Part shown: positions 1 through 64,000 of the stretch, in pieces
Layout of the letters: each line of letters begins with the position of its first letter
Numbering within the stretch: position 1 is the stretch's first letter
From: Candidatus Pelagibacter sp.
Lineage (GTDB): Bacteria; Pseudomonadota; Alphaproteobacteria; Pelagibacterales; Pelagibacteraceae
Length of the DNA stretch: 64,000 nucleotides
Assembly: GCF_052049815.1 (NCBI RefSeq)
Contig: NZ_JBNGZG010000002.1
Coordinates: 798 to 64,797 of the forward strand
Reading direction: 5' to 3'
Translations under genes and position numbers: made by a program
Notes under the pieces: generated by a model
What the model saw: the letters and a program-made list of their open reading frames with translations, nothing else
Database searches by the model: none
Told to the model about the DNA's origin: nothing

Positions 1-19
1 TTGCTTCTTCAGTATTCAT
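1..19 (-). CDS. 5' end of an unidentified CDS running off the window (MNTEEA...)
   Basis: ATG at 19-17 overlaps the TGA of the preceding gene (ATGA coupling). Only 6 codons are visible. Confidence 0.35.
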
Positions 20-186
20 TTTTTTAGTTTTTCAATTTTAATCTCTTTTGCATTAATTACTTTTTTCCCAGCGTTTTCAAAATTTATTGTAACTTTAAAA
101 TCAATAATTGATTGCACTTGACCTATACCCCAGTCTTTTTTATTGGGATTTATTACTCTATCTCCAGGCTCATAATCTAAAATCAT
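16..186 (-). CDS. Small DUF3553-like protein, 56 aa (not in ORF track)
   Basis: Manual translation MILDYEPGDRVINPNKKDWGIGQVQSIIDFKVTINFENAGKKVINAKEIKIEKLKK. The WGIGQVQS...VTINFENAGK pattern is recognised as DUF3553-like. Confidence 0.8.
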   Translation of the reverse strand: MILDYEPGDRVINPNKKDWGIGQVQSIIDFKVTINFENAGKKVINAKEIKIEKLKK

Positions 187-229
187 TTGATTTACTTATA
201 TTCAATATGTAAATAAATAACATTAAATT

Positions 230-1345
230 ATGACCAAATTAAACTCATTAGGTTTCAATAAAAAACCAGAGGATACACTTGTTGTTGTTGCAATGTCTGG
301 TGGAGTAGATTCTTCAACGGTTGCAGCTATGATGAAAAATGAAGGTTATAAAGTTATTGGTATCACTTTAAAATTATATAATGATACTCAACAAACTACT
401 CAATCAAAACAATGTTGTGCTGGTCAAGATATAATGGATGCAAAAAGAGTTGCTGACAAACTAAACATAGAACATAAAATTTTATATTATCAAAATAAAT
501 TTAAAGAAGGCGTTATAGATAATTTTGTAGAGAGTTATCTAAACGGAGAAACTCCAATACCGTGTGTTCAATGTAATCAAACAGTAAAATTTACCGACTT
601 ATTTGAAGAGTCTAAAAATTTAAATGCAGACGCTTTAATAACTGGTCATTATGTCAAAAGCATCACAGAGAATGGCATTAATCAAATGTATAGGGGTAAA
701 GATAGCAATCGAGATCAGAGTTATTTTTTATTTAATACAACAAGAGAACAACTTGATTATTTAAGATTTCCTTTAGGTGGAATGTTAAAAGATGAAACAA
801 GAAAAATTGCAAAAGATTTAGATTTAAATGTAGCTGATAAACCGGACAGCCAAGATATATGCTTTGTACCCAATGGAGATTATGCATCTGTAATACAAAA
901 ATTTAAACCAGACTCATTTAAAAAAGGAAATATTAAAAATTTAAATGGTGAAGTAATTGGAGTTCATGATGGAATTATCAATTATACTATTGGTCAGCGT
1001 AAAGGAATTAAAATTGCTGATAAAGATCCATTATATGTAATTAAAATTGATGCAAATAATAATGAAATTATTGTAGGCACAAAAAAAAATCTTATTAAAA
1101 AAGAAATTAATTTAAAAGAAGTAAATTTATTAACGAGTAATAATAAAGACTTTGATAAGGAAGTATTTGTAAAAGTAAGATCAACTGGGAAATTGCTTAA
1201 AGCAAAAGTAAATATAAATAATAGTGAAGCCAAAGTTAATTTATTAGAGGATGAATACGGTATAGCTCCTGGTCAAGCATGTGTTTTTTACGCAAAAGAT
1301 AATTTTGGAGATAAAATTTTAGGTGGTGGATGGATTACTAATTAG
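230..1345 (+). CDS. mnmA: tRNA-specific 2-thiouridylase MnmA
   Basis: [11 protein letters not shown]-loop, [27 protein letters not shown] motifs. Confidence 0.97.
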
Positions 1346-2024
1346 TTTTTTTCCACATCAAATTAGTAAGTAAATAAAAAAATATTACCCCCAAAAATAC
1401 ATTCCATTCAAGAGCATGTTTTAAAAATTTAAAGTTATCAAAAGGTAAAAAGGGTAAAACAATTATAGACACAGTAATCAAGGTATTTATTAGAAATTTT
1501 TTCATTTTTAAATATTTTTGATTAATTTTATCTTTGATTTTATCTTTAACTTCAAAGAGAGTTTTAATTAAATAATATTGTGCGATAAGCTCGAAAATTA
1601 TGAAAGACAACATTACTACTCTTCTAAAGAGTTTATATAGATCATATTCAAATTTTACTCCTAAAAATATAGAATGAATTACCAACATTACAGCTGAGCC
1701 TATTCCAAAAAAAATTATTTTTTTTAAATATTTTGTTTCTATATTAAAATGATAAATGATTTTTTTTGTATTCAACCAATATTTGATTAATAGAAAAGCG
1801 GTTAAAAACATTGCAGGTTTAAAAATTAAGTACATAGGGAAATTTCTAACAGTTCTACTTATTGAAACACCACCATCTATATATGGAAATGTGGGAGATA
1901 TTGGCACTCCTGGCTGTAACACTTGATGAAATTGTGTAATAATTAATAGGCAGGAATTTACCGCTATAAATGGAATTATAAATATCCACAACGATATGGA
2001 TCTAATAACCTTTACATTTTCCAT
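1338..2024 (-). CDS. Multi-pass membrane protein of unknown function (possibly Frag1/DRAM/Sfk1-like)
   Basis: 228 aa with about five hydrophobic segments. [17 protein letters not shown] loosely recalls that family; the family call is weak. Confidence 0.7.
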
Positions 2025-2035
2025 GAAAAAAAAGT

Positions 2036-2119
2036 TTATTTCTTCTTATTTTTTTTTCTAGCTCTTCTTTTTTTAGAGCCCATTTTTCTACGGCCTCTAT
2101 GTTTTTTCGGGTATCCCAT
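2036..2119 (-). CDS. 27-aa Lys/Arg-rich micropeptide MGYPKKHRGRRKMGSKKRRARKKNKKK (not in ORF track)
   Basis: ATG 2119-2117, TAA 2038-2036, SD-like AAGGA at 2128-2124, sigma70-like promoter just upstream. 16 of 27 residues are K/R. Confidence 0.75.
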   Translation of the reverse strand: MGYPKKHRGRRKMGSKKRRARKKNKKK

Positions 2120-2146
2120 TTTATCCTTTTATATATAATTTAATTG

Positions 2147-2175
2147 AAATTATTCGCGGGATATAGCATTGTCAA
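2147..2175 (-). promoter_or_regulatory. sigma70-type promoter for the micropeptide / membrane protein unit
   Basis: Minus strand TTGACA (2175-2170), 17-nt spacer, TAATTT (2152-2147). Confidence 0.65.
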
Positions 2176-2195
2176 TTTAACTTATCAATTTTTTT

Positions 2196-3371
2196 ATGAG
2201 CAGTTCTTTTAAAACATTTTTAAAACATACAGCCAAAGATTTTCATAATCAGTCTGTTAATCCACCTGTAGTAAGAGCCTCAACTATTATCTTTAAATCT
2301 ATGCAAGATATTAGAAAAACTCAGTCAAAAGCTAATAAAAATCCAACCGGAGGACATTTTGATTATGGAAGACAAGGGACATCTACTACACATATTTTGC
2401 AAAAAATTTTATCAAAACTTGAAGAAAGCTATCATGTTTTTTTAACTCCAACAGGATTTGGTGCAGTATTCCTATCAATATTTAGCGTCGTAAGACCTGG
2501 AGATGAAATTTTAGTTGCTGATCCAGTTTATAGTCCTACTAGAATTTTAACGCAAGATTTTTTGAAAGAGTTTAATATTAAATCAACATTTTATAATCCT
2601 AGTGATTTAAAAACTTTAGAAAAAAATATAACAAAAAAAACAAAATTAATTTTTGTTGAAAATCCTGGAAGTAATACTTTTGATTTTCAAGATCTTGGAA
2701 AAATAATTTCAATTGCAAAGAAAAATAAAATTTTAACAGCAATTGATAATACATGGGGTACTCCATATTTTTTAAAACCAATTAAACTTGGTTTTGATAT
2801 GGCAATTGTTTCAGCAACTAAATATTATTCAGGTCACTCAGACGTTATGGGAGGATCATTAGCAGTAAATAAAAAAGTTTTTAAACAAATTCAAAAAGCA
2901 GATAAAGTTTGCGGAATGAGAATGAGTCCTGACGATGCTTATTTAATAACAAGAGGACTTAGAACTTTAGATATAAGGTTGGATAGACATAGAGAAAATG
3001 CAAAAAAAGTTTCTGAGTTTTTATCAAATCATAAAAACTTTAAATTACTTTATCCATATAAAAAAGACTCTGTAAATTTTAGGATGTGGAAGAAATATTA
3101 TTCGGGAGCATCTGGTTTAATGGGACTTCGTATAAAAGCTAAGAGTAAAAACTCAGTGGTCAAATTTGTAAACTCATTAAAATTATTTGGTTACGGATAC
3201 AGCTGGGGTGGTTTTGAAAGTTTAGCTTTATATCAAGATGTAAGAGAGCAGGGCAAAAGAAATTTTCTTAAGTTAACTAAAAACGAACATCTTGTAAGAT
3301 TACATATCGGTTTAGAGGATCCAAATGACTTGATTGCAGATTTAAAACAAGCACTCAAGCATTTAAAATGA
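2196..3371 (+). CDS. metC: Cystathionine beta-lyase (PLP trans-sulfuration family)
   Basis: YGRQGT, ENPGS, DNTW, SATKYYSGHSD (PLP lysine), SWGGFESL, RLHIGLED. Confidence 0.9.
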   Translation: MSSSFKTFLKHTAKDFHNQSVNPPVVRASTIIFKSMQDIRKTQSKANKNPTGGHFDYGRQGTSTTHILQKILSKLEESYHVFLTPTGFGAVFLSIFSVVRPGDEILVADPVYSPTRILTQDFLKEFNIKSTFYNPSDLKTLEKNITKKTKLIFVENPGSNTFDFQDLGKIISIAKKNKILTAIDNTWGTPYFLKPIKLGFDMAIVSATKYYSGHSDVMGGSLAVNKKVFKQIQKADKVCGMRMSPDDAYLITRGLRTLDIRLDRHRENAKKVSEFLSNHKNFKLLYPYKKDSVNFRMWKKYYSGASGLMGLRIKAKSKNSVVKFVNSLKLFGYGYSWGGFESLALYQDVREQGKRNFLKLTKNEHLVRLHIGLEDPNDLIADLKQALKHLK

Positions 3372-4588
3372 CACAAAATAAATTTTTTCAATCACGTACA
3401 GCAATAATCACTTTAATTGCTGCTTGCGCAGTTGTTTTCATTTCACTTGGAGTTAGACAAACGTTTGGATTGTTTTTTATGGATTTCAAGAAAGATCTAG
3501 GAATTTCAATTACTAATTCTGGATTAGCTGTAGGAATACAAATGTTAATGTGGGGTTTAACAGGTCCTATCTTTGGAGCGATTGCTGATAAGTATGGTGG
3601 CCATAAAGCAATTAGCCTAGCTTTTATTTTTTATATTTTAGGAATTTATTTTTTATATAATGGTCCTAATACAGGATTATTTTTTCAATTAGATTTAGGA
3701 TTATTAGTTGGAATTGGTCTTGGGGGAACAGCAATTAGTATTCCAATGGCAATAGTTGGAAAACATTTTCCTTTATCAAATAGAACTATTGCAATGAGTT
3801 TTGTAACAGCCGTTGGTTCTTTAGGTTATTTTGCTTCACCTTTATATACAAACTATTCCTTAAACGCTAATGGATGGGAGCAAACCTTGAGCGTTTTTAT
3901 GTTTTTTTTAATTTTTGGATTGATTGTGTCTTATTTTGTAAGGTCTCCATCTTTAAATGAGACACCTGAGAAAACAAGTGATCAAACAGTTATTGAAGCT
4001 TTAAAAGAAGCTTTTGGTACTAGAAGTTATATTTTATTAGTTTCAGGATTTTTTGTTTGTGGTTTTCATATAACTTTAGTTGGAACCCATGTTCCAAAAT
4101 ATGTGATTGATAGAGGGTTGGAAGATTGGACAGCGGCAGCAATTTTATCTCTTATCGGTTTATTTAATATCTTTGGTTCATTATTAAGTGGATACTTATC
4201 AACAAAAATGAGTAAAAAAATTATTCTAAGTGCAATTTACTTCTTGAGAGGAATTTCAATAATTTTCTTTATATTTTTACCACCTAGCAACCTAAATGCT
4301 TTTATATTTGGAGCTAGCTTTGGATTTCTATGGCTTTCGACTGTGCCAGCAACTAGTGGAATTGTTGCCCATATTTTTGGAACTAGATATTTAGGTTTGC
4401 TTTATGGTTTAGTATTTTTAAGTCATCAAATTGGATCTTTTTTTGGAGCATACCTAGGTGGATTATTTTATGATACTTATGGTTCCTATGATTATGCGTG
4501 GTATTTAGCAATTGCATTGTCTGTTTTTGCTGCAATAATTCATTTACCAATTAAAGAACAAGCAGTTTTAAGATTAAGAACAGAATAA
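3368..4588 (+). CDS. MFS transporter
   Basis: 406 aa, about 12 hydrophobic helices, GAIADKYG motif A-like loop. Confidence 0.9.
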   Translation: MTQNKFFQSRTAIITLIAACAVVFISLGVRQTFGLFFMDFKKDLGISITNSGLAVGIQMLMWGLTGPIFGAIADKYGGHKAISLAFIFYILGIYFLYNGPNTGLFFQLDLGLLVGIGLGGTAISIPMAIVGKHFPLSNRTIAMSFVTAVGSLGYFASPLYTNYSLNANGWEQTLSVFMFFLIFGLIVSYFVRSPSLNETPEKTSDQTVIEALKEAFGTRSYILLVSGFFVCGFHITLVGTHVPKYVIDRGLEDWTAAAILSLIGLFNIFGSLLSGYLSTKMSKKIILSAIYFLRGISIIFFIFLPPSNLNAFIFGASFGFLWLSTVPATSGIVAHIFGTRYLGLLYGLVFLSHQIGSFFGAYLGGLFYDTYGSYDYAWYLAIALSVFAAIIHLPIKEQAVLRLRTE

Positions 4589-4589
4589 A

Positions 4590-5741
4590 TTGAAAACACT
4601 TGAAAATTTAATCAAATCTGAACAACCGTTTATACTTTATAAGACCAATGCAGGTTTTAAATTATACACTCAATTTTCAAAAAAAATTATTTTAAATAAT
4701 AAAAATATTAAAGGTTTTTTAAATAATATAAAAAAAAAGAAATCAAATTTCAAAGAAACAGATTTGTTTGTAGGTTTTTTTGGTTATGAAATATTAAATA
4801 ATTTAATCGGCATTAAACTTCCAAAACAAAAAAGTATTAATTTTCCAAAAGGAATTTTTTATAAACCAGAAAAAGTACAAAATTTTAAAAATATTGATTA
4901 TAAAAATGAAAGGAAAAAAAAAATTTATTCTAAATTTAGAATAAATTTATCACTTAATCATTACACAAAAATATTTGAAAAATTTAAGAAGAAAATCAAA
5001 AGTGGTGATACTTATCAAATTAAAATTTGCACAAAGTATAAAAATAAATCAATTATTGATACATTAGATTTGTTTTCTAAATTATGTAAAACTAATCTAG
5101 CACCAGAATCTTTTTTTATTAAAGATAAAGATTATTCAATAATAAGCTGTTCTCCTGAAAACTTGATAGACAGAAAAGGAGATTTTATTTCGACTAAACC
5201 TATAGCTGGAACACTGAAAAAGAACAAGAAATTAAATAAATTAAAAGCACTCAAATATTTTAGAAAAAATATTAAAGAATCTAAAGAGCACAATATGATT
5301 GTTGATATGGAAAGAAATGATTTATCAAGAATTTGTGTGCCCGGGACAGTCAGAATTAAAAAAGAAAAAAAAATTGAAGAATATAAAGATCTATTTCATT
5401 ACGTAACTTTGATTGCTGGAAGATTAAGGAAAAATATAAAAATTATTGAAATAATTAAATCAATGATGCCAGGTGGATCAGTAATTGGTTGCCCAAAAAT
5501 TAGCACCTTAAATTTATTAAACAATCAAGAAAGAGAAAATAGAAATATTTACACTGGCAGTTTTGGTTTTATAAAGTTTAATGGTGATATGAGATTTAAT
5601 ATAATAATCAGATCATTATTGTATTATAAAAATATATCAGAAATTTCAGTTGCATCTGGAGTTGTTGTAGATAGCAAAGCTAAAAATGAATTTAATGAAA
5701 ATTTTATTAAAGCTAAAGCTCTATTAGATTTATTCAAATGA
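4590..5741 (+). CDS. pabB: Aminodeoxychorismate synthase component I (chorismate-binding)
   Basis: TTG start; SPENL, TKPIAGT, EHNMIVDMERNDL, PGGSVIGCPK, IYTGSFG, ASGVV. Confidence 0.8.
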   Translation: MKTLENLIKSEQPFILYKTNAGFKLYTQFSKKIILNNKNIKGFLNNIKKKKSNFKETDLFVGFFGYEILNNLIGIKLPKQKSINFPKGIFYKPEKVQNFKNIDYKNERKKKIYSKFRINLSLNHYTKIFEKFKKKIKSGDTYQIKICTKYKNKSIIDTLDLFSKLCKTNLAPESFFIKDKDYSIISCSPENLIDRKGDFISTKPIAGTLKKNKKLNKLKALKYFRKNIKESKEHNMIVDMERNDLSRICVPGTVRIKKEKKIEEYKDLFHYVTLIAGRLRKNIKIIEIIKSMMPGGSVIGCPKISTLNLLNNQERENRNIYTGSFGFIKFNGDMRFNIIIRSLLYYKNISEISVASGVVVDSKAKNEFNENFIKAKALLDLFK

Positions 5742-6295
5742 TTTATATAATTGATCATAAAGATTCTTTTACATTCAATGTTGTTCATCAATTTTCTTTA
5801 TTTGATAACGTAGAATGTGATGATTATTCAGAAATTAGAGAAGACAAGTTAAATAAAGCTTCCACTATTATTTTTTCTCCAGGTCCAGGCTCTCCAAAAG
5901 ATTATAAAACTACCTCAAAAATTTACAAAAGATTTAAAAATAAAAAAAAAATTATTGGAATTTGCTTAGGTTTTCAGCAGATACTTTATTGTGAAGGTGG
6001 AAAAATTATTGAACAAAATAAGATATATCATGGTTATCAATCAAAAATTAAAGTTGTATCTAAAAATTCTTTATTCAAGAAAAATACTAATTTTGTGGTT
6101 GGCAGGTATCATTCATTAAAATTAAAAGAACCTTTTAGAGCAAAAAATTTTGACATCACTATGAGATGTGCTAATTCAAACGTTGCGATGGCAATTGAAA
6201 ATAACAAAGAGAAAATCTATGGTTTTCAATTTCATCCAGAATCTTTTTTAACAATAAATGGTAACTTACTTATTAAAAAAATCTTATCGGCTTAA
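5738..6295 (+). CDS. pabA: Glutamine amidotransferase component II (PabA/TrpG type)
   Basis: IDHKDSFTFN, SPGPGSP, GICLGFQ, RYHSL, FQFHPES; coupled to pabB. Confidence 0.85.
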   Translation: MIYIIDHKDSFTFNVVHQFSLFDNVECDDYSEIREDKLNKASTIIFSPGPGSPKDYKTTSKIYKRFKNKKKIIGICLGFQQILYCEGGKIIEQNKIYHGYQSKIKVVSKNSLFKKNTNFVVGRYHSLKLKEPFRAKNFDITMRCANSNVAMAIENNKEKIYGFQFHPESFLTINGNLLIKKILSA

Positions 6296-7025
6296 AGATT
6301 ATAAAGAAATTGAATTTAATGATCTTTGGGGTGACCATGGTGTTTTCACAACGATGTGGTTATTTGATAAACCACAAAAAATTTTATTTTTTAACCAACA
6401 TATAAGCAATCTGATAAAATCCACAAAAGTTTTTAAAGTATATAAAACAGATTTAAAATTAAATATTTTAAAAATTTTAAAGAAAATAATTAATCCTAAA
6501 ATTAAGTACAATCATTTGTTAAGAGTAGCAATAAACAAAAAGACATTATCTGTATCAATAAGAAAAAGAATAAAACCAAAATTAGATTTTACTTTAAATT
6601 TGGTAAATCTTAAAAGAGTTAAACCTGAATATAAAAATTTAAAATATAAACAAATCTTAAAACATCTTTCAAAATTAGATAATTCAAAAAATGATATAGG
6701 CTTAAGTGTAAACAATAAAGTTTTTGAAACTGGAACTTCAAACTTAGTGTTTATAAAAAATAATAAGATTTTTCTCCCAAAAAATAATTAGTATAAAGGA
6801 ATTACATTTAAATTTTTTAAAAATAAATTTAAAAAATTTTATTATAAAGACATTAAAATAAATAAATTGTCTGAATTCGATGAAATATTATTAATTGGAT
6901 CAGGAAAAGGAGTTGCCTCAGTTAAAAGAATTAAAGATTATTCCTGGTCTAGAAAAAGTATGAAATTTTACAAATTATTTTTATCCACGTATTTAAAAGC
7001 TATTAAACAATGTAAAAAATATTAA
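6258..7025 (+). pseudogene. Aminotransferase class IV / aminodeoxychorismate lyase (PabC-like) interrupted by an in-frame TAG at 6789-6791
   Basis: The same frame continues after TAG (YKGITFKFF...DEILLIGSGKGVASV...) to TAA 7023-7025, which overlaps the HIT ATG. GVFTTM, ETGTSNL and downstream class IV motifs; follows pabBA. Confidence 0.75.
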
Positions 7026-7426
7026 TGATAAGAGATCCCAATAATCCTTGCCTATTTTGTAATGCTAAAGAAAGTGGTATTGCCGTAGAAAATGAATTTG
7101 CATACGCAAGTTATGACTCTTATCCAGTTTCAGATTTTCATTGTCTTATTATTCCAAAAAGACATGTAAAAGATTATTTTGAAATGAGTGACGAGGAATT
7201 GTTGGCTTGTAATGATTTGATTATTAAAATTAAAAATGAAATTTTAGCTAAAGATAAAACTGTTAAAGCTTTTAATATTGGAACTAATGCAGGAAAAATG
7301 TCTGGTCAATCAATCATGCATTGTCATATCCATCTGATTCCAAGAAGAGAGGGGGATGTCGAAAATCCTCAAGGTGGAGTAAGGTCGGTTATTCCTAAAA
7401 AACAGCACTATAAAAGAGAAAATTAG
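7025..7426 (+). CDS. HIT family nucleotide hydrolase
   Basis: CLFC N-terminus, HCLIIPKRH, histidine triad HCHIHLIPR. Confidence 0.93.
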   Translation: MIRDPNNPCLFCNAKESGIAVENEFAYASYDSYPVSDFHCLIIPKRHVKDYFEMSDEELLACNDLIIKIKNEILAKDKTVKAFNIGTNAGKMSGQSIMHCHIHLIPRREGDVENPQGGVRSVIPKKQHYKREN

Positions 7427-7520
7427 ACTATTAATAAAGACAAATTGACCAATACTTACATATTGAAGTCCTATTCAAACTACTCTAGAAAAGCTTAAAA
7501 CTAATCAAAATTTTAAACTT

Positions 7521-8312
7521 ATGTTACAAAATAATCCTTTTCTAAATTTAGCTGAATTTGTTTCACCTTACGCTATGCAATCATTTATTATTGCCATGGT
7601 AGTTTTGATAGCTGCTGGAACTATAATTCAAATGATTCATCATAAAAATGTTACTTATTTTTTAAACAATGCAAAAAAAGCAAAATTATCTGCTACGAAA
7701 GCATTAAGTGCAGGAGAGAAAGCCACAATTATTGCAAAAACTACAGTTGTAGATATTGGTACAACATCTGAATTAGGAATGGGTAAAAGAAGATTAGCGC
7801 ATGTATTAGGTATGTATGGAACTATTTTGTTTTGGGTTTCATCTGCTGTCTTAGTTTTTTGTTATACTAGTGAGGGATCGTCAACTACTGTTTGGTCAAC
7901 TTTATGGCATGTTGGAGCTATACTTACTTGCCTAGGTGGATTTTGGTTTTGGTTTTTTTTGAGAGTAGATGTATCTGCAGAAGCTTTTCCTTGGTATAGA
8001 ATTATAAAAGCGGACTTATTTGTATTAGCTCTTTTAGCTTGTTCAACATTTGGTTTAGCTTGGTCATATTTTCAATTTTCAAATCAAATGGGTTTAAGTT
8101 ATTTGTTCTTAGCCTTATTTGTAGTTGCTAACATTGTTTTGTTTGGTGGAGTATACTGGTCTAAGTTTGCTCACATGTTTTATAAACCTGGAGCAGCTAT
8201 TCAAAAAAATCTTGCTGAAGCAGATGGATCAAGAGACAATCTTCCTCCTCCAGCTGATGCACCTGAACAGTTTGGTTTAGGAATAAAAAGAGAAGAACCA
8301 AAACATTATTAA
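7521..8312 (+). CDS. aprM: Adenylylsulfate reductase membrane anchor AprM
   Basis: Multi-TM protein directly upstream of aprB; RRLAHVLGMYG, WSKFAHMFYKP, C-terminal ADGSRDNLP. Confidence 0.85.
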   Translation: MLQNNPFLNLAEFVSPYAMQSFIIAMVVLIAAGTIIQMIHHKNVTYFLNNAKKAKLSATKALSAGEKATIIAKTTVVDIGTTSELGMGKRRLAHVLGMYGTILFWVSSAVLVFCYTSEGSSTTVWSTLWHVGAILTCLGGFWFWFFLRVDVSAEAFPWYRIIKADLFVLALLACSTFGLAWSYFQFSNQMGLSYLFLALFVVANIVLFGGVYWSKFAHMFYKPGAAIQKNLAEADGSRDNLPPPADAPEQFGLGIKREEPKHY

Positions 8313-8344
8313 CCATGAGATTATTTAAAAAGGAGAAAAAATAA

Positions 8345-8815
8345 ATGTCAACTTTCGTATATATGACTAGATGTGATGGCTGCGGTCATTGCGTAGATAT
8401 CTGTCCTTCAGATATAATGCACATTGATGAAACTATAAGAAGAGCAAAAAACATTGAACCAAATTTCTGCTGGGAATGTTATTCATGTGTTAAAGCATGC
8501 CCAAACCATGCAATTGATGTAAGAGGTTATGCTGATTTTGCTCCAATGGGTCACAGTGTGAGAGTACGAAGAGAAGAAGAAAAAGGAACTATCTCTTGGA
8601 AAATAAAATTTAGAAATGGTACAGAGAAAAACTTTGTATCTCCAATTACAACAAAACCTTGGGGTGAGTTTATTCCAAAACTTGCTGATGGTGACAAGCC
8701 AAATCAAGGAGAAATAAATTCACAAAGACTTTATAGAGAACCGGAAGGATTAAATACTGGCGGTGAACTTCCATCAGTTCCAAAAGAATCTTTTAAAAAA
8801 GGAGTTTATTACTAA
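8345..8815 (+). CDS. aprB: Adenylylsulfate reductase beta subunit
   Basis: Two 4Fe-4S motifs (CDGCGHC...CP, CWECYSCVKACP), VRGYADF; AGGAG SD. Confidence 0.96.
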   Translation: MSTFVYMTRCDGCGHCVDICPSDIMHIDETIRRAKNIEPNFCWECYSCVKACPNHAIDVRGYADFAPMGHSVRVRREEEKGTISWKIKFRNGTEKNFVSPITTKPWGEFIPKLADGDKPNQGEINSQRLYREPEGLNTGGELPSVPKESFKKGVYY

Positions 8816-10674
8816 TGGCTAAACATAAAACTCATTACGAAGAATGTGATATTTTAGTTGTCGGTGGAGGTATGGCCGGAACAGGTGCTACTTTTGAAGC
8901 AAGACACTGGGGAAGAGATATGAAAATTGTTTGTGTTGAAAAAGCAAACATTGATAGAAGTGGAGCTGTAGCGCAAGGTCTTTACGCTATTAATTGCTAT
9001 ATGGGAATGCAGTGGGGTGAAAACCAACCTGAAGATCATGTTAGATACGCAAGAAATGATTTGATGGGAATGGTAAGAGAAGATTTAGGTTATGACATGG
9101 CTCGTCACGTAGACTCAACAGTTCATATGTTTGATGAATGGGGTTTACCTATGATGAAAAATGAAAAGACAGGTAGATATTTAAGAGAAGGTAAATGGCA
9201 AATAATGATTCACGGTGAGAGTTATAAACCAATTGTAGCTGAAGCCGCAAAGAAATCTGCAGATAAAATTTATAACAGAATAATGATCACTCATTTATTA
9301 ATGGATGAGTCTCAACAAAATAGAATTGGTGGAGCAGTTGGCTTTAACATGAGAACAGGTGATTTTCATGTATTTAGAGCTAAAGCTGTAATTGTTGCAG
9401 CAGGTGGAGCTTCACATATCTTTAAACCTAGAGCTGTTGGTGAAGGAATGGGTAGAACTTGGTACGCACCTTGGAGTAATGGTTCTGCATATGCATTACC
9501 AATTGCAGCTGGTGCAAAAATGACTCAAATGGAAAATAGAATTGTTCTTTGTAGATTTAAAGATGGTTATGGACCAGTTGGTGCTTATTTCTTACATCTA
9601 AAAACATATACACAAAACGCTAATGGTGAGAATTATGAGAAGAAATGGTATGATCAAACTAAAGAGCTAGTTGGAGAATATATTGATCACCATCCAACTC
9701 CTACTTGTTTGAGAAATCATGCATTTATTCAAGAAGTTGCAGCTGGCGGTGGACCAATTCACATGGTAACAAAAGAAGCTTTCCAAGATCCACATTTAGA
9801 AACTGTTGGATGGGAAAACTTCTTAGGTATGACAGTTGGTCAAGCGGTTGTATGGGCTTCACAAAATATTGATCCAAAATATACTAATCCAGAATTAACG
9901 ACATCTGAGCCATATGTAATGGGTTCACATGCAACATGTTCTGGAGCTTGGGTAAGTGGACCCGAAGATTTGTCTCCACCAGAATATTTCTGGGGATACA
10001 ACAGAATGTTAACAATTGACGGTTTATTTGGTGCTGGTGATACTGTTGGTGGAAGTGCGCACAAATTCTCATCAGGATCATTTACTGAAGGTAGGTTAGC
10101 AGCAAAAGCAGCTGTGAAATACATTGAAGATAAGAAAGCTGATGGCATCAAAGTTTCAGACAAACAATGTGAAGAGTTTAAAACTAAAGTTTATAAACCA
10201 TTAGATAATTACACAATTGGAAGAAACGAAATTACAGGAGGAACTGTTTCTCCAAGTTATATTTCGCCAATTCAAGGTTTACAAAGACTCCAAAAGATAA
10301 TGGATGAGTATGTTGGAGGAATAACTTCAAACTACATGACTAATGGAAATATGCTAAAAAGGGGACTTGAATTACTAGAATGGCTTCAAGAAGATCTAGA
10401 AAACGTTGGTGCTGAGGATTATCACCAGTTAATGAGAGCATGGGAGCTTAAACATAGAGCTTTAACTTCTCAGTGTGTTACAGAACATACTTTGTTTAGA
10501 GAAGAAACTCGTTGGCCAGGTTATTATTACAGAGGCGATCACATGAAACTTGATGATGAAAACTGGCATTGCCTAACAGTTTCAAGAAGAGATCCAAAAA
10601 CTGGTAAGTTTACGATGGAAAAAGTACCTGTTTACCACATTGTAGACGAAAAAGAGGAAAAGAAAGCTTCTTAA
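8815..10674 (+). CDS. aprA: Adenylylsulfate reductase alpha subunit
   Basis: GGGMAGTGA FAD site, RSGAVAQGLYAINCY, GKWQIMIHGESYKP, FKDGYGPVGA, HKFSSGS, EETRWPGYY. Confidence 0.97.
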   Translation: MAKHKTHYEECDILVVGGGMAGTGATFEARHWGRDMKIVCVEKANIDRSGAVAQGLYAINCYMGMQWGENQPEDHVRYARNDLMGMVREDLGYDMARHVDSTVHMFDEWGLPMMKNEKTGRYLREGKWQIMIHGESYKPIVAEAAKKSADKIYNRIMITHLLMDESQQNRIGGAVGFNMRTGDFHVFRAKAVIVAAGGASHIFKPRAVGEGMGRTWYAPWSNGSAYALPIAAGAKMTQMENRIVLCRFKDGYGPVGAYFLHLKTYTQNANGENYEKKWYDQTKELVGEYIDHHPTPTCLRNHAFIQEVAAGGGPIHMVTKEAFQDPHLETVGWENFLGMTVGQAVVWASQNIDPKYTNPELTTSEPYVMGSHATCSGAWVSGPEDLSPPEYFWGYNRMLTIDGLFGAGDTVGGSAHKFSSGSFTEGRLAAKAAVKYIEDKKADGIKVSDKQCEEFKTKVYKPLDNYTIGRNEITGGTVSPSYISPIQGLQRLQKIMDEYVGGITSNYMTNGNMLKRGLELLEWLQEDLENVGAEDYHQLMRAWELKHRALTSQCVTEHTLFREETRWPGYYYRGDHMKLDDENWHCLTVSRRDPKTGKFTMEKVPVYHIVDEKEEKKAS

Positions 10675-10696
10675 ATAAATATTCGAAGGAAATAAA

Positions 10697-11050
10697 TTGA
10701 AAGATTTACTCAATAAATCTGATGAAGAAATCTTTGCAATCGCAAAACCTTATTGGGAAAATCTAATTAAATCCTCAAATCTTAAGGATTATGGTGGTTT
10801 TACAAGAGATTTTTCCACTCAAATGTTATTTGGAGCAAATGAAGTTGAGCTAGGAAAGCAATGGGCTAATAATAAAGTAATAACCAACCTTCATGAAACC
10901 TACAATCCTTTTGGAACTCTTAGAAGAGGAGATCATATTACAGTGTTGATTAAACAGACAAATAAAGAACTCCCAGGTGAGTTTTTAGGAAGATTAGTTT
11001 TAGGCGTTGAGGATGATGAAGTTAAAATCTTTGGCGCTACCATATATTAA
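10697..11050 (+). CDS. Conserved-looking hypothetical protein, 117 aa
   Basis: TTG start after an AAGGA-like SD; 22 nt after the aprA stop; soluble alpha/beta composition. Confidence 0.7.
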   Translation: MKDLLNKSDEEIFAIAKPYWENLIKSSNLKDYGGFTRDFSTQMLFGANEVELGKQWANNKVITNLHETYNPFGTLRRGDHITVLIKQTNKELPGEFLGRLVLGVEDDEVKIFGATIY

Positions 11051-11077
11051 AAAAATTTAGTCTATTAAACAAATAAA

Positions 11078-11113
11078 TTGACAATTTTCTCGCTAATGTT
11101 ATTGAGCGAGAAA
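11078..11113 (+). promoter_or_regulatory. Promoter overlapped by a perfect 9-bp inverted repeat
   Basis: TTGACA 11078-11083; TATTGA 11100-11105; TTTCTCGCT (11086-11094)-N10-AGCGAGAAA (11105-11113). Confidence 0.55.
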
Positions 11114-11247
11114 TGAATTTCCATTACTTAAAAATATCAAACAAAATTAAGCTTTTAAAACTGAGCCTAGTGAAATTTGGAATAGTTGTTAGTTTAACTG
11201 CTTATTGGAGTGTTATTTTAGTTGGAACTTTCCTTGCTTTTAATTAA
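11113..11247 (+). CDS. 44-aa single-TM small protein (not in ORF track)
   Basis: MNFHYLKISNKIKLLKLSLVKFGIVVSLTAYWSVILVGTFLAFN: basic N-terminus plus a ~22-residue hydrophobic C-terminal stretch; fills the gap before tauE. Confidence 0.55.
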   Translation: MNFHYLKISNKIKLLKLSLVKFGIVVSLTAYWSVILVGTFLAFN

Positions 11248-11272
11248 GTAAAATATTAAATAATTAACATCT

Positions 11273-12358
11273 ATGGAAGTTTATTTACCAATAGCGGAAG
11301 TTAATATTAATGCTATTGAAATACTTCTTCTCAGTGCAATTGTAGGTGTTCTATCTGGTTTATTCGGGGTTGGTGGTGGATTTTTAATGACACCTTTTTT
11401 AATTTTTTTAGGTGTGCCTCCTGCCTATGCAGTTGCAAATGAAGCAAATAATATTTTAGCCACTTCAGTCTCTGGCTCAACAACACATTATTTAAAAAAT
11501 ACTTTAGATTATAAGATGGGTTTAATGATAGTTACAGGTGGTGCTATTGGTACTTTGTTAGGAATTTATACTTTTTCATACTTTCAAGATATGGGAAAAA
11601 TTGATGTAGTTATTGCTTTAGCTTACATGTACATTTTAGCAATAATTGGTTCTTTAATGTTGGTCGAGAGCCTTGGTGAGATAGATAAACAGAGAAGAAA
11701 TGTTTTAGTTAAAAAAAAATTACATGTTCATTATTGGATACATGGTCTTCCTTTCAGATTGAGATTTCCAAAATCAAAATTATATGAAAGTGCTTTTACA
11801 CCAATTATTATTGGATTGTTTGTTGGATTTATTGCTGCGATAATGGGAATTGGAGGTGCTTTTATTTTAGTTCCCGCAATGATTTATATCATTGGTATGC
11901 CAACCAAGTTAGTTCCTGGGACTTCTTTATTTGTTACAATTTTTGTGAGCGTGATTGTTACTTTCTTACACGCTTTTAATTATGGCTCAATTGATTTACT
12001 TTTAGTTTTAATGCTTGTTACAGGATCAATCATTGGTGTGCAAGTAGGTCAAAAACTTGGAGAAAAAATTAATAGTAGTGGATTAAGAGCTTTGTTAGCG
12101 ATTTTATTATTGTTAGTTGGAATTGCAATGGCATACGATACTTTTTTTGCCGAGAAGGTTGAAACAGAAATAGTTAAAGTTTTAGATAATGATTTAAATT
12201 TCTTTTCAGTGTTTATTCAAAAATTTTCACAAGAGATGCCTTTATTTTATAGTTTGTTTACAATTATGTTTGCTATTTTTTTAGGTGTGGCGGCAGCATT
12301 TATTAGAAGATTTTTTTCTAACCTTAGAAAAAAATTAGCAGTTCCTGCTAATAAGTAA
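11273..12358 (+). CDS. Sulfite exporter TauE/SafE family permease with C-terminal extension
   Basis: SGLFGVGGGFLMTP and IMGIGGAFILVPAM repeats, GTSLF. Confidence 0.88.
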   Translation: MEVYLPIAEVNINAIEILLLSAIVGVLSGLFGVGGGFLMTPFLIFLGVPPAYAVANEANNILATSVSGSTTHYLKNTLDYKMGLMIVTGGAIGTLLGIYTFSYFQDMGKIDVVIALAYMYILAIIGSLMLVESLGEIDKQRRNVLVKKKLHVHYWIHGLPFRLRFPKSKLYESAFTPIIIGLFVGFIAAIMGIGGAFILVPAMIYIIGMPTKLVPGTSLFVTIFVSVIVTFLHAFNYGSIDLLLVLMLVTGSIIGVQVGQKLGEKINSSGLRALLAILLLLVGIAMAYDTFFAEKVETEIVKVLDNDLNFFSVFIQKFSQEMPLFYSLFTIMFAIFLGVAAAFIRRFFSNLRKKLAVPANK

Positions 12359-13424
12359 ATATATCTGTAAATATTTCTATACAAAAAATACTTACTACAC
12401 CAACTGTTGTCATTCCAATTAAACCTACAACAAAAGGTTTATAACCCATAGACTTTATATCCCTAAAATTGGTAGACAATCCAATTGCAGCCATTGCCAT
12501 TGTAAGAAATACTTTTGAGGAGGTTTTTATTAATGAAATAGTATCAGTCCAAACTTGATTATTGCTTTCTATAAAATAATAATCACCTAAATTTCTAACT
12601 ATTATCATTCCTATAAATCCTAAAACAAAGTATGGGAAAATACTTACTAATGAATAATTTTTCTTAACAACATTTCCTCTGTTATATAGGAACGCAAATA
12701 GAGGTATCATAATTACTAAAAATGTATTTCTTATTAATTTTGTTACAGTTGCTATATTTAGTGTTTCTGGACTGTTAAATTGCTGTTCATAAATTAATCC
12801 TGCAGCTGCCACTTGAGATGTTTCATGAATTGAAGTACCAAGGAAAAGTCCAACTAAAAGAGACTCCGCATCAAAGTAAAAATTTGCAAAATAAGGATAA
12901 ACAAGCATTGAAAAAATACCAAACAAAGTCATGTTTGCGATTGCATAAGATACTTCACTTTTATTAGCTTTTATTACAGGAGCAGTTGCCATAATTGCAG
13001 TAGTACCACATACAGTTGACCCAATTGAAATAAGATAAGCCATTCTAGTAGGGATCTTTAATTTTTTAATTACAAGTTTTATGACCACTAAAACACTTAT
13101 AATGCAGATAATAATAAGAGGAATTGCAATAGTTCCAAACTTTAAGAATTCAAAAGGCTTCAATTGTATTCCTAAGCAGATAATCCCAAGTTTTAAAATA
13201 TTTTTCTGAGTAAAATCTAAACCAATTAAAAACAATTTTCTGATTTTGAAAATATTTCCAAGTATCATTCCAATTAGAATAGCAAACATTGCAGTGGATA
13301 TTGGACTTTTGTCGTAACCTAATAACTCAATTCCAATTACATTATTTATTCCTTGAGAAAGAGAGTATAAAATGAATGCAAGTATAATGCCTGGTATTAC
13401 TACCAATTTTTTCTTTATAGACAT
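12348..13424 (-). CDS. YeiH / putative sulfate exporter family (SuyZ/TauZ-like)
   Basis: LKLGIICLG, GSTVCGTTAIMATAP, GTSIHETSQV, KLIRNTFL, MAMAAIGL; directly downstream of suyAB. Confidence 0.85.
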   Translation of the reverse strand: MSIKKKLVVIPGIILAFILYSLSQGINNVIGIELLGYDKSPISTAMFAILIGMILGNIFKIRKLFLIGLDFTQKNILKLGIICLGIQLKPFEFLKFGTIAIPLIIICIISVLVVIKLVIKKLKIPTRMAYLISIGSTVCGTTAIMATAPVIKANKSEVSYAIANMTLFGIFSMLVYPYFANFYFDAESLLVGLFLGTSIHETSQVAAAGLIYEQQFNSPETLNIATVTKLIRNTFLVIMIPLFAFLYNRGNVVKKNYSLVSIFPYFVLGFIGMIIVRNLGDYYFIESNNQVWTDTISLIKTSSKVFLTMAMAAIGLSTNFRDIKSMGYKPFVVGLIGMTTVGVVSIFCIEIFTDIFTY

Positions 13425-13440
13425 TATACCTTATTGATAA

Positions 13441-14607
13441 TTAAGCACTTCTGTAAAGTTTAGTCATAACAAACTCTCTATGACCTAAAGCTTCAGCACA
13501 AGTTAATCTTCCATTTGCAACTCTTAAAGTTGTTTCTATTAACTTATCTCCTGCTTCTGACATATTCATTTCTCTTGATAGGATTTTTGAAACATCACAA
13601 TCAATATGTTCACCCATACCTTTTACAGTTAATGGATTAGCTGTTAATTTCACAACTGGTTCAATTGGATTTCCAACAATATTACCTTGTCCAGTTGGAA
13701 ATAAATGAATATTAAATCCTGCTGCAGCTTGAAGTGTTACACATTCAGCTGCTGCTGATGAAGTATCCATAAAATATAAGCCTTTACCTTTTTTTGGTTC
13801 TTCTGCTGGTTCTAAAACATCAACAAATTTTCTTGATCCAATTTTTTGGAAATTTCCAAAAGCTTTTTCTTCAATTGTAGTTAAGCCACCAGCAATATTT
13901 CCAGCTGTAGGTTGACTTTCAGAAAGATCATCTGTTGCTTCTTTTAAAATGAAATCGTTGTACGCACTCCAAGTTTTCATAAACTTATCTGAAGCCTCTT
14001 TTGTTGCACCTCTTGTAGCACAAACTTTTTCTGCTCCAGTTAACTCAGAAGTTTCACCAAAACATAAATGAACTCCTAGAGGCTCTAGTTTATCCATCAA
14101 GTTTCCAACTGTAGGATTAGCTGCTAATCCAGATGTTGTATCAGACTCTCCACATTTAACGGAAATCCATAAATCACTTATTGGACATTCTTCTCTTTGT
14201 TTTTCAGATGCCCACATAACAAATTCCTGAGCTTTTTTTGAAGCTTTCATTACAGTTCCAATGTCACCTGTACGCTCTATATGAAAACCTTCAACTGGCT
14301 TCCCAGTCTTTGCAATTCCATCAACAATTTTTTTTGTCCATTTAGGCTCGATACCTATTACAATCACCGCAGCAACATTTGGGTTACTTCCAGTTCCTAT
14401 CATTGTTCTAAAATGTAGTTCTAAATCAGCGCCAAATTGTAATCTCCCGTAAGAGTGTGGCAATGCAATTGTTCCTTTAATGTTATTTGCAACAGCTTCC
14501 GCACATGCATTTGAAATATCGTCTACTGGCAAGATAATTACGTGATTTCTTGTTCCGGCTCTGCCATTTTCTCTTTTATAACCTAAAAAACTCTTTGGAA
14601 TTTCCAT
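13441..14607 (-). CDS. suyB: (R)-sulfolactate sulfo-lyase beta subunit (UxaA family)
   Basis: [62 protein letters not shown]. Start placed at ATG 14607, just after the suyA stop. Confidence 0.85.
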
Positions 14608-14611
14608 ATTA

Positions 14612-14896
14612 CTACCATTTCTTCGTTTTGACATTGTGAACATGAACGTGCTCACCTTTTTTGATTGATTTAACTACTTTACCAATATCATGACCGTATT
14701 TAAGAATCGTATCACCTTCATTTAGGTCAGTCATTGCAATTTTGTGCCCTAAAGGTATTTCATCTACTGATTGTATATTTACTGTGCTGTCATTTTCCAT
14801 TACCCAGCAAGAACAATCTTGTTTTGGAGTTATTTTTTCAATAACAACTACTCCTACGTTGTCTTTTTCATCGTGAATTATGATATCTGTAGCCAT
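14612..14896 (-). CDS. suyA: (R)-sulfolactate sulfo-lyase alpha subunit (SAF domain)
   Basis: [34 protein letters not shown]. Start placed at ATG 14896. Confidence 0.85.
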
Positions 14897-14912
14897 ATAT
14901 ATTGTGTCGAAT

Positions 14913-14966
14913 TGTTTGTTTGAATTTTCAAAATTCTTATATATTAATCGCAAAAATTAACAAACA
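14913..14966. promoter_or_regulatory. Palindromes in the divergent suyA/xsc promoter region (candidate operators)
   Basis: GAATTTT-C-AAAATTC at 14922-14936; TGTTTGTT (14913-14920) and AACAAACA (14959-14966). Confidence 0.35.
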
Positions 14967-15012
14967 GTTTTTAAAAAAAGAGACTTAATTTAAAGAGAGG
15001 TTACACTAAATT

Positions 15013-16797
15013 ATGACTAAAATGACAACTGAAGAAGCTTTTGTAAAAGTTCTACAAATGCATGGTATTGAACATGCTTTTGGTATTATTGGATCAGCAT
15101 TCATGCCAATTTCAGATATATTTCCTGATGCAGGTATAACATTTTGGGACGTTGCTCACGAAACTAATGGTGGATTAATTGCTGACGGCTACACAAGAGC
15201 TACAGGAAAAATGTCAATGGTCATTGCACAGAATGGTCCTGGGATTACTGGTTTAGTAACACCAATAAAAACTGCTTACTGGAACCATACACCTCTTTTG
15301 TTAGTTACTCCTCAAGCTGCAAACAAAACTATGGGCCAAGGTGGTTTCCAAGAAGTTGAGCAAATGAATTTATTTAAAGATATGGTTTGTTATCAAGAAG
15401 AGGTAAGAGACCCATCTAGAATGGCAGAGGTTTTAAACAGAGTAATTGAAAAAGCCATTAGGGGATCTGCACCTGCTCAGATAAATGTTCCAAGAGATTA
15501 TTGGACACAAGTTATTGATATTGATCTTCCACCAATCGTAAGATTAGAAAGACAAGGTGGTGGATCTGAAGCTATAGATAAAGCTGCTAACTTATTATCA
15601 AACGCAAAATTTCCAGTTATACTTTCTGGGGCTGGTGTTGTAATTGGAGGAGCAATCGAAGCTACTAAAAACCTAGCTGAAAAATTAGATGCACCAGTTT
15701 GCTCTGGTTATCAACATAATGACAGTTTTCCAGGAAGTCATCCATTAGCAGTAGGTCCATTAGGATATAATGGTTCAAAAGCTGCTATGGAATTAATTTC
15801 AAAAGCTGATGTTGTGTTAGCTTTAGGAACAAGACTAAATCCTTTTTCAACTTTACCAGGTTATGGAATTGATTATTGGCCGAAAAATGCAAGCATTATT
15901 CAGGTAGATATTAATCCAGATAGAATTGGTTTAACTAAAAAGGTGACTGTTGGTATCAGTGGTGATGCAAAATTAGTTGCAGAACAAATCTTAGCTAAAC
16001 TTTCATCAAGTGCTGGTGACACTGACAGACAAACAAGAAAAGATTTAATTCATCAAACAAAATCTGCGTGGTTACAAAAACTTTCAAGTTTAGACCATGA
16101 AGATGATGATGAAGGTACAGTTTGGAATAAAGAAGCAAGAGAAAGAGATGCTGATAGAATGTCACCAAGACAAGCTTGGAGAGCAATTCAAGCTGGTATG
16201 CCTGATGATGTTATTATCTCAAGTGACATTGGAAACAATTGTGCAATTGGAAATGCTTATCCAACTTTTGAAAAAGGTAGAAAGTATTTAGCACCAGGTT
16301 TATTTGGTCCTTGTGGTTATGGGTTCCCATCAATCTTAGGAGCAAAAATTGGTTGTCCTGATACACCTGTAATTGGTTTTGCAGGAGATGGAGCATTTGG
16401 AATTAGTATGAATGAGATGAGTTCATGTGCAAGAGAAGAATGGCCAGCGATAACAATGGTTATTTTTAGAAATTATCAATGGGGTGCAGAAAAAAGAAAT
16501 ACAACTCTTTGGTTTGATAACAATTTTGTTGGAACAGAGTTAGATCCTGAATTAAGTTATGCAAAAGTAGCAGATGCTTGTGGTCTTAAAGGTGTAACTG
16601 TAAGAACTATGGAAGAAACTACTAACGCGATCAAACAATCATGTGAAGATCAGAAAAAAGGAATAACTACTTTTATTGAAGTAGTTTTAAATCAAGAGTT
16701 AGGTGAACCATTTAGAAGAGATGCGATGAAGAAACCAGTAAGAGTTGCTGGTATCAACAAAGCAGACATGAAGAAACAACCTTCATTGAATTCTTAA
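15013..16797 (+). CDS. xsc: Sulfoacetaldehyde acetyltransferase (ThDP-dependent)
   Basis: MTTEEAFVKVLQMHGIEHAFGIIGSA, QNGPGIT, GDGAFGISMNE ThDP motif, WGAEKRNTTLWFDNNFVGTEL. Confidence 0.95.
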   Translation: MTKMTTEEAFVKVLQMHGIEHAFGIIGSAFMPISDIFPDAGITFWDVAHETNGGLIADGYTRATGKMSMVIAQNGPGITGLVTPIKTAYWNHTPLLLVTPQAANKTMGQGGFQEVEQMNLFKDMVCYQEEVRDPSRMAEVLNRVIEKAIRGSAPAQINVPRDYWTQVIDIDLPPIVRLERQGGGSEAIDKAANLLSNAKFPVILSGAGVVIGGAIEATKNLAEKLDAPVCSGYQHNDSFPGSHPLAVGPLGYNGSKAAMELISKADVVLALGTRLNPFSTLPGYGIDYWPKNASIIQVDINPDRIGLTKKVTVGISGDAKLVAEQILAKLSSSAGDTDRQTRKDLIHQTKSAWLQKLSSLDHEDDDEGTVWNKEARERDADRMSPRQAWRAIQAGMPDDVIISSDIGNNCAIGNAYPTFEKGRKYLAPGLFGPCGYGFPSILGAKIGCPDTPVIGFAGDGAFGISMNEMSSCAREEWPAITMVIFRNYQWGAEKRNTTLWFDNNFVGTELDPELSYAKVADACGLKGVTVRTMEETTNAIKQSCEDQKKGITTFIEVVLNQELGEPFRRDAMKKPVRVAGINKADMKKQPSLNS

Positions 16798-16835
16798 TTC
16801 TTTAAAAAATTTATCAATTATCGTAAAGTCACTTT

Positions 16836-18140
16836 ATGGAAGTGACTAACGATAATGCTTGTAGCTGGATTAAAGATCTTATTCCTAGACAAAATATTAA
16901 AATTTTAAGTGATAATTTATCAACTAATTGGCTTATCGTAGGAGCTGGTTTCACAGGTTTATCTGCTGCTAGAAAGTTGGGTGAAATATTTCCAAAGGAA
17001 AAAATTGTTATTGTTGATGCTCAATTAGCAGGAGAAGGAGCAAGTGGGAGAAACTCAGGTTATCTAGTTGATACAACTTTAAATGACGGTTTCACGTCTA
17101 ATAAAGAGTTAGAAAGTTATAAAAAAAAAGCAGACATATATGATTTAGGAATTAAAGCTGTCAAAAATTTTATCAAAGAATATCAAGTTGATTGTGATTG
17201 GAATGAGTGTGGAAAATTTTTTGCCTCTTCAAGAAAAGAAGATCAAACAATATTAAATAATTTTTCAAATACTTTAGAAAAACTAGGATATGAACATGAT
17301 ATTCTAAACAACGAACAATTAACTAATAGATTAGGGACAAATTTTTATAATGTAGGTTTGCATACCAAGGGTGGTATATTATTACATCCTGGAAAGCTTG
17401 TAAGAGCAATGGTTGATACATTGCCCAAAAATGTAGAATTATATGAAAACTCCTCATTGTTAGAATGGTTTAAAGAAAAAGATTTTATTAATTGCAAATT
17501 TAAAAATAGTACAATTAAAACAAAAAAAATAATTTTTGCGACCAATGGTTTTTTAAGATCATTAGGTATTAAAAAAAACTATAATTTTCCAATTACCCTT
17601 ACAGCAAGCATGACAAGACCATTAACTGATAATGAACATGAAAGTATAGGAAAGCCAAAAGAATGGGGTGTTCTTCCTGTTAGACCCATGGGTGCCACAA
17701 TTAGAATGACAAAAGATAGACGAATTTTAATTAGAAATACAGCAGAGATACACAATCCAATGAAAATGCTTCAATCAATTTTAAATCAAAGATATTTAAA
17801 ACAAAAACTAGGGATAAAAAAAAGATTTCCTCAACTTCCTGATGATATTATTCAATCTTCTTGGTCAGGTATAGTTTCAAGAACAAGAAATAGTTCGCAG
17901 ATATTTGAAAAAATAGATGATAATATTTTTGTGGGTGGTTGTTATAATGGCTCTGGAATAGGGGTTGGCACATTATTTGGAGAGCAGATCGCATTTAAAG
18001 CAATAGGGCAAAATACTAAAGAAATTCAATGTATTGAATTAAGAAATAAACCAACATGGTTACCACCTGAACCTTTTTTAAGCATAGGAATAAGATCAAG
18101 ATTATTCTATGAAAGATTGCGAGCTAGATCTGAAATATGA
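16836..18140 (+). CDS. FAD-dependent oxidoreductase (DAO/DadA-like family)
   Basis: IVGAGFTGLSAA, GASGRNSG, CYNGSGIGVGT. Confidence 0.88.
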   Translation: MEVTNDNACSWIKDLIPRQNIKILSDNLSTNWLIVGAGFTGLSAARKLGEIFPKEKIVIVDAQLAGEGASGRNSGYLVDTTLNDGFTSNKELESYKKKADIYDLGIKAVKNFIKEYQVDCDWNECGKFFASSRKEDQTILNNFSNTLEKLGYEHDILNNEQLTNRLGTNFYNVGLHTKGGILLHPGKLVRAMVDTLPKNVELYENSSLLEWFKEKDFINCKFKNSTIKTKKIIFATNGFLRSLGIKKNYNFPITLTASMTRPLTDNEHESIGKPKEWGVLPVRPMGATIRMTKDRRILIRNTAEIHNPMKMLQSILNQRYLKQKLGIKKRFPQLPDDIIQSSWSGIVSRTRNSSQIFEKIDDNIFVGGCYNGSGIGVGTLFGEQIAFKAIGQNTKEIQCIELRNKPTWLPPEPFLSIGIRSRLFYERLRARSEI

Positions 18141-18160
18141 TTTATAGTTAATTTTATTTT

Positions 18161-19441
18161 ATGGATATTAAAAAACAAATTACTGCGGCTGCTAATTTTT
18201 TACAAAAAAATGATTTAGATAGTGCCAAACTTATATATGAAAATATTTTAGAAAAAGATAATGATAATGCTGAAATTCATTATAATTTAGGATTAATTTA
18301 TAAAACTCAAAACGATCTAGAAAAAGCTGAAAATCATATTTCAAAATCAATTCTTATAAAGCCTAATTTTATTATTGCTCATTATCAACTAGGTAATACT
18401 AAATATAAATTAAAAAAGTTTAATGAATGCGAACTGTGCTATCAAAAAGCAATTTCACTAAACCCTAAATTTTTAGAAGCATATATAAATTTAGCTAGAA
18501 CACAAAGAGAATTACGAAATTTTAAAGATGCTGAAAATAATCTTAGAATTGCTTATAAATTAAATCCAGATTTTGTTGAAGTGAATGTTTTATTAGGTTT
18601 AATTTTATTTGATAGAGGAAGGTTTACAGATGATTTGAAATTTCAAGATATAGATAAATTAAATGAAGCTAAAAAGTTGTTATTAAAATCTATAAAATTA
18701 AATTCTCATTACAGTTTTGCACATCAAAATTTAGGATTAGTTCAACAAGAATTAGGTGATCTTAATAGTGCAAAAGATAGTTTTAAAAAAGCGCTAGAAT
18801 TAGATCCTAATTCTATTTATGCAAATCAAAATTTAAATATTGTACTAAATCAAATAAAACTAATTAAAGAGTTAGAGGTAAAAAATAGAAATATTTCTAA
18901 CTTCTTAAAAACTTTTAAAGAATTTCCAATAATTACCTACAAAAAACCAAATAAAGAAATTATTGATTTATTATATAAAATTAATTCAATTGACTTAAAC
19001 AAAACTAAAGGGGGACCTTTGTTTGGAAATGGCACTACATCTGATTATAATTTGTTTGAAAATAATAATAATAAACTTTTAGATGAATTAAAAATTGAAT
19101 TAATTGACATCGTCAAAAATTTAACTCAATCAAGGGTTTTTTTTATCGACTCTTTTTTTAATATTTTGGGTGCTGGTGGTGGTTCAGTTGCACACCATCA
19201 TCTAAATGGATTTGATAAAACTTTTAATTTAGAAAATCAAAAATATAGTCTTACATACTATCTCTCAGTAGGTGATCAAAATTGTGAAGAACCTGGAATT
19301 TTCAAAATGCATGAACCAAAAGAAGAAGTATTACCTTCAGAAGGTATGATTATGATCATACCATCAGCAAGAAAACACTCAGCAGTTTATAGCGGAAAAA
19401 CTGATAGAATAATGATTGGTGTTAACTTTTATATATATTAA
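18161..19441 (+). CDS. TPR-repeat protein with a C-terminal putative 2OG-Fe(II) oxygenase-like domain
   Basis: Several TPRs (AEIHYNLGLIY, AHYQLGN, AYINLAR, AHQNLGLV). The C-terminal HHH...LTYYL...IPS..KH...RI..NF pattern suggests a double-stranded beta-helix fold. Confidence 0.75.
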   Translation: MDIKKQITAAANFLQKNDLDSAKLIYENILEKDNDNAEIHYNLGLIYKTQNDLEKAENHISKSILIKPNFIIAHYQLGNTKYKLKKFNECELCYQKAISLNPKFLEAYINLARTQRELRNFKDAENNLRIAYKLNPDFVEVNVLLGLILFDRGRFTDDLKFQDIDKLNEAKKLLLKSIKLNSHYSFAHQNLGLVQQELGDLNSAKDSFKKALELDPNSIYANQNLNIVLNQIKLIKELEVKNRNISNFLKTFKEFPIITYKKPNKEIIDLLYKINSIDLNKTKGGPLFGNGTTSDYNLFENNNNKLLDELKIELIDIVKNLTQSRVFFIDSFFNILGAGGGSVAHHHLNGFDKTFNLENQKYSLTYYLSVGDQNCEEPGIFKMHEPKEEVLPSEGMIMIIPSARKHSAVYSGKTDRIMIGVNFYIY

Positions 19442-19460
19442 CGTAAATTTAACTTTTATG

Positions 19461-19536
19461 TGGTGCCCCCGCACGGATTCGAACCGCGGACCTATTGATT
19501 ACAAATCAATTGCTCTACCAACTGAGCTACAAGGGC
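19461..19536 (-). tRNA. tRNA-Thr (UGU)
   Basis: Reverse complement GCCCTTGTAGCTCAGTTGGTAGAGC...ATTGA TT TGT AA TCAAT...GGTTCGAATCC...GGGGCACCA; 76 nt with CCA. Confidence 0.97.
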
Positions 19537-19564
19537 ATAGGCGCAATATTAACTATTTTCTAAA

Positions 19565-20311
19565 TTAATCAAGATTTTTTTTCAAATAACTTAAATGATG
19601 AAAGACTATTGCTGCACTATTTGATATATTTAAGCTTTCAATTTGTTCACTCATCTTAATCTTTACATGAAAATCAGCATATTTAGATGTATGTTTATGC
19701 ATTCCTTCACCCTCAGAACCAAAAACTAAAATATTATTTCCTTCCCATCTCACTTCTGAAAAATTTTTCTTAGCTTCACTATCAAATCCAAAAATCCAAA
19801 AATTTTTATCTTTTAAATTTTTTAAAGTTGAATTTATGTTGGATACCTCAAAAATGTTTAGATATTCAATACAACCACTTGCTGCTTTAAACATTAGTTT
19901 ACTTTCACCTGGAAAATGTCTTTCTTTAACTATAAGTCCATCTATTTTAAATGCAGCAGCACTTCTTATAATTGATCCAATATTTCTTGGATCAGTTACT
20001 CCGTCCAAACAAGCTAGCGTAATATTTTGTTTGTTTTTAATATATTCTTTTAAAATAGGCTGTTCTAATTTTTCAATTTCAGCTACATAACCTTGATGCT
20101 GAATGTTTTCTTTTGTTGAATATTTGTCTAGTTCTTTTTTAGTTTTAAAATAAACCTTAACATCTTCTAACAGGTTTTTTCTTGGACTTTTTCTGTGTAT
20201 GTTTTTCTTACTTTCTTCTGTTAAAAACAGTTTTAACACCTTTCTTTTTGGATTTTTTAAAGCTTCAATAACCGCGTGCTGTCCAACAATAAAAAAAGTT
20301 GATTTATTCAT
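19565..20311 (-). CDS. rlmB: 23S rRNA (Gm2251) 2'-O-methyltransferase, SPOUT family
   Basis: GQHAVIEAL, HQG, LDGVTDPRNIGSIIRSA, GSEGEG, ESLNIS. Confidence 0.9.
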   Translation of the reverse strand: MNKSTFFIVGQHAVIEALKNPKRKVLKLFLTEESKKNIHRKSPRKNLLEDVKVYFKTKKELDKYSTKENIQHQGYVAEIEKLEQPILKEYIKNKQNITLACLDGVTDPRNIGSIIRSAAAFKIDGLIVKERHFPGESKLMFKAASGCIEYLNIFEVSNINSTLKNLKDKNFWIFGFDSEAKKNFSEVRWEGNNILVFGSEGEGMHKHTSKYADFHVKIKMSEQIESLNISNSAAIVFHHLSYLKKNLD

Positions 20312-20364
20312 ATTTTATAAGGTTTTTTAGCGTTTTTTGATTATATTAAATATCAAATCTCGTG

Positions 20365-20392
20365 TTGCAATTATACAAATAAAATATATAAA
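20365..20392 (+). promoter_or_regulatory. sigma70-type promoter for the tRNA-tuf cluster
   Basis: TTGCAA (20365-20370), 16 nt, TATAAA (20387-20392). Confidence 0.5.
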
Positions 20393-20443
20393 ACGCCTGT
20401 TATTTGAAGCTTGTTGAACAAGGGGACACTTCCCCAAATTAAA

Positions 20444-20529
20444 GGAGGGGTTCCAGAGCGGTCAAATGGGGCGGGCTGTAAACCCGTTGACTTCGGTCTT
20501 CGAAAGTTCGAATCTTTCCCCCTCCACCA
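20444..20529 (+). tRNA. tRNA-Tyr (GUA)
   Basis: GGAGGGG acceptor stem, GCGGG CT GTA AA CCCGT anticodon arm, long variable arm, GTTCGAAT, CCA end. Confidence 0.97.
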
Positions 20530-20574
20530 TTCAATCATTTTTTAAATAACATGGAGTGTTACTCTTGGGGTTGT

Positions 20575-20648
20575 GCGGGTGTAGTTCAATGGTAGAACGC
20601 TAGCCTTCCAAGCTGGATGTAAGGGTTCGATTCCCTTTACCCGCTCCA
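20575..20648 (+). tRNA. tRNA-Gly (UCC)
   Basis: GCGGGTGTAGTTCAATGGTAGAAC...CT TCC AA...GGTTCGATTCC...CCCGCTCCA; 74 nt. Confidence 0.97.
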
Positions 20649-20693
20649 AGAAATGAAAATTATAAAAAAAAAATAAACTGAGGTAATAAAGTA

Positions 20694-21884
20694 ATGTCAA
20701 AGGAAAAGTTTGTAAGAAATAAACCCCACTGTAATATTGGTACTATTGGACATGTCGACCATGGTAAAACAACTTTAACAGCTGCGATCACAAAAGTTTT
20801 AGCAGAACAGGGTGGAGCAAAATCAGTTGCTTATGATGAAATCGATAAAGCACCTGAGGAAAAAGAAAGAGGAATTACAATTTCAACTGCTCACGTTGAA
20901 TATGAAACAGAAAAAAGACACTATGCACACGTAGACTGTCCAGGTCACGCCGATTATGTAAAGAACATGATTACTGGTGCTGCGCAAATGGATGGAGCAA
21001 TTTTAGTAGTTAACGCTGCAGATGGACCAATGCCTCAAACTAGAGAGCACATTCTATTAGCAAGACAAGTTGGTGTACCTGCAATTTGTGTTTACCTAAA
21101 TAAAGTTGATCAAGTTGATGATAAAGAAATGATTGAACTTGTTGAGGAAGAAATTAAAGAATTATTAACATCATACAAATTTCCAGGTGACAAAACTCCA
21201 ATTGCTAAAGGTTCAGCGCTTGCAGCAGTTGAAGGAAGAGACGATGAAATTGGAAAAAATTCAATTTTAGAATTGATGAAAAATGTTGATGAATTTATTC
21301 CACAACCTGACAGACCAAAAGATAAAGACTTTTTGATGCCGGTTGAAGATGTATTCTCAATTTCAGGAAGAGGAACAGTTGTAACAGGAAGAGTTGAGTC
21401 TGGTGTAATTAAAACTGGTGAAGAAATTGAGATAGTTGGAATAAGAGATACTAGAAAATCAGTTTGTACTGGAGTAGAAATGTTTAGAAAACTTTTAGAC
21501 TCAGGTGAAGCTGGAGATAACATTGGAGTATTATTAAGAGGTGTTGAAAGAACAGACGTTGAAAGAGGTCAAGTACTTTGTAAACCAGGATCAATTACTC
21601 CACATACTAAATTTGAAGCTCAGGCTTATGTACTTAAAAAAGAGGAGGGTGGAAGACACACTCCTTTCTTCACTAAGTACAGACCACAGTTTTATTTTAG
21701 AACTACTGACGTAACAGGTGAAGTAGAATTACCAGCTGGTACAGAAATGGTTATGCCTGGTGACGATGCTAAGTTCACAGTTAAATTGATTACACCAATT
21801 GCTATGGCTGAAAAACTAAACTTTGCAATTAGAGAAGGTGGAAGAACTGTTGGAGCTGGTGTAGTAACAAAAATTATAGAGTAA
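20694..21884 (+). CDS. tuf: Elongation factor Tu
   Basis: [35 protein letters not shown]. Confidence 0.99.
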
Positions 21885-21895
21885 GCTCTATAAAT

Positions 21896-21971
21896 AGGAG
21901 TGTAGCTCAATTGGTAGAGCGCCGGTCTCCAAAACCGGAGGCTGAGGGTTCGAGTCCCTCCGCTCCTGCCA
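21896..21971 (+). tRNA. tRNA-Trp (CCA)
   Basis: AGGAGTGTAGCTCAATTGGTAGAGC CCGGT CT CCA AA ACCGG...GTTCGAGTCC...CTCCTGCCA; lies between tuf and secE. Confidence 0.97.
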
Positions 21972-21989
21972 ATTAGAGCAGATTAAAAA

Positions 21990-22181
21990 ATGAAGAACCC
22001 AATTAAATTTTTACAGGAAGTCAAACAGGAAGCGTTCAAAGTATCTTGGCCTACTGGAAAAGAAACAGTTCAAGGTGCACTCATGGTGTTTGCAATGGCT
22101 GTTATAATGTCTTTGTTTTTTTTACTAATTGATCAAGTTCTTAAATTTTTCCTAGAATTGTTACTGAAAGTGAGCATTTAA
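21990..22181 (+). CDS. secE: Preprotein translocase subunit SecE
   Basis: FLQEVKQEAFKVSWPT plus one TM helix; synteny. Confidence 0.95.
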   Translation: MKNPIKFLQEVKQEAFKVSWPTGKETVQGALMVFAMAVIMSLFFLLIDQVLKFFLELLLKVSI

Positions 22182-22711
22182 TGAAAAATTGGTACATTGT
22201 TCAATCACACTCTAGTTTCGAAAATAAAGTTGCAGGTTTAATTAAAGAGGAAGCTGAAAAAGCTAAAATCTCTGATAAGTTTGATGAAATTGTTGTTCCT
22301 ACTCATGATGTAACAGAAGTTAAAAGAGGAAAAAGAATACAAAGGAAAAAGAAGTATTTTCCTGGTTATGTTCTAATAAAGAGTGAGATGGATAACAGTA
22401 TTTATCATATGATAAAAAATATAAAGAGAGTAAGTGGTTTTTTAGGCTCAAAAGGGATGCCAGTGCCAGTTTCTGACAAAGAAATTGAGAAGATTTTAGG
22501 TCAAATAAAAGATGGTGTAGCACAGCCAAAATCTGGTATAGAGTACAGTGTTGGTGAAAAAGTTCAGGTAGTGGATGGACCATTTGCTTCATTTAGTGGA
22601 ATGGTTGAAGAAATTGATGAAGAAAAGTCTAGACTTAAGGTCTCTGTTTCTATATTTGGTCGTCCTACACCGGTTGATTTAGAATATAACCAAGTGGAAA
22701 AGGTAAGTTAA
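22181..22711 (+). CDS. nusG: Transcription factor NusG
   Basis: WYIVQ, FPGYVL, KOW motif [17 protein letters not shown]. Confidence 0.98.
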
Positions 22712-23136
22712 TGGCAAAAGAAATTAGTGGATTTATAAAATTACAAATTAAAGGTGGTCAAGCAAATCCAGCTCCTCCTGTTGGTCCAGCGTTAGGTCAG
22801 CGTGGTGTTAACATTATGGAGTTTTGCAAAGCATTCAATGACAAAACAAAATCTATGGCAGGTAAACCTATTCCTGTTGAGATTACAGTTTATAAAGATA
22901 AAAAATTTGATTTTAAAATTAAATCACCTCCTGCTTCCTTTTTTATAAAAGAAGCTGCTAAGCTTAAGGGTGGTTCTAAAGAACCAGGTAGAAACATAGT
23001 TGCTTCCATAACAAAAAAACAAGCCGAAGATATTGCTAAACAGAAAATGAATGATTTAAACGCAATTGATTTGGAAGAAGCTGTTAAAATTATTGCTGGT
23101 TCAGCAAGATCAATGGGAATTGAGGTTAAAGAGTAA
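22711..23136 (+). CDS. rplK: 50S ribosomal protein L11
   Basis: [28 protein letters not shown]. Confidence 0.99.
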
Positions 23137-23825
23137 TGCCATCTAAAAGATATAAAAAATTACCAGACAATACTTATGAGCTAAACGCAGACTTAATAGA
23201 GAAGTTGTTACCTGAGGTTAAAAAAAATTGTACTACAAAATTTGATGAGTCAGTTGATCTAAGTTTTCAAATAAACAATAAACAGAAAAAAAGTGAAGTA
23301 AATATTAGAACAGTAGTAAATTTACCAGGTGGAACAGGTAAAGATGTAAAAGTCGCAGTCGTTTGTGAAGATGCGAAATCGAAAGATGCAAAAGAAGCTG
23401 GTGCTGATATCGTTGGTGGTGATGAATTTATAGACAAGATTAAGGCTGGTGAAATAAATTTTGAAAAATTAATTTGCACTCCAGCAATGATGATAAAATT
23501 ATCAAAACTTGGAAAAGTTTTAGGACCAAAAGGTTTGATGCCTAATCCTAAGTTAGGTTCAGTAACTGAAGATTTAAAAACTGCCATTAAAGATGCAAAA
23601 TCTGGTCAAGTTGAAATAAGAAATGACAAAGATGGTAACATAGGAGTTAGCATTGGAAAAAGATCATTTGAAGACGACAAATTAATCAAAAATTATAATG
23701 CTATTTTAGAAGCTTTAGAAAAAGAAAAATCTAATAACACTTTAAAAGGTGATTTAATAAAATCAGCTTTTATAACATCTTCAATGGGTGTTTCTTACAA
23801 ATTAAAATTAAATAAGGTAATATAA
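23136..23825 (+). CDS. rplA: 50S ribosomal protein L1
   Basis: KFDESVDL, LGPKGLMPNPKLG, SSMG. Confidence 0.98.
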   Translation: MPSKRYKKLPDNTYELNADLIEKLLPEVKKNCTTKFDESVDLSFQINNKQKKSEVNIRTVVNLPGGTGKDVKVAVVCEDAKSKDAKEAGADIVGGDEFIDKIKAGEINFEKLICTPAMMIKLSKLGKVLGPKGLMPNPKLGSVTEDLKTAIKDAKSGQVEIRNDKDGNIGVSIGKRSFEDDKLIKNYNAILEALEKEKSNNTLKGDLIKSAFITSSMGVSYKLKLNKVI

Positions 23826-23829
23826 GACT

Positions 23830-24339
23830 ATGATGACCAAAGAACAAAAGAAAGTTTATATCGATGAAATGTCGAAACAGTTTGAAAATAGTAAAGCTGT
23901 GATGGTTACTCATTATCAAGGATTAACAATGCCCCAAATAGATGAACTAAGATCTAAGATGAGAGAACATGGAATAATTTTTAAAATTACAAAAAATAGA
24001 ATCACAAAATTAGCGCTTGAAAAAACAAGATGTAAAGATTTAGCTGGTTTATTTACTGGCCCAACAGCAGTTGCATTTGGTGAGGATGCAATAATTTCAG
24101 CAAGAATTTTATCAAAATTTGCAAAAGATAATGAGAATCTGAAGTTAATAGGTGGAATAATGGAAAATGAGTTTTTGGATCAAGCGGGCGTCCAAAACGT
24201 TGCTACTTTACCTACTTTAGACGAAGCAAGAGCAAATATTGTGGGTATTTTGAATGCTCCGGCATCAAAATTAGTGAGTATTTTACTTGCAAGATCAGAA
24301 AAAATGAGTAGTTTGTCCGCAGAAAATTCTGAAAAATAA
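23830..24339 (+). CDS. rplJ: 50S ribosomal protein L10
   Basis: YQGLT, LRSKMRE, KNRITKLA, GPTAVAF, LPTLDEAR. Confidence 0.97.
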   Translation: MMTKEQKKVYIDEMSKQFENSKAVMVTHYQGLTMPQIDELRSKMREHGIIFKITKNRITKLALEKTRCKDLAGLFTGPTAVAFGEDAIISARILSKFAKDNENLKLIGGIMENEFLDQAGVQNVATLPTLDEARANIVGILNAPASKLVSILLARSEKMSSLSAENSEK

Positions 24340-24353
24340 CCAAAGAGTAAACT

Positions 24354-24719
24354 ATGCCAGACCTGAACAAAATTATTGAAGATCTATCAAACTTGACTGT
24401 TGCTGAGGCAGCTGAGTTATCAAAACAACTTGAGGAAAAATGGGGCGTAACACCTATGGCAGCAGCTGCACCAGCAGCAGCCGGAGGAGCAGCTCCAGCT
24501 GAGGATAAAGATGATTTTACAATCATGTTAGTTTCAGCAGGTGATAAGAAAATTAATGTTATTAAAGAAGTTAGAGCAGCAACTTCTCTAGGATTAAAAG
24601 AAGCTAAAGACTTAGTTGAAGGTGCACCAAAAGAAGTTAAGTCTGGTGTTCCAAAAAAAGAAGCTGAAGAAATTAAAGCTAAGTTAGAAGCAGCAGGCGC
24701 TAAAGTAGAACTTAAGTAA
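24354..24719 (+). CDS. rplL: 50S ribosomal protein L7/L12
   Basis: Ala-rich hinge, [27 protein letters not shown]. Confidence 0.99.
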
Positions 24720-24738
24720 ATTAACAAGGAATTATTTA

Positions 24739-24764
24739 GGTGCTGTTTATTTATAATCAGCATC
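24739..24764 (+). promoter_or_regulatory. Stem-loop between rplL and rpoB
   Basis: GGTGCTG-N12-CAGCATC (7-bp stem with one G.U pair); no U-tract follows. Confidence 0.35.
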
Positions 24765-24775
24765 ATTGGATATAA

Positions 24776-27700
24776 ATGCAATTATCTTTTACTGAAAAAA
24801 AAAATATTAGAAAAAGTTTTGGAAAATTAAAAGAGGGTTTATCAATTCCCAATCTAATCGAGGTCCAAAAGAACTCTTACAAAGAACTAACTGACTTTAA
24901 AGAAGATGTAGGTGATTTAACAAAAGGTTTTGATAGAGTATTCAAAAGTATATTTCCAATTGAAGATTTAAACGACAAAGCAACTTTAGAATATGTTTCA
25001 TATAGATTAGAGAAACCAAAATTTGATGTTGAAGAATGTATAGCTAGAGGTCTAACATATTCATCAGCTTTAAAATGTACTCTTAGACTTGTGGTTTATG
25101 AGATAGACCAAGAAAATAATACTAAAGACATATTATCAGCAAAAGAACAAGAAGTTTATATGGGTGATGTTCCAATGATGACTAATAGCGGAACATTTAT
25201 TACAAATGGAGTTCAAAGAGTTGTAGTTAACCAAATGCATAGAAGTCCTGGTGTATTTTTTGATCATGACAAAGGAAAAACTCATGCAAGTGGTAAATTA
25301 CTATTTAACTGTAGAGTTATTCCGAATAGAGGTTCATGGTTAGACTTTGAGTTTGATGTAAAAGATTTCTTATACTTTAAGATAGACAGAAAAAAGAAAA
25401 TTTTAGCTTCAACATTATTACTAGCTCTTGGTTATACAAAATCAGAAATTGCAAATGAGTTTTATGAAAGTGAAAATTATGTTTATGACTCAAAATCATC
25501 TAAATGGAAAACTAAGTTTAATCCAGAAAATTATAAAGCTAAAAACTTTTCTGAAGAGGTAATCGATGCAAAAACTGGCAAGGTGGTTATTAAACCTGGT
25601 GATAAAATTAATTTTTTAAATGCAAAAAAATTAGCGAACGAAGGTTTAAAAGACATATTAGTATCTAAAGAATCTTTGTATGGAAAATTCTTACATACTG
25701 ATATCAAAGTTAGTGATGAAGAAGAGGGTACTTTTAAAATTGGTACTGAACTTAACGATACTATTATCGAAAAAATTTTAGAAGCCAATATTCATACAAT
25801 CAAAATATCCACAACTAATGCGATCAATAAAGGTCCTTATTTATTAACAACAATCTTAAATGATAAAAATAATACTAAAGATGAAGCTATTACTGAAATC
25901 TACAAAATGTTAAGACCAGGTGAACCACCTACAATAGAAATAGCTACTCAAATTTTTAACAATCTATTCTTTAGTTCAGATAGATATGATTTATCTGATG
26001 TTGGAAGAGTGAAGATGAATTCAAGACTAAACTTAGATTGTTCTGATAAAATAACTATTTTAAGAAACGACGATATCATTTCGATAATTCATAAAATGCT
26101 AGATTTAAGAGATGGCAAAGATGATGTTGATGATATTGATCATTTAGGTAATAGAAGAGTCAGATCTGTAGGTGAATTAGTTGAAAATCAAGCTAGGATT
26201 GGTGTTTACAGAATGGAGAGGGCTATTAAAGAAAAAATGACTACTCTCGATGTCGAGTCTGCAATGCCTCAGGACTTGATAAACGCTAAGCCGTTAACTG
26301 TTTCATTAAAAGATTTCTTTGCAAGTTCTCAATTATCTCAGTTCATGGATCAAACCAATCCATTGTCAGAGATTACTCATAAAAGAAGAGTTTCTGCTTT
26401 AGGACCAGGTGGTCTTACAAGAGAAAGAGCTGGTTTTGAAGTTAGAGACGTTCACCCAACTCACTATGGAAGAATTTGTCCAATCGAAACACCAGAGGGA
26501 CCAAACATTGGTTTGATTAACAGTTTATCTACTTATGCTAAGATTAATAAGTATGGTTTCATTGAAAGTCCTTACAAAAGAGTAAAAGATGGTGTGGTGC
26601 AAGATAAAGTGGAATACTTGTCTGCAATGGAAGAAACTAAATATACAATCGCTCAAGCAAACACAAAATTAGATAAAAATGGAAAAATCGTTGAAGAACT
26701 TGTGTCTTGCAGACAAAACTTAAACTTTCTGTTAGCTAAACCAGACACTATAGATTACATCGACGTCTCACCTAAGCAACTAGTTTCAGTTGCAGCTTCA
26801 TTAATTCCATTTTTAGAAAATGATGATGCTAACAGAGCTCTTATGGGTTCTAACATGATGAGACAAGCAGTGCCTTTATTAAAACCAGAGTCACCTTTAG
26901 TTGGGACAGGTATTGAAAGTGATGTTGCATTAGATTCAGGTGTAACTATTGTGGCTAAAAGAGACGGAATTGTAGACAAAATTGATGGTAAAAGAATTGT
27001 AATTAAAGCAACAGAGGAAACTGATTTTAGTAAATCTGGTGTAGATATTTATAATCTTCAAAAATTTAAAAGATCAAATCAAAACACATGTATTAATCAG
27101 AGACCATTAGTTAGAGTTGGAGATAAAGTTAAATCAGGAGATATTATTGCAGACGGTCCATCAACTAGATTAGGTGAACTAGCTCTTGGTAAGAATGTAA
27201 CAGTAGCTTTCATGCCATGGCAAGGTTACAATTTTGAAGACTCTATTTTAATTTCAGAAAGATGTGTAACAGACGACGTATTCACTTCAGTTCATATTGT
27301 TGAATATGAAATCATGGCAAGAGACACAAAGCTTGGTGAAGAAGAAATCACAAGAGATATTCCAAATGTAAATGAAGATGCGCTTAAAAATTTAGATGAA
27401 TCAGGAATAGTTTATATTGGTGCTGAAGTTAATGCTGGAGATATTTTAGTTGGAAAAGTTACTCCTAAAGGAGATTCAGCATCTGGTCCTGAGGAGAAAT
27501 TACTAAGATCAATTTTTGGTGAAAAAGCAATCGATGTAACTGACACTTCTTTAAGAATGTCTAGAGGAAGCAGTGGTACAGTTGTTGATGTAAGAGTATT
27601 CAATAGACATGGTATTGAAAAAGATGAGAGATCTATAACTATTGAAAGAGCAGAAATCGAACAAGTGCAACAAGATAAAATTGTTGAGGAAGAGATTTTA

Positions 27701-28864
27701 GAAAGAAGTATTAAGCAAAGAGCAACACAGATTTTATCTGGTTCAAAATTAAATAAGAAAGTTAAAGATATTACAGAAGGTACTGAACTAAATGCAGAAT
27801 TAATAAATGGTTTAAGTATAAATGATATTTTTAAAATTAGTGTTGGTAATATTCAAGATGAAGCAACACTTTTTCAGCTAAAAGATCAATACACTTCTGC
27901 TAAACAAGATATTACAGAAAGATTTGAAGATAAAGTTTTAAAGATTAGAAGTGGTGACGATTTACTTCCTAGTGTAATGAAAATGGTTAAAGTATTTGTG
28001 GCTATCAAGAGAAGATTAAGACCAGGAGACAAAATGTCAGGAAGACACGGGAACAAAGGAGTAGTTAGTAAAATTGTTCCTGTTGAGGATATGCCATATA
28101 GAGAAGATGGTAGACCAGTTGATATAGTTTTAAATCCTCTTGGTGTACCAAGTAGAATGAATGTCGGCCAAATTTTAGAAACCCACTTAGGATGGGCGTG
28201 TAAAGAATTCGGTGAAGAAATTAAAAAATTAATTAATGAAAATCAAAAGAAAATTGAGAAAACTGAAAAAATTTCTAAATTTTTAAAATCTGTATATGGT
28301 GATGAAGCATACTCGGAAAAAGTTGATAAATTGAGCAAAACAGAATTCAAAGATCTTTGTGAAAATCTTCAAGATGGTATAGCTATATCAACACCAGTTT
28401 TTGATGGCGCAAAAGAAAAAAACGTTACTGAGATGTTAGAACTTGCTAACCTACCAGGATCAGGTCAAACTTATTTGTGGGATGGAAGAACAGGTGAAAA
28501 ATTTGATAGACCTGTAACGGTTGGAATAATTTATATGCTAAAACTACATCATTTAGTTGAAGATAAGATTCATGCTAGATCGACAGGTCCTTATAGTTTA
28601 GTCACACAACAACCTCTTGGAGGAAAGGCACAATTAGGTGGTCAAAGATTTGGTGAAATGGAGGTTTGGGCTTTAGAGGCTTATGGAGCCTCATATACTT
28701 TGCAAGAAATACTAACTGTTAAATCTGACGATGTAGCAGGGAGGGTGAAAGTTTATGAAACTATTGTTAAAGGTGAAGAGAATTTTGAATCAGGTATCCC
28801 AGAGTCATTCAATGTATTAGTGAAAGAAATAAAATCTTTAGCATTAAATGTGGAGTTAAATTAG
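24776..28864 (+). CDS. rpoB: RNA polymerase beta subunit
   Basis: [39 protein letters not shown]. Confidence 0.99.
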
Positions 28865-31800
28865 ATGAAAAAAGAATTAACAGATTTATTTAAAAACTCA
28901 GAAATTTCAGAAGCTCAAAACTTTAATAGCATAAAAATTTCATTAGCCAGCCCAGAGAAAATAAAATCTTGGACTTATGGAGAAATTAAAAAACCTGAAA
29001 CGATAAATTATAGAACATTTAGACCAGAAAAAGATGGTCTATTTTGTGCACGTATTTTTGGACCTATCAAAGACTATGAGTGTTTGTGTGGAAAATACAA
29101 AAGAATGAAATTTAGAGGAATTATATGTGAAAAGTGTGGAGTTGAGGTAACTAAATCTAATGTAAGAAGAGAAAGAATGGGTCACATCAATTTAGCAACT
29201 CCTGTAGCTCATATCTGGTTCTTAAAATCTTTACCTAGCAGAATTGCATTAGCAGTTGATATGAAACTTAAAGAAATAGAAAGAGTTTTATATTTTGAAA
29301 ATTTTATTGTTATTGAACCAGGTTTAACAGGATTGCAGAAAAATCAATTACTTAATGAGGAAGAATTAGCTAAGTACCAAGATGAATTTGGTGAGGAAGC
29401 ATTTACTGCTGGTATTGGTGCAGAGGCTGTTTTAGAGATGCTAAAAAATTTAGATTTAGAATTGGAGAGAAAAAATTTAGTTAGCTATATCAAGGAAACA
29501 AAATCAAAAGTTAACGAAGAAAGAGCAATCAAAAGATTAAAGTTAATCGAGTCATTTATTGAAACTGGTCAAAAACCTGAATGGATGATTATGACTGTAG
29601 TTCCGGTTATTCCACCTGAACTAAGACCTTTAGTTCCATTAGATGGAGGAAGATTTGCTACATCTGATCTTAATGATCTTTATAGAAGAGTTATAAATAG
29701 AAACAATCGTTTGAAAAGATTAATGGATCTTAAAGCACCAGATATTATTGTAAGAAATGAAAAGAGAATGCTTCAAGAGTCTGTTGATGCATTGTTTGAC
29801 AATGGAAGAAGAGGAAGAGTTATTACTGGAACCGGCAAAAGACCACTCAAATCTCTTGCTGAAATGCTTAAAGGTAAACAAGGAAGATTCAGACAGAACT
29901 TATTAGGCAAAAGAGTTGATTACTCAGGTAGATCTGTAATCGTCGTTGGACCAGATTTAAAATTACACGAGTGTGGTTTACCGAAAAAAATGGCTTTAGA
30001 ATTATTTAAGCCATTTTTGTATGCTAGATTAAATAAATTAGGTTTAGCTTCAACAATTAAACAAGCAAAAAAAATTGTAGAAAAAGAAACTAATGCAGTT
30101 TGGGACGCTTTAGAATTAATTGTAAGAGAGCATCCTGTATTATTAAATAGAGCGCCAACACTTCATAGACTTGGGGTTCAAGCTTTTGAACCAAAATTAA
30201 TAGAAGGTGATGCTATAGAACTACACCCCTTAACTTGCGCAGCATTCAATGCTGATTTTGATGGTGACCAAATGGCAGTACATGTACCTTTAAGTTTAGA
30301 GGCACAATTAGAAGCTAGAATTCTAATGTTATCAACAAATAACATTTTATCCCCTTCAAATGGTAAACCAATTATTGTTCCAAGTCAGGACATGATTTTG
30401 GGAATTTACTATTTGTCTCAAGAACCAATTTCTGAAAAACCAACTGGATACTTTACTGACTCTGATCAAATTGAGTTTGCTTTATCATCTGGACAAATTA
30501 AAGTTCACAGCACAATTATATCAAGATTTGAGACTGTTGATGAAAAGGGTAACAAGAAATATGAAAAATACACGTCAACAGCGGGCAGATTTTTATTAGC
30601 AAACTTATTACCAAAAAATCATAACATCAAATTTTCTTTGGTTGATAGACTTTTACCAAAAAAGGTCGTATCAGAGATTATTGATGTTGTATTTAGATTT
30701 TGTGGTCAAAAGACAACTGTTATCTTCTGTGATAAGCTAAAAGATTTAGGATTTAAGCATGCATTTAAGGCTGGAATATCTTTTGGTAAAGACGACTTAG
30801 TAATACCAGAAAGTAAAACAAAATTAATTGATGATACAAAGAAATTAATTGCAGAATATGAAACACAGTATTCTGAAGGATTAATTACTAGAGGTGAAAA
30901 ATATAATAAAGTTGTTGATGCATGGTCTAAATGTACTGACAGTGTTGCAGCGGAAATGATGAAGGGTATTTCAGCAACAGAGAAAACTGATGAAGGGTTA
31001 AAAATTAACTCAGTATTTATGATGGCTGATAGTGGAGCAAGAGGTTCAGCTGCACAAATGAAACAATTAGCCGGAATGAGAGGACTAATTGCTAAACCAT
31101 CTGGTGAAATTATTGAAAGTCCAATTACCTCAAATTTTAAAGAAGGTCTAACAGCTCTAGAATATTTTAATTCTACTCACGGTGCTAGAAAAGGATTAGC
31201 AGATACTGCTTTAAAAACAGCTAGTTCTGGTTATTTAACTAGAAGACTTTGTGATGTTGCCCAAGACCTAACAATTACAAAAGTTAAATGTGACAACCCA
31301 GGTTTTATAGAGATTTCTGAAATATTAGAAGGTGGTAATGTTGTTGTGAGCTTATCTGAAAGAGCTCTTGGAAGAGTAACTGCTCAAGAGGTAAAACATC
31401 CATTAACAGGAGATATACTATTCAAGAAATCTTCTATGATTGATGAAGCAGCTTGTGATCAAATTGATGCGGCTGGTATAAAAGCAATAAAAGTTTATTC
31501 TGTAATGACATGTAGCTCTAAAGAAGGAGTTTGTGCAACATGTTATGGTAGAGATCTATCTAGAGGTAAAATTGTTCATGTTGGAGAGGCTATTGGTATG
31601 ATTTCAGCTCAATCAATTGGTGAACCTGGAACTCAGTTAACTATGAGAACTTTCCACGTTGGTGGGACTGCATCAGTAAAACAAGATTCCCAAATAATTT
31701 CTAAAAATGAAGGAACTTTAAAAATAATTAATTCAAATATTTTAGAAGATTCTAAAAAGAATTTAATTGTTATGGGAAGAAATACACAACTTTCTATCGA

Positions 31801-33037
31801 AGATGATAATGGTGTTCAAATTGCGGTTTATAAAGTTGCGTATGGTTCAAAATTATTCTTTAAAAATGGTGACAAAATAAAAGCAAATACAAAAATTTGT
31901 GAATGGGATCCATATACTACTCCGGTAATTGCTGAGAAAAGTGGTAACGCAACATTTGTTGATTTAATTGATGGTGTTTCAATTCAGGAGACGACTGATG
32001 ATGCAACTGGAATTTCATCTAAATCTGTAATTGATTGGAGATCACAATCTAAAAGTACAGATCTTAAACCTAGAATTACTTTAAGAGATGAAAAAGGAAA
32101 TATAATTAAAAAAGCTGACGATAATGAAGCTAGATATTATTTAGTACCAGACTCAATTTTATCTGTGAAAGATGGTCAAAAAGTTTCTGCAGGTGATGTA
32201 ATTGCTAGGTTACCAAAAGAGACAACAAAAACAAAAGACATTACAGGAGGTTTGCCAAGAGTAGCGGAATTATTTGAAGCTAGAAAAGCAAAAGATAGCG
32301 CTATTATAGCAGAAAACGATGGACAGGTTGTTTTTGGTAAAGAAGTAAGAGGTAAACAAAGAGTTTCTATTGTTCCTGAAGATGGTTCAGAACCATCAAA
32401 TTATTTAATTCCTAAAGGAAAGCATATTAATTTCAACCAAGGTGAAAAAATACAAAAAGGTGAACATTTATTAGATGGTGTACCATTACCGCATGATATT
32501 TTAAGAATTAAAGGAATTAAAGATCTAACTGAGTATTTTGTAAACCAAGTGCAAGAAGTTTATAGGTTGCAAGGTGTTGTAATTAATGACAAACACATCG
32601 AAACAATTTTAAGACAAATGTTGAAAAAAGTTGAAGTCAAATCTTCTGGAGATTCATCTTATCTACCGGGCGAAGTTGTTGATAGAATTAAATTTGATAA
32701 TGTAAACGAAAAATTAGTTTCCGAAGGTAAAACACCTGCTGTTGGCGAAAGAGTTTTGATGGGAATTACTAAAGCTTCACTGCAAACTGAGTCATTTATA
32801 TCAGCTGCTTCATTTCAAGAAACAACTAGAGTTTTAACTGATGCAGCTATTAAGGGCAAAATTGATCCACTCAATGGATTAAAAGAAAACGTAATTGTAG
32901 GAAGATTAGTGCCTGCTGGAACCGGAAATATCAAAAATAGATGGAATAATAAGGCCTTAAATGACGATAATAAGTTTTTATCTGAACAAGAAAAACTAGA
33001 ACCATCTGAAGCTTCAGAAACCCAAGCAAATCAATAA
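28865..33037 (+). CDS. rpoC: RNA polymerase beta' subunit
   Basis: [12 protein letters not shown] catalytic motif, CLCGKY...CEKC zinc site, ASFQETT. Confidence 0.99.
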
Positions 33038-33066
33038 AAAAAACTCAGTATTTAACTAGTTTTAGT

Positions 33067-33094
33067 TTGACAAAATACAATTAATAAGTATTTT
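33067..33094 (+). promoter_or_regulatory. sigma70-type promoter of rpsL (str) operon
   Basis: TTGACA (33067-33072), 16 nt, TATTTT (33089-33094). Confidence 0.55.
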
Positions 33095-33167
33095 GGCGAT
33101 GTTTTTGGTTGGAATGTAGTACTAACTTAGGTACTAAACGCTGCCACAAATAACCTGTCAGTTATTT
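33094..33167 (+). promoter_or_regulatory. Structured 5' leader of rpsL (candidate cis-regulatory RNA)
   Basis: TAGTAC/GTACTA hairpin (33117-33136), imperfect outer pairing TGGCGATGTTT/AAACGCTGCCA, second hairpin AAATAAC-N6-GTTATTT (33148-33167). Confidence 0.55.
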
Positions 33168-33195
33168 CATCAAAAATAAATTTATATAGAAAATT

Positions 33196-33567
33196 ATGCC
33201 AACAATTAACCAATTGTTAAGAAAAAAAAGAATTAAACAAGTAAACAGGAATAAAGTTCCTGCATTACAAAAACAACCTTTAAAGAGAGGTGTTTGTGTG
33301 AAAGTTTACACAACTACTCCAAAAAAACCAAATTCTGCTTTAAGAAAAGTTGCAAGAGTAAGACTTTCAAATGGTTTTGAAGTAACAGCTTATATTCCTG
33401 GAGAAGGTCATAATCTTCAAGAACACTCAGTTGTATTAATTAGAGGTGGTAGAGTTAAAGATCTACCTGGAGTTAGATATCATATTTTAAGAGGTAACCT
33501 AGATACACAGGGTGTTGCAAACAGAAAACAAAGAAGATCATTGTACGGAACAAAAAAAGGTAAATAA
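33196..33567 (+). CDS. rpsL: 30S ribosomal protein S12
   Basis: [32 protein letters not shown]. Confidence 0.99.
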
Positions 33568-33569
33568 AA

Positions 33570-34040
33570 ATGTCTAGAAAAAAAACACAACCTAAAAAAA
33601 ATATTGTTCCAGACCCTAAATTTAATTCAACTGTAATTCCAAAATTAATCAATAATATTATGTATGATGGCAAAAGAGGTGTTGCAGAAAAAATTGTTTA
33701 CGATGCAATTGATAAAATTAAAACTAAATCAAAAGACGAACCCATCAACGTCTTTAATGAAGCTATAAATAACATAAAACCAACTGTAGAAGTAAGATCT
33801 AGGAGAGTTGGGGGTGCAACTTACCAAGTGCCAGTAGAAGTAAAAAGTAAAAGAGCACAAGCTTTGGCTATAAGATGGTTAGTAGATTCAGCAAGAAAAA
33901 GAAAAGACAAACATATGTCTGATAAAATTTTTAATGAGTTATTTGATGCATACGAAAAAAAAGGTGCAGCAGTTAAAAAAAGAGAGGATGTTCACAAAAT
34001 GGCAGAGTCAAATAAAGCTTTTGCTCATTTTAGATGGTAA
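33570..34040 (+). CDS. rpsG: 30S ribosomal protein S7
   Basis: RRVGGATYQVPVEV, HKMAESNKAFAHFRW. Confidence 0.99.
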   Translation: MSRKKTQPKKNIVPDPKFNSTVIPKLINNIMYDGKRGVAEKIVYDAIDKIKTKSKDEPINVFNEAINNIKPTVEVRSRRVGGATYQVPVEVKSKRAQALAIRWLVDSARKRKDKHMSDKIFNELFDAYEKKGAAVKKREDVHKMAESNKAFAHFRW

Positions 34041-34044
34041 TTAA

Positions 34045-36123
34045 ATGGCTAGAACTCATACATTAGATAAATATAGAAACATTGGTATCATGGCTCACAT
34101 TGATGCTGGTAAGACAACTACTACAGAAAGAATTTTATATTACACAGGAAAAAGTCATAAGATTGGTGAAGTTCATGACGGTGCTGCAACAATGGACTGG
34201 ATGGAACAAGAGCAAGAGAGAGGAATTACAATTACTTCAGCAGCTACTACTTGTTTTTGGCAAGACCACAGAATTAATATTATCGATACTCCAGGCCACG
34301 TTGATTTTACAATTGAAGTTGAAAGATCATTAAAGGTACTTGATGGAGCAGTAGCTGTTTTTGACGGTGTTGCCGGCGTTGAACCACAATCAGAGACTGT
34401 TTGGAGACAAGCAGACAAATATAAAGTTCCAAGAATATGTTTTGTAAATAAATTAGATAGAACAGGTGCAGATTTCTTTAGATGTGTTGATATGATTAAA
34501 GATAGATTAGGTGCCAAACCATTAGTTCTGCAAGTACCAATTGGAATTGAAGCTTCTTTAACAGGTGTTGTTGATTTAGTTAAAATGAAAGCTCAGGTTT
34601 GGAAAAACGAAGCCCTAGGTGCAGAATGGGAATACAAAGAAATTCCAGATGATTTGAAAGAAATTTCAAATAAATACAGAACTGAATTAGTTGAAATGGC
34701 TGTGGAGCAAGATGAAAAATTAATGGAAAGCTATCTAAATGGTGATGAAATTAAAGAAGAAGATTTAGTTAAATGTATTAGAAAAGGCACCTTAAACTTT
34801 AGTTTTGTACCAGTTTTAACCGGATCTGCTTTTAAAAATAAAGGAGTTCAACCTTTATTAGATGCTGTAATAAATTATCTGCCAAGCCCAGTAGATATTG
34901 GATCAATAAAAGGAACTAAAGTAGGTTCAGACGAAGAAGTTGAAATGAAATTTGATGATAATGCGCCATTTTCTGCTTTAGCATTTAAAGTTGCAAACGA
35001 TCCTTTTGTTGGATCATTAACATTTATCAGAATTTACTCTGGTACAATTAAATCAGGAACAGCAGTTTATAACTCATCTTCTGAAAAGGAAGAAAGAGTT
35101 GGAAGAATGCTTTTAATGCACGCAAATTCTAGAGAAGATATAAAGGAAGCAAATGCAGGTGATATAGTTTCACTTGCAGGTCTTAAAAATACAATGACAG
35201 GACACACTTTATGCAACAAAGATAACCAAGTTTTACTTGAGCCAATGGAGTTCCCTGAGCCAGTCATTGAAATCGCTGTTGAGCCAAAGACTAAAGGAGA
35301 CCAAGAAAAAATGGGTGAGGCTTTAGCGAGATTAGCTAAGGAAGACCCATCGTTTAGAGTTTCATCAGATGATGAGTCTGGGCAAACAATTATTAAAGGT
35401 ATGGGTGAACTTCATTTAGATATCATTGTTGATCGAATGAAAAGAGAATTTAAAGTTGAAGCTAATGTTGGTGCTCCACAGGTTGCTTATAGAGAAACAA
35501 TTGAGAGTTCAGCAGAATTTGAATACATTCATAAAAAACAAAGTGGTGGTGCAGGTCAGTTTGCAAAAGTTAAGCTTTTAGTTGAACCTCAAGAACCAGG
35601 CAAAGGAAGATTGGTAGAAAGTGCAATTAAAGGTGGAGCAATTCCAAAAGAATTTATTCCTGGTGTAGAAAAAGGTATAGAAACAGTTTCTGACTCAGGG
35701 ATATTAGCTGGTTTTCCAATGATTGATTACAAAGTAACTATTGTTGACGGGTTGCATCATGATGTTGACTCAAGTGTTTTAGCTTTTGAACTAGCAAGTA
35801 GGTCATGTTTCAAGGAAGCTTGTACTCAAGGTGGATTAAAATTGTTGGAACCAATAATGAGAGTTGAGGTTGTTACCCCTGAAGATTATATGGGTGATGT
35901 AATAGGTGATTTAAATAGTAGAAGAGGCCAAATTAGTACTCAAGAGCAAAGAGGAAATGCAACTGTCATAACAGCTATGGTGCCGTTAGCTAATATGTTT
36001 GGTTATATTAATAATTTAAGATCTATGTCTCAAGGAAGAGCTCAATATTCTATGTTCTTCGATCATTATTCAAAAGTTCCTCAGAACGTTCAGGACGAGG
36101 TAACTAAAAAGGTGGCTGGTTAA
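34045..36123 (+). CDS. fusA: Elongation factor G
   Basis: [27 protein letters not shown]. Confidence 0.99.
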
Positions 36124-36124
36124 T

Positions 36125-36433
36125 ATGGAAAAACAAAACATCAGAATTAAACTTAGAGCGTATGATAATAAAATTTTAGATGCTTCTACAGAAGAAATTG
36201 TTAACACAGTAAAAAGAACTGGAGCTACAATTAAAGGTCCTATTCCGTTACCAACAAGAATAGAAAGATACACAGTTTTAAGATCACCCCATATAGACAA
36301 AAAAAGTAGAGAACAATTTGAGAGCAGAACACATAAAAGATTAATCGATATAATTGAACCAACGCCACAAACTGTTGAAGCTTTGATGAAATTAGATTTA
36401 GCTTCTGGTGTTGATGTGGAGATAAAAATATAA
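36125..36433 (+). CDS. rpsJ: 30S ribosomal protein S10
   Basis: [28 protein letters not shown]. Confidence 0.99.
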
Positions 36434-37143
36434 TGTCAGAAATAGCTTTGATAGGAAAAAAAATTGGGATGACTCGAGAATTTTACAAAACGGGTCAACT
36501 AGTTCCTGTTACAGTTTTAAAAATGGAAAAAGCTAGAGTGATACAAGTAATAGAGGAAGAAAAAAGAGGTTACAAAGCCATACAACTTGGTTATGGAAAA
36601 ATTAAAAATTCAAAATTAACAAAAGCAATGAAAGGTTTTTTTGCAAAAAAAAATACAGAAGCTAAGAAAAAGTTAAAAGAATATAGAGTCGCTAAAACTG
36701 AAGATTACAAAGAAGGAAATGAATTTGGCTTAGAAATTTTTAAAGACATTAAGTTTGTTGATACAAAATCAAAAACTATCGGTAAAGGTTTTGCAGGTGC
36801 AATGAAAAGACATAATTTTGGTGGTTTGAGAGCTACTCACGGTGTTTCAATTTCACATAGATCTCATGGATCTACAGGTCAAAGACAAGATCCGGGTAAA
36901 GTATTTAAAGGAAAAAAAATGGCTGGTCACATGGGTGATAAATTAAGAACTATGCAAAACATCGAAATAATAAAGACTGATTTAGAAAATGAGTTACTTT
37001 ATTTAAAAGGTTCTATTCCTGGATCAAAAAATACAGAAGTTCTTGTAAAAAAATCAGTTAAAAATATTAAAAAATTAACTGTTACAGAAAAAATAGCTGC
37101 TGCAGAAGAAGCAAAAAAAACACCGGATAAAAAGAAAAAATAA
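36433..37143 (+). CDS. rplC: 50S ribosomal protein L3
   Basis: GKKIGMT, GKGFAGAMKRHNF, GKVFKGKKMAGHMG. Confidence 0.99.
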   Translation: MSEIALIGKKIGMTREFYKTGQLVPVTVLKMEKARVIQVIEEEKRGYKAIQLGYGKIKNSKLTKAMKGFFAKKNTEAKKKLKEYRVAKTEDYKEGNEFGLEIFKDIKFVDTKSKTIGKGFAGAMKRHNFGGLRATHGVSISHRSHGSTGQRQDPGKVFKGKKMAGHMGDKLRTMQNIEIIKTDLENELLYLKGSIPGSKNTEVLVKKSVKNIKKLTVTEKIAAAEEAKKTPDKKKK

Positions 37144-37766
37144 TGAAAATAGATAAACATAGTTTAGATGGAAAAAAAGACTCTATAGAAGTTTTAGATA
37201 AAGTTTTTTCTGCAAAAATTAACAAAAGATTAGTGAGTGCTGTTTTATACAAAACTAATGCAAACTATAAGGGACGTCATGCAAAAACAAAACAGCAAAA
37301 TGAAGTTTCTGGTCCAACATCAAAAATTTATGCACAAAAAGGCACTGGTAATGCAAGACATGCCTCTAGAAAAGCACCAATATTTGTTGGTGGAGGTGTA
37401 GCTCATGGGCCAAAAGGTGAGCTAGCTTATAAAAAAAGAAAACTAAATAAAAGTGAGAAGAAACTTAGCATCGCTTCTTTATTGAGTGAAAAAAATAAAG
37501 ATAAAAATTTAATGATTTTTAATGATTTTAGTTCTGAAATAAAAAAAACAAAAGAAATGAGTCAAATTGTTAAAAAGTTTGATATTACAAATTCTTTGAT
37601 AATTTTAGATAAATCTTCAAAAGATAAAATTGAAAGATCAGTTAGAAATATTCCAAATATCAAGGTAACAGATGTAAATCACTTTAGTGCATTTGATGTT
37701 GTTAAATTTAAAAAGATTGTTTTTACAGAAAGTTCTGTAAAAGAATTAGAAAAGAGATATAGCTAA
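37143..37766 (+). CDS. rplD: 50S ribosomal protein L4
   Basis: QKGTGNARHAS, GGGVAHGPK. Confidence 0.98.
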   Translation: MKIDKHSLDGKKDSIEVLDKVFSAKINKRLVSAVLYKTNANYKGRHAKTKQQNEVSGPTSKIYAQKGTGNARHASRKAPIFVGGGVAHGPKGELAYKKRKLNKSEKKLSIASLLSEKNKDKNLMIFNDFSSEIKKTKEMSQIVKKFDITNSLIILDKSSKDKIERSVRNIPNIKVTDVNHFSAFDVVKFKKIVFTESSVKELEKRYS

Positions 37767-38059
37767 TGAGTAGATTACATTTATACGATAAAATTTTATC
37801 TCCAGTTGTCACAGAAAAATCTACTAATTTATCTGAACATAATAAAATTGTATTCAAAGTGCCTTCTAGTGCCAACAAGGTTAGTTTAAAAAAGAATATA
37901 GAAAAAATATTTAAAGTTAATGTAACTAAAATTAACATTATAAATAAACAAAATAGAACTAAACTTACAAGAGGTAGAAAAGTAAAAGTCTCTGGTTTTA
38001 AAAAAGCTATCATAACTCTTAAAAAAGGTCAGAGCATAGATCTAACAACAGGAATTTAA
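37766..38059 (+). CDS. rplW: 50S ribosomal protein L23
   Basis: PVVTEKS, KKAIITL. Confidence 0.97.
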   Translation: MSRLHLYDKILSPVVTEKSTNLSEHNKIVFKVPSSANKVSLKKNIEKIFKVNVTKINIINKQNRTKLTRGRKVKVSGFKKAIITLKKGQSIDLTTGI

Positions 38060-38060
38060 A

Positions 38061-38894
38061 ATGGCATTAAAAACATTTAAACCATATACAAAATCTACAA
38101 GAGGAACAATCCTAGTTGATAGATCAGAATTATGGAAAGGAAAACCATTCAAATCATTAGTTTCACCTAAAAATGCTATGAAAGGTAGAAACAATAATGG
38201 GAGAATTACTTCTATAAATAGAGCTGGTGGACATAAAAAAATGTACAGACATGTAGATTTTTACAGAAAAAAATTTGATATGCCTGCTACAGTTGAGAGA
38301 ATTGAATATGATCCAAATAGGTCTTGCTACATAATGCTTGTAAAATTCCAAGATAATACTCATGCTTATTATTTGGCTCCGCAAAAAATTAAAGCTGGTG
38401 ATGTAATTGAAAATGGTTCGAAAAAAGAGATTAAAGTTGGAAACTGTATGCCTCTTCAAGATATACCAGTTGGAATAAATATCCATAATGTTGAAATCCA
38501 ACCAGGTGCCGGAGGTAAATTAGCAAGATCAGCTGGAACATCGGTGACTATTAGTGGTATAGATGGAAATTATAGCTTGATTAAACTTGCTTCTGGTGAA
38601 GTCAGAAAGATAGATTCAAGATCTCTTGCTACAATAGGAATTTTAAGCAACCCAGATCAAAAGAATATTAAAATTGGAAAAGCAGGAAGATCAAGATGGT
38701 TAGGTAGAAGACCACACACAAGAGGTGTTGTTAAAAACCCTGTTGATCACCCACATGGAGGTGGAGAAGGTAAGACTGCTGGAGGAAGACACCCAGTTTC
38801 ACCAACTGGACAGTCAGCCAAAGGATTAAAAACTAGAGATAATAAAAGAACTGATAAATTTATAGTCAGAAGAAGGAAGAAAAGAAAGGATTAA
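38061..38894 (+). CDS. rplB: 50S ribosomal protein L2
   Basis: GRNNNGRIT, IEYDPNRS, NPVDHPHGGGEG. Confidence 0.99.
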   Translation: MALKTFKPYTKSTRGTILVDRSELWKGKPFKSLVSPKNAMKGRNNNGRITSINRAGGHKKMYRHVDFYRKKFDMPATVERIEYDPNRSCYIMLVKFQDNTHAYYLAPQKIKAGDVIENGSKKEIKVGNCMPLQDIPVGINIHNVEIQPGAGGKLARSAGTSVTISGIDGNYSLIKLASGEVRKIDSRSLATIGILSNPDQKNIKIGKAGRSRWLGRRPHTRGVVKNPVDHPHGGGEGKTAGGRHPVSPTGQSAKGLKTRDNKRTDKFIVRRRKKRKD

Positions 38895-38900
38895 CATTTT

Positions 38901-39194
38901 ATGGCAAGAGCAGTTTGGAAAGGTCCATTTGTTGAAGAAAGTCTCATGAAAAAGGTTGATAAGTATAAGGCTGATCCTAAAAAAATTCCTATTAAGACAT
39001 GGTCAAGAAAATCAACTATTATTCCTGATTTTGTTGGAGTTAGTTTTTTAATTTATAATGGTAAAAAATTTATCCCAATTACAGTTTCTGAGGATATGGT
39101 TGGACATAAACTTGGTGAGTTTGCGCCAACTAGAACCTTCTTTGGTCATACACCTGCAGATAAAAAAGCAAAACCAGCAGAGGCTAAAAAATAA
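38901..39194 (+). CDS. rpsS: 30S ribosomal protein S19
   Basis: [20 protein letters not shown]. Confidence 0.99.
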
Positions 39195-39196
39195 AG

Positions 39197-39595
39197 ATGA
39201 GCAAAAAAAAGAAAATACAAAATAAAACTGATAAACTTGTTAAATCAATTAACAACAATATTAGATCAAGTGTAAGAAAGCTGAATCCAATACTTAAAGG
39301 TATTGTTGGAAAAAAAGTTGATGTTGCTATCAGAGATTTAGAATTTTCTGAAAAAAGAATTACTAGAGATATTAGAAAAACTATTAGCTCAGCAGTTGCA
39401 AATGCTGAAAATAATTTTCAATATGATATTGATAATCTAATTGTCAAAGAAGCTTATTGTGGAAAAAAAATTACAATGAAAAGATTTAGACCTAGAGCGA
39501 AAGGAAGAGCTGCGCCAATTTTAAAACCTTATTCTAGTGTCACAATAATATTAACTGAAGCTAAACAAATGGAGAGTCATGGGTCAAAAGGTTAA
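39197..39595 (+). CDS. rplV: 50S ribosomal protein L22
   Basis: SAVANAENN, KRFRPRAKGRA. Confidence 0.97.
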   Translation: MSKKKKIQNKTDKLVKSINNNIRSSVRKLNPILKGIVGKKVDVAIRDLEFSEKRITRDIRKTISSAVANAENNFQYDIDNLIVKEAYCGKKITMKRFRPRAKGRAAPILKPYSSVTIILTEAKQMESHGSKG

Positions 39596-40259
39596 TCCAG
39601 TAGGTTTTAGACTTGGGGTAAACAGAGGTTGGGACTCTGTTTGGTATGCTAAGAAAAAAGACTTTGGAAATTATCTTATCGAAGATTTTAAGATCAGAGA
39701 ATACATTAAAAAAAATGTTATTAATTCAGGTGTTTCAAAGGTAATGATAGAAAGAACATCTAACAAATGTTATGTAACTATTTACACTTCAAGACCAGGA
39801 TTTGTCATTGGTAAAAAAGGTAGTGACATTGATAAGATTAAAAACAATTTAGCAAAAATAACTTCAAACGAAGTAGCATTAAACATAAAAGAAGTAAAAA
39901 AACCTGAAACAAATGCATATCTTGTAGCAGAAAATATTGCACAACAGCTTGTAAAAAGAATTTCTTACAGAAGAGCAATGAAGAGAGCTATGCAATCGTG
40001 TCTAAGATTAGGAGCTAAAGGTATTAAAGTTTCAATCAGTGGAAGGCTAGGAGGAAATGAAATTGCAAGAACTGAATGGTTGAGAGATGGAAGTATACCT
40101 TCACACACATTAAGAGCAGAAATTGATTATGCGGAAGCAGAAGCTTTAACTACTTATGGAATAATCGGTATTAAAGTATGGATATACAAAGGTGAAGTTT
40201 TTGCGAAAGAATTTAGTCAAGAAACAAACAAAGAAACACCAAAAGAGGCAAACAAATAA
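39579..40259 (+). CDS. rpsC: 30S ribosomal protein S3
   Basis: [33 protein letters not shown]. Confidence 0.99.
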
Positions 40260-40669
40260 TGTTACAACCAGTAAGAACTAAATGGAGAAAAGCACACAAA
40301 GGTAGAATCCATGGAAATGCCTCTAGAGCAAATTTTATTAATTATGGTGCTTTTGCTCTTAAAGCTTTGTCGCCTGAAAGAATTACAGGTAAGCAAATTG
40401 AAGCTGCTAGAGTAGCACTTACAAGACATATGAAAAGACAAGGAAGAGTTTGGACTAGAGTTTTCCCTAATATACCTGTTTCAAAGAAACCCATAGAAGT
40501 TAGAATGGGTAAAGGTAAAGGTTCACCAGAGTATTATGCATGTCGTGTAAAACCAGGTAGAATTTTATTTGAGATAGATGGTGTATCCGAACAAATTGCT
40601 AAAGAAGCTTTATATAAGGCCTCAGCGAAATTACCTATAAAAACTAAAACAATTAAAAGGTTTGCGTAA
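40259..40669 (+). CDS. rplP: 50S ribosomal protein L16
   Basis: [20 protein letters not shown]. Confidence 0.99.
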
Positions 40670-40861
40670 ATGAAAAGAACTGAAATAAAAAAAATGTCAA
40701 AAGATGAAATTGTTAAGAATATTGACAAATTTAAAAAAGATCTTTTCAATTTTAGATTTCAAAAAATGAATTCACAAGTAACAAATCCAGCAAAAATTGG
40801 AGAAACAAAAAAAACTATAGCAAGATTAAAAACATTTTTAAAAGGAAAAACAAATGCCTAA
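40670..40861 (+). CDS. rpmC: 50S ribosomal protein L29
   Basis: [16 protein letters not shown]; synteny. Confidence 0.95.
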
Positions 40862-41090
40862 AAAAATATTAACAGGAATAGTTGTCAGCGATAAACCTAA
40901 CAAAACTGTAACTGTAATGGTAGAGAGAAAATACTCACATCCAGTTCTCAAAAAGGTTGTTAAAGTAAGAAAAAAATACAACGCTCATGACGAAAATAAT
41001 AAATTTAAAAATGGAGATAAAGTTTCAATTATTGAAAGTAAACCATTTTCAAAAAATAAAAAATTTCAAGTAATGGAGAATACTAAGTAA
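40854..41090 (+). CDS. rpsQ: 30S ribosomal protein S17
   Basis: [26 protein letters not shown]. Confidence 0.98.
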
Positions 41091-41458
41091 TGATACAAGT
41101 ACAAACAGAATTACAAGTTGCTGATAACACAGGTGCTAAAAGAATTGAGTGTATTAAAGTTTTGGGAGGTTCAAAAAGACGATATGCTAGCATAGGTGAC
41201 ACGATTGTAATTGCTGTAAAAGAAGCAATTCCTAAAGGTAAAGTTAAAAAAGGATCTGTTCATAAGGCTGTGGTTGTAAGAGTAAAAAAGGGTATTCATA
41301 GAGATGATGGATCTAAAGTTAGATTTGACAATAATGCTGCGGTGCTGGTTGATGATAAAGGAGAACCAGTTGGAACTAGAATATTTGGTCCAGTAACGAG
41401 AGAGTTGAGAACAAGAGGGCAAATGAAAATTATTTCTTTGGCACCAGAGGTTTTATAA
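41090..41458 (+). CDS. rplN: 50S ribosomal protein L14
   Basis: [24 protein letters not shown]. Confidence 0.99.
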
Positions 41459-41460
41459 AA

Positions 41461-41709
41461 ATGATAAAAAAAGGTTTAAAAGTTTTAGTATTAGCTGGAA
41501 AAGACAAAAAAAAAGAAGGTGAAGTTATTGAGATTGATAGATCAATGAATAGAGCAAAAGTTAAAGATATTAATATGGTTAAGAAACACGTTAAAACTAC
41601 AAAAGAAAAAAAAGGTGGAATTGTATCTAAAGAAAGTTTTATCCATATCTCAAATTTAAAATTAATTGATGAGAAAGCTAAAATATCAAAAAAAGAGGCT
41701 AAAAAATAA
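41461..41709 (+). CDS. rplX: 50S ribosomal protein L24 (short, 82 aa)
   Basis: [10 protein letters not shown] motif, GGIVSKE, IHISNL. Confidence 0.96.
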
Positions 41710-41711
41710 TT

Positions 41712-42266
41712 ATGTCACCAAGATTAAAAGAAATATATTTAAAAGAAATTCAACCAGCACTTAAAGAGCAATTTGGTTTGAAAAACATTTATATGGGTCC
41801 AAAAATTGAGAAGATTGTCTTGAATATGGGTCTTGGTTTAGATGGAAATGATAGTAAAATTTTAAAATCATGTGAAGAAGATATGGGTAAAATTACTGGA
41901 CAAAAACCTGTAATAACAAAATTCAAAAAATCCGTAGCAAATTTTAAAACAAGAAAAGGTTCTAATGCAGGTTTGAAAGTCACTCTAAGAAAGAACAAAA
42001 TGTATGAATTTTTAGACAGATTAGTAAATATTGCTTTGCCAAGAATTAAAGATTTCAGAGGGTTATCTCCAAAAGGTTTTGATAAGTTTGGTAATTACAC
42101 TTTTGGAATTAAAGAACACATAATTTTTACTGAAGTAAGCTTTGATCGTGCTGATAAAGTAAGAGGATTGGATATTACAATAGCTATTTCTTCAAAGAGT
42201 CAAGAACATAGTTATGCATTACTAGAAAAACTTAACTTTCCATTTATTAAAAAAGGAGACAATTAA
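41712..42266 (+). CDS. rplE: 50S ribosomal protein L5
   Basis: ITGQKPV, ALPRIKDFRG, FDKFGNY. Confidence 0.99.
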   Translation: MSPRLKEIYLKEIQPALKEQFGLKNIYMGPKIEKIVLNMGLGLDGNDSKILKSCEEDMGKITGQKPVITKFKKSVANFKTRKGSNAGLKVTLRKNKMYEFLDRLVNIALPRIKDFRGLSPKGFDKFGNYTFGIKEHIIFTEVSFDRADKVRGLDITIAISSKSQEHSYALLEKLNFPFIKKGDN

Positions 42267-42267
42267 T

Positions 42268-42573
42268 ATGGCTAAATTGAGCTCAATTAATAAAAACAAT
42301 AAGAGAATTAAACTTTCCGATAAGTTTTATAAAAAAAGAGAAAAACTTAAAAAAATAATAATGGATAAAAAATTGCCTTTTGAAGAAAGATTTAAGGCAC
42401 AACAAAAATTATCAAAATTACCAAGAAATTCTGCAAAGATTAGAGTTATGAATAGATGTCAAATAACTGGCAGACCTCATGGTGTTTATAGAAAATTAAA
42501 GATTTCTAGGATTGCTTTAAGACAGTTAGGATTACAAGGCAAAATTCCTGGATTAGTGAAATCAAGTTGGTAG
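42268..42573 (+). CDS. rpsN: 30S ribosomal protein S14 (long, zinc-independent type)
   Basis: LPRNS, RCQITGRPHG, IPGLVKSSW; only one Cys. Confidence 0.98.
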   Translation: MAKLSSINKNNKRIKLSDKFYKKREKLKKIIMDKKLPFEERFKAQQKLSKLPRNSAKIRVMNRCQITGRPHGVYRKLKISRIALRQLGLQGKIPGLVKSSW

Positions 42574-42583
42574 AAAGGAAATT

Positions 42584-42979
42584 ATGAGTTTAAGTGACCC
42601 AATTGGAGATATGATAGCCAGAGTAAAAAATGCTCAAGCAAGAAATCATAAAAAGGTAGAATTACCTTCTTCAAACTTTAAAAGTAAAATAGCAGATATT
42701 TTAAAAAATGAGGGTTTCATCAAAGATTTTAAAGTTAACAACGATAATAATAAAGCAGTTTTATCGTTAGAGCTTAAATATCACTCTGGAAACCCAGTTA
42801 TTAGTACTTTTGAAAGAGTATCAAAACCAGGAAGAAGAATTTTTTCTAGCGCTGAAGGCTTACCAAAAATCAATAATGGCTTAGGTATAGCTATAGTATC
42901 AACACCCAAAGGTGTGATGACAGATTTAGACGCAAGAAAACAACGTGTCGGTGGAGAAATAATTTGTAAGGTATTTTAA
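42584..42979 (+). CDS. rpsH: 30S ribosomal protein S8
   Basis: DPIGDMIARVKNA, SKPGRR, VSTPKGVM. Confidence 0.99.
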   Translation: MSLSDPIGDMIARVKNAQARNHKKVELPSSNFKSKIADILKNEGFIKDFKVNNDNNKAVLSLELKYHSGNPVISTFERVSKPGRRIFSSAEGLPKINNGLGIAIVSTPKGVMTDLDARKQRVGGEIICKVF

Positions 42980-43518
42980 TGTCTAAAATAGGAAAAATTA
43001 ATATAGCAGTACCAGAAAAAGTCAAAGTAGCTTTGGCGGGCAATAATTTAAATATTGAAGGCCCTTTAGGAAAAAAATCAATTGATATTGATTTAGATAT
43101 TTTTAATTTGGACATTAAAGATGGGAAAGAAATTTCAATAAAACCAAAAAAAATTGATCAGAATACAAAAAGACTTTGGGGAATGAATAGAAGTTTAATC
43201 AATAATGCAGTAATAGGATCAAGTACAGGTTATGAAAAAACTCTTGAGCTTGTTGGTGTAGGTTATAGGGCAGCATTAAAAGGCAATCAATTAAACCTTC
43301 AATTAGGTTATAGTCACGATATAAACTTTGATATTCCTGAAGGAATAAAGATAGCTGTTGAAAAACAAACTACATTAAAAATAACTGGATCTGATAAACA
43401 ACAAGTTGGACTAGTTGCCTCTAAAATAAAGACACTAAGAAAAATTGAACCTTATAAAGGCAAAGGAATAAGAGAAAAAGGGCAGTATGTGTTGAAAAAA
43501 GAAGGAAAGAAAAAATAA
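42979..43518 (+). CDS. rplF: 50S ribosomal protein L6
   Basis: GPLG, GVGYRA, LGYSH, EPYKGKG. Confidence 0.99.
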
Positions 43519-43874
43519 TGAAAATAAACACAAGTGTTAGAAAAAAATTCAGAGTAAGCAATAAGGTTAAAAAAGTTGCTTCAAAAGATAGATTCAGATT
43601 AAGTATATCAAGATCTGCAAGAAATATTTCGGCACAAATTATTGATGATTCCAAAAATATAACTTTGTTATCTGCCTCTTCAGTTGAAAAAGATATTAAA
43701 GCTGGTGAAAAAATGAATAAATCTAAATTATCAGAATTTGTTGCAGAAAGATTAGCAAAAAAAGCTCAAGAAAAGAAAATAACAAAAATATTTTTCGATA
43801 GAGGAGTTTACAAATATCATGGAAGAGTAAAAATTTTTGCTGAAACTTTACGAAAAAATGGAATGGAATTTTAA
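43518..43874 (+). CDS. rplR: 50S ribosomal protein L18
   Basis: [25 protein letters not shown]. Confidence 0.98.
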
Positions 43875-43876
43875 TA

Positions 43877-44392
43877 ATGGAAAATAATAAAGATAAAAAA
43901 ACTGACGATATTTTAGAAAAACTAGTCCATATCAACAGAATCACTAAAGTTGTTAAAGGTGGTAGAAGGTTTGGATTTTCAGCATTAGTTGTAGTTGGCA
44001 ATCAAGCTGGCAGAATTGGAATTGCCCACGCTAAAGCTAAACAAGTACCTGATGCTATAAAAAAAGCGAATGAGATGGCAAGAAGAAAACTAATTCAAAT
44101 TCCACTAAGAGAAGGTAGAACAATTCATCATGATGTTAAAGCTAAAGATGGCTCTGGTAGAATAGTATTAAGAGCTGCATCTAAAGGAACTGGAATTATT
44201 GCTGGCGGACCAGTTAGAGCAGTATGTGAAGTTTTAGGAGTTAAAGATATAGTTGCGAAATCGATGGGAACTTCAAATGCACACAATGTAATAAGAGCAA
44301 CAATGAAAGCGCTAATGAAACAAAATTCACCTAAACAAATTTCAGCAATCAGAAATAAAAAAATTTCAGAAATAATTGAAAAAAGAGGATAA
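43877..44392 (+). CDS. rpsE: 30S ribosomal protein S5
   Basis: [27 protein letters not shown]. Confidence 0.99.
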
Positions 44393-44844
44393 TGACTACA
44401 TTAAATACAAAGGTTAAAATTAATAAAAGTAAAATCAGAGTTGGAAGGGGAATTGGCTCTGGTAAGGGAAAAACTTCAGGAAGAGGCATTAAAGGTCAAA
44501 AATCAAGATCAGGTGTTGCTATAAAAAGTTTTGAGGGCGGTCAGATGCCATTATACAGAAGATTACCTAAGAGAGGATTTAATCCAATTTCAAAAGAAGA
44601 TGTTGCAATTTTAAATTTGGAAAAAATTCAATCCTATATTGATAAGAAGAGTATTAAAACTACAGATGTTTTAAATGCTGACACATTAAAAAAATTAAAA
44701 TTAATTAACAAAAATTCAAAAAAACTAAAAATTTTGGGTACAGGCGATATTAAAGACAAAATAAATATCGAAGCAGACCTTGCTTCAAAATCAGCTCTAT
44801 CTAAATTAGAAAAAATTGGCGGTTCAATCCAATTAAAAAAATAG
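44392..44844 (+). CDS. rplO: 50S ribosomal protein L15
   Basis: RVGRGIGSGKGKTSGRG, FEGGQMPLYRRLPKRGF. Confidence 0.99.
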   Translation: MTTLNTKVKINKSKIRVGRGIGSGKGKTSGRGIKGQKSRSGVAIKSFEGGQMPLYRRLPKRGFNPISKEDVAILNLEKIQSYIDKKSIKTTDVLNADTLKKLKLINKNSKKLKILGTGDIKDKINIEADLASKSALSKLEKIGGSIQLKK

Positions 44845-44854
44845 TTAGGGATCA

Positions 44855-46138
44855 ATGAGCTCAACTTCTTCAACAACAGATCTTAAGAATAGAATTATAT
44901 TTACTATTTTCATTTTAACTGTTTATAGATTTGGAACATTTGTTCCATTACCTGGTATTGATCCAGAGCAACTTAAAATTATGATGGATGGTAATCAAAA
45001 AGGTTTGCTTGGAATGTTTAATGTTTTTGCAGGTGGTGCTGTAAGTAGAATGGCAATATTTGCTTTAGGTATAATGCCATATATTTCATCTTCGATTATA
45101 GTTCAACTTTTGACAGGAGTTTCAGATTACTTTAAAAATTTAAAATCCCAAGGAGAAATGGGTAGAGCTAAAATTACTCAAATAACAAGATACGGAACTG
45201 TATTGTTAGCCACAGTTCAAGGATATGGTTTAGCTGTTGGATTGGAGTCTTCAGCAAATTTAGTAATAAACCCTGGTATATTCTTTAAAATTTCAACAGT
45301 CACAACAATTGTTGCTGGAACAATTTTCTTAATGTGGTTAGGTGAGCAGATAACACAGAGAGGTATTGGGAACGGTATTTCTTTAATTATTTTTGCTGGT
45401 ATTGTTGCTGAAATACCTAGGGCATTAGTAACAACTTTTGAATTAGGTCGAACTGGTGCTGTCTCTACTTTTATGATTTTGGCAATATTTATTTTATTAA
45501 TATTAACAATTCTTTTTATTGTGTTTATGGAGAGAGCTTTAAGAAAAATCTTAATTAATTACCCAAAAAGACAAATGGGTAATAAATTATATGGTGGCGA
45601 GTCATCACATTTACCGTTAAAGATTAATCAAGCAGGAGTGATACCTGCAATTTTCGCTTCCGCACTGTTATTATTACCAGTAACGTTTTCAAATTTTAAT
45701 TTTTCAGAAAATGAAACCTTTTTAAATATAAGTTCTTTCTTTACTCAAGGTCAACCTTTGTACATGCTACTTTATGCATCTGGAATTATCTTTTTTACTT
45801 TTTTTTACACATCAATTACATTCAATCCAGTTGAAACTGCAGAGAACTTAAGAAAATATGGTGGCTTTGTTCCAGGAATTAGACCAGGTGAAAGTACTGC
45901 AATTTACATTGAAAATATTTTAACTAAGTTGACAACAATTGGGGCACTTTATTTAACTCTAGTTTGTCTGATGCCTGAATTTTTAATTGCAAATTATCCA
46001 ATCCCTTTTTATCTTGGAGGCACATCAGTTTTAATTGTTGTGGTTGTAGCCATTGATACTGTAACTCAAATTCAAACTAGATTAATGAGTTCACAATATG
46101 AGCAATTAATCAAAAAAACAAAATTTGGAAATAGATAA
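44855..46138 (+). CDS. secY: Preprotein translocase subunit SecY
   Basis: LGIMPYISSSIIVQLL, GIGNGISLIIF, GIRPG, GGTSVLIVV. Confidence 0.99.
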   Translation: MSSTSSTTDLKNRIIFTIFILTVYRFGTFVPLPGIDPEQLKIMMDGNQKGLLGMFNVFAGGAVSRMAIFALGIMPYISSSIIVQLLTGVSDYFKNLKSQGEMGRAKITQITRYGTVLLATVQGYGLAVGLESSANLVINPGIFFKISTVTTIVAGTIFLMWLGEQITQRGIGNGISLIIFAGIVAEIPRALVTTFELGRTGAVSTFMILAIFILLILTILFIVFMERALRKILINYPKRQMGNKLYGGESSHLPLKINQAGVIPAIFASALLLLPVTFSNFNFSENETFLNISSFFTQGQPLYMLLYASGIIFFTFFYTSITFNPVETAENLRKYGGFVPGIRPGESTAIYIENILTKLTTIGALYLTLVCLMPEFLIANYPIPFYLGGTSVLIVVVVAIDTVTQIQTRLMSSQYEQLIKKTKFGNR

Positions 46139-46149
46139 GGATTAGTTAA

Positions 46150-46791
46150 GTGAATATCATTTTATTTGGTCCTCCTGGAGCAGGTAAAGGCACTCAAGCA
46201 CAAAAGTTAGTTGAAAATCATAATTATTATCAAATTTCGACTGGTGATCTTTTAAGAAACGAAGCAAATAAAAAGTCTAATATTGGAGTTGAAATTGAGA
46301 AATTAATATCAAAAGGTGAGTTTGTTTCTGATGAAATTGTTAACGATTTATTAAAACAAACGCTTTCTAAATTAAATTCTCATGATCCAATAATTTTTGA
46401 TGGATACCCAAGATCAATATCTCAAGCATCAAATTTAGAACAAATTTTAAATAATTTTAGACGAAAGATAGATTTTGTAATCTCTCTAAATGTTTCTAGA
46501 GATATAATTCAAAAAAGAATAATGGGTAGAGTTACTTGTGAAAAATGTAATATCACATTAAATGAATATTTTGATCAAGAAAGAATAAAAAAACTAAGTT
46601 GTAGTGGAAAACATTTGGTAAAAAGAAAAGATGATAACCTAGAAACTATCTTAAACAGGTATGACAAATATATTGAAACTACTAAACCAGTATTAGATTT
46701 TCTATCCAAAAAAACAACCATACATGAAGTTGATGGAACCCTAAAAATAGAGGAAATTACTGATAAAATTGAGCATATTATTAAGGGATAA
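46150..46791 (+). CDS. adk: Adenylate kinase
   Basis: GTG start; GPPGAGKGTQA, STGDLLR, DGYPR, RKDD. Confidence 0.97.
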   Translation: MNIILFGPPGAGKGTQAQKLVENHNYYQISTGDLLRNEANKKSNIGVEIEKLISKGEFVSDEIVNDLLKQTLSKLNSHDPIIFDGYPRSISQASNLEQILNNFRRKIDFVISLNVSRDIIQKRIMGRVTCEKCNITLNEYFDQERIKKLSCSGKHLVKRKDDNLETILNRYDKYIETTKPVLDFLSKKTTIHEVDGTLKIEEITDKIEHIIKG

Positions 46792-46795
46792 GAAG

Positions 46796-46823
46796 TTGAC
46801 TTTAGAAGATCTTCTTATATAAA
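46796..46823 (+). promoter_or_regulatory. sigma70-type promoter of rpsM-rpsK-rpoA-rplQ
   Basis: TTGACT (46796-46801), 16 nt, TATAAA (46818-46823). Confidence 0.55.
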
Positions 46824-46845
46824 GGCTACAATTTATCACAGATTT

Positions 46846-47229
46846 ATGGCACGTATTGCAGGTATTAACATTCCACAAAATAAGCTTGTCCACATTGGAC
46901 TAACATATATTTACGGAATAGGTGACAAGTTCTCAAATCAGATTTGTTCTTCTCTGGAAATTCCAAGAGAAAAAAGAGTTAACGAATTAACTGACGAAGA
47001 GATTTTAAAAATAAGAGAATACATAGATCAAAATTTCAAAGTCGAAGGTGATTTAAGAAGAGATTATTCTTTAAGCATTAAACGTTTAATTGATCTAGCT
47101 TGTTATAGAGGCTCAAGACATAGAAAAAAACTACCTGTTAGAGGTCAAAGAACTAGATGTAATGCAAGAACAAGAAAAGGTAAAGCTATAGCTATTGCTG
47201 GAAAAAAATTAACACCAACTAAAAAATAA
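46846..47229 (+). CDS. rpsM: 30S ribosomal protein S13
   Basis: [23 protein letters not shown]. Confidence 0.99.
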
Positions 47230-47231
47230 AA

Positions 47232-47681
47232 ATGGCTAAAACAGAAAAAACTGATAACAAAGATCAGAAGGTAGAAAAATCTTCAAAAAAGTCTAACAAA
47301 AGTTCGTACTCAAAAAAGAAAAAATCAAAAAAAAACATACTTAATGGAATTGCGTATGTTCAATCTACATTTAATAATACAATAGTTTCAATTGCTGATA
47401 CGAATGGAAATGTTATTTCTTGGTCGTCTGCAGGCTCTAAAGGCTTTAAAGGTTCAAGAAAATCGACTCCGTATGCAGCTCAAATAGCAGCCGATACAGC
47501 AGCTTCTAAAGCTCTTGAATATGGAATGAAAACTTTGTCTGTAGAAGTTAAAGGACCAGGTTCAGGTAGAGAAACAGCTCTTAGAGCATTACAGGCAAGA
47601 GGTTTTAAAATTTTATCTATCAAGGATACAACGCCAATGCCACATAACGGAACAAGACCACCTAAGAAAAGGAGAGTTTAA
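47232..47681 (+). CDS. rpsK: 30S ribosomal protein S11 (Lys/Ser-rich N-terminal extension)
   Basis: [31 protein letters not shown]. Confidence 0.99.
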
Positions 47682-48709
47682 TGGAAACTGAAAATGTAAA
47701 CATTAAAAATTGGAAATCATTAATTAAGCCTACAAAGCTTGACGTTAAAATGAGTGAAGATTTAACACAAGCAACAATAGTCGCAGAACCACTTGAAAAA
47801 GGTTATGGATTAACTTTAGGCAACTCTTTAAGAAGAATACTTTTATCTTCAATAAGAGGTACTGCTGTAACATCAATCCAGATTGATGGGGTGTTACATG
47901 AATTTACATCTATTAAAGGGGTTAGAGAAGATGTAACTGATATTGTTTTAAATGTTAAATCATTAGCACTAAAAAGTGCTTCTGAAGGAACAAAAAAGTT
48001 AATTTTAGATGCTAAGGGTCCAGGAGAAATTAAAGCATCTGATATTGCTCCAATTGCAGATGTTGAAATTTTAAATCCTGACTTAGTCATATGTAATTTA
48101 GATGAAAATACTAATTTTCATATGGAAATGAATGTAAATACAGGAAAAGGTTATGTACCTGCAGAATTAAATAAACCAGAAGAACCACCATTAGGATTAA
48201 TTGCAATTGATTCATTATATAGTCCAGTAAAGAAAGTTTCATATTCTGTAAGTACTGCAAGAGAAGGAAAAGCACTTGATTATGATAAACTTACTATGCA
48301 AGTTGAAACTAACGGATCAATATCAGCAGAAGATGCTGTAGCTTATTCAGCAAGAATTTTCCAAGATCAACTTAAAATGTTTATTAATTTTGACGAACCT
48401 GTTGAGGCACCAGTAAAAGAAGTTTCTACAGAACCTGAATTTAATAAAAACTTATTAAGAAAAGTAGATGAATTAGAACTTTCAGTAAGATCAATGAATT
48501 GTTTAAAAAATGATAACATTATTTACATTGGGGATTTGGTTCAAAAATCCGAAGGTGAGATGCTTAGAACACCAAATTTCGGTAGAAAATCTTTAAATGA
48601 AATTAAAGAAGTCTTAACTGGTATGTCTTTGTATTTAGGTATGGAAATTCCAAATTGGCCACCAGATAATATAGCTGAAATGTCAAAAAAACTTGAGGAA
48701 GCAATTTAA
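47681..48709 (+). CDS. rpoA: RNA polymerase alpha subunit
   Basis: [40 protein letters not shown]. Confidence 0.99.
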
Positions 48710-48711
48710 AA

Positions 48712-49155
48712 ATGAGACACGGCTTAGCTAATAAGAAATTAAATAGAACATCTGAACATAGGAAAGCTTTGTTAAAAAACATGCTTAATTCTCTGATAAA
48801 ATATGAACAGATTAAAACTACGTTACCAAAAGCAAAATTTCTTAAGCCTCAAGCTGATAAAATAATTACATTAGGAAAAAAAGATACCTTACATAACACT
48901 AAGATGTTAGTTTCACAGCTACAAGATATGAAATCTGCAAATAAAGTAAAAAAAACTTTATCAAAAAGATATGAAAAAAGAAGTGGTGGTTACACTAGAA
49001 TAATCAAAGCAGGTTTCAGATATGGTGATAATGCTCCTATGGCAATAATTGAATTTATTGACAGAGACGTTGAGGCGAAAAGAGTAGATAAAAAGAAAAA
49101 AGAATCTTCAAAAGAAGCTGAGAAAACAGAAGAAAAGAAATTAGCTACAAGCTAA
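48712..49155 (+). CDS. rplQ: 50S ribosomal protein L17
   Basis: MRHG, RTSEHRKA, TTLPKAK, GGYTRI, GDNAPMA. Confidence 0.99.
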   Translation: MRHGLANKKLNRTSEHRKALLKNMLNSLIKYEQIKTTLPKAKFLKPQADKIITLGKKDTLHNTKMLVSQLQDMKSANKVKKTLSKRYEKRSGGYTRIIKAGFRYGDNAPMAIIEFIDRDVEAKRVDKKKKESSKEAEKTEEKKLATS

Positions 49156-49176
49156 TTTTAATATAAAATACACTTA

Positions 49177-50088
49177 ATGATCAAATCTTTTATCGTTGAT
49201 AAAACGTATGCTAGTATGCGTATTGATAAATATTTGAGATTTAATATTGGCAAGTTTCCCCAATCATTAATTGAGAAATCTTTAAGAAATGGAAAAGTTA
49301 AAGTCAATAATAAAAAAGTTAAAAGTAATTTTAAATTAAACCTAGGTGACAAGATCGATTTGCACAATTTTGAATTTAAAGAAAATCTTTTAGAAAAAAA
49401 AATTAAATTTAAACCATCAAACAAGGTAATTAAAGAAAATGAAAATTTAATTATAGATAATAACGAAAACTTTGTAGTTATGAATAAAAGTGCAGGTATT
49501 TCTGTACAAGGTGGAACAAAATCTAAAAAAAATTTAATAGATATATTTTCTAAAAGTGAAATTTTTCAAGACACAAAACCATTTTCAGTTCATAGATTAG
49601 ATAAAGAAACTTCAGGAGTATTTATAATTGCTAAAAATAGAGAAACAGCACAACTCTTAACATCATTATTTAGAATGCGTAAAGTTCACAAAACTTATTT
49701 AGCTATATGTCATGGTGAAATAGAAAAAAACTCTGGCCAATTTAATGATCAACTTATTCGATACGACAATGGAAAAAAAATTATAGAGGAAGCAAAAACA
49801 ACATATAAAGTTCTTGATAAAAATTCAATTTGCTCTTTAGTTGAGCTTAAACCAATAACTGGAAGAAAGCATCAGCTTAGAAAACAACTTTATGCAATTG
49901 GTAATTCTATTTATGGGGACAGTAAATATTCAAATAAACTTTTTAAACAATCTAAAAATAAAAATTTGATGTTACATTCTTATCAAATAAAATTTATGAT
50001 TAATAATAAAAAATATACTTATAGAGCTTCTTTACCAAATTATTTCAATGAATTACTAAAAGTTAAGCGCTTAAAATTTCTAAATTAG
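49177..50088 (+). CDS. rluC: RluA-family pseudouridine synthase with S4 domain
   Basis: RIDKYLR S4 domain, [22 protein letters not shown]. Confidence 0.85.
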
Positions 50089-50692
50089 TAATAAAATTCT
50101 TTATTAATTTTTCTTCAATACCTTTATAATTAATATCTTTAATTTTAACTAAATTTGTAACACCTCGATCAGAAATTCCACATGGAATAATATTATTATA
50201 ATTTTTTAAATCGCAATTAATATTCAGTGAAAAACCATGATATGCAATCCATTTACTAACTCTTACTCCGATTGCAGCTATTTTAGTTATTTCATTATTT
50301 TGATTAAACCAAATGCCAATATTCTCTTTATCAGCAAAAACATTGATTTCATATTCGTTTAAAGTTTCTATAATTGTATTTTCAATTATAGAAATAAATT
50401 TTCTAATATCTTTTTTTCTTCTATTTAAATTTATCACAAAATAAAACATTAACTGACCTGGGCCATGATATGTAATTTTTCCACCTCGATTTGTATTAAT
50501 AATTTTTATGTCTTTGTTTAGTATTTCTTCATTTTTAGAGCTAGTTCCCGCAGTATAAACTTCATTATGCTCTAATATCCAAATCAATTCATTAGATTTA
50601 TTATTAATCACATTGCTTAATCTTTTCTCCAATTCTGACAAAGCAAAATTGTAATCTATTGGTTTTATTGACTTTTTAATCTCAATTTTCAT
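50063..50692 (-). CDS. lipB: Octanoyltransferase LipB
   Basis: [36 protein letters not shown]. Confidence 0.96.
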
Positions 50693-50753
50693 TTATAAAT
50701 TGTAATCTTCCTAATTTATATTAAAAGATCGATGCAATATAAAAGGTTTAATT

Positions 50754-52127
50754 ATGACTTTGAATAAGAAAATAAAAGATAAAAAAGTCAATTTTGAGTT
50801 TAACAAAGAATATATAAAAGTTGTTACTGACAAAATTGTTAATAATGATGCTTTATTTATTACAAATTCATTCAAAGAAATGCACCCTGCAGATGCTGCA
50901 GATATAATTGAACATTTAAGTCTTAATGATAGAGAAAGCTTAATTAAACTCAACAATTTCAAGATTGATCCTGATGTATTTATTGAACTAAATGAGTCTG
51001 TCCAATCTGAAATAATTAAATATTTATCTTCAGACTCAATTGTAAGTATCTTAAAAAATCTTGATTCTGATGATGCAATCATGGTTTTAGAGAATGTTGA
51101 TGAAAAAGATAAAAACACAATTTTATCTGCTCTACCTCCTAAAGATCGTTTTGCGTTGCTAGAAGGCTTAAGTTATCCAGAAGATAGTGCTGCAAGAATA
51201 ATGCAAAGAGAATTTACTGCAATACCAAGTAATTGGTCTGTAGGACAAACTATTGACTATTTAAGAGAAAATAAAGATTTACCAGAAGAATTTTTAGAAA
51301 TATTTATTGTAGACGAAAATTTTAAACCAATTGGAACAGTTCCATCTTCAAAAGTATTGAGAACACCTAGAGATACTAAAATGTCATCTATAATGATTGA
51401 TTCTCCTTTTTTAGTTCCAGTTGATATGGATAGAGAAGAGGTGGGTAATTTATTTGAAAACTACAGTTTAAATTCCGCATGCGTAGTTGATAAGACAGAT
51501 AAACTTGTTGGAATGATAACTTCAGATGACGTGCTTACAGTTTTAAAAGAAGAAGCTGAGGAAGATGCATTAAGATTAGCTGGTGTTGGTGATGAAGAAA
51601 TAACAGATGGAGTAATAACTAAAACTAAACGAAGATTTAATTGGCTGTTGTTAAATTTATTTACTGCTTTTTTAGCTACTTGGTGCATAAGTCTTTTTGG
51701 AGCAACAATTGAACAAATGGTAGTTTTAGCTTTTTTAATGCCCATAGTTGCTTCTATGGGTGGAAATGCTGGAATGCAAACGCTAGCTGTCACTGTCAGA
51801 TCGTTAGCAACAAATGATCTTACAAAAAATAATTTTACTCAAAATATTCTTAAAGAATTTAATATTGGTGTGTTAAATGGAATAATTTTTGCAATAATCA
51901 GTTCATTAATTGTTCAATTGTGGTTTCAGGACAATCAATTATCTCTTATAATTTCTATATCTATGGTTTTAACAATGATAATAGCTGGTTTATTCGGAAT
52001 TTTAATTCCAGTTACTCTTAAAAGAATGAATATTGATCCAGCTATCGCTTCAAGTGTATTTGTTACAACAATTACAGATGTAATTGGATTTGTTTCCTTT
52101 TTGGGTGTTGGAGCTTATTTTTTGTGA
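50754..52127 (+). CDS. mgtE: Magnesium transporter MgtE
   Basis: HPADAAD N-domain, CBS pair, MGGNAGMQT, DPAIASSVFVTTITD. Confidence 0.96.
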   Translation: MTLNKKIKDKKVNFEFNKEYIKVVTDKIVNNDALFITNSFKEMHPADAADIIEHLSLNDRESLIKLNNFKIDPDVFIELNESVQSEIIKYLSSDSIVSILKNLDSDDAIMVLENVDEKDKNTILSALPPKDRFALLEGLSYPEDSAARIMQREFTAIPSNWSVGQTIDYLRENKDLPEEFLEIFIVDENFKPIGTVPSSKVLRTPRDTKMSSIMIDSPFLVPVDMDREEVGNLFENYSLNSACVVDKTDKLVGMITSDDVLTVLKEEAEEDALRLAGVGDEEITDGVITKTKRRFNWLLLNLFTAFLATWCISLFGATIEQMVVLAFLMPIVASMGGNAGMQTLAVTVRSLATNDLTKNNFTQNILKEFNIGVLNGIIFAIISSLIVQLWFQDNQLSLIISISMVLTMIIAGLFGILIPVTLKRMNIDPAIASSVFVTTITDVIGFVSFLGVGAYFL

Positions 52128-52131
52128 TTTA

Positions 52132-52944
52132 TTAGAAATTATCAATCAATCGAATTTTACCAAGATGATACGCAATAAATAATTTAGAATTATATATTTT
52201 GTTTGTTAAGTTTAAATTTGTTTTATTTCTTAGTTCTAAATATTGAATTTTAATTTTAAATTCTTTTTCTAATTTTTTTTTTTAAATATCTAATATTTTT
52301 TTAATCTCAGGAAATTTTTTAATATCTTTTTTAAGTTGCTTTACAATTTTAGTAATCATTTCTGCTTTTTTAATTTGAGTATTTTTTAAGAGCTTATTTC
52401 TGCTTGATAACGCAAAACCTTTTGTGTTTCTAATTGTTTTACATAAAATAATATTTGTTTTAAATTTTTTTTTTAAAAATTTTTTTACCAAATGATATTG
52501 TTGATAATCTTTTTCTCCCATAAATATTTTTTTTGGTCTGATTAAGTCGGTTAATCTGTTCATAACATTTAGTACACCTTCAAAATGACCTTTTCTATAT
52601 CTTGCACATAAAATTTTATCTTTTATATTAATTTTTTTTAAAAGATTAATTGATTTAGGAAAAATTTCCTTGACACTTGGGACATAGAGCAAATCAACTT
52701 TTAGTTTTTTTAATATATTGATGTCTTTTTTAATATTTCTTGGATAGTTTTTAAAATCCTTCTTATCATTAAATTGTTTTGGATTTACAAAAATACTTAC
52801 TATAGTTATATTTGATCTTTTCTTGCACTCTCTAATCAACGATTCATGACCTTTGTGTAGACTACCCATGGTAGGAACAAAACCTATGTTTTTATATCTT
52901 AAAAGATTGTTTTTAAGTTGAGTATTATTTAATAAAACTTTCAT
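52132..52944 (-). pseudogene. panC: Pantoate--beta-alanine ligase interrupted by an in-frame TAA at 52284-52282
   Basis: FVPTMGSLHKGH, FGEKD-like FMGEKDYQQ, ALSSRN. After the TAA the same frame continues (KKKLEKEF...LFIAYHLGKIRLIDNF) to TAA 52134-52132. Confidence 0.8.
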
Positions 52945-52978
52945 TTTTAATAGAATATTTTATAAGTAAAACATTTAA

Positions 52979-53794
52979 ATGATTAAACAAGCAATTATTC
53001 CATTAGCTGGTTTGGGTACTAGACTTCTTCCTTTAACAAGTGTCTTTGCTAAAGAACTTTTACCAATAAATGGCAGACCGGCTGTCGAGTATATTTTAGA
53101 TGAATGCATTGAGGCAGGTATTAAAGAAATAATTTTAATTATATCAGATAAAAAAAAAATGATTAAAGATTATTTTTTTCAAGATAGTTTTTATAAAAAA
53201 ATCTTAAAGAAAAAGAAAGATCCAAGAATCAAAAGAGAATATCAAAAAATTTTAAGATATAAAAAAATGATTAAATTTGTATATCAAAATAAACCTCTTG
53301 GGACAGGTGATGCTGTCATGAAAACAAAAAAATATATTAAAAGTAATTATTTTTTGATGTTATTACCTGATGATTTAATTATTCAAGATAATTGTTCAAA
53401 ATCAATGATTGATATTCATAGAAAATACAAATCTTCAGTGATGGCAAGTATGCGTGTTAACAAAAAAACAGTATCAAGATGGGGAATTTTTAGTTTATCA
53501 AAAAAAATATCAAATAATAATTATTTTATTAATGATGTTATAGAAAAACCAAAAATAAATGATGCTCCTTCAAACAAAGCAGTTATAGGTAGATACATAC
53601 TTCCTAAAAAAATTTTCAGTGAGATAAAAAAATTAAAACCAGGAAAAGGTGGTGAGATACATATTACAGATGCAATACAAAATTTAATTAATAAAAAAAA
53701 TTTATTTATTGCGCACAATTTCAAAGGCAAATATCTTGATTGTGGTACAATGCATGGATATATAAATTCAACATTAGAAATCTCGAAATTATGA
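52979..53794 (+). CDS. galU: UTP--glucose-1-phosphate uridylyltransferase
   Basis: IPLAGLGTRLLP, KELLP, GTGDAV, LPDD, EKP, GRYIL, DCG. Confidence 0.88.
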   Translation: MIKQAIIPLAGLGTRLLPLTSVFAKELLPINGRPAVEYILDECIEAGIKEIILIISDKKKMIKDYFFQDSFYKKILKKKKDPRIKREYQKILRYKKMIKFVYQNKPLGTGDAVMKTKKYIKSNYFLMLLPDDLIIQDNCSKSMIDIHRKYKSSVMASMRVNKKTVSRWGIFSLSKKISNNNYFINDVIEKPKINDAPSNKAVIGRYILPKKIFSEIKKLKPGKGGEIHITDAIQNLINKKNLFIAHNFKGKYLDCGTMHGYINSTLEISKL

Positions 53795-55089
53795 AAATTT
53801 GTGTAATTGGAACAGGATATGTAGGTTTAGTTAGCGGTACTTGTTTTTCAGAAATTGGAAATAATGTTGCCTGTGTAGACATAGATAAAAAAAAAATTGA
53901 TAAATTAAATAATGGTTTTGTGCCAATATTTGAACCAGGTCTAGAAGAACTCATAAAACGTAACGTTAAGCATAAAAGATTAAACTTTTCCTCAAAAATT
54001 GAAGATAATATTAAAAGCTCTGATATAGTTTTTATTTGTGTTGGAACACCTACAAATAAAAAATCAAATCAAGCAGATTTAAAACAAGTATTTAAGGTAG
54101 CTAAATTAATAAAGAATAATTTAAACAAATATAAAATTATTGTAAACAAATCTACAGTTCCAGTTACAACAGGGGACAAAATAGAAAAAATTCTTAATAC
54201 CAAAAAAAATAAAAATAAATTTGATGTTATTTCAAATCCGGAATTCTTAAGAGAAGGCGAAGCAATAAGGGACTTTATGTATCCTGATAGAGTTGTAATA
54301 GGTTCTAATAGTAAAAAAGCTAATTCAGTTATGAAAAATCTTTATTTACCAATTTTAAAAAAAAGAAGTAGATATTTCAATTGCTCTAGAAGAGCAGCTG
54401 AACTTATCAAATATGCTTCAAATGCATTTTTAGCAACAAAAATTACTTTTATAAATGAAATGGCAAATTTATGTGAAAAATCTAATATAGATGTTAAAGA
54501 TATTTCTATTGGAATGGGTTTAGACGAAAGAATTGGTGATAGGTTTTTAAGAGCAGGTCCAGCTTATGGTGGATCATGTTTTCCTAAAGACACTAGAGCT
54601 CTCGTTACAACCGCCAAAAGTTTTAATACAGATCTTTCAATTGTAAAAACTGTTATAAATTCAAATCAAAATAGAAATAATCTATTAAACAAAAGAATTT
54701 TGAAATTATTAAACAATAAAATAAATAATAAAATTATTACTTTTTTAGGAGTTACGTTTAAAGCAGGTACTGATGATATGAGAGAGTCACCTTGTTTAGA
54801 TATGATACCTTTTTTATTAAAAAAAGGTTCTACAATAAAATATTATGATCCATCAGGTGAAAAAACTAATTTTTTTATTAATAAAAATGTAAAGTTTTCA
54901 CCAAATATTAAAGATGCATGTAATGGAGCTGATTTAATAATTATTCACACAGAATGGAATGAATTTAAACAAATCAACTTTAGAAAATTAAATAAAAATA
55001 AAAATTTGAAAGTATTTGATCTTAGAAATTTGTATTCACCAAGTTTAATGAAAAAAATAAATATTAGATACTATGGTATCGGTCGTTAG
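53791..55089 (+). CDS. ugd: UDP-glucose 6-dehydrogenase
   Basis: MKICVIGTGYVG (start placed at 53791, ATGA overlap with galU), KSTVP, NPEFLREG, GGSCFPKD. Confidence 0.93.
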   Translation: MKICVIGTGYVGLVSGTCFSEIGNNVACVDIDKKKIDKLNNGFVPIFEPGLEELIKRNVKHKRLNFSSKIEDNIKSSDIVFICVGTPTNKKSNQADLKQVFKVAKLIKNNLNKYKIIVNKSTVPVTTGDKIEKILNTKKNKNKFDVISNPEFLREGEAIRDFMYPDRVVIGSNSKKANSVMKNLYLPILKKRSRYFNCSRRAAELIKYASNAFLATKITFINEMANLCEKSNIDVKDISIGMGLDERIGDRFLRAGPAYGGSCFPKDTRALVTTAKSFNTDLSIVKTVINSNQNRNNLLNKRILKLLNNKINNKIITFLGVTFKAGTDDMRESPCLDMIPFLLKKGSTIKYYDPSGEKTNFFINKNVKFSPNIKDACNGADLIIIHTEWNEFKQINFRKLNKNKNLKVFDLRNLYSPSLMKKINIRYYGIGR

Positions 55090-55547
55090 TTTAGTTCAAA
55101 TATAGCATCTACTTCTACAGCTACACCTAAAGGCAAACTATTTGTGCTAACTGCAGCTCTAGTATGCATACTTGATTCACCAAAAACTTTAGCAATTAAA
55201 TCAGAAGCACCGTTAATAACCTTAGGTTGATCAGTAAAATCGTCCGTTGAATTAACAAATCCTGTGAGCTTTACACAAGATTTGATTTTAGATAAGTCAT
55301 CATTGCATGCTTTTTTGGCTTGTGCGATTATACTTAAAGCACATCTCTCTGCAGCTTTATAACCATCGTCTACTTTTAAATCAGATCCTAATTTGCCTTT
55401 AATTAACTCACCATTTTCTGACATTGATATTTGTCCTGATATATAAAGTAATTTGTTTACTATTTTTGCAGCTATGTAAGAACCAACTGGATCTGCTGCA
55501 TTAGGTAATTTTAAATCTAATTTCTTTATGTTTTCTTCATAACTCAT
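55086..55547 (-). CDS. RidA family protein
   Basis: ISGQ, VKLTGFVNS, VINGASDL, HTRAAV, LPLGVAVE. Confidence 0.9.
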   Translation of the reverse strand: MSYEENIKKLDLKLPNAADPVGSYIAAKIVNKLLYISGQISMSENGELIKGKLGSDLKVDDGYKAAERCALSIIAQAKKACNDDLSKIKSCVKLTGFVNSTDDFTDQPKVINGASDLIAKVFGESSMHTRAAVSTNSLPLGVAVEVDAIFELN

Positions 55548-58120
55548 TTTGATTTCCTTTTTTTTGATTTTTTATTTTTATCGTATTCTTTTCTTTTCTC
55601 AATTAATATTAATGCCTCTTCCATTGTTAGTTCAGCAGGATCTTTTTCCTCGGGAATAGTTGCATTTAATGATTTATATTTTATGTAAGGTCCATATTGA
55701 CCTTTCATTATTCTTACAGGTTTTTTATCTTCTGGATGTTCTCCTAAATCTTTGATTATAGATGAAGACATTCTTCCAGGTTTAGCTTCAGCAATTAATG
55801 TTATTGCTCTATTTAATCCAATTGAAAAAATCTCGTCAATATTTTCAATTCTTGCAGATTTATTATCGCATTTTAAATAAGGACCATAACGACCAGTATT
55901 TAACAAAATATCCTTTTGATTATCTGGATTTACTCCTAAATTTTTTGGCAATGAACATAAAAACTTTGCTTTATCTAAATCTACATCTTTTAAATCAATA
56001 CCCTTAGGTATTGAAACATTTTTTAAATTTTCGTTTTCATCTTTCTTTTTTTTTGTCTTTCTTTTTTTTGAAGTTTTTTCTTCTATATCTTTAGGATTTA
56101 TTTCATACTGCAAGTAGGGACCAAATCTTCCATTTTTAAGATAAATATCATTTCCATTATCATGTTTTCCAATAAACTTAGGTTCTGCGAGTTGTGCTTG
56201 TGCTGCTGCTTTTGCTTTTGATAATGGTCTCGTATATTTACAATCAGGATAATTTGAACAACCAATAAAAGCACCACCTCTAAAGCTATTTTTTAAACTA
56301 AGAGTTCCTTCGTTGCATAATTTGCAATTTCTATCTATTTTTCCATCACTATTTTTTTCAAAAATTAATTCACCCAAACTATCGTTGAGAAGGTCTAAAA
56401 CTTCTCTAGTTCTTTTTTCTTTAACTTTAGACACATTATTATTAAAATCTTTCCAAAACATTTCCAAAACTTTAATCCAACTTTCTTTACCTGAAGTTAT
56501 TTCATCTAATTGATCTTCTAATCCTGCAGTAAAATTATAATCAACATATTTTGAAAACAATTTTTCTAAAAAAGCCGAGATCAATTTCCCTCTATCTGTT
56601 GGAAAAAATCTTTTATTAGTTATTTCCGCATATCCTCTATTTGCAATAGTCGAAATTATACTAGCATAAGTTGATGGTCTACCTATGCCTAGCTCTTCTA
56701 ATTTTTTAACCAAACTAGCCTCTGAATATCTAGGTGGTGGTTGTGTATAATGTTGTTCATCGATTAATGCTTCAATATTAATTGGTCCCTTTGACATTTG
56801 AGGCAAAATATCTTCATCATCATCTTTAGATTGAGATGAATATACTTTTAAAAAACCGTCAAATTTGAGTACTGATCCACTAGATTTACAGATAGTTCTA
56901 CCATCATCAGAATTTATTGTTATTGTATTTCTATCAAATTTTGCAGACTCCATTTGAGATGATAAAGCTCTGCTCCAAATTAAATCATATAATTTTATTT
57001 GGTCAGTACTTAAATACTTTTTAACTGAAGAAGGTGTTCTGTTAATTTCAGTTGGTCTTATAGCCTCATGTGCTTCTTGAGCATTTTTTGCTTTCTTACC
57101 TGAGTAGTTTAATGGGTTTTCTGGCAAATATTCTTTACCTAAATCACTTTTTATATAATCTCTAAATGATTTAACTGCATCCACAGATAAATTTGTTCCG
57201 TCTGTTCTCATATAGGTGATTAAACCTACTGTCTCACCCTCAATTTCAATTCCTTGGTATAATTTTTGAGCAATTTGCATTGTTCTTGATGCACCAAAAC
57301 CAAGTCTACTAGAGGCTGTCTGTTGCAATGTTGATGTTGTAAAAGGTCCAGAAGGATTTCTACTTACTATCTTGCTTGAAATGTCAGTTATTAAAAATTT
57401 TTTATTTTTGATATTTTCTATGGCTTTATTAATTTCATTTTTATTTCTAAAAGTAAATTTTTCAATTTTTTTTCCATCTAATTGCGAAATACTAGATGTT
57501 ATTGAATTGTTATTATTATCGTTAAATTTAATACTCAGTGTCCAAAATTCTTCAGGATTGAATGACTCAATTTCGTGTTCTCTTTCAGTTATAAGTTTCA
57601 GTGCAACGGATTGTACACGTCCAGCAGATTTAGAGCCTGGTAATTTTGTCCATAGAATAGGTGATATGTTGAAACCAACTAAATAATCCAAAGCCCTTCT
57701 AGCCATATATGCATCAACAAGTAATGGCTCTATTTGTCTTGGATTCTCAATTCCATGAATTACAGCTTTTCTTGTAATTTCATTGAATACAACTCTTTCG
57801 ATTTCTTTATCTTTTAATAATCTCTTATCATTTAAATATTCTTTTACATGCCAAGCTATAGCTTCTCCTTCACGATCAGGGTCAGTCGCAAGAATTATTT
57901 TTGACGATTCTTTTGCAACATCTGTAATTTCCTTTAAGTATTTTTTTGAAAAGCTATCAACTTCCCATTCCATCCTAAAATTTTGCTCGGGGTCTACAGA
58001 TCCATTTTTTGAAGGAAGATCTCTTATATGACCATAACTAGCTAAAACTGTATAATTATCACCTAAATATTTATTAATGGTTTTAGCTTTTGCTGGACTT
58101 TCTACAATAACCAGATTCAT
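55544..58120 (-). CDS. topA: DNA topoisomerase I
   Basis: VIVESPAKAKTI, ATDPDREGEAI, SAGRVQS, ITYMRTD, QEAHEAIRP, C4 zinc finger. Confidence 0.98.
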   Translation of the reverse strand: MNLVIVESPAKAKTINKYLGDNYTVLASYGHIRDLPSKNGSVDPEQNFRMEWEVDSFSKKYLKEITDVAKESSKIILATDPDREGEAIAWHVKEYLNDKRLLKDKEIERVVFNEITRKAVIHGIENPRQIEPLLVDAYMARRALDYLVGFNISPILWTKLPGSKSAGRVQSVALKLITEREHEIESFNPEEFWTLSIKFNDNNNNSITSSISQLDGKKIEKFTFRNKNEINKAIENIKNKKFLITDISSKIVSRNPSGPFTTSTLQQTASSRLGFGASRTMQIAQKLYQGIEIEGETVGLITYMRTDGTNLSVDAVKSFRDYIKSDLGKEYLPENPLNYSGKKAKNAQEAHEAIRPTEINRTPSSVKKYLSTDQIKLYDLIWSRALSSQMESAKFDRNTITINSDDGRTICKSSGSVLKFDGFLKVYSSQSKDDDEDILPQMSKGPINIEALIDEQHYTQPPPRYSEASLVKKLEELGIGRPSTYASIISTIANRGYAEITNKRFFPTDRGKLISAFLEKLFSKYVDYNFTAGLEDQLDEITSGKESWIKVLEMFWKDFNNNVSKVKEKRTREVLDLLNDSLGELIFEKNSDGKIDRNCKLCNEGTLSLKNSFRGGAFIGCSNYPDCKYTRPLSKAKAAAQAQLAEPKFIGKHDNGNDIYLKNGRFGPYLQYEINPKDIEEKTSKKRKTKKKKDENENLKNVSIPKGIDLKDVDLDKAKFLCSLPKNLGVNPDNQKDILLNTGRYGPYLKCDNKSARIENIDEIFSIGLNRAITLIAEAKPGRMSSSIIKDLGEHPEDKKPVRIMKGQYGPYIKYKSLNATIPEEKDPAELTMEEALILIEKRKEYDKNKKSKKRKSK

Positions 58121-58157
58121 AATCTAACAAACTACATAAAAGGTTTTTTTAGTCAAT

Positions 58158-58736
58158 TTAATAAATTTTTGTCTCTTTTTCTTCTTTGTTTTTAAGGCGT
58201 TTTATATTTTCTCTATGAGTGAAAAAAATTAATACAAACATAATTACAAAAAAAGATACTTCAGAAAAATTCTTACTAATTACTAAAAATATAGGTACAG
58301 ATAAAGTAGCTAAAATAGATGACAATGAAGAATATTTAGATAAGAAATAAATAAACAACCATATTGTTATAAATATTATTCCATAAGATATATTTATTAC
58401 AAATAAGATACCTAAATAAGTTGCTACACCTTTTCCACCTTTAAACTTAAGCCATAAAGGAAAAACATGACCTAAAAAAGCACACAATGATGAAAGAAAA
58501 ATTAATTCAGGATAATTTATTTTTACAAATAAAACTGGAATTACAGCTTTTCCGACATCAAATACCAAAGTTAGGTATCCAATCAATTTATTACCAGATC
58601 TTAGAGCGTTGGTGGCGCCAATATTTCCAGAACCAACATCTCTAATATCTTTTTTTAAAAAAAATTTAGTTAATAAATACCCAAAAGGTATTGATCCTAA
58701 AAGATAAGATGAGATTCCAATTATAAGATAATCCAT
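58158..58736 (-). CDS. plsY: Glycerol-3-phosphate acyltransferase PlsY
   Basis: YLLGSIPFG, GSGNIGATN, GHVFP, FKGGKGVAT, HRENIKRL. Confidence 0.96.
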   Translation of the reverse strand: MDYLIIGISSYLLGSIPFGYLLTKFFLKKDIRDVGSGNIGATNALRSGNKLIGYLTLVFDVGKAVIPVLFVKINYPELIFLSSLCAFLGHVFPLWLKFKGGKGVATYLGILFVINISYGIIFITIWLFIYFLSKYSSLSSILATLSVPIFLVISKNFSEVSFFVIMFVLIFFTHRENIKRLKNKEEKETKIY

Positions 58737-58739
58737 TTC

Positions 58740-60026
58740 TTATAACTTAAATAATTCCACTCCATTTACAAATGTATTAGTGACTTTACCTTGAAGTTTT
58801 TTACCTTCAATTGCAGTATTTTTTGATTTAGATATTAAATTTTCTTTTTTTACAATCCACGGTTTATCAATATCAACTATACAAAAATCTGCGTCATTCC
58901 CGATTGATAAATTTCCTTTATTAATTTTCAAAATTTTAGCTGGATTTGATGTTAATGTTTTTACAATTGTTTCTAATTTTACAGACCCATTATGATAAAG
59001 TTCTAAACAAAGGGATAATAAAGTTTCAATACCTGATGCACCCGTCGCCGCTTGACTGAATGTAAGTCTTTTTGACTCTTCGTCTTCTGGTTTATGATCT
59101 GAAACTATAACATCAATTATTTCATCTTTAATTGCTTGAACTAGAGATAATCTATCTTCTTCAGTTCTAAGAGGAGGTGATAATTTTAAAAAAGTTCTAA
59201 AATCTCCAATATCATTTTCGTTTAATGATAAATTGTTAATTGATACACCTGAAGTAAATTTAACTTTATCTTTCCTTTCTCTAATTGTTTGAATTGATCT
59301 TGAGGATGATAATTGTGAGATATGATATCTACATTTAATTGTCTCTAACAGTGTAAGATCTCTTTCAATAATGATTTTTTCAGCTACTGCAGGTATTCCT
59401 GATAATCCTAATTTAGTAGCTATTATACCTGAATTCATCATTCCATTTTTTGATAACTCATAATCTTCTGCATGTTGCATAATCAAACTATCAAGATCAA
59501 AAGCAGAATTCATAATTCTTGTCATCAATCTTGTATTCTGAATGGTTTTTAATCCATCTGTAAATGCGATAATTCCCTTACTTTGTAATAAACCAAATTC
59601 AGTCATATTTTTTCCTTCAAGATTTTCAGTTAAGGATGCACATGGAAAAATATTAATTTTGGATTTGTCTCTTCCTCTTCTTTTTAAAAAATCAACAATT
59701 GAAACATCATCTATTACAGGGTTAGTATTTGGCATGGTTACCACCGATGTTACACCACCTGCTAATGCAGCTTCACTTAGAGTTCTGAAATTCTCTTTAT
59801 ATTCATAACCAGGTTCTCCAACAAAAACTCGCATGTCAACTAAGCCAGGAAGAATGTGCTTACCTTTTAAATCAATAGGTTTTTCTCTTGAAGGTAAATT
59901 ATTTGTATTTACTTTTTTTCCAATTGCTTCAATTTTACCTTCTTCATTTATAATCAAACCTCCATTCTCATTAATTGAATTTTTAGGGTCAATTATATTT
60001 GCATTTATGAAATATTTTTTCTTCAT
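58740..60026 (-). CDS. pyrC: Dihydroorotase-like protein (PyrC/PyrC'); N-terminal metal-binding His pair absent
   Basis: Amidohydrolase fold (AALAGGVTSVVTMPNT, KLSPPLR, SDHKP) next to pyrB; has DMRVF where DxHxH is expected. Confidence 0.85.
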   Translation of the reverse strand: MKKKYFINANIIDPKNSINENGGLIINEEGKIEAIGKKVNTNNLPSREKPIDLKGKHILPGLVDMRVFVGEPGYEYKENFRTLSEAALAGGVTSVVTMPNTNPVIDDVSIVDFLKRRGRDKSKINIFPCASLTENLEGKNMTEFGLLQSKGIIAFTDGLKTIQNTRLMTRIMNSAFDLDSLIMQHAEDYELSKNGMMNSGIIATKLGLSGIPAVAEKIIIERDLTLLETIKCRYHISQLSSSRSIQTIRERKDKVKFTSGVSINNLSLNENDIGDFRTFLKLSPPLRTEEDRLSLVQAIKDEIIDVIVSDHKPEDEESKRLTFSQAATGASGIETLLSLCLELYHNGSVKLETIVKTLTSNPAKILKINKGNLSIGNDADFCIVDIDKPWIVKKENLISKSKNTAIEGKKLQGKVTNTFVNGVELFKL

Positions 60027-60968
60027 TTATTCACAAAATAATTTTAAGCATGCCATCCTTACAGCCACTCCTAATTCTACTTGTTCTTTGATAACGCTTT
60101 TATTAATGTCATCTGCTAACTTAGTGTCGATCTCAATTCCTCTGTTCATAGGACCAGGATGCATAATTAGAGCATCATCTTTTGCATAATCCAATTTATC
60201 TGGAGTTAAACCATAATATTCATAGTATTCTCTATTAGAAGCTAGAAACGAACTAGTCATCCTTTCATTTTGTAATCTTAGCATCATCACTATATCACAA
60301 TCTTTCACACCTTTTTTCATATCTGTGAAAGTGTTAACACCAAATTTATCTATTGCTTTTGGCATTAAATTTGTTGGAGCAATTATATTTACCTCAGCTC
60401 CCAACATGTTTAATAAATAAATATTTGATCTTGCTACTCTAGAATGAAGTATGTCTCCACAAATAGCTATTTTTAAACCTTCTATTTTTTTCTTCCTATC
60501 AATTATTGTTAAAGCATCTAGTAAAGCCTGAGTAGGATGCTCTCTTCTACCATCACCAGCGTTTAATACAGCACAATTCACTTTTTGAGAAAGAAGATTG
60601 CAAGCACCAGAGTCTTGATGTCTTATAACAATTAAATCAGGATGCATTGCATTTAATGTCATAGCAGTATCTATTAGTGTTTCACCTTTTTTAATTGCAG
60701 AGTTTCCAATGTTCATTGACATAACATCAGCGCCTAATCTTTTGCCTGCAAGTTCAAATGAACTTTGTGTTCTCGTAGATGGTTCAAAAAATAAGTTAAT
60801 TTGAGTTTTTCCTCTTAGGATATCAATTTTTTTATTTTTACTTCTATTTAATTTTATAAAAGCTTGAGCTTCATCTAAAATAAGCAATACATCGTTAATA
60901 GATAAATCTTGGATTCCTAACAAATGTTTTTGGGAAATTTTAATAGCTTTGTTTAATTTAATTGCCAT
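60027..60968 (-). CDS. pyrB: Aspartate carbamoyltransferase catalytic subunit
   Basis: [40 protein letters not shown]. Start placed at ATG 60968. Confidence 0.97.
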
Positions 60969-61010
60969 TAAAACCAACTCTATAACTACTAATAATTAAT
61001 AAAGCAAGTC

Positions 61011-61466
61011 TTAATTATTTAAATAATCAATTGCTCCCTGTAAAATAAAAGCAGCTGCATTTTGATCTATATTTTTCTCTCTTTTAGAGACATTAATATC
61101 TAATTGACTAGATAGATTAAAAGCACCTACTGTAGATAATCTTTCATCCCATAAACAGACAGGGATTTTTATTAATTCACTGATATTTGCAGATACATCT
61201 TTGACAGATTGAGCAGATCTACCTAATGACCCATCCATATTTATAGGATTTCCTACTATGATACCCTCAATATTATTTTCTAAAATTATATCTTTTAAAT
61301 CCTTAATAAGATTTTCTTTTGTCGTTTTTTGTATTGTTTTAAATGGAGTTGCAATAGACCAATTTTCATCACAAATTGCGACCCCAATTCTTTTAGACCC
61401 TAAATCTAATCCAATTAATCTACATTTTTTCGGGTTATTTTTTTTAAACTCATCTAGTGTGATCAT
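61011..61466 (-). CDS. ruvX: Holliday junction resolvase-like RuvX/YqgF
   Basis: GLDLGSKRIGVA, VGNP, WDERLST, DQNAAAFILQ. Start placed at ATG 61466. Confidence 0.92.
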   Translation of the reverse strand: MITLDEFKKNNPKKCRLIGLDLGSKRIGVAICDENWSIATPFKTIQKTTKENLIKDLKDIILENNIEGIIVGNPINMDGSLGRSAQSVKDVSANISELIKIPVCLWDERLSTVGAFNLSSQLDINVSKREKNIDQNAAAFILQGAIDYLNN

Positions 61467-61516
61467 GTTGTAAATTTTAATGTTAGATGATAGTTTGCGA
61501 CGTATTTTATTTTCAT

Positions 61517-61804
61517 ATGACAATAAACCTTAAAACAATAAAGCATATATCTAAATTATCAAGAATATCTGTAGATGAAGCAAAAGCAGAAAAACTAGCT
61601 GGTGATTTAAATTCTATATTTAAGTTTATCGAAAAATTAAATGAATTAAAGACTGATAATGTTGAACCATTGACATCTGTTGCTGAGACAACTCTTCGAT
61701 TAAGAAGTGATGAAGTTAAAAGTGAAAATATAAAAGAAGAAATAATTAAAAATTCACCAAAAGAGAATAAAGATTTTTTTGTAGTACCTAAGGTAGTTGA
61801 ATAA
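61517..61804 (+). CDS. gatC: Asp-tRNA(Asn)/Glu-tRNA(Gln) amidotransferase subunit C
   Basis: [23 protein letters not shown]. Start placed at ATG 61517. Confidence 0.95.
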
Positions 61805-63261
61805 TGTCTGATTTAACAAAACAAACATTAGTAAAATTATGCAAAAATATTAAAGAAAAAAAAGTTTCTTCAACAGAAGTTACAAAAGCTTTCATAGAAA
61901 GATCTGAAAAATCAAAAACACTTAATGCTTATATAACTACTGATTTTGAAAATGCTTTAACAAAAGCAAAACAATTTGATGAAAACCCAAATCTAGATTT
62001 AAAGCTACCTGGTATCCCAATAGCTGTTAAAGATTTATTTTGTACCAAAAATGTCAAAACAACTGCTGGAAGTAAAATATTACAAAGTTTTAATCCAACA
62101 TATGAATCTACAGTTACAGATAATTTATGGAATGCTGGAGGTATATTATTAGGCAAGTTAAATTGTGATGAATTTGCAATGGGTTCATCAAATGAAACAA
62201 GTTATTACGGCAATGTACAGAATCCAATTGATGAAAATTTAGTGCCTGGAGGTTCTTCGGGTGGTTCGGCTTCTGCTGTAGCTGCACAATTAACTCCCAT
62301 TACTATAGGCACAGATACCGGTGGGTCTATTAGACAACCAGCGTCATTTACAGGAACCGTTGGTCTTAAACCTACTTATGGTAGTTGTTCTCGATATGGA
62401 ATTGTTGCTTTTGCATCATCTCTAGATCAAGCAGGCCCAATGTCTCAAAATGTTGAGGACTGTGCTTTGTTACATGAAGTTATTAGTACCTTTGATAATA
62501 AAGACTCAACCTCCATTAATTTCAAAAGAAATAATTATCTCCAAGAACTTACTAAAAATATCAAAGGAAAAAAAATAGGAATACCAAAAGAATACAGAGT
62601 TGAAGGTATGCCAAAAGAAATAGAGGATTTATGGCAAAAGGGAATTAATCATATTAAAGATTGTGGGGCAGAGGTCGTTGATATTTCTTTACCACATACA
62701 AGTTATGCTTTGCCAACTTATTATATTGTTGCACCTGCAGAAGCCTCATCAAATTTAGCTAGATATGATGGAGTTAAATACGGTTTTAGAGCCGAAGGTA
62801 AAAATTTAATTGATATGTATGAAAAAACTAGATCTGAAGGTTTTGGAGCAGAGGTTCAAAGACGTATTATGATTGGAACATATGTTTTATCTTCAGGGTA
62901 TTATGATGCTTATTATCTTAAAGCTCAAAAGGTAAGAAAATTAATTAAAAATGATTTTGATGAAGCTTATAAAAAGGTAGATGCAATATTAACTCCATCT
63001 ACACCGAGTTCAGCTTTTAAAATTGGTGAGAAAAAAGACGATCCTGTTTCCATGTATCTTAATGACATATTTACTGTACCAGTTAATTTAGCTGGATTAC
63101 CTGGAATATCTATACCAGCTGGGCATGATGCAAAAGGTTATCCATTAGGATTACAAATTATTGGCAAAGCATTTGATGAGCAAAACATATTAAACATAGC
63201 ATATGCAATGGAAGAAAAAATTTGTTTTAAAAACAATATAACTGATTGGTGGATTAAATGA
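61804..63261 (+). CDS. gatA: Amidotransferase subunit A
   Basis: [48 protein letters not shown]. Confidence 0.98.
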
Positions 63262-64000
63262 GTAAAAGCAAAGGTGAATATTTAATCAACAGAAATGATA
63301 ATCAGTATGAAGTTGTAATAGGACTAGAAGTTCATGCACAAGTAACTTCAGAATCAAAACTTTTTTCTACTTCTGCAACAAAATTTGGAGCCGAACCTAA
63401 CACACAAGTAAGTTTAGTTGACGCAGCGTTTCCTGGAATGTTACCGGTGATAAATGAATTCTGTGTAAAACAAGCAATTAAAACTGGTATTGGTTTAAAC
63501 GCAAAAATTAATAAACGTTCAGTGTTCGATAGAAAAAATTATTTCTATGCTGATTTACCTCAAGGATATCAAATCTCTCAATTTAAAGATCCAATTGTGG
63601 GTGAAGGAAAAGTAATTTTAGATTTGCCTGAGGGACAAAAAGAAATTGGAATTGAAAGATTACATCTAGAGCAAGATGCTGGTAAAAGTATACACGATCT
63701 TGATCCTCAAAATACGTTTGTAGATTTAAATAGATCTGGAGTAGCCTTAATGGAGATTGTTAGTAAACCTGATTTAAGATCACCTGATGAAGTCAATGCA
63801 TATATTAAAAAATTAAGATCAATTATGAGATATCTAGGCACTTGTGATGGCAACATGCAAGAAGGATCTTTGAGAGCCGATGTAAATGTTTCAGTTAGAC
63901 CAAAAGGTACAAAAGAATTTGGTACTAGGTGTGAAATTAAAAATGTAAATTCAATTAAATTTATGCAGATGGCTATTGAATATGAAGCAAATAGACAAGT
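63258..64000 (+). CDS. gatB: Amidotransferase subunit B (5' part; runs off window; not in ORF track)
   Basis: ATG 63258 overlaps the gatA stop; [63 protein letters not shown]. Confidence 0.97.

Follow-up and report, generated by a model that had tools for sequence, protein, structure and literature searches.

A conserved 27-residue Lys/Arg-rich peptide of SAR11 bacteria and their phages, a candidate ribosomal component of genomes that lack uL30

Introduction

Some of the smallest ribosomal proteins are strongly basic peptides that are easily overlooked by annotation. The proteins bS22 (known from Mycobacterium, Cutibacterium, Flavobacterium/Porphyromonas and Borrelia), mS38 and eL41 are of this kind. 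Each of them is the product of a stand-alone gene, is about 30 residues long and consists of about 60% Lys and Arg. They show extreme conservation within a lineage, and their basic run is broken once by a hydrophobic residue followed by a small one and Ser/Thr. In Borrelia, bS22 was found as an unannotated, essential-looking ribosomal protein, and the authors predicted that more bacteria have one (PMC10618245). Two other basic ribosomal peptides, bTHX and bL37 (the latter from Mycobacterium), have 24-27 residues. The site of bL37 is the one that is filled by the N-terminal extension of uL30 in Borrelia (PMC10618245).

Of 995 bacterial genomes, 145 have no gene for the ribosomal protein uL30 (PMC3353972), so its loss needs no replacement. 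Chloroplast ribosomes, which are without uL30 and also without bL25, have gained small basic lineage-specific proteins, cL38/PSRP6 and cL37/PSRP5. These newly gained proteins do not structurally replace uL30, and cL38 binds domain gamma of the 5S rRNA, next to the position of the bacterial uL30/bL25 (PMC5694952).

SAR11 is the most abundant marine bacterial lineage and a model of genome streamlining. A SAR11 locus with a small basic product was described by Stav et al. in 2019 (BMC Microbiol 19:66; PMC6429828) as 'uORF-5', with 118 examples and HIMB5 NC_018643.1/446013-445846 as its location in that genome. According to these authors, the product is rich in Arg and Lys and is encoded between mnmA and a cystathionine lyase gene, and they read it as an attenuator of the latter (PMC6429828). 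Here, we analyse such a peptide gene in a window of 64,000 nucleotides from Candidatus Pelagibacter sp. The peptide shares with bS22, mS38 and eL41 the stand-alone gene, the size, the composition, the conservation, the single break in the basic run and the ease with which annotation misses it, and its size and charge are also those of bTHX and bL37.

Conservation of the reading frame

The features of the locus are listed in Table 1. The ORF has 27 codons, starts with ATG, is followed by a TAA stop and encodes MGYPKKHRGRRKMGSKKRRARKKNKKK. The product contains 10 Lys, 6 Arg and no Asp or Glu (59% Lys+Arg), with a computed mass of about 3.3 kDa and a computed pI of 12. Position, strand and composition are as given in the preliminary description of this window, and the AAGGA before the ATG and the membrane protein gene that starts 11 nt past the ORF stop, both reported there, are also present. 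The ORF is located in the gap of 171 nt between the membrane gene and metC.

Table 1. Features of the window that bear on the peptide gene (positions in the window; ranges as read on the given strand).
Feature	Position	Strand	Evidence and remarks
mnmA (tRNA 2-thiouridylase)	230..1345	+	Pfam; convergent with the peptide gene; synteny throughout Pelagibacteraceae
Membrane protein gene, 228 aa	1338..2024	-	Found downstream at some loci only; no constant partner
27-codon ORF	2036..2119	-	Translation; purifying selection over 146 loci; single copy in 89/91 high-quality Pelagibacteraceae
AAGGA, Shine-Dalgarno-like	2124..2128	-	4 nt upstream of the ATG; read from the sequence
Candidate promoter of the preliminary description	2147..2175	-	TTGACA 2175-2170, N17, TAATTT 2152-2147; literally present
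Alternative candidate promoter	2160..2188	-	TTGATA 2188-2183, N17, TGC-TATATC 2168-2160; genus-conserved block GACAATGCTATATCC inside
metC-like Cys/Met PLP enzyme	2196..3371	+	Pfam Cys_Met_Meta_PP; divergent from the peptide gene
rpsE/rplO junction, no rpmD between	44389..44394	+	S5 43877-44392, L15 44392-44844

An ORF of this length is unremarkable in an AT-rich genome, and it is the conservation that stands out. The whole 1.35-Mb genome of the window contains four ATG-started small ORFs of such composition.

For the coding test, 146 related loci were collected. Among these, 121 distinct nucleotide sequences of the ORF encode just 15 peptides, every one of 27 codons. The entropy is 0.79 at the third codon position, compared with 0.16 and 0.14 at the first two. 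The summed pairwise pN/pS is 0.074 in frame, while each of the other two frames gives about 2.3. At several Arg positions, some loci use AGA and others CGN. The peptides follow the pattern M[GS]YPKKHRGRRK[MQIV]GSK[KRI]RR[AN][RK][KR][KR][NAS]K[KRN]K; here, the first 12 residues are invariant in cells, except for the Gly/Ser alternation at position 2, and nearly so in phages. Between families the peptide is 74-78% identical, whereas the ribosomal protein S5 is only 56-57% identical. In one genome (L055) the copy of the peptide gene is frameshifted.

Judged by these substitution patterns, the ORF truly codes for a protein, and the purifying selection on it is very strong. The proposal in the preliminary description that it is a real gene is thereby borne out, and so is the kind of gene that was proposed, a small-protein gene that is conserved independently and belongs to the class in which ribosomal proteins are found. 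The gene had also been called unannotated, and this is correct in so far as the product is without a name. However, the exact peptide is a called, nameless gene on 312 JGI/IMG contigs, and its locus had been published as 'uORF-5'.

Distribution and genomic context

All loci that bear an organism name are from Pelagibacter or Pelagibacteraceae, i.e. SAR11. The peptide gene is a single-copy core gene of the Pelagibacteraceae (family f1). In a sample of the order (151 genomes), one copy is present in 89 of the 91 high-quality genomes of this family, in five genera. In the sister family (f2), the peptide HMM has no match in any of 13 high-quality genomes with a cut-off as loose as E<=10. A sample of the class (301 genomes) contains six peptide-positive genomes, and three of these, with a size of 1.4-1.6 Mb, belong to two other families, f27 and f162. 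The variant of f27 is MGYPKKHRGRRKIGSRKRRAKRRAKKK and that of f162 is MGYPKKHRGRRKRGSKYRRNKKRQKKK. In a sample of the phylum (401 genomes), the window's own genome is the sole match of the HMM.

Within the Pelagibacteraceae the peptide gene is always convergent with mnmA. Conservation of the frame, selection and synteny in relatives had been named earlier as the check on this gene, and in the genomes analysed here the frame is kept and the adjacency to mnmA is found throughout the family. The other neighbours change. The membrane gene, whose 228-aa product has no family in Pfam or NCBIfam, lies between the peptide gene and mnmA in about 60% of the 146 loci and is absent from genera g5-g7. Among loci with 100% identical peptides, its product is 25-62% identical. 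The end of mnmA is within about 20 nt downstream of the peptide gene in genera g5-g7, and the upstream gene there is not metC. The divergent metC neighbour is found in genera g1 and g8 only, i.e. in two of the five genera. In metatranscriptome contigs of other strains, which have loose ends, the ORF runs directly into the 3' end of mnmA. The neighbours in f27 and f162 are unrelated (MFS, TPR and MsrB in one, LysR and SbmA/BacA in the other). A synteny search beside mnmA in f2, f27, f162 and two further alphaproteobacterial families, f98 and f81, found no polybasic small ORF. The peptide gene is located outside every ribosomal-protein operon.

The genome of HIMB5 is part of our set (G013), and there the peptide is encoded at 445857-445937 on the minus strand, i.e. 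this locus is 'uORF-5'. In the published description all neighbours are co-oriented, whereas here the ORF is divergent from the lyase gene and convergent with mnmA. Further, the ORF is conserved also where neither mnmA nor the lyase gene adjoins. Since mnmA and metC are both encoded on the other strand than the Arg/Lys frame, the published orientation must be wrong.

A cis-regulatory uORF, which would act as an attenuator of metC or of the downstream membrane gene, would agree with the distance of only 11 nt from the ORF stop to the next gene in the window. The ORF also has runs of AAA Lys codons, and such runs could affect ribosome movement. The published assignment is of this type (PMC6429828, Table S1 and supplementary text). 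However, metC is encoded on the other strand than the Arg/Lys-rich frame and is beside it in only two of the five genera, and the attenuator of metC is rejected on these grounds. A leader peptide of the downstream membrane protein, offered as an alternative in the preliminary description, is rejected as well, since about 40% of the loci and three genera have no such membrane gene; in g5-g7 the ORF is then followed by the convergent 3' end of mnmA. The homologues in phages and in other families have unrelated neighbours, and selection acts on the exact amino-acid sequence, unlike in most leader peptides. At the locus no terminator-like site was found, the gap around the ORF matches no Rfam family, and the RNA fold is insignificant (z = -1.4), with only A8/U8 pairing. 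With its divergent upstream gene, convergent mnmA and changing neighbours, the peptide gene therefore stands alone, and we regard a regulatory role in cis as highly improbable.

Exclusion with uL30

The gene for S5 directly abuts that for L15 in the window, and in the whole genome there is no uL30 by PF00327 or tblastn. The absence of rpmD from the spc operon, a side remark in the preliminary description, is thus correct, and it proved the strongest lead. All other small ribosomal proteins tested are present in this genome (bL25, bL28, bL31-bL36, bS20, bS21 and uL29 among them).

Peptide and uL30 are mutually exclusive in the genomes sampled. Among the 151 genomes of the order, 89 have the peptide (all Pelagibacteraceae), 49 have uL30 (all from the sister family) and none has both. 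In the 301 genomes of the class, uL30 is present in 285 and absent from 16, and all six peptide-positive genomes are among the 16. Counted by family, the peptide occurs in three of the six families that lack uL30, compared with 0 of 173. Fisher's test, with kinship ignored, gives p = 6e-28 for the genomes of the order, 8e-9 for those of the class and 2e-5 for the families. The shared ecology and the phages of the peptide-bearing lineages may inflate this correlation.

In f1, f27 and f162, rpmD is cleanly excised between the genes of S5 and L15, while it is present in f2. A tree of S5, L15, L18 and mnmA supports f1 (99) and f2 (100), and it contains no split that joins f1, f27 and f162 against f2. 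The taxonomy assigns f1 and f2 to a single order, and the paired pattern then takes two or more correlated events. The families f98 and f81 are without uL30 and without the peptide. Together with the frequent absence of uL30 among bacteria, this means that the peptide implies the lack of uL30 and not the reverse.

We also compared the peptide with uL30 itself. An HMM built from 20 alphaproteobacterial uL30 sequences (hmmsearch --max) gives 0-3 bits, p = 0.04-0.4 from 20,000 shuffles, and the hhalign probability is 0.3%. As these scores are at chance, a truncated remnant of uL30 is rejected. A likeness by eye to a loop of uL30 (IGRPKDQR and MGYPKKHR) fails the shuffle test, and a similar likeness to bL34 (HGFRARM and HRGRRKM) has no bearing, since the genome encodes bL34 itself.

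The chloroplast offers a parallel, since there a uL30-less ribosome gained small basic lineage-specific proteins, as the SAR11 ribosome may have done. However, SAR11 retains bL25, the proteins show no sequence kinship, and cL38 is no structural replacement of uL30.

Phage homologues

Phages are known to carry ribosomal proteins, and the pelagiphage HTVC008M carries bS21. In a scan of IMG/VR, we identified 28 viral contigs (GC 32-45%) that encode homologues of 29-40 residues. These share the core M[GAS]YPKKH[RK]GRRKxGSKxR, followed by basic tails that are longer than the host's, and the pN/pS over the 19 shared codons is 0.10. The neighbours on the contigs are genes for portal, major head, integrase, exonuclease, methyltransferase and HNH endonuclease proteins. 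In a group related to the Pelagibacter phages HTVC023P/HTVC027P, the peptide gene is located between the portal and major head genes, just upstream of an ORF that matches the stretch annotated as GroES in those two phages. Two further groups have exonuclease, methyltransferase and integrase genes beside the peptide gene, and another contig has the HNH endonuclease. The cultured HTVC023P and HTVC027P have no peptide gene in the homologous region, and HTVC027P has a different, Lys-rich peptide of 36 aa in the corresponding region. A tblastn search with a phage variant against GenBank phages gave no match, probably owing to the low-complexity filter.

By sequence, the peptides are a new family common to SAR11-type cells and their phages, and the viral homologues, to judge from their codons and positions, are a virus-carried host-type (auxiliary) gene under selection. 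Like the phage-encoded bS21, this is a small basic host-type gene of SAR11 phages at variable positions typical of auxiliary genes. Unlike bS21, whose ribosomal role is established, the SAR11 peptide has a presumptive role, and its phage versions have longer C-terminal tails than the host's.

The host variant of f162 is identical to one temperate-phage variant over the first 25 residues, and phages are therefore a plausible vehicle between lineages. This identity, the phage copies in at least three to four unrelated genomic contexts and the patchy distribution across families would also fit a phage-derived 'moron' that the host kept and phages spread, for example one that binds other structured RNA or acidic proteins or that modulates phage infection. 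However, no phage genes are found in the surroundings of the host copies, and the single-copy core gene occupies one fixed locus beside mnmA in five genera of the Pelagibacteraceae, which indicates long vertical inheritance. We consider an origin and role as a moron quite improbable.

The phage homologues also bear on a second explanation, a protamine-like peptide that condenses nucleic acids and compacts or neutralises DNA in the small SAR11 cell and in phage capsids. The extreme positive charge, the longer basic tails in phages, the position between portal and major-head genes in one group and the unrelated 36-aa Lys-rich peptide in the same region of HTVC027P all agree with it. In the other phage groups, however, the gene is found among early/lysogeny genes and not among structural ones. 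Further, Y3, P4, H7, G9, G14 and S15 are invariant across families and phages, and such invariant non-basic residues would argue for a specific binding pocket over generic charge neutralisation. DNA condensation leaves the exclusion with uL30 unexplained too, and we think it unlikely.

Comparison with small ribosomal proteins

The peptide, its variants and a profile of 16 sequences were searched against Pfam, NCBIfam and PDB, with no match. For three variants the bS22 models, PF08213 (COX24_C) and NF047430, give no match at E<=10, and the bTHX models, PF17070 and TIGR04560, do not match the peptide. As positive controls, mycobacterial bS22 (Msm) is found with 4e-12 and 3e-17 by PF08213 and NF047430, and Thermus Thx with 6e-18 and 1e-18 by PF17070 and TIGR04560. 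However, the bS22 proteins of Flavobacterium and Borrelia, which are proven by cryo-EM (sequences from PMC10618245), have no Pfam or NCBIfam match either, so the negative HMM result for bS22 is weak.

In pairwise alignments with composition-preserving shuffles, the z-scores of the peptide against bS22 (three kinds), Thx, bL37 and eL41 range from -1.3 to +0.8. Against bS22 they are -0.8 to +0.8, and this test is without power, because the bS22 proteins of Flavobacterium and Mycobacterium are equally non-significant when compared with each other (z = 0.8). With hhalign, bS22 reaches a probability of 1-3%, with a score at the mean of the column-shuffled controls. None of five small ribosomal-protein profiles scores above the shuffled controls, and the score for bTHX is below the shuffled mean. 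PF08213 is absent from the 301 alphaproteobacterial genomes. In the literature we found nothing relevant on the peptide sequence, on bS22 in Alphaproteobacteria, or on the structure or suitable proteomics of the SAR11 ribosome.

The homology to bS22, mS38 and eL41 that had been suggested earlier, with an HMM comparison to the bS22/AURKAIP1-COX24 families as its check, thus finds no support in a test of low power, and membership of the bS22 family cannot be shown by such comparisons. The peptide also differs from bTHX and bL37, with no HMM match and with alignment scores at or below those of shuffled controls. Unlike bS22, mS38 and eL41, it has a conserved Pro and conserved Gly in its first half, is tied to the absence of uL30 and has phage-encoded homologues. 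The invariant Pro4, Gly9 and Gly14 suggest that the N-terminal half is less helical than bS22.

The peptide could still be the SAR11 counterpart of bS22/mS38/eL41, located between h44 and h45 in the 16S rRNA pocket of h2, h27, h44 and h45 on the 30S subunit, with a coincidental link to uL30. It is 27 aa long compared with 30-33, its share of Lys+Arg (about 59%) is alike, it starts with M-G/P, and its K-M-G-S is at the same place in the hhalign alignment as K-V-A-T and K-I-S-T. The history of bS22 in Borrelia, overlooked by annotation and then predicted for more bacteria (PMC10618245), points the same way, as does the finding that Pfam and NCBIfam miss the proven bS22 of Flavobacterium and Borrelia, whose likeness to the mycobacterial protein is no greater than that of shuffled sequences. 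However, the hhalign probability is 2.6% with a score at the shuffled mean, the pairwise z is about 0, PF08213 is absent from the class sample, and P4, G9 and G14 would fit poorly with a long bent helix like that of bS22. In addition, a second polybasic small ORF of the genome (MPKKRKKAAKK...) is at least as similar to bS22, and the exclusion with uL30 is left unexplained. A bS22 counterpart in the small subunit is therefore improbable in our view.

Possible role in the ribosome

Our preferred reading, which we put forward tentatively, is that the 27-mer binds rRNA as a structural part of the SAR11 ribosome, with a role in the large subunit that is linked to the absence of uL30, i.e. a new family of small ribosomal proteins. 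It is based on the size, the charge, the position-specific conservation, the single-copy core status, the pattern with uL30 and the carriage by phages; the contig depths in metatranscriptomes agree with it, and bS22 of Borrelia is a precedent for an overlooked ribosomal protein. Several results speak against it: the peptide resembles no ribosomal protein beyond composition, its gene is outside the ribosomal-protein operons, f98 and f81 have neither uL30 nor the peptide, many bacteria do without uL30, the new chloroplast proteins do not take its place, and the position between portal and capsid genes in one phage group would also suit a DNA-binding peptide of the phage head.

As such a component, the peptide would insert its invariant N-terminal half (M-G/S/A-Y-P-K-K-H-R-G-R-R-K-x-G-S-K) into a particular pocket of RNA, while its variable tail of Lys and Arg would offset the charge of the backbone, in the manner of other tiny ribosomal proteins. 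Given the exclusion with uL30, the likeliest site would be the 50S surface that uL30 normally covers, or its vicinity, where the peptide may stabilise the uL30-less large subunit. The phage copies may act like phage-encoded bS21 and supply or remodel a late-binding ribosomal component during infection. A bolder version, in which a 27-mer spread by phages took over the place or function of uL30 in SAR11 and the long-tailed versions of pelagiphages remodel the host ribosomes, seems rather unlikely to us.

The inventory of SAR11 proteins changes with a core and probably highly expressed protein that standard annotation misses and that had been wrongly classed as a regulatory uORF. If it is ribosomal, it would add a new family to the few tiny lineage-specific ribosomal proteins, provide a concrete case in which the loss of a universal ribosomal protein, uL30, is paired with the gain of a peptide, and lengthen the list of ribosomal components carried by phages. 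The exclusion pattern is a rare genomic character of the Pelagibacteraceae and two streamlined alphaproteobacterial families that the sister family does not share. It is relevant to how these alphaproteobacterial lineages are related, which is disputed, or to the exchange of genes between them.

Promoter candidates and transcripts

The preliminary description had assigned the gene a promoter of its own. Its two motifs are literally there (Table 1), but TAATTT agrees with the -10 consensus at only three of six positions, a consensus promoter scan makes no call on this strand, and the TTGACA is not kept in congeners, which have GGGACA, CGGACA or TCGACA instead. An upstream block, TTGAYA-N17-TGCTATATC, is conserved across the loci of genus g1 only, as is the alternative candidate, which the scan does not call because there is no T at position 6 of the -10. 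The block GACAATGCTATATCC inside this candidate may belong to the promoter of the peptide gene and could equally serve the divergent metC. The Shine-Dalgarno-like motif is retained in congeners as AAGGA or AGGA and is absent from other genera and families.

The stretch with the peptide gene is present in metatranscriptome assemblies of at least 13 studies. Contig ends at 2132 were considered as a transcription start and rejected, as they coincide with strain indels. In run X18 the summed contig depth over the ORF is 794-1599, compared with about 100-200 over L16-L29-S17-L14 (peaks near 600), and in run X28 it is 100-303, compared with mostly below 50; the values for the ORF are inflated, because its nucleotide conservation lets contigs of many strains map there. 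As depths of assembled contigs, strandless and biased by conservation, they are consistent with abundant transcripts of the peptide gene.

Further loci and genomes beside the peptide gene

The genome contains a second polybasic small ORF, with a product of 29 residues, MPKKRKKAAKKTKKKAKKKAKKKAKKRRR, of which 72% are lysine or arginine. Its counterpart in HIMB5 (1188071-1188151) was listed by Stav et al. 2019 as "sORF-3", and the matches to this ORF in our search were confined to the genus. Its likeness to bS22, the basic 30S ribosomal peptide, is at least as great as that of the 27-residue peptide.

Between metC and the peptide gene lies a 15-nt block, GACAATGCTATATCC, that is near-invariant throughout the genus and is missing at the loci where the neighbour is not metC. 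It may be an operator or promoter of metC, rather than a part of the peptide gene. In one complete genome of the same genus (G113, locus L055) the copy of the peptide gene is frameshifted, MGYPKKHRGRRNRVLKKEEL..., apparently within a homopolymer run of A; either the assembly is wrong here or the copy is a pseudogene.

Among the uL30-less families, f98 is a further alphaproteobacterial family with small genomes, 1.1-1.2 Mb, and by S5 distance it is as near to SAR11 as the sister family f2. In its genomes G399 and G268 (loci L188, L190) S5 is followed directly by L15, uL30 is absent and the peptide is undetectable. In G251, a uL30-less genome of family f81 (locus L198), the rpmD position between S5 and L15 holds a 646-nt insert. 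Within it is an open frame for about 215 residues of a protein that is of low complexity and rich in Arg, Asp, Glu, Lys and Ser.

In G348, a genome of the peptide-bearing family f162, an SbmA/BacA-family transporter gene starts 50 nt downstream of the peptide gene. Members of this family are known importers of cationic peptides. The adjacency was found in one genome only and may therefore be a coincidence.

The Pelagibacter phage HTVC027P encodes a different Lys-rich peptide of 36 residues, gp51, MVKGLKKVFKGLKKASKTHAKQAKIVKKHIKKMQKK, in the region where its uncultured relatives hold the SAR11-type peptide gene.

The bL36 homologue of the Pelagibacter genome has no cysteines and is therefore of the zinc-free type.

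Positions of the additional features
Feature	Location	Strand	Remarks
Second polybasic small ORF (L206)	contig C54 4788-4877, outside the window	minus	strong SD
Conserved 15-nt block	window 2160-2174	minus	metC-peptide intergenic region
SbmA/BacA-family transporter gene, G348	L149:1634-2635	same as peptide gene	PF05992, E = 3e-128
gp51, HTVC027P	L237:4848-4958		annotated between portal-side genes and GroES
bL36 homologue	contig C29 11314-11433, outside the window

Follow-up and report, generated by a model that had tools for sequence, protein, structure and literature searches.

The window, the whole 64,000-nucleotide stretch of Candidatus Pelagibacter sp. DNA that was analysed, contains a gene for a 133-aa HIT-family protein (positions 7025-7426; features are on the + strand unless stated otherwise) that lies between pab genes and aprMBA, the genes of a membrane-anchored lineage-I APS reductase. 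The genes pabB (4590-5741; Pfam Chorismate_bind, 240.9 bits) and pabA (5738-6295; GATase, 133.5 bits), annotated as aminodeoxychorismate synthase, are the first genes of an operon whose last gene is the HIT gene. They are followed by a pabC-like class IV aminotransferase gene (6258-7025), both halves of which are matched by Aminotran_4 and whose frame is interrupted by an in-frame TAG at 6789-6791, where relatives carry Tyr or Ile. The TAA stop of the pabC-like frame (7023-7025) overlaps the HIT ATG (7025-7027) to give TAATG at 7023-7027, in agreement with the original prediction that the HIT gene is coupled to the pabC-like gene. The same prediction described aprMBA with the HIT gene 94 nt upstream of aprM, and the spacer at 7427-7520 has exactly this length. 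An alignment of 21 Pelagibacter loci identified a conserved TTGACC (7445-7450) and a palindrome, TTGAA-N6-TTCAA (7463-7478), within the spacer; a search of the gap for a riboswitch or terminator gave no Rfam match and no terminator-like site.

Downstream of the spacer lie aprM (7521-8312; a weak QmoC-like match), aprB (8345-8815; TIGR02060, 187.5 bits) and aprA (8815-10674; TIGR02061, 996.6 bits). Next is orf117 (10697-11050), which encodes 117 aa of a family that we did not recognise (no Pfam or NCBIfam match); it follows aprA in every lineage-I locus examined, and orthologues of 46-61% identity are found downstream of aprA in non-SAR11 Pseudomonadota. A gene for a TauE/SafE-family sulfite/sulfonate exporter (11273-12358; PF01925, 156.6 bits) is followed on the - strand by a gene for a YeiH-family putative sulfate exporter (12348-13424; TIGR00698, 144.7 bits, below cut-off), which by synteny fills the position after suyB that is held by a HIT gene in other SAR11 genera. 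The suyB-like (13441-14655, - strand) and suyA-like (14612-14953, - strand) genes are 93% and 76% identical, respectively, to their counterparts in the relative L007; their products belong to the UxaA/GarD family and, from family and context, are putative subunits of a sulfolactate sulfo-lyase-type dehydratase and thus a putative source of sulfite. A further sulfite source is the sulfoacetaldehyde acetyltransferase encoded by xsc (15013-16797), which is 93.6% identical to its L007 orthologue (NF005713, 1036 bits; TIGR03457, 972 bits). The general order of the island is pab or CADD, then aprMBA, orf117, tauE, sometimes yeiH, suyAB and xsc.

The HIT protein and its relatives

The HIT protein matches Pfam PF01230 with 63.3 bits (cut-off 21.5) over profile positions 6-97 of 98, and it contains the histidine triad H99-C-H101-I-H103 followed by LIPRREGD (HCHIHLIPR), as well as a CxxC motif at C9/C12. 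In an alignment of 30 subfamily members H103 does not vary and the conservation of H99 and H101 is 90% or higher; the N-terminal CxxC and the C-terminal P-x-GG-V-R-x-V-I-P motif that marks the subfamily are both conserved. The predicted structure (pLDDT 92.7) has the HIT alpha+beta fold, and the closest structures found by Foldseek (E ∼2e-8) were Sulfolobus ST2152, Fhit, Rv2613c and Bacillus Hit. TM scores normalised by query were 0.67-0.72 for Fhit versus 0.55-0.62 for Hint1 and Hint2. We conclude that the protein belongs to the Fhit-like HxHxHxxPR..GD branch rather than with Hint1, a resemblance of branch and not orthology, as identity to Fhit is 20-23%.

Models for named HIT enzymes were not matched at their cut-offs by this protein: the HinT equivalogs NF007965 and NF045834 gave 19.7 bits (cut-off 206) and 58.9 bits (cut-off 130), NF052622, the actinobacterial ATP adenylyltransferase model for Ap4A phosphorylase, gave 46 bits (cut-off 290), and the GalT families PF01087 and PF02744 gave no match. 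In NCBIfam and JGI such proteins carry the names of Ap4A or HinT-type hydrolases, at scores below the cut-offs. Searches of a large clustered protein collection returned mostly near-identical marine SAR11 sequences and no informative names. The same genome also carries a third HIT protein and a canonical Hint-like paralogue adjoining hisE and hisF, and the latter scores above the island protein but still below cut-offs (NF007965, 86.3 bits; NF045834, 65.0 bits). Intact orthologues, 63-98% identical and at the same position, indicate that the island HIT gene is real and under constraint.

Loss of ATP sulfurylase and linkage of HIT to apr

The original prediction noted that the window has no sat gene, and this absence extends to the whole genome (1.35 Mb; completeness 99.85%), in which PF01747 had no match, window included; as a control, the same family was matched in 5 of 14 reference genomes. 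Other known routes are also missing: GalT-type APAT (PF01087, PF02744) had no match anywhere in the genome, and a SorA-type sulfite dehydrogenase is absent from it. The one protein that matched PF00174 is not SorA but MsrP, and MsrPQ is the only molybdenum oxidoreductase of the genome; a PAPS_reduct match was likewise rejected as CysD or CysH, being a 523-aa protein with 29.6 bits over 76 of 175 profile positions. None of 58 high-quality SAR11-family genomes sampled contained sat, in line with the report that ATP sulfurylase is missing from most SAR11 (10.1101/2022.09.23.509140). Because of this lack, the step from APS to sulfate in SAR11 has no assigned enzyme.

To what extent the HIT gene accompanies apr was surveyed in 151 SAR11-family genomes, 60 of them apr-positive. 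An intact HIT orthologue was found in 35 of the 151; all 35 are aprA-positive, and in 34 of them the HIT gene lies no more than 4 kb from aprA. Two arrangements recur: coupling to pabC, with the HIT gene upstream of aprM, and coupling to suyB, with tauE immediately next to the HIT gene. They use two distinct HIT clades that separate in the free tree, and a single origin of both was not rejected (AU test, p = 0.26). Among loci retrieved by searching with an aprM alignment, all matches being Pelagibacteraceae, the order pabB-pabA-pabC-HIT-aprM is kept in 69 of 79 informative species loci, and HIT is inside the island in 73 of 79 informative named species loci. Part of this co-occurrence is trivial, because a gene inside the island would be lost together with the island.

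The gene is also dispensable. It is missing from 25 of the 60 apr-positive family genomes, 23 of which also lack sat, and from 5 of the 31 that are of high quality. In four species pabC abuts aprM with no HIT gene between them, one retaining an 8-codon remnant, and these sequences show a clean loss of HIT from the junction of pabC and aprM in several species. A complementary distribution of HIT and sat was rejected, sat being nearly absent from the family with or without HIT. Where SAR11 genomes carry further HIT copies, these map to variable or restriction-modification regions. We conclude that HIT is an optional accessory of the SAR11 island that leads from organosulfonate through sulfite to APS.

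Outside SAR11 the linkage was not found. A phmmer search with three HIT seeds (ORFs of at least 70 aa) detected no HIT within about 8 kb of apr at any of 31 loci, comprising 11 alphaproteobacterial and 20 further Pseudomonadota loci. In the closest relatives there the HIT domain is fused to an HNH nuclease, to NUDIX, to GNAT or to a helicase that carries a PLD-like domain; others adjoin genes for RuvC and NUDIX and lack any sulfur context. At the level of whole genomes the subfamily was found in 5 of 8 non-SAR11 genomes with lineage-I aprMBA versus 6 of 392 others. The HITs from four families form one clade (SH-aLRT 99%), and a GNAT gene beside HIT in one of these genomes is 54% identical to a gene beside aprM in another. 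All sulfur oxidisers that carry the subfamily have sat. At 10 of the 12 non-SAR11 aprM-type loci retrieved, sat shares a stretch with aprMBA. Co-occurrence of HIT and apr therefore holds in part: carriers in SAR11 are linked in 34 of 35 cases, and the association is incomplete in the family and absent from the 31 loci outside it.

Published sulfur-limitation arrays of HTCC1062 gave a view of expression. We infer that the HIT gene is SAR11_0834 from synteny, from SAR11_0842 being the suyB-like gene, and from SAR11_0836 and SAR11_0837, at which the published aprB and aprA fold changes were reproduced exactly. Under sulfur limitation this gene changed 1.5-fold versus 3-6-fold for aprM, aprB and aprA, and the aprM signal was ∼3 log2 units above it. 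Co-expression of HIT and aprMBA was not seen in these arrays (r 0.06-0.19, versus 0.76-0.84 among the apr genes); the correlation with pabC was weak (r = 0.38). A lack of co-occurrence and a lack of co-expression are two outcomes that the original prediction had named as refuting it, and both hold in part. The 94-nt spacer downstream of HIT is probably a regulated promoter of aprMBA itself, with a conserved putative operator.

Candidate routes from APS to sulfate

We consider it plausible, with a probability of roughly one in three, that the island HIT is an APS hydrolase or phosphorylase that discharges the APS formed by reverse AprBA, a role for which we infer both substrate and mechanism. 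H101, the middle histidine of the triad, would attack the alpha-phosphate of APS and expel sulfate, and the His-AMP intermediate would be resolved by water to AMP or possibly by phosphate to ADP. The adenylate would be returned to AprBA, and the sulfate would leave through YeiH or TauE. HIT would then be an overflow or efficiency valve and not an obligatory replacement of ATP sulfurylase. The original prediction had gone further and proposed HIT as a substitute for Sat; the absence of sat, APAT and sulfite dehydrogenase and the recurrence of HIT-apr linkage in two SAR11 arrangements are in its favour, but the 25 of 60 apr-positive genomes without HIT, the junction deletions, the missing co-regulation with aprMBA in HTCC1062, the rival module described below and the 0 of 31 non-SAR11 loci weigh against it. 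A wider and more doubtful proposal is that the subfamily CxxC...HxHxHxxPRRxGD...PxGGVRxVIP might serve lineage-I AprMBA as its physiological partner, an APS sulfohydrolase or APS:phosphate adenylyltransferase, recruited into the SAR11 sulfonate island at least two times and kept in several sulfur-oxidiser families.

An equally likely alternative is that HIT is an incidental neighbour, a nucleotide-clearing enzyme of general function whose substrates would be dinucleoside polyphosphates, nucleoside phosphoramidates or other AMP-X compounds, and which happens to sit at the 3' end of whichever operon adjoins the apr cluster. That HIT is confined to apr-positive genomes would then follow from the island being gained and lost as a block. 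The coupling of HIT to pabC or suyB and not to apr, its weak tracking of pabC and not of aprMBA, and its optional presence in apr-positive genomes are all consistent with such a role, as are the promiscuous fusion partners of the subfamily, its occurrence in variable regions and the sub-cut-off Ap4A and HinT-type labels. However, the genome already contains a canonical Hint and a third HIT, two HIT clades reached the same island at two different positions, and HIT stays next to aprM in 69 species of a genus in which gene order is reported to be poorly conserved (10.64898/2026.04.03.716430). Enrichment of the subfamily in lineage-I apr genomes outside SAR11 also argues against mere proximity.

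A less likely possibility is that HIT is uninvolved and that APS is discharged by a 135-aa P-loop protein of APS-kinase fold together with a 123-aa HxGH nucleotidyltransferase. The pair might consist of a minimal enzyme resembling ATP sulfurylase and a partner that binds APS, or it might make PAPS from APS for sulfation, in which case CysQ would recycle PAP. This module is linked to apr more widely than HIT: in four other SAR11 genera either the pair or just the nucleotidyltransferase is found immediately upstream of aprM, a fifth genus has it beside pabB at its apr locus, and the nucleotidyltransferase occurs in 54 of the 60 apr-positive genomes. In some genomes the two proteins form a natural fusion of 258 aa. 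The P-loop domain, to which the fold matches are confined, is nearest in fold to CysC, the APS kinase of M. tuberculosis (Z 17.6, rmsd 1.7 Å over 124 residues), with further matches to APS-kinase-like domains in ATP sulfurylases. ATP sulfurylase itself belongs to the same HxxH nucleotidyltransferase superfamily, a further point for the module. The P-loop protein is annotated as cysC in HTCC1062, and cysC and aprA occur together in 5 of 5 strains (Table 3 in PMC5069961). Nevertheless, the nucleotidyltransferase is also found in 17 of the 91 apr-negative genomes, most of which lack sat; it has no PF01747 match, and the proteins that it weakly resembles in sequence are NMN adenylyltransferases and NadR, which makes a function in NAD salvage just as possible. 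The pair in the genome studied here has no linkage to apr and adjoins a Rieske oxygenase, and transcripts of the module are low in HTCC1062.

It is improbable that no dedicated enzyme exists, with promiscuous enzymes such as canonical Hint clearing APS slowly, or with AprMBA carrying low flux because sulfite leaves mainly through TauE, so that the loss of sat needed no replacement: at least one 93%-complete aprA-positive genome (G048) has neither sat, island HIT nor nucleotidyltransferase, the sulfite exporter is conserved in the island, and sulfate excretion on taurine has not been shown for cultured SAR11 (10.1101/2022.09.23.509140), but within the island aprA is one of the most highly transcribed genes, and its expression changes with sulfur status (HTCC1062 arrays; PMC5069961), the island includes the putative sulfate exporter YeiH, and AMP trapped as APS would presumably be costly for a minimal-genome cell.

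SAR11 degrades taurine, DHPS and related sulfonates ocean-wide and expresses AprBA strongly, and the gap after APS is acknowledged in the literature. Our analysis narrows the choice to two candidates, both small and cloneable: the island HIT and the P-loop-HxGH pair. Since natural strains with and without HIT exist, the question is directly testable. If HIT works on APS, this would be the first physiological role for the promiscuous APS activity of Fhit-type enzymes, and it would change estimates of the energy yield of marine bacterial sulfonate oxidation as well as the view of whether sulfate or sulfite is released. If the subfamily is indeed the partner of AprMBA, a Sat-independent route from sulfite and AMP through APS to sulfate and AMP or ADP would be closed in the ocean's most abundant bacteria, and the presence or absence of HIT would mark strains that differ in their capacity to oxidise organosulfonate-derived sulfite.

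Comparison with known systems

The discharge of APS downstream of APS reductase by an enzyme of the HIT superfamily has a precedent in the APAT ('ADP sulfurylase') of Thiobacillus denitrificans. APAT of this organism, which is named in reviews (PMC8232776, PMC6382920), is a two-domain protein of ∼360 aa from the GalT branch (PF01087 and PF02744), in contrast to the single HIT domain of 133 aa described here.

Closer in architecture is Fhit, an adenylylsulfate sulfohydrolase (EC 3.6.2.1) that converts APS to AMP and sulfate in vitro (PMC4613722). Like the island HIT, Fhit is a single-domain protein with the HxHxHxx-PR-x-GD motif, and the structural matches include Fhit bound to an adenosine/sulfate analogue of AMP (TM ∼0.67-0.72). 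Fhit is eukaryotic, however, has no link to APS reductase and is 20-23% identical, and it differs from the subfamily in the N-terminal CxxC and C-terminal P-x-GGVR-x-VIP of the latter. Arabidopsis Hint4 and C. elegans DcpS catalyse both hydrolysis and phosphorolysis of APS, yielding AMP or, with phosphate, ADP (PMC4613722), which is exactly the chemistry proposed for the island HIT. The premise of the original prediction that HIT enzymes can act on APS is supported, hydrolysis or phosphorolysis of APS being documented for the Fhit/Hint4 type (PMC4613722 and references 7, 8 and 11 therein). Rv2613c, the phosphorolytic Ap4A phosphorylase of M. tuberculosis, shares the common HIT fold and PR..GD and has the highest TM by query (0.74), but it is longer (∼195-218 aa), has an N-terminal extension and has no link to sulfur metabolism.

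At the level of the operon, the nearest counterpart is sat-aprMBA of sulfur oxidisers such as Allochromatium vinosum (PMC3779200), which contains the same lineage-I aprMBA. SAR11 differs in that sat has been lost and the position upstream of aprM is occupied by pabBAC and HIT, or by CADD and the small nucleotidyltransferase.

Genomic setting of the HIT gene

The HIT gene (7025-7426, +) encodes 133 residues that score 63.3 bits against the Pfam HIT model (cut-off 21.5). The protein has C9-x-x-C12 near its N-terminus and a triad, H99-C-H101-I-H103, that continues into LIPRREGD. After a 94-nt spacer come aprM (7521-8312, +), aprB (8345-8815, +; TIGR02060, 187 bits) and aprA (8815-10674, +; TIGR02061, 997 bits). 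The genes 3′ of aprA are orf117, tauE, a YeiH-family putative sulfate exporter, suyB-like, suyA-like and xsc, which places the HIT at the margin of an island producing sulfite from sulfonates and oxidizing it. The reading frame and the spacer are as the original prediction described them, and the translational coupling it noted is seen as an overlap of the HIT start codon with the TAA stop (7023-7025) of the pabC-like gene. The pabC-like gene (6258-7025) is interrupted by an in-frame TAG (6789-6791), which divides it into parts of 177 and 77 aa in the same frame and leaves the HIT start coupled to the downstream part. Relatives encode Tyr or Ile here, so the TAG reflects either an assembly error or a nonsense change of a single base. 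The HIT-aprM spacer contains, at 7445-7478, a TTGACC element and a palindrome (TTGAA-N6-TTCAA) conserved in about 20 Pelagibacter species, which fits a candidate promoter and operator that would give aprMBA separate, regulated expression.

In the genus of the window, pabB-pabA-pabC (4590-7025) fills the interval from the MFS gene to aprM; its counterpart in four further SAR11 genera contains a putative folate-metabolism gene of the CADD family (TIGR04305, 301 bits; for example, L007:3902-4573 and L052:8130-8855). These two unrelated folate-related gene sets, at one conserved position, may represent non-orthologous displacement of pABA synthesis.

ATP sulfurylase (PF01747) had no match anywhere in the 1.35-Mb, 100-contig assembly (estimated 99.85% complete), so that the absence of sat, first noted in the window, was borne out genome-wide. 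The genome also has no GalT-type enzyme able to be an APS:phosphate adenylyltransferase and no SorA sulfite dehydrogenase, its sole Oxidored_molyb protein being MsrP, with MsrQ. Besides the island gene there are two other HIT genes, one Hint-like and adjoining histidine-biosynthesis genes, the other of a third type and adjoining a TauE-family gene. The latter (G000:C4:28766-29176, minus strand; L003:1384-1797) encodes 137 aa with the triad region QLHIHIIARK and has no NCBIfam match. Its direct neighbor, a 261-aa protein, resembles TauE/SafE-family membrane proteins by eye and would make this a second HIT-TauE adjacency in the genome.

Linkage of the HIT gene to apr

We surveyed 151 genomes of the same family for HIT orthologs (E below 1e-28, at least 41% identity). 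An ortholog was found in 35, all of which have aprA, and in 34 of the 35 it lies within 4 kb of aprA. Two arrangements were observed: pabB-pabA-pabC-HIT-aprMBA, in the genus of the window and one other, and, in two further genera, a HIT whose start overlaps the suyB stop and which abuts tauE, convergent on the apr operon, with a homocysteine methyltransferase-like gene in between in some genomes. In a second sample, of loci from 80 named Pelagibacteraceae species, the HIT was upstream of aprM in 69 and after tauE in 4; neither position was occupied in 6, and one locus was too short to tell. Sat was present in 5 of the 151 family genomes and in 0 of 58 high-quality ones, consistent with a published statement that ATP sulfurylase is missing from most SAR11 (10.1101/2022.09.23.509140).

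The predicted linkage across SAR11 therefore holds for carriers of the gene but not for apr genomes as a whole, because the HIT ortholog is missing from 25 of 60 aprA-positive genomes, 23 of which also lack sat. Among high-quality apr-positive genomes it is present in 26 of 31 and missing in 5. The HIT-less apr loci inspected share the core island, suyAB adjoining tauE or pabC adjoining aprM. One species retains a remnant of the HIT C-terminus, 8 codons long, just upstream of aprM, which points to deletion. Since the HIT is itself part of the island, its confinement to apr-positive genomes follows in part from physical linkage and is not independent evidence.

Outside SAR11, we searched up to about 8 kb from aprA at 11 apr loci of Alphaproteobacteria and 20 more from Pseudomonadota; a HIT was detected at none of the 31, and sat is adjacent in most. 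An association was instead seen at the genome level: strong matches to the HIT subfamily occurred in 11 genomes of a sample of 400 Pseudomonadota, and these 11 included 5 of 8 aprM-type apr genomes. Four of those five HITs, from four different families, form one clade (99% SH-aLRT). A GNAT (PF13480) gene adjoins the HIT in one sulfur-oxidizer genome (L154:6027-7797), and its homolog (54% identity) lies directly upstream of aprM in another (L053:10782-13192), so that GNAT, HIT and aprMBA may form a three-way association. All subfamily-bearing organisms with lineage-I (aprM-type) apr, including that of locus L059, have sat; therefore, any part the HIT plays in their APS metabolism is in addition to Sat and not in its place.

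Expression and relatives of the HIT

Expression was analyzed in 29 HTCC1062 array samples from sulfur-limitation experiments (Data Set S1 of PMC5069961). SAR11_0836 and SAR11_0837 changed 3.11- and 5.88-fold between control exponential and sulfur-limited stationary cultures, matching the published values for aprB (3.13) and aprA (5.88; PMC5069961) and so identifying the two genes. In another supplement, the GarD-like (suyB) gene is SAR11_0842, and with the conserved gene order we infer that SAR11_0835 is aprM and SAR11_0834 the HIT. With this assignment, the HIT signal (log2) was about 6.2, compared with 8.9 for aprM and 10.5 for aprA, and changed 1.5-fold. Its correlations with aprM, aprB and aprA were r = 0.18, 0.06 and 0.19, versus 0.76-0.84 among the three apr genes on the same arrays; the predicted co-expression with apr was thus not seen under sulfur limitation. 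By comparison, orf117 (10697-11050, +; 117 aa, assigned to no Pfam or NCBIfam family) declines along with aprA (r = 0.69). It is 3′ of aprA in every lineage-I aprMBA locus examined; in those of non-SAR11 Pseudomonadota the protein is 46-61% identical, and the next gene usually encodes a SlyD-like protein of about 170 aa. We conclude that orf117 is an uncharacterized, conserved companion of APS reductase.

The HIT subfamily, with its CxxC, triad and C-terminal P-x-GG-V-R-x-V-I-P motif, has no sulfur signature as a whole. An exhaustive profile-free search returned 69 cluster representatives below 1e-30. Many of the closest relatives (45-55% identity) are fused to HNH nuclease, NUDIX, GNAT or helicase plus PLD-like domains, standalone relatives adjoin RuvC, NUDIX or adenosine-kinase-like genes, and additional Pelagibacter copies are found in variable regions. 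One such second copy, 329 aa with the HIT C-terminal, is near typA (L044:5211-6200). In a sister genus without apr, only decayed remnants were found (L049, G132:C3:62470-62682; L050, G127:C2:9786-9911), one less than 2 kb from genes resembling, by sequence, a DNA methyltransferase and a restriction subunit. The upstream-of-aprM and after-suyB HITs fell into two distinct clades of a radiation that the 133-column alignment resolves poorly, and a tree forcing them together was not rejected (AU p = 0.26); the tree is compatible with a possible single origin and relocation or with two independent recruitments. These heterogeneous contexts, together with the gene's optional occurrence and its lack of co-regulation with aprMBA, speak for an incidental house-cleaning neighbor, a reading in our estimate as probable as action of the HIT on APS, against which stand its persistent placement in the island, at two positions, and the enrichment of the subfamily in lineage-I apr genomes.

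Candidates for APS cleavage

A second candidate is more widely linked to apr. In four SAR11 genera other than the window's, the gene immediately before aprM encodes an HxGH nucleotidyltransferase of 123-130 aa; a 135-aa P-loop protein is in many cases encoded just before it or as a fusion with it. G013 represents a fifth genus, whose apr locus has the two genes beside pabB. In the window's genome the pair is away from apr, adjoining a Rieske oxygenase (G000:C1:25489-26264, minus strand; L005:971-1749; 135 and 123 aa, one-base overlap). The P-loop protein is annotated cysC in HTCC1062 (SAR11_1262), and in a predicted model of a natural fusion this domain is closest to APS kinases (best match M. 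tuberculosis CysC, Z 17.6, rmsd 1.7 Å over 124 residues), also matching the APS-kinase-like domains of ATP sulfurylases; both rank above other small-molecule kinases. A phosphosite, T119, is reported on the HTCC1062 protein of this pair (PMC13198564). The nucleotidyltransferase was found in 54 of 60 apr-positive versus 17 of 91 apr-negative genomes, and the Atlas places it in largely viral clusters. Given its weak sequence matches to NMN adenylyltransferases, it may work in NAD salvage. That this module handles APS without the HIT appears unlikely. It is more improbable still that a cell in which AprBA would make APS in the absence of Sat has no dedicated APS enzyme.

Action of the HIT on APS in vivo, as an accessory, has in our estimate a probability of roughly one in three. 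AprBA would make APS in a cell without Sat, the HIT would cleave it, regenerating AMP and releasing sulfate, and the sulfate would leave through the island-encoded exporters. The proposal that the HIT substitutes for Sat is thus retained in part: Sat is missing and the gene is in the island, but it is optional, is not co-regulated and has a rival. No literature linking a histidine-triad protein to aprBA or aprM was found in the searchable library. The protein itself is an ordinary HIT-superfamily member, and any novelty would be in its physiological pairing with APS reductase.

By sequence search against solved structures, the HIT matched generic HIT proteins (best Sulfolobus ST2152, 61 bits; Ap4A phosphorylase Rv2613c, 41 bits; Fhit, 32-41 bits). 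A confident predicted structure (pLDDT 92.7) aligns most closely with those of ST2152, Fhit, Rv2613c and Bacillus Hit, with TM-scores above those for Hint1 or Hint2, and the matched Fhit structures include a complex with an adenosine/sulfate AMP analog. Fhit is an adenylylsulfate sulfohydrolase, and Hint4 and DcpS also phosphorolyze APS to ADP (PMC4613722); on biochemical grounds, attack on APS by way of a covalent His-AMP intermediate is to be expected of any Fhit-like HIT. The window HIT shares with the Fhit-like branch the PR..GD segment C-terminal to the triad.
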